A stretch of DNA of 17,793 nucleotides, taken from contig JANNQV010000067.1 in assembly GCA_031400935.1 (NCBI GenBank), positions 1 through 17,793 on the forward strand. The letters run 5' to 3'. Source of the DNA: Armatimonadota bacterium. GTDB taxonomy: Bacteria > Armatimonadota > Fimbriimonadia > Fimbriimonadales > Fimbriimonadaceae. This document shows positions 1-17,793 of the stretch, piece after piece. Position 1 is the first letter of the stretch; the number at the start of each line of letters is the position of its first letter. Below the pieces are notes generated by a model. That model made no database searches and was not told where the DNA came from. It was given only the letters and a program-made list of their open reading frames with translations. A program made the position numbers and the translations under genes.

Positions 1-8
1 CGCGGCTC

Positions 9-356
9 TCAAAGTTCGCCAGTTTCGCGATTTAAAAGGATGCCTGTTATTGAAGCGCTGAAATCAGGAAGGACGTTCGTTACAGTATCCCAAACGATGT
101 CGAGCTTCACACCAAAATAGTGATGAATGAGCTTGTCTCTCATTCCCGCGATTTTGGTCCATTCGATTTCAGCATGCATTACTTTAAGGCTGGAAGAGAG
201 GTTCTTCACAGCTTCGCCAATGACTTCGAAATTTCGAATGACAGCGTCCTGAGTCTTGTCGTCGGCATCGAATGCGGCTTTGCCGTCTGCGGTAAACCGC
301 TCGATTTTCTCGATGGCATCGAGGATGTGCCGAAGATAGACGTCGTCAGAATTCAA
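9..356 (-). CDS. hepT: HEPN-domain RNase toxin (DUF86/HepT family)
   Basis: 115 aa with the R-X4-H-X-Y motif (RDKLIHHY) and the typical DAVIRNFEVIGEA and IVWDTV segments. Its TTG start overlaps the stop of the upstream nucleotidyltransferase (353-356). Confidence 0.92.
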   Translation of the reverse strand: MNSDDVYLRHILDAIEKIERFTADGKAAFDADDKTQDAVIRNFEVIGEAVKNLSSSLKVMHAEIEWTKIAGMRDKLIHHYFGVKLDIVWDTVTNVLPDFSASITGILLNRETGEL

Positions 357-643
357 ATGGCGATTGCCTCTGAGAGGATCTTCGGTTCGATATAAGGGCT
401 GATTCCTCCGTCAACGACCACGTCGACCTTTCGCCCAACCAGTTTCGTCAGGTCCTGCTCCAGGCCGACGAGGTCAAGGAGCGTTCTGCCTCGCTCAAGG
501 GAAACCAGAATATCAATGTCGCTATCGGCTCGATCCTCGCCCCGAGCGGCGGAACCGAAAACGCGGATATTGTCCGCCCCGTAGTGTCGAGCCACAGCAA
601 CAATTTTCGGCTTAAGCTGAGCCAAAAGTTCGACAGTTTTCAT
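353..643 (-). CDS. mntA: Minimal nucleotidyltransferase antitoxin (MntA family)
   Basis: 96 aa with GS-X10-DXD (FGSAARGEDRADSDIDIL) and GRKVDVV; translationally coupled to the HEPN gene. Confidence 0.92.
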   Translation of the reverse strand: MKTVELLAQLKPKIVAVARHYGADNIRVFGSAARGEDRADSDIDILVSLERGRTLLDLVGLEQDLTKLVGRKVDVVVDGGISPYIEPKILSEAIAI

Positions 644-649
644 TGCTCT

Positions 650-655
650 ATTGTA
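650..655 (-). promoter_or_regulatory. -10 box (TACAAT) of a probable leaderless mntA-hepT transcript
   Basis: Minus strand reads TACAAT-AGAGCA-ATG, 6 nt between hexamer and start codon, with no SD. Confidence 0.6.
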
Positions 656-686
656 GCACTGAGCCGAAGGAATCCCTTCGTTGTGC

Positions 687-1889
687 CTAGCTATGCACTC
701 TCAGATTCATCATGATCGAGCCGTTCACCGCGCTCACATCTAGACTCCCAGTTCCATCTCCCAAGCGGCCTGAAACGTGCATCTCGCTCGTGCTTACATC
801 TTCAAGCTCGAGAGGGCATGTCACATGGCCACGGAGAGTCGAAAGGGTGACGCGGCAATCGCAGCCGTCTGGCACTGCCAGAGTAGTTGAGCCATTTACG
901 GTTCGAATGCTCGTTGAACCTGTAACGGGTTCAATTAGGTCAACCGAAACATCGCCTGAAACCGATTCCACGCTTAGGCTTTTGCCAGAACATTCAGCAA
1001 GAGTGAGGTCGCCTGAGGCTGTGCGAATATTCATGTTTCCAGCAACTTTCATTAGCGAAACATTGCCCGATTTGTTCTCCAGAGTGAGCGTTGGAGTCGT
1101 TACGTTTTCAACAAACACGCTTCCACTTTGCGACGAAATCTCGACTGCACCATTGACCGCCGCAACCCGGATGTTGCCAGAGTTCGCGGTCACTTTGCAG
1201 TTGCCCGAAATCTCATTTGCCAATAGGTCGCCGCTCCAGGTTCGTGCGTCAACATGAACTCCTGCCGGGATTGATATATCGAGGTCAACGTGAATTCCGG
1301 AGCTATCGGGCTGGCGAATCATGACAATATGGTCGGATTCTTCAACAACGATTGTATAGTCAGCGGCCCGCCTTTTTGCTTCTTCAGCATCAATTCCGTG
1401 GACTTTGGCTACGGCCTTAATCAGTCCAGAATCATGTCCGCCAGTTATACGAATATCTCCGATTGGATTCTCAATTTTGAGCGTTTGACCAGCGGAAAGT
1501 TTGAGTGGCATTTCGATGGTTCGGACTTCTTTTGCAGAAAAGAGATCGAAGTTGAACTTGCCGTCTTTCTTAATCTTGTCAATTCCTTCCTTCAGGCTGT
1601 CAAAGCCCTTTTGAGCGCCAGTGCGGACTTGGCGAGCAACATCTTGCCAATTGACCGACTCGCTCACCTCCTTTCCGATGCCTTCGACGTAGCCGATGAA
1701 GTTCTTGAAAGGATCTTTATCTGTTGAAGTTTCAGCTTCGTCAGATGGCGGAGGCGGGGGCGATTGGCCAGTATCCGAATCCGTTTCCTCGTCTGAAGAA
1801 TTGAATGCGTCAATCAGTTCAGCAGCGTCTTCTGGGCTCAATTTGCCATCTTGAACTAGCTGCATGATTCTTCGTATCTCGTCTTTCAC
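687..1889 (-). CDS. DUF4097 beta-strand repeat (adhesin-like) protein with N-terminal SHOCT-like domain (YvlB/LiaX-like)
   Basis: N-terminus MKDEIRRIMQLVQDGKLSPEDAAELIDA is SHOCT-like, followed by an acidic/Pro linker and repeated xxSGxIxx beta motifs (TWSGDL, ANSGNI, SQSGSV, NKSGNV, TASGDL, SVSGDV, TVNGST, AVNGSI). GTG start with GGAGG upstream. Confidence 0.85.
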   Translation of the reverse strand: MKDEIRRIMQLVQDGKLSPEDAAELIDAFNSSDEETDSDTGQSPPPPPSDEAETSTDKDPFKNFIGYVEGIGKEVSESVNWQDVARQVRTGAQKGFDSLKEGIDKIKKDGKFNFDLFSAKEVRTIEMPLKLSAGQTLKIENPIGDIRITGGHDSGLIKAVAKVHGIDAEEAKRRAADYTIVVEESDHIVMIRQPDSSGIHVDLDISIPAGVHVDARTWSGDLLANEISGNCKVTANSGNIRVAAVNGAVEISSQSGSVFVENVTTPTLTLENKSGNVSLMKVAGNMNIRTASGDLTLAECSGKSLSVESVSGDVSVDLIEPVTGSTSIRTVNGSTTLAVPDGCDCRVTLSTLRGHVTCPLELEDVSTSEMHVSGRLGDGTGSLDVSAVNGSIMMNLRVHS

Positions 1890-1892
1890 CGG

Positions 1893-2300
1893 TTATGCTC
1901 CTCCGCGAATCTTTGTCTTTGCCTCTTCAGCAGTGATCTCGCCTTTCTCTAATTGATCCAAAATCTTGCGCCGTTTTTCGGCTTCCTTCGACTTGTCTCT
2001 GGGTTTTCCGCCGTCTTTGATCGGGGTTATATCAAGGGCAACCAAAAGGTTTTCGAGTCTCCCCCGAACGGTTGGATAACTGATTCCCAGTTCCTTTTCC
2101 ATTGCGTTCAGCATGCCTCGGCATCTTAGAAAGAGGTCGAGGAACTTGGCGTTTTCCTTGTCAAGCTTTGAATAGCGCGGAACAGCGAATTTGCCTCGGA
2201 TCGTAACTCCGCTTTCCTCGCTCGTGAGCTCGCTCACATACAAATCTGAACCCGAAACTGGGTCTTTGTACGGCAGGTCGTGATATTTCTGCTTGCTCAT
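1893..2300 (-). CDS. DUF2089 family protein (HTH plus C-terminal SHOCT-like)
   Basis: Motifs RGKF, FLDLFLRCRGMLNAMEKELGISYPTVRGRLE and ILDQLEKGEITAEEA. Start moved to the ATG at 2300 (MSKQKY), which has a TATAAC hexamer 7 nt upstream. Confidence 0.85.
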   Translation of the reverse strand: MSKQKYHDLPYKDPVSGSDLYVSELTSEESGVTIRGKFAVPRYSKLDKENAKFLDLFLRCRGMLNAMEKELGISYPTVRGRLENLLVALDITPIKDGGKPRDKSKEAEKRRKILDQLEKGEITAEEAKTKIRGGA

Positions 2301-2449
2301 TGTGTTTGTTATACCGAGGATATCGGCTCTGCGTTTCAATTTTATTGAAGTCCTAGTAAGTTTTTTCCGGCATATCAAGTGGACCCAGGTGCGAAATCAA
2401 ATTTGAAAATTGCAGAAAAGCGAGGTCAAGCCCGCGCACTCCCAAACGG

Positions 2450-2455
2450 TACAAT
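2450..2455 (+). promoter_or_regulatory. -10 box (TACAAT) of a probable leaderless carboxypeptidase mRNA
   Basis: TACAAT-TCTTTTC-ATG, 7 nt spacing, no SD. Confidence 0.6.
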
Positions 2456-2462
2456 TCTTTTC

Positions 2463-3971
2463 ATGTCAGCAACCGTTTCAACCGACTCAGCCGTCGCCAA
2501 ACTTCGCCAGCGAGCCTATCAAATCAACGCCGTATCCATGGCAATTGGGCTTATGGATTGGGATCAGCAGTGCTACATGCCGCCTGGAGGTGCCGATGCC
2601 CGAGCAGAGCACATTGGCATTCTTTCGCAAATGAAGTTCGATTTAGAAACCGCCGACGAAACGGGACGGCTCATTGAGAATGCAGAGAGAGAAGCAGCCC
2701 CCAATTCTGAAGATGCTGCCATGGTTCGGGTTATGAAACGAAGTTACAACCTTGCGACCAAGCTTCCTCCCACGCTTACAGCGGAAAAGAATCGCCTGGG
2801 CGCATTGGCACATGAAGAGTGGGTGAAGGCGAGAAAGAACAACGACTTTGCAACTTTTGCCCCTTGGCTCGAGAAAATGTTCGATCTCACTCGCCAAGAA
2901 GCTGAATGCTACGGTTACACGAATCACATTTACGACGCGCTGATTGACCTTTACGAAGAAGGCGCGACGGAAGCAGATTGCAGGCGAATGTACGACACGT
3001 TGAAGGCATCGAACGTGGATTTGATCAAAGCGATCGGAGAAAGCCCGATCAAACCAGACGACTCAAAACTTTATGGAACTTGGGACGAATCAAAGCAGCG
3101 GGCATTTACTGAAATGATCGTTAAGGAAATTGGCTTTGACATGACGAACGGACGTCAGGACACCGCTCCGCATCCATTTTGTGCAAATTTTTCTACTACA
3201 GATGTGCGGTTGACCACTAGATTTAAGGACTACATTGGCTCCGCCATTTTTGGCTCGCTTCATGAGGCCGGTCACGGAATGTATGAGCAGGGAAGCCCAA
3301 AGAAATGGGACAGATCGCCACTTGCTGGGGGCGTTTCGCTTGGAATTCATGAGAGCCAATCCCGAACTTGGGAGAACATTGTAGGAAGGTCTAAGGCATT
3401 TTGGAGCCGATTTTTACCTCGATTGCAAGAGCATTTTCCTTCATTATCAGACTTTGATCTGAACACATGGTATTCAGCGATCAATAAAGTTCAGCCTTCG
3501 TTCATTCGTGTGGAGGCCGATGAAGTCACTTATAACATGCACACGCTCGTGCGATTTGAAATCGAGTGCGATGTGCTTAGCGGGAAGATGAGCATCAAGG
3601 ACATTCCAGGTGCGTGGAACGCCAAATACAAAGAATATTTGGGAGTAACCCCTGAGACTGACTCGGTCGGTTGTTTGCAAGACGTTCATTGGTCAGCGGG
3701 ATTGATTGGCTACTTTCCGACGTATTCAATGGGTAACTGCCTCAGCTACCAGTTCTGGAATTGCTTAACTCGCGATTTGGGTGACGTGGATGCAATGATG
3801 GCGGCTGGCAATTTTGCCCCGATTCTTAACTGGCTAAGAGAGAATATCTACCAACATGGTTGTCGCTATCAGCCAAAGGAGTTGGTGCAAATCGTATCTG
3901 GTAAGCCAATTGGCGCAGAAGACTATCTTGAGGGGCTCAAGGCAAAGTATTCTGAGATTTATGCCTTGTAA
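2463..3971 (+). CDS. Carboxypeptidase, peptidase family M32 (carboxypeptidase Taq-like)
   Basis: HEXXH (HEAGHGMYEQG), HPF, HESQSRTWEN, IRVEADEVTYNMH, GCLQDVHW and GYFPTYSMG motifs. Start placed at ATG 2463. Confidence 0.96.
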   Translation: MSATVSTDSAVAKLRQRAYQINAVSMAIGLMDWDQQCYMPPGGADARAEHIGILSQMKFDLETADETGRLIENAEREAAPNSEDAAMVRVMKRSYNLATKLPPTLTAEKNRLGALAHEEWVKARKNNDFATFAPWLEKMFDLTRQEAECYGYTNHIYDALIDLYEEGATEADCRRMYDTLKASNVDLIKAIGESPIKPDDSKLYGTWDESKQRAFTEMIVKEIGFDMTNGRQDTAPHPFCANFSTTDVRLTTRFKDYIGSAIFGSLHEAGHGMYEQGSPKKWDRSPLAGGVSLGIHESQSRTWENIVGRSKAFWSRFLPRLQEHFPSLSDFDLNTWYSAINKVQPSFIRVEADEVTYNMHTLVRFEIECDVLSGKMSIKDIPGAWNAKYKEYLGVTPETDSVGCLQDVHWSAGLIGYFPTYSMGNCLSYQFWNCLTRDLGDVDAMMAAGNFAPILNWLRENIYQHGCRYQPKELVQIVSGKPIGAEDYLEGLKAKYSEIYAL

Positions 3972-4007
3972 TCTCTGGCAAATGATCCATTCAGGGAGAT
4001 TCGTAAT

Positions 4008-5021
4008 TTGAAAGTTCTCGTCATTCGACGCGGTGCTTTGGGAGACGTTATTCATGTTTCCGCTTGCTTTGACCAGGTGAAGGCTCAGCGTCCTGATGTC
4101 GAGATTCATGTCTTAACGGACCGAAGTTGCTTTCCACTTTTGGAAGGAATGAAGTCAGTTGACAAAATCCATGAGTGGCCGAGAAACAGCGATCCAATCG
4201 GATATGTGGCAACTCTAACTGCAGCTCGAAGAATCAAAGCCGAGCAAGTAGATTTGATTGTTAATTTGATGCCAGCTGTCAAGTCCAGGTTGATCGCGTG
4301 GTTTTGCAAAGTGCCTTCAGTAACGCTTAAAAAGCAGCGAAATTCTTCACGCGGTTTGGCATTGCGAAATTCTCCAATTCTTCACGTTGCTGAAGAGTAT
4401 TACGAAACCTTTCAACGCGGGATTGGCCTTATGCCATTGACTCGCGAAAAATTAGTTCCTCTGATTCAAGGTTCGTCAGACAGTGAAGAACAACAATCGC
4501 AAAAGAAAAGAATTGGCTTGGTACTTGGCGTGGGAACTAGAAGACAAAACAAAGCTTGGCCCCTTGAAAATTTTGCTGAACTTGCTAACAAGTTACTAAG
4601 TAATTCTGATTGCGATATTGTGTTGATCGGAAGTGCTGAAGAGGCAACACTTGCCGAGCAGATGCCAAGCGACGAGCGCATTCACAATCGAATTGGCGTT
4701 TCACTCACAGAAACAATGCAAGAACTCGAGAGTTGCACCATTGTCATTGGTGCAGACACTGGGCCAATGCATATTGCCACGGCTTTAGGCGTGGCAGTCG
4801 TGATGTGCTTTGGCCCAACCTCTTCGATTCGGACAGGACCGTTGGGAAAAGGTGTAGTGCTCGTTCCCCCGAGTTCAATGGAATGTTGGCCTTGCGAACT
4901 TCGAAACTGTCCATTGCACGGGAACGAGTTTCGGCAATGCATGCGTGAAATCTCAGTTAACGAAGCATTGGAAGCGTGCCGCTCGCTACTTGAACCGGCA
5001 ATAGTTCACGAAACTGCTTGA
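4008..5021 (+). CDS. Glycosyltransferase family 9 (ADP-heptose:LPS heptosyltransferase-like)
   Basis: MKVLVIRRGALGDV, NKAWP, DTGPMHIATALG, FGPT and a C-terminal CxPC-x4-CP-x7-C cluster. TTG start with AGGGAG upstream. Confidence 0.92.
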   Translation: MKVLVIRRGALGDVIHVSACFDQVKAQRPDVEIHVLTDRSCFPLLEGMKSVDKIHEWPRNSDPIGYVATLTAARRIKAEQVDLIVNLMPAVKSRLIAWFCKVPSVTLKKQRNSSRGLALRNSPILHVAEEYYETFQRGIGLMPLTREKLVPLIQGSSDSEEQQSQKKRIGLVLGVGTRRQNKAWPLENFAELANKLLSNSDCDIVLIGSAEEATLAEQMPSDERIHNRIGVSLTETMQELESCTIVIGADTGPMHIATALGVAVVMCFGPTSSIRTGPLGKGVVLVPPSSMECWPCELRNCPLHGNEFRQCMREISVNEALEACRSLLEPAIVHETA

Positions 5022-5114
5022 ATTCCAGACCACGAGCGTTGACGCAATGTTATTGCGAACTTCCCCTTTTGCAGAAATGGTCATATTTCAAATGAAGGGC
5101 TAAACTTAGACAAC

Positions 5115-6374
5115 ATGAACCGCAAGCGCTTTCAATTGGGAGTTGGGATCTTAGTAGTTCTCATTTCAACGACCCTTGGGCTGGCATATTGGCAAGAAGT
5201 CAAGTCAATGGACGCCCTTGAAGAACAATTCCGATTAGCGAGGGCAGAGAGAATACCGACCAACGCACTCGAATTTGCTGCGCTGATTCAAACCGCAGAT
5301 CTGTCGCACAATGCCGCATCATACTATCGAGATTTCAATTTCCACCGAATGCGAAAGGGCGATTCCGCTGTAATTGCGTCCGACCTTATCTTTGAAAGAA
5401 GTGCCGAAAACCTGCAGCAGGCAGAAACATATCTAGCTACAAGCAGTATGGCCCTCCAAATTCTCGACGAAGCCGTAAATTTGCCGCGATGTTGGTTCAA
5501 CCGGGATTGGGCTCAAGGTGTGGCTGTTATCTTGCCGGAATATTCGCAAATGAAAGAAGCAGCCAAATTGCTGGCGTTACGGGGTTCGGTTGCTGCTTCA
5601 AGCGGAGATTGTGAAACTGCAATAGACAATGTGCAGAAGATGTTTGTGATCGCAAAACATGCTCGAGAAGAACCCATTGCAATTGGTGCGCTTGTCAGCG
5701 AGTCGATAGAAAGCATTGGAATCAAGCATCTTGCTTATTGGTCGTTCACGGATCGAGATCAGCCTGAATACGCTGCTGCACTGAAAGTGGCGATCGATCG
5801 GATGAGTCGCCCAAACCTGAAACGTGAGTACAGCGGTGAGTTATTCGTGTACTTGTCTGCGATAGATTTATCTTCAGATCCGTCATCCGCTCATACACTT
5901 GGATTCAGAGACGATGCAATCGGCATGCAAGAGAAACTCGTTGCGTTCTTCAAAAACAAGAGTGCTGCTCGAGCTTCGGTTATCAAGGCTCAGCGAGCCT
6001 TTTTTGCGGCTTTGGACAAGCCTCCGAAGGAACGGGAGAAAGCTTTTGACGCAGCGGCATTTGAGCGTAATTCGGCACTAATTGCATTTCCGGCCGCATT
6101 GAGATTGTATTCTGAAAGCGGAGATTCATACGATTCGGTTGCGATGCGTGAACCTAATTGGCAAGCCAAACGCCAGCAGTACATTGCACTATGGAGGGCA
6201 CTTAAAAGCAAGAAAATTCAAACGACCATCGAAACCGAAGACCTATTAAGCCCATTTGACGTCAAACCGCTTAGTTACAAATTCGACGGAAAGCAGATAA
6301 CTATCCAAGTCAGCCGATATGAGAAATCAGGCGATTCGAAGGCTCTAAAGGTTCCGCCACGACTGAATCCGTAG
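5115..6374 (+). CDS. Hypothetical protein with an N-terminal membrane anchor, mostly helical
   Basis: 419-aa ORF; basic N-terminus then a hydrophobic helix (GVGILVVLISTTLGLAYW). No catalytic motif recognised. TAAACT lies 8 nt upstream of the ATG. Confidence 0.8.
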   Translation: MNRKRFQLGVGILVVLISTTLGLAYWQEVKSMDALEEQFRLARAERIPTNALEFAALIQTADLSHNAASYYRDFNFHRMRKGDSAVIASDLIFERSAENLQQAETYLATSSMALQILDEAVNLPRCWFNRDWAQGVAVILPEYSQMKEAAKLLALRGSVAASSGDCETAIDNVQKMFVIAKHAREEPIAIGALVSESIESIGIKHLAYWSFTDRDQPEYAAALKVAIDRMSRPNLKREYSGELFVYLSAIDLSSDPSSAHTLGFRDDAIGMQEKLVAFFKNKSAARASVIKAQRAFFAALDKPPKEREKAFDAAAFERNSALIAFPAALRLYSESGDSYDSVAMREPNWQAKRQQYIALWRALKSKKIQTTIETEDLLSPFDVKPLSYKFDGKQITIQVSRYEKSGDSKALKVPPRLNP

Positions 6375-6588
6375 TTCAAGGCATGCCCATTGATACATGA
6401 ATTAAATCTGTGATGATGGGGCGTTTTTGTCAATGTCACAAAGTCAAGTTGGATTTATTTTCGATTGACCAATTCATTCTAAAAATTTTTCTCGAATTTT
6501 CCGAACGATTCCATTTTCGATCCCGTCTACTTTGCAGAGGCACCGCACGGGATCCTGAAAAGAATCATGTAGGTCTCGAATTAGATAA

Positions 6589-6638
6589 CTTTACGAGTAG
6601 CTAACTATTGGTGTTAGTTACGCTCGTAAGGTTTTTTT
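6589..6638 (+). terminator. Intrinsic terminator-like long hairpin with U-tract
   Basis: CTTTACGAG-TAGCTAAC (6589-6605) pairs with GTTAGTTA-cg-CTCGTAAGG (6613-6631), followed directly by T7 (6632-6638). Confidence 0.65.
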
Positions 6639-6787
6639 ATTTGTCGAGAATGACGCAATTGTTAGCGTCGAATACGATTGTTAGCCAACGCTAAAACAGC
6701 ACTTTTTAGGTTCAATCATAAGAAAATTGCACTTTTATTAAAATTTTCTGAACAATTTTAGCGGCGTATCGTTCTTCATCATTGAAC

Positions 6788-7009
6788 ATGAAGAATCAAC
6801 AAACAAACCGACTATTACCTTGTCTCGCTTTAGTTACGTTACCGGTACTTGCATTCGGATATATTGACGGCGCAACAGGCAGCATGTTAATGCAAGCCGC
6901 AGTTTCCGGAATATTGGGACTGATGTTTGTAGGAAGAACGCTTTTCACGAATTTATTCCGCGGGAAAAAGAACGATTCAGCTGTTGAATGCGAATCAACC
7001 CAGCAATGA
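6788..7009 (+). CDS. Small membrane protein with signal-peptide-like N-terminus and YID(P/G)xTGS motif
   Basis: 73 aa from ATG 6788: hydrophobic leader ending LAFG, then YIDGATGSMLMQAAVSG, a TM helix and a basic tail. Its stop overlaps the next start (ATGA, 7006-7009). Confidence 0.8.
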   Translation: MKNQQTNRLLPCLALVTLPVLAFGYIDGATGSMLMQAAVSGILGLMFVGRTLFTNLFRGKKNDSAVECESTQQ

Positions 7010-8382
7010 CCGCAACGCGAGAACCCTCTTCATTTCGAGACCCAGACGGCTTCGTCTTTTTTGAAGATGGTTTACCATTTCGGGTCGTAAAATCTTCCTT
7101 CCAAGAAGACTTTGATGCAATCAAAACGTCTGGCCTTTGGCAATCATTGCAAGGGCAAGGCGATCTGATTGATCATGAGGAAGTCAGGTTTTCAGAAGCA
7201 GAGTTTCCGGGTGCCATTGCGGTTCTGAAACCGGAAAAAGTCCCCTTCATTTCCTATCCCTACGAATGGGGTTTTTCCCAGTTGAAGGATGCCGCGCTGC
7301 AAACGCTCAAAGTTCAGCGCAAATCTATTGCACTCGGAATGAGTCTCAAGGATGCTTCGGCATTCAATGTTCAATTTGTTGATGGCAAGCCAGTGCACAT
7401 TGATTCGCTATCTTTTGAAATCTATCGAGAAGGCGATCCTTGGCAAGCTTACGGCCAATTTTGCCGCCACTTTCTAGCTCCATTGGCATTGGCAGCCGCT
7501 GGACATATTGACAGCCAACGCCTTTCGATGGCGTTTATTGATGGCATTCCTCTAGATCTGGCGGTCAGCTTGATTCCGCTCCACAAGCGACTGAAACCAG
7601 GGCTGATGATTCACCTTCAGGCTCATGCAAAATCGCTTGCTTCCGCAAGTGCTGGTGCCAGTTCCGGTCAAAAGGGCAAAGTATCCAAGGTCGGAATGCT
7701 GGGGCTCATTGACAGCCTGAGGGGCACTATCGCCTCCCTCCAATTGCGTCGAGAGCGCACCAAGTGGTCCGACTATTACACCGACACGAACTATTCAAAG
7801 CGTGCCATGGAATCGAAATGCGAGTTAGTTGGGCAAATGCTGGACCAGATTCAGCCGAAAACTGTATGGGACATCGGTGCAAACACTGGCGAATTCAGCA
7901 AACTTGCCAGCGACCGAGGAGCATCGGTGATTGCTTGGGATATGGATGCGGCTTGCGTGCATCGGCATTATGAACATCTGAAGCTTGAAAAATCGGTGAA
8001 AATTCTTCCTCTGGTAAACGACATTTGCGCGCCGTCGCCTGCTATTGGCTGGAACTTGGCGGAAAGAAAGTCGTTTTTTGATCGTGCTGATGCGGATACC
8101 GTAATGGCGCTAGCGCTAGTCCATCATCTCGCAATTACCAACAACGTTCCGCTTCCAATGATTTCTGAGACTTTCAGCCGACTTGCACCGAATTTGATCA
8201 TTGAATTCGTGCCGAAATCTGACTCGCAAGTCCAAAGAATGCTCAGTTCTCGTGAAGACATTTTTTACAAATATAACGAGGAAGAATTCGAAGCTGCATT
8301 CGGCAAGGAATTTGAACTGATTCAAAGCGTGCCAGTTGCAGACTCGAAGAGGACTCTCTACCACTTTCGTAGGCGGGAATAG
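7006..8382 (+). CDS. NoeA-like protein: N-terminal kinase-like domain plus C-terminal class I SAM-dependent methyltransferase
   Basis: SFRDPDG and FISYPYEW N-terminal motifs recalled from the NoeA-like family; LKDASAFN...HIDSLSF; SAM motif I VWDIGANTGEFS, then AWDMD and LALVHHL. Start at the ATG 7006 coupled to the upstream stop. Confidence 0.85.
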   Translation: MTATREPSSFRDPDGFVFFEDGLPFRVVKSSFQEDFDAIKTSGLWQSLQGQGDLIDHEEVRFSEAEFPGAIAVLKPEKVPFISYPYEWGFSQLKDAALQTLKVQRKSIALGMSLKDASAFNVQFVDGKPVHIDSLSFEIYREGDPWQAYGQFCRHFLAPLALAAAGHIDSQRLSMAFIDGIPLDLAVSLIPLHKRLKPGLMIHLQAHAKSLASASAGASSGQKGKVSKVGMLGLIDSLRGTIASLQLRRERTKWSDYYTDTNYSKRAMESKCELVGQMLDQIQPKTVWDIGANTGEFSKLASDRGASVIAWDMDAACVHRHYEHLKLEKSVKILPLVNDICAPSPAIGWNLAERKSFFDRADADTVMALALVHHLAITNNVPLPMISETFSRLAPNLIIEFVPKSDSQVQRMLSSREDIFYKYNEEEFEAAFGKEFELIQSVPVADSKRTLYHFRRRE

Positions 8383-8384
8383 TT

Positions 8385-9923
8385 TTGAAGGCGATCAAGG
8401 CAATCCATCCCCCGTTGTTCGCACTTTACTTTCCGCTAACGCTCTATTCAGTCAATGCTGGGATTGTTCCTTGGAGTGATATAGTTGTCCCTTCGATCGT
8501 CCTGATCGGAATATCGCTTTTGCTGTGGTTCGCAACTTTCAAGCTGCTCAAAGATCAGGTTCGAGCCGCTGCTGTAACAAGTGCTTTCCTTATCTGCTTT
8601 TTTTCGCACACCGCCGCCCTCGAACTAATTTTTCGAAGGACACCGCAGAATATTTCGCATCTTGATTCTGCGTTGTTGGTTGGTTTATGGATGCTTATTG
8701 CGCTGGCTTTCATTTTCGGTTCAGGATGGAAGGGCAAGCACAACCAGTATGTGAATCAATTTCTAAACTTCGGCGGTTGCGCACTCATTGTATTGGTGCT
8801 ATTTTCGATTGGGAGCACTACTTTCAAGCGAATCACTTTCCAACCGATGAACGAGGGAGTCCTTGCAAATGCCTATTCAAACATGCCTGCAGAACGACCC
8901 GATGTGTTCTATATTATTCTTGACGGCTACGGCTCGAACTCGACCCTCAAGAATTCATACAGTTTTGATAACGAAAGGTTCCTTACCAGCTTGAAGGAAC
9001 GTGGGTTCTATGTTGCCGACGATGCCAAGTCTAACTTTTGTGAGACAGAAATTTCGCTCGCTAGCAGCCTCAATTTCGTCGGAACTGAGGGACTTCCGCA
9101 CCCACAAAACAACACTTCGCTTGATAGAATGTTTTTAGACAAAATGGTTGACCAAAGCATGGCAGCTAAAGTGTTTCGTGGCTATGGCTACAATTACTAT
9201 GCGGTTACCACTGGCTTCCCATCACTCGCATTTGATTCCGCAGATTTCGTGCTTGCAGACTCTGGGAAATTCTCACTTTTCTTAGATGCGCTCTTGGCAA
9301 AAACTCCGATCCGATATTCAACTCAAGGCTTGCAAAGCGGGCTAGATCGAAGGCGTGATCAACTTCGCTCAGGCTTTGATAGTTTGACAAAGTTGTCTAA
9401 AAAGGGAATTGCACCTCGGTTTATTGTCTGTCATATCTTGGCTCCTCATCCTCCATTTGCCTTTGGTCCAAACGGCGAATCTGTTCGCCAAAAAATTCCA
9501 TTTGGACTTTGGGATGGCAACCATTACATGGAAATGGGTGGAACTTTAGATGGGTACCGATCTGGTTATGTTGGGCAGTTGCAATACGTAAACCGGCGAA
9601 TTTTAGAATCAATTGATGCAATAAAAACTGCATCGCCGGACGCGATCATCATCTTGCAAGGTGACCATGGCCCAAAATCTGAAACCGATCAAAACGATCT
9701 GAAAAAAACAAATGTTGACGAGCTTTTTGGAATACTCTATGCTGTACGAGGCCCTGAGAAAGTCCAAAAGCGGCTTTACAGCTCTATAACGCCGATCAAC
9801 ACATTTCGAATCGTGCTGAGCGAATTGTTTGGTCTTGACCTAAAGTTGGCTGAGGACAAGTCGTATTTCTCGGGATGGGAGCATCCGTTGGTCTTTGAAG
9901 ATGTGACTGAACGGCTGAAGTAA
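8385..9923 (+). CDS. Membrane-bound alkaline-phosphatase/sulfatase-superfamily protein (NoeB/LtaS/EptA-like architecture)
   Basis: About 5 N-terminal TM segments, then PDVFYIILDGY (metal ligand), SNFCETEISLASSLN (Thr at the presumed nucleophile position, no CxPxR), PHPPF and IILQGDHG. Confidence 0.85.
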   Translation: MKAIKAIHPPLFALYFPLTLYSVNAGIVPWSDIVVPSIVLIGISLLLWFATFKLLKDQVRAAAVTSAFLICFFSHTAALELIFRRTPQNISHLDSALLVGLWMLIALAFIFGSGWKGKHNQYVNQFLNFGGCALIVLVLFSIGSTTFKRITFQPMNEGVLANAYSNMPAERPDVFYIILDGYGSNSTLKNSYSFDNERFLTSLKERGFYVADDAKSNFCETEISLASSLNFVGTEGLPHPQNNTSLDRMFLDKMVDQSMAAKVFRGYGYNYYAVTTGFPSLAFDSADFVLADSGKFSLFLDALLAKTPIRYSTQGLQSGLDRRRDQLRSGFDSLTKLSKKGIAPRFIVCHILAPHPPFAFGPNGESVRQKIPFGLWDGNHYMEMGGTLDGYRSGYVGQLQYVNRRILESIDAIKTASPDAIIILQGDHGPKSETDQNDLKKTNVDELFGILYAVRGPEKVQKRLYSSITPINTFRIVLSELFGLDLKLAEDKSYFSGWEHPLVFEDVTERLK

Positions 9924-9971
9924 CACGCGGGGTCTAGCTAGAACTCCTGAATTGGATGTAAATCTTGTACC

Positions 9972-10509
9972 TTGGAGTTGACAACTTTCTCAATTCGCCC
10001 GATCAATCCTGATTCCATGGCAGAAATCGAGTTGATCGCAGCTCGAATACGGCAAACCCTAGTCGAGGTCATCAACGAAGAAGTTGGCGGTTCCATGTAC
10101 TCGCTAAATTGGCTGATTGAACGTGCCAAATTTCATCTTGATCCAGCGCAGTGCGATGGCCAGATTTTTGTTGCAGAGTCTGAATCTGGAGACATAGTAG
10201 GGCATACAATTGTGAGGGTCGAAAGGGAAGAGCGGAGTGCGGAGAGTGGGGAAGAACAAACCAACAACTAATAACTATGTATTTGTACTATCCTCTACTT
10301 TCTACGTCGTCCCAGAGCATAGAGGAATGGGGATCGCTTCCCAATTTATTGAAACTGGCGAAGCGTGGATGCGAGTAAAGGGTTTGCAGAAAGCCCGAAC
10401 CTATACGGCAGAAGATAACGAGAAACTGCATCGTCTGATGTTCAGGCATGGCTACGAGATTGAGCTTAGGAAGAACGATATGGTTTCGTTGGTGAAGGAA
10501 CTGATTTAG
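9972..10509 (+). pseudogene. GNAT N-acetyltransferase split by a frameshift (true pseudogene or sequence error)
   Basis: ORF 9972-10271 gives the N-terminal half (…QIFVAESESGDIVGHTIVRVE). ORF 10237-10509, in another frame, gives the acetyl-CoA motif (FYVVPEHRGMGIAS) and N-x6-FRHGY. The junction 10221-10300 is low-complexity stutter sequence. Confidence 0.8.
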
Positions 10510-10604
10510 CTGGGAATGGCTGGGTGTGGCTGGCATTGGTCCCAAATAACGTCTAGCAAATCCCGGCAACGCCCAGCTATTCCCAGCGACCAACAAGTAA
10601 CAAG

Positions 10605-10610
10605 TACAAT
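10605..10610 (+). promoter_or_regulatory. -10 box (TACAAT) of a probable leaderless transaldolase mRNA
   Basis: TACAAT-CCCTTCG-ATG, 7 nt spacing, no SD. Confidence 0.6.
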
Positions 10611-10617
10611 CCCTTCG

Positions 10618-11274
10618 ATGAAACTCTTTGTGGATACTGGCGATGTGGAAGAAGTGCGGCAAGCCGCCGAATGGGGAATTATTGACGGCGTAACCACCAA
10701 CCCGACCCTCATTGCTAAATCGGGAAAGGGATTCAAAGAGACTGTTCTGAAAATTTGCGAATTGATGCCTGGCGGAGCGATTTCGGCGGAAGTTGTGGCA
10801 ACCGACTACAGCACCATGCTCAAAGAAGCACTTGAGATTTCATCATGGCATGAGCAAATCGTTGTAAAGGTGCCTTTAATCGAGCCAGGAGTTCGCCTGG
10901 TTTCAACTCTTACGGACAAAGGAATTCGGACAAACGTGACTCTGGTCCTTACTGTTTCCCAAGCTCTCTTGGCAGCTAAAGCTGGAGCAACCTACATTTC
11001 AAATTTCGTTGGAAGGGTTGACGACATTTCAGGAGATGGGATGGAAGCTGTTGCCGATACGGTGGACATGGTGAACACCTACGGTTTCGAATCAGAAGTT
11101 CTTGTGGCATCGGTTCGGCATCCTCTACATGTGGTTCAAGCCGTTCAAGCTGGCGCCCATGTGAGCACAATGCCTTTCAAGATTTTGCAAATGCTCTTTA
11201 AGCACCCATTGACGGATTCGGGCTTGAAGAGGTTCTTGGATGATTGGAATCAGGCTGGGTTGAGTATTAGTTAG
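10618..11274 (+). CDS. tal: Transaldolase (short TalC/FSA family)
   Basis: MKLFVDT, DGVTTNPTLI, Schiff-base Lys in IVVKVP, TNVT, GRVDD, ASVRHPLHV and HPLTDSGL. Glu in SAEV and Phe in SNFVGR favour transaldolase over fructose-6-phosphate aldolase (Gln/Tyr). True start is ATG 10618. Confidence 0.93.
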   Translation: MKLFVDTGDVEEVRQAAEWGIIDGVTTNPTLIAKSGKGFKETVLKICELMPGGAISAEVVATDYSTMLKEALEISSWHEQIVVKVPLIEPGVRLVSTLTDKGIRTNVTLVLTVSQALLAAKAGATYISNFVGRVDDISGDGMEAVADTVDMVNTYGFESEVLVASVRHPLHVVQAVQAGAHVSTMPFKILQMLFKHPLTDSGLKRFLDDWNQAGLSIS

Positions 11275-11292
11275 GTTTGGGCTAACCTAATC

Positions 11293-11470
11293 CTCTCCCT
11301 TGATGGGAGAGAAAGTGCGAGGAACGCTTGTCCCGCCGAAGGGAAATGAAATCGGGTAGCTCAGGCAAGGGTGTCAGATTTCGCGAACCATGCAGGGATC
11401 ACCGTCATCCCAGTTCATCAGCCTCCTGCGTCGGCAGGATTCACAGGCCTTCTCCCATCGAGGGAGAAGG
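11293..11470. repeat. REP/BIME- or MITE-like element bounded by two inverted palindromes
   Basis: CTCTCCCTTGATGGGAGAG (11293-11311) and CCTTCTCCCATCGAGGGAGAAGG (11448-11470) are each hairpins, and their 17-nt cores are reverse complements with one mismatch. Internal hairpin TCCTGC-GTCG-GCAGGA (11424-11439). Confidence 0.65.
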
Positions 11471-11606
11471 AATTGGTACTTGTATAGCAAAGGTTATACC
11501 GCCCCCGCCACCTCATCCAAATCTACTCCGAGAACGATTGTCGCAATGGGCAGCAAATTGAACTTACAGATTCAGGCTATCGTCTACTTCATACATAGGG
11601 GACGAT

Positions 11607-12554
11607 ATGACCGGAATAACCATTCTATTAGCCGCCATTTTGCCGCTCGTCGGTACTACAAACCATCAACTAACTACCTACACTCCGCTGACCGATTTCG
11701 TGGGTCAACAGCTTTACAAGGGCGAGGCGGGCGGGCTTTATGGTCGGAACTCCAATCGTCCGCCACTTGAACACTTTCGGGCTGCCGGAAGGGCCGGAAA
11801 GCGAATCGTGCCCAGAGATTCTGGAGGAAATCCGTCTCCATCGGGCAGAATCGGACTCGTCTCGATTGGAATGTCCAACACCACGCAGGAGTTTTCCAGA
11901 TTTGTTCAAATAGCAAGTGCTGCGGGGCAAATGTCACCGAGAGTCACCTTGATAGATGGCGCACAAGGCGGACAAACGGCACGCGCATGGGCTACAAATC
12001 AAAATCCTTGGGATGTTCTTGCTCAGCGATTGGCGAGCAGTGGAACCTCGAACGCCCAAGTTCAAGCCGTTTGGATAAAGCTTGCTCAATCAAATCCAAG
12101 CTCACTTGGCGCGTATCCTTTGCATGCCAACAGCCTTCGCTCTGATACGGCAATCGTGGTGCGAAAACTGAAGCAAGTATTTCCTAACCTGGAAATTGCA
12201 TATCTATCGAGCCGAATCTACGCGGGATACGCATCTACAACCTTGAATCCCGAACCGTACGCATACGAAAGCGCGTTTGCAATGCGGCAACTCATTTCTG
12301 ACCAGATCAATGGAGCGCGAAACCTGAATTGCGACCCACGGTCTGGGCCTGTGGTAGCTCCGATAATGCTATGGGGACCTTATTTATGGGCAGACGGGCC
12401 GAATGGAAGGCAGATTGACTCCCTAGTTTGGCTACCAGGCGACTTCGCTGCCGACGGAACTCATCCGGCAACATCTGGACGCGAAAAAGTGGCGCAATTG
12501 CTGCTTACTTTTTTCAAAAACGATCCGACAACTTCAAGTTGGTTCAACCCATAG
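11607..12554 (+). CDS. Secreted hypothetical protein, SGNH/GDSL-hydrolase-like
   Basis: Signal-like N-terminus; VSIGMSN resembles block I Ser, GAQGG block II, and DGTHP the block V DxxH motif. AGGGGA SD upstream. Confidence 0.7.
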   Translation: MTGITILLAAILPLVGTTNHQLTTYTPLTDFVGQQLYKGEAGGLYGRNSNRPPLEHFRAAGRAGKRIVPRDSGGNPSPSGRIGLVSIGMSNTTQEFSRFVQIASAAGQMSPRVTLIDGAQGGQTARAWATNQNPWDVLAQRLASSGTSNAQVQAVWIKLAQSNPSSLGAYPLHANSLRSDTAIVVRKLKQVFPNLEIAYLSSRIYAGYASTTLNPEPYAYESAFAMRQLISDQINGARNLNCDPRSGPVVAPIMLWGPYLWADGPNGRQIDSLVWLPGDFAADGTHPATSGREKVAQLLLTFFKNDPTTSSWFNP

Positions 12555-12566
12555 ATTGATCCAAAA

Positions 12567-13772
12567 TCAGAACGCCTTCACCACGTCGTCCAAACTCACT
12601 CCGAGAACATTCGTTGCGATTTTTTGCAATTCTGCTCTGGTTCCCGAAAAGTGCATCGTTCGGCTCAGATGCGTCCTCGATTGCCCAGGTGCCAATGCCA
12701 AAGCATGCGACGAAGTCTCTAACTCATAAAATGGGCCCAGGGGCTTCTTGCCGGGTGCTGGAGGGCCATCGTTGTAGCTGTTCACCACATCGCCGCCATA
12801 CGGGTTGTCTTGCATTTCCCACATAGAATTCACGAACTTTGTTTCACCATTCTTCTTCGAATACTGGACAATCGTCAGCAGGTTTCGTACAGGATCGTAG
12901 CTTCCGCAAGCTGTCGTCGAGCGGTGCGGGTTCAAGCCGATTTTCGTTCGCATCTGCCCATCGGCTTTGAAGTAGACAGCGTTCTTCCCGATCTTCAATC
13001 GGTTAGCGGGCACCTTGCCAAAGTAGGTGTCGTTGACGATCGGCCCCATTTTGGATTCTGGACCTGGGTTAAATGGGCAAATGACCGTAGTTGTGGGCGA
13101 GTGCTTCAACATTCCCAAAATCCAGATTGAAATCAAACCAGTATCCAGACTCCAAGCTAAGTCTCCAGTGTTCTTCACCGTGTTTCGCGTTTCATAGGCT
13201 ACAAATTTGACTCCAGCGCCCAATGCGCCCCCAACGAAGGCTTCCACGCTCGCTTTGGAATTCATGACGACTTCGCGGCGGATGTGCAGGTTAAACTGAG
13301 TTCCCCAATAGTTTTTGAGAATGCCATCTTTTTCGAATATTGCAGATGTAGCTGTTTTGGAAGTCACTGTAAATGGATCGGTGTCAATAAGGGCAGGTGT
13401 CTGCCAGTGGGCAAGGTCAAATGGATCGCCACTCTTGAAAAATACGGAGAATTGACCGCCTTCCGGGCCAATCCAAAATCTGTCTTCACCGCCAAATACG
13501 TTGATGTGGGGAACGATTTTTCGGCTGGCGATATGCTCGTAGTTCAGCCACCCGTTTCCTGCGCCTGATTTTGCGTCAAATGTGCTGGTTGCAACTCGGC
13601 CTTGCCATCCCGGCACTAATGCGACGGCAGAATTTCCACTTCTTAATACAATGGTTGGTACGTATTTTTGAAGGAAGGAGACGTCTTGAGCGAAAGTTTT
13701 GGGTTGAGCTTGGACTTGGTTCATGGCGGCGCAAAGGGCTAGGATTGATAGAGATAGTTTGATTTTGGACAT
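12567..13772 (-). CDS. Secreted DUF6786-like protein (possibly galactose-mutarotase-like beta-sandwich)
   Basis: Signal peptide (…NQVQA). Motifs WQGRVATST, GWLN, FGGEDRFWIGPEGGQFS, SIWILGM, YGGDVVNSYNDGP and GPFYELETSS match my recollection of this family. Confidence 0.75.
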   Translation of the reverse strand: MSKIKLSLSILALCAAMNQVQAQPKTFAQDVSFLQKYVPTIVLRSGNSAVALVPGWQGRVATSTFDAKSGAGNGWLNYEHIASRKIVPHINVFGGEDRFWIGPEGGQFSVFFKSGDPFDLAHWQTPALIDTDPFTVTSKTATSAIFEKDGILKNYWGTQFNLHIRREVVMNSKASVEAFVGGALGAGVKFVAYETRNTVKNTGDLAWSLDTGLISIWILGMLKHSPTTTVICPFNPGPESKMGPIVNDTYFGKVPANRLKIGKNAVYFKADGQMRTKIGLNPHRSTTACGSYDPVRNLLTIVQYSKKNGETKFVNSMWEMQDNPYGGDVVNSYNDGPPAPGKKPLGPFYELETSSHALALAPGQSRTHLSRTMHFSGTRAELQKIATNVLGVSLDDVVKAF

Positions 13773-13842
13773 TTTTCGGCCTCTGAATGATTGTAGATTC
13801 GAGGAGATAAAGTGGATTTCCTTCTTTTTTGAGAGATTGGAA

Positions 13843-13917
13843 AGGGTTTAGGGTCGGTAATTACGATTGTTCACAGAGCCAATTGCACTTTGAAGCAAAA
13901 CCGTGACCCTAAACCCT
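13843..13917. repeat. Perfect 13-bp inverted repeat AGGGTTTAGGGTC / GACCCTAAACCCT
   Basis: Arms at 13843-13855 and 13905-13917 with a 49-nt spacer; degenerate copies continue to 13937. Confidence 0.8.
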
Positions 13918-13955
13918 GCACCCCATACCCTGACCCCAAAAATCCTCCCCCACCC

Positions 13956-13984
13956 TTGACAACTAGTTCAGAGACTGGTATTAT
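13956..13984 (+). promoter_or_regulatory. Sigma70-type promoter of the 23S-5S rRNA unit
   Basis: TTGACA (13956-13961), 17-bp spacer, extended -10 TGG-TATTAT (13976-13984), about 130 nt upstream of the 23S 5' end. Confidence 0.9.
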
Positions 13985-13989
13985 TCTAT

Positions 13990-14050
13990 TTCGCTGCATT
14001 TGACGCCTGTTTGGGTGTCAATCTGTAGCCAGCGACGAGATCTTTGACAG
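13990..14050 (+). promoter_or_regulatory. rRNA leader: boxB-like hairpin and boxA antiterminator
   Basis: TCGCTG…CAGCGA stem enclosing TTGACGCCT-GTTT-GGGTGTCAA, followed by boxA-like GATCTTTGACAG (14039-14050). TCTTTGACA is complementary to TGTCAAAGA (17565-17573) downstream of the 23S, giving a processing stem. Confidence 0.75.
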
Positions 14051-14112
14051 TTGCATATAGCGTTTTTTTATACTAGCGTGTGCATCGAGCACTCAATTTT
14101 TTTGCTTCGTAA

Positions 14113-17518
<3,406 letters not shown>

Positions 17519-17593
17519 CATCTTTGTATCCAACATATTAAATGTCTTGACTTTCCTATTGGTGTGTCAAAGACGATCTTTTTGGGGGCAGAA

Positions 17594-17713
17594 TTCCCGG
17601 TGCTTCTCGCGATGGGGTCACACCCGTTCCCATTCCGAACACGGCCGTTAAGCCCATCCGCGCTCATGGTACTTGAACCGCAAGGTTCTGGGAGAGTAAG
17701 TCAGTGCCGGGAG
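17594..17713 (+). rRNA. rrf: 5S rRNA
   Basis: CACCCGTTCCCATTCCGAACACGG…GTTAAG…GGGAGAGTA motifs; terminal helix TTCCCGGTG/TGCCGGGAG; flanking GGGGCA/TGCCCC precursor stem. Confidence 0.96.
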
Positions 17714-17793
17714 TTGTGCCCCTGAAGCTTGTGGTTCTGCAGAAAATATCGTAGAATCCCATTTCCATAACGAAGCGGCAAAGACCGTAGGGC

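Follow-up and report, generated by a model that had tools for sequence, protein, structure and literature searches.

Three adjacent genes in a 17,793-nucleotide stretch of Armatimonadota DNA (hereafter the window) encode a membrane microprotein, a two-domain protein (ORF2) and a membrane enzyme of the alkaline phosphatase (AlkP) superfamily (ORF3), and they raise the question of how such a trio could decorate the cell envelope and what the smallest partner contributes. The initial annotation assigned the peptide no role; the new evidence concerns the peptide. At a probability of roughly 0.35, we favour a three-part envelope-decoration pathway in which the N-terminal tyrosine of the microprotein serves as a covalent carrier.

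A widespread three-gene module

The features of the locus are collected in Table 1. The tight coupling of the three genes noted at the outset is evident at both junctions, an ATGA overlap and a 2-nt gap.

Table 1. Features of the trio, in coordinates of the window
Feature	Positions	Strand	Description
Microprotein ORF	6788-7009	+	73 aa from ATG; alternative start, TTG at 6782
Microprotein parts	6788..7009	+	leader resembling a signal peptide (aa 1-24; A-F-G before Tyr), then mature tip YIDGATGS, a single TM helix and a basic, amphipathic stretch in the cytoplasm
Outer tip, mature residues 1-12	6860..6895	+	Tyr1, candidate carrier; Asp3, Gly5, Gly7, Ser8 and Gln12 also conserved
ORF2	7006-8382	+	458 aa; ATG at 7006 overlaps peptide stop (ATGA)
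ORF2 N-terminal domain	7006..7746	+	predicted atypical protein-kinase-like domain; R26, E87, D116, N121 and D133 invariant; fold from PMC9758233
ORF2 C-terminal class I SAM methyltransferase	7747..8382	+	D289xGxNxG; invariant Y257, H373, H374 and R449; candidate phospho-methyltransferase; AF2 pLDDT 88
ORF3	8385-9923	+	512 aa; TTG start; 2-nt gap after ORF2; about four N-terminal TM helices and catalytic domain; D180, T221, H350, H355, D427, H428

Among 301 genomes of the window's phylum (Armatimonadota), where related genomes are not independent, the co-occurrence expected from the initial annotation was seen: ORF2 was found in 49, the peptide in 47 and ORF3 in 45, in a nested pattern. ORF3 was always accompanied by ORF2 (45/45), and the 252 ORF2-negative genomes held no strong match to the peptide or ORF3. 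The peptide was present at 108 of 114 ORF2 loci, the six exceptions being contig edges, relocation or altered gene order, and in the locus-level view ORF3 was absent at five metagenome loci. Since the peptide directly precedes ORF3, apart from ORF2, in six genomes (G225, G241, G234, G091, G202 and G031), it is tied to both enzymes; where the operon is split, the microprotein stays with one or the other. Promoter and terminator scans of the locus gave signals no higher than shuffles, five ORFs searched as insertase (DUF106) candidates had no Pfam match, and predicting the three proteins together as one complex gave no usable model (score 0.01), which counts neither for nor against an association.

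The module itself is not new, its bioinformatic description having been published in 2022 (PMC9758233), and the window's locus is one more ordinary copy of this widespread NoeA/NoeB module. Homologue searches gave at least 8000 clusters with ORF2, 3919 representatives with ORF3 (E ≤ 1e-30) and 1910 with the peptide. The comparison with Sinorhizobium noeA-noeB, already drawn from the sequence, was strengthened: ORF2 is a full-length homologue of NoeA (34.6% identity, 99% coverage, residues 5-458, E 1e-62), ORF3 is a homologue of NoeB (probability 97.7%; T, HxxxPH and GDHG kept), and the operon matches. S. meliloti pSymA nodL-(71-aa ORF)-noeA-noeB and Legionella Lani_1193/1194/1195 (PMC9758233) have the identical three-gene order. 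The microprotein is a Lani_1193-type neighbour, and the small S. meliloti ORF between nodL and noeA carries YLDPGTGS, as in the window's family; the window's locus differs in having no nodL or acetylase neighbour. A neighbourhood test for the NoeA/Lani_1194 family likewise returned a small ORF upstream and a NoeB-like AlkP gene downstream. In the section and supplement rows of their paper that treat the family, Krysinska et al. 2022 predict the kinase-methyltransferase fusion, the AlkP fold and the neighbourhood, propose that Nod factors or the envelope are decorated, suggest effector status, and ascribe neither a motif nor a mechanism to the small protein (PMC9758233). Our literature search found no biochemical function for noeA/noeB. 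Both are reportedly host-range genes, recognised as such in 1995.

The two enzymes

The two motifs first noticed in the N-terminal half of ORF2 were found again: LKDASAFN places D116 and N121, and HIDSLSF places D133, 12 residues past N121. Their conservation held up on checking, with all three residues present in 139/139 homologues and in 8/8 deliberately divergent ones; R26, D116, N121, D133 and D289xGxNxG are invariant and common to NoeA. From these conserved residues and PMC9758233, a kinase fold is predicted. Structure predictions were run on full-length proteins, and the Foldseek (PDB, BFVD) and VIA-wide fold lists for ORF2 were filled by the methyltransferase domain. ESM Atlas queried with residues 1-245 gave no match, and neither did a PDB search by hmmsearch with the profile of the N-domain; ORF2 had no match in phage records.

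That the C-terminal half is a class I methyltransferase was borne out by AF2, Foldseek and VIA matches. WbdD was the top Foldseek match (E 1.7e-8, methyltransferase domain only), and across the fold searches phospho-methyltransferases ranked equal to or below ordinary methyltransferases. The invariant H373, H374 and R449 fall between strand 365-368 and the last strand, and their His-His/Arg offset fits the matched range of WbdD, in a register deduced from that range. The ORF2 set may parallel H132/H133/R203 of WbdD, residues that phosphate methylation requires (PMC3482155). Like ORF2 with its predicted kinase domain, E. coli O9a WbdD joins a kinase to a class I methyltransferase, and the two may share this phosphate-site pattern, again in a deduced register (PMC3482155). 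However, its methyltransferase is N-terminal and its kinase C-terminal, the reverse of ORF2, and sequence similarity reaches only E about 0.1. Unlike WbdD, ORF2 is obligately partnered by a microprotein and an AlkP enzyme. WbdD-type loci also have wzm-wzt, which the window lacks and which we saw only for one divergent relative (G511). Given the reversed domain order and the lack of wzm-wzt in the window, membership of ORF2 in the WbdD family was rejected.

ORF3 shows four hydrophobic peaks in residues 33-145 and matches Pfam Sulfatase at 27.6 bits (cut-off 25). As initially annotated, TM helices are combined with an AlkP-superfamily domain that has Thr in place of CxPxR: T221 was found, and CxPxR/SxPxR was absent. 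A formylglycine sulfatase was rejected, the C/S-x-P-x-R motif being absent. Among 130 sequences, D180, D427 and H428 were kept in all 130, and T221 and H355 in 129 each. The best fold matches were EptC, YejM, MCR-1 and EptA, and ORF3 agrees with EptA/LtaS-type transferases in N-terminal TM domain, AlkP fold, Thr nucleophile and metal ligands. It is only 10-14% identical to EptA, EptC, MCR-1, LtaS and YejM, with sulfatases within about 2 Z, and unlike these enzymes it is genetically bound to ORF2 and the peptide. Methyl-phosphate transfer, the initial suggestion, is plausible, and we consider it fairly probable that ORF2 phosphorylates and methylates and that ORF3 transfers, the two taken together.

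The tyrosine tip and a second AlkP system

The YIDxxTGS motif described in the initial annotation is present as YIDGATGS, which makes the window's peptide an atypical member of a family with the consensus Y[LI]DPG[TS]GS. The signal peptide and the positive-inside tail suggest that this tip faces outward. Among 131 unique sequences, conservation peaked at the tip (Y1 in 129, D3 in 128, S8 in 126, Q12 in 128), and the cytoplasmic part was variable except for W29; one peptide, L020, lacks Tyr at position 1. The tip was near-invariant even beside ORF3 partners only ~18% identical. Between the peptide gene and its orthologue in an Armatimonadota MAG, 17 synonymous and 6 non-synonymous codon differences were counted. 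The peptide profile derives from copies that adjoin ORF2. Pfam and NCBIfam hold no such family, with single weak Pfam matches only, and an Atlas search with the peptide returned unnamed clusters only, at 0.87. A phage-coat or holin identity was rejected in view of these single weak matches and of the tight linkage to both enzymes. Ser8 was present in 100/100 peptides found by a regular expression that left S8 free. The four peptides that lack it comprise three with a divergent ORF2 (catalytic residues kept) and one for which no ORF2 was found; next to divergent ORF3s, S8 was retained where ORF2 is canonical.

The tip Y-x-[DG]-P-G recurs in a second AlkP (PF01663) system, at 17 of 30 loci, against a background of one match in the window's genome (2.97 Mb). 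When the search put no constraint on residue 1, Tyr was found in 23/23; S8 was not retained. Here the tip occurs as a free peptide, joined ahead of a single TM to an inner-type clade, or joined along with two TMs to partners that include outer-type enzymes (one- and two-TM classes assigned by eye); in 19 proteins, tip and TM are fused to a cytoplasmic-type AlkP. APS kinase or sulfotransferase genes adjoin the system in four loci. A separate search for longer peptide fusions had yielded only one 128-aa protein, a sensitivity limit, since the genome search later found fusions.

Tyrosine shuttles have precedents in DltX, PatA and OatA, described in PMC12148441 as membrane microproteins whose invariant extracytoplasmic Tyr stands between the enzyme that loads it and a transferase on the outside, in free and fused forms as here. 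The trio's tip Tyr, however, is N-terminal (YxDxG), whereas that of DltX is C-terminal (FxYxxF); the MBOAT and SGNH genes of the DltX-type systems covered there are absent from the trio, and enzymes and sequences are unrelated. The proposed cargo, a phosphodiester, also differs from the acyl cargo of DltX, PatA and OatA. The microprotein is not a DltX-type family member, and by analogy it may work like such a shuttle.

Tyr1 as a proposed carrier, and the alternatives

In the pathway that we favour, cytoplasmic ORF2 would phosphorylate an acceptor hydroxyl with ATP and then methylate the phosphate with SAM, like WbdD. The acceptor would be Tyr1, giving an aryl methyl-phosphodiester as activated donor, and Ser8 and Gln12 would be recognition determinants. 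The short Gly/Pro-rich tip would then cross to the outside, in a single export event or by repeated flipping, where ORF3 would accept the methyl-phosphate on Thr221 at its metal site and pass it to an envelope glycan or glycolipid. The topology speaks against this model: with a tip that probably faces outward and an ORF2 that carries no export signal, Tyr1 must load before export or flip, and the trio contains no channel comparable to the MBOAT of Dlt. Where the second system has the tip fused with a single TM, flipping would be required, because it is implausible that a 700-aa protein is spent in one round.

The strongest competitor, which we nevertheless judge rather unlikely, leaves the microprotein unmodified as an adaptor or subunit that anchors ORF2 by its tail and/or completes the outer active site of ORF3 by its tip. 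ORF2 would then make a lipid-linked methyl-phosphate donor (a methylated phosphatidic acid or polyprenyl phosphate) for ORF3 to use in the way EptA uses PE. Such a route is free of the flipping problem, the closest folds of ORF3 do use lipid donors, and the 19 fusions to a cytoplasmic-type AlkP resemble a tether. In E. coli BcsE-BcsF-BcsG, as in the trio, a cytoplasmic protein, a single-pass peptide and an AlkP-fold Thr transferase share one operon, and BcsF recruits cytosolic BcsE (PMC11470070). But BcsE is a non-catalytic regulator, and BcsF binds by its cytosolic tail and makes no contact with BcsG (PMC11470070), whereas our family varies in the tail and hardly at all in the outer tip. Moreover, an invariant Tyr in two enzymatically different systems exceeds the needs of a tether.

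We regard it as improbable that ORF2, anchored by the microprotein, phosphorylates and methylates a nascent glycan in the cytoplasm as WbdD does, with ORF3 as a separate periplasmic step (pEtN or phosphoglycerol transfer, or cap editing). The first rank of WbdD in Foldseek, confined to the methyltransferase domain, fits this view, as do the common glycosyltransferase, GT-C and O-antigen-ligase neighbours and the G511 relative of ORF2, which has 28% identity and all catalytic residues and lies behind wzm and a Wzt_C-bearing wzt. Neither peptide nor ORF3 was found for G511; the ORF2 family may therefore act without the peptide, a point against the Tyr1 carrier. Yet the constant company of ORF2 and ORF3 would be unexpected for an independent enzyme, the trio in the window and many relatives sits among housekeeping genes with no transporter there, and ORF2 keeps ~50% identity between phyla that must have different glycans.

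Quite improbable, too, is that the N-terminal domain, instead of being a conventional kinase, is a nucleotidyltransferase, some other ATP-dependent ligase or a domain of different fold, and that the transferred group is not methyl-phosphate. The published motifs are atypical, with Arg in place of the catalytic Lys and no ion-pair Glu identified, and the HHpred kinase matches printed there are weak (E 3.2-6.6; PMC9758233). Our own hhalign comparison of the N-domain with 4 Kdo-like and 13 Ser/Thr kinases gave E 0.05-0.07 versus 0.064 for a control (three controls), and a peptide-ORF3 locus without ORF2 (G410) adjoins phosphonate-synthesis genes. At these control-level E-values, however, D-x4-N and the later Asp lined up, in register, with HxD..N and DFG for either set of kinases. 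The D/N/D residues are invariant even at 28% identity, and 94% of homologues are fused to a methyltransferase (PMC9758233).

Ser and Thr are common targets of protein-kinase-like folds, and an aryl phosphodiester is a better donor than an alkyl one. A peptide that acts as carrier or substrate via Ser8 or Thr/Ser6, or is itself the final product, as a modified peptide for the surface or for signalling, is very unlikely despite the free-position count for S8, since S8 is missing from four peptides and from the second system, position 6 is Ala or Ile in 17/131, and the alkyl ester would be the poorer donor.

The Tyr1 carrier may extend beyond NoeA/NoeB. Tentatively, and with more doubt than for the trio itself, we suggest that Y-x-[DG]-P-G microproteins could be a general covalent shuttle whose N-terminal Tyr takes activated anionic groups across the bacterial inner membrane, methyl-phosphate in NoeA/NoeB and sulfate in the second AlkP pair, with cytoplasmic loading, a flip and unloading by an AlkP-fold enzyme onto envelope glycans. 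If true, lipid donors would have a protein counterpart found in thousands of sequences, and the host-range phenotype of noeA/noeB would be explained as envelope methyl-phosphorylation. The analysis points to one residue, Tyr1, and one chemistry; if right, they would add a route of envelope modification and a new membrane transit for activated groups, probably common to bacterial glycan sulfation.

Genomic setting of the trio and its NoeA/NoeB identity

The initial annotation had placed a microprotein, a kinase-fold/methyltransferase (ORF2) and a membrane AlkP enzyme (ORF3) in tight succession, and all three ORFs were confirmed at these positions. The window's genome contains one copy of each. 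The block is syntenic with that of a close Armatimonadota MAG (L001) at about 80% DNA identity, and of the codons that differ between the two peptide genes 17 are synonymous and 6 non-synonymous, so the gene is under selection as a protein. Neighbours in the window are a GT9 transferase, an M32 peptidase, a split GNAT, 23S-5S rRNA genes and an ORF that we take to be transaldolase-like, with no evident place in the module for any of them. For the 419-aa protein, the family search of the window returned no match, and its gene lacks a DNA match in L001 and so occupies a variable slot a little upstream of the trio. Since the L001 GNAT ortholog has both halves in a single frame, the split reflects a frameshift or an assembly error. 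The GT9 gene is a possible, unlinked hint of an LPS-core acceptor.

Features of the window (forward-strand coordinates)
Feature	Position	Strand	Remarks
GT9 heptosyltransferase-like gene	4008-5021	+	
419-aa protein	5115-6374	+	mostly helical-looking; hydrophobic N-terminal stretch
Peptide ORF	6788-7009	+	ATGA overlap with ORF2
ORF2	7006-8382	+	458 aa
ORF3	8385-9923	+	512 aa; 2 nt after ORF2
GNAT acetyltransferase	9972-10509	+	two overlapping frames
23S + 5S rRNA genes	14113-17712	+	contig end

The suggested likeness to noeA-noeB was borne out. ORF2 is a NoeA homologue (34.6% identity to the annotated S. meliloti protein over 99% of the length), and the ORF3 profile matched NoeB with 97.7% probability (E 1.7e-12), the Thr, HxxxPH and GDHG motifs being in register. 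On pSymA, a 71-aa hypothetical gene between nodL and noeA contains YLDPGTGS. Passages of Krysinska et al. 2022 (PMC9758233) already describe this module family: 94% of ~2000 homologues join an atypical kinase to a methyltransferase, NoeB/Lani_1195 has an AlkP fold with EptA as HHpred match, and among 816 neighbourhoods Lani_1193 adjoins in 65% and Lani_1195 in 38%. From its position and size we infer that Lani_1193 is the microprotein. A literature search, with most subscription journals outside its scope, found no paper on the peptide motif or the module's biochemistry. The trio is real, and is a copy of a module already published.

Two further similarities were observed. S. meliloti NoeB (L003:6387-8045) carries a tip-like YIDP between its first two hydrophobic segments, which may be chance and is absent from ORF3 and its close relatives. 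A Mimivirus LCMiAC01 protein (BFVD A0A481Z196) matches the ORF2 model across both domains (TM 0.65/0.72, E 1.5e-21).

Co-occurrence of the genes and conservation of the tip

Searched separately in the same 301 genomes of the phylum, ORF2, the peptide and ORF3 were found in 49, 47 and 45 genomes, perfectly nested, with weak rows left out (10, 6 and 8 genomes, respectively) and with profiles partly derived from these genomes, which are related and not independent. The trio thus co-occurs, a point on which the initial annotation could have been refuted. ORF2 is broken or at a contig edge in both genomes with ORF2 but without the peptide, and a divergent sulfatase-fold membrane gene adjoins ORF2 in both that have no ORF3. 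Of the six weak peptide rows left out, two (G236, G122) map to the second system described below. By locus, the peptide was present at 108/114 and an ORF3 match at 81/114 (62 strong), many contigs being short. Where operons are split or duplicated, the peptide directly precedes ORF3 alone in 6 genomes, and 3 more copies stand alone. A second phylum (251 genomes) yielded the peptide in 17, ORF2 in 12 and both in 10 genomes. At seven loci with short-leader peptides (L013:9400-10461 and 6 others like it), the place of ORF3 after ORF2 is taken by a ~330-350-aa protein with a few hydrophobic segments. At L184 (G410:C21), the peptide and a divergent ORF3 adjoin PEP mutase and related phosphonate-synthesis genes, which hints at other cargos.

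Among the best 120 of 1910 database matches to the peptide, 99 begin with a hydrophobic-core leader of 18 aa or more, which ends in Ala or Gly at -1 in 94 cases; the other 21 have short leaders, and the segment after the TM is net positive in all 120. With such a leader and positive segment, the tip should lie on the outer side and the mature peptide should start at Tyr. Tip residues are nearly invariant in 131 unique peptides (Y1 129, D3 128, S8 126, Q12 128), and positions after the TM are variable, W29 excepted. S8 is lost in four peptides, those of G009, G043 and G432 (divergent ORF2) and of G410, where the genome search found no ORF2; it is kept beside very divergent ORF3s where ORF2 is canonical. 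These small numbers suggest that the tip is read by ORF2 and that its constant residue is Tyr rather than Ser.

A second, sulfation-linked system

In 6/7 genomes with the peptide but without ORF2, the tip stands before, or is fused to, a 660-730-aa PF01663 AlkP protein. A search with this protein found the motif plus a TM at 17/30 loci, versus one chance match in 2.97 Mb. Our survey covered 60 loci from two phyla with 54 AlkP proteins, 23 of which carry x-[IVL]-[DG]-P-G near the N-terminus, x being Tyr in 23/23. Nineteen form one clade, in which the catalytic core is directly preceded by Y[IV]GPGAG, a single hydrophobic stretch and a tract rich in Arg; we infer that these are cytoplasmic, and sister paralogs with Tat-like leaders often adjoin their genes. 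The other 4 have two hydrophobic stretches, and 2 of them are sister to Tat-type enzymes with a free peptide upstream. APS kinase or sulfotransferase genes adjoin the system in 4 loci; the AlkP-fold enzymes Agl30/Agl31 can sulfate glycans, according to part of PMC11980604. Across L189-L248, paired PF01663 enzymes (a YIGPGAG-anchored inner and a Tat-leader outer type) often have, next in line, genes for a membrane protein of 260-280 aa, a small protein and a sulfotransferase or APS kinase. The two tip types resemble each other modestly (E 3e-4, chiefly over the motif), so convergence is possible, although YIDPGTG forms bridge them.

A Tyr-tipped module between inner and outer enzymes

Because the tip module is tied by linkage and fusion to both inner and outer enzymes, the simplest reading, with a probability of about 0.25, is that it might act as a covalent shuttle between inner activating and outer AlkP enzymes. 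In the trio the cargo would be methyl-phosphate, formed by the putative kinase and then the phospho-methyltransferase, with Thr221 as the transferring residue. AlkP-superfamily enzymes act well on aryl methyl phosphodiesters. Tyr-shuttle precedents are DltX, PatA and OatA, as outlined in sections of PMC12148441.

The weak point of a shuttle is the meeting of the tip with a cytoplasmic enzyme. This problem is avoided if the microprotein acts, unmodified, as an adaptor, for which excerpts of PMC11470070 offer BcsF as precedent, but conservation concentrated in the outer tip is then left without explanation. Direct glycan capping by an ORF2-type enzyme is supported by G511, where an ORF2 relative (L186:7509-8870; 28% identical, all catalytic residues kept) lies directly downstream of wzm and a Wzt_C-bearing wzt and no peptide or ORF3 was found, making it a candidate WbdD-like terminator, although with reversed domain order compared to WbdD. 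The Tyr-tip reading allows a sharp, cheap test of a question that has stood for 30 years, and makes a new type of shuttle across the membrane plausible.
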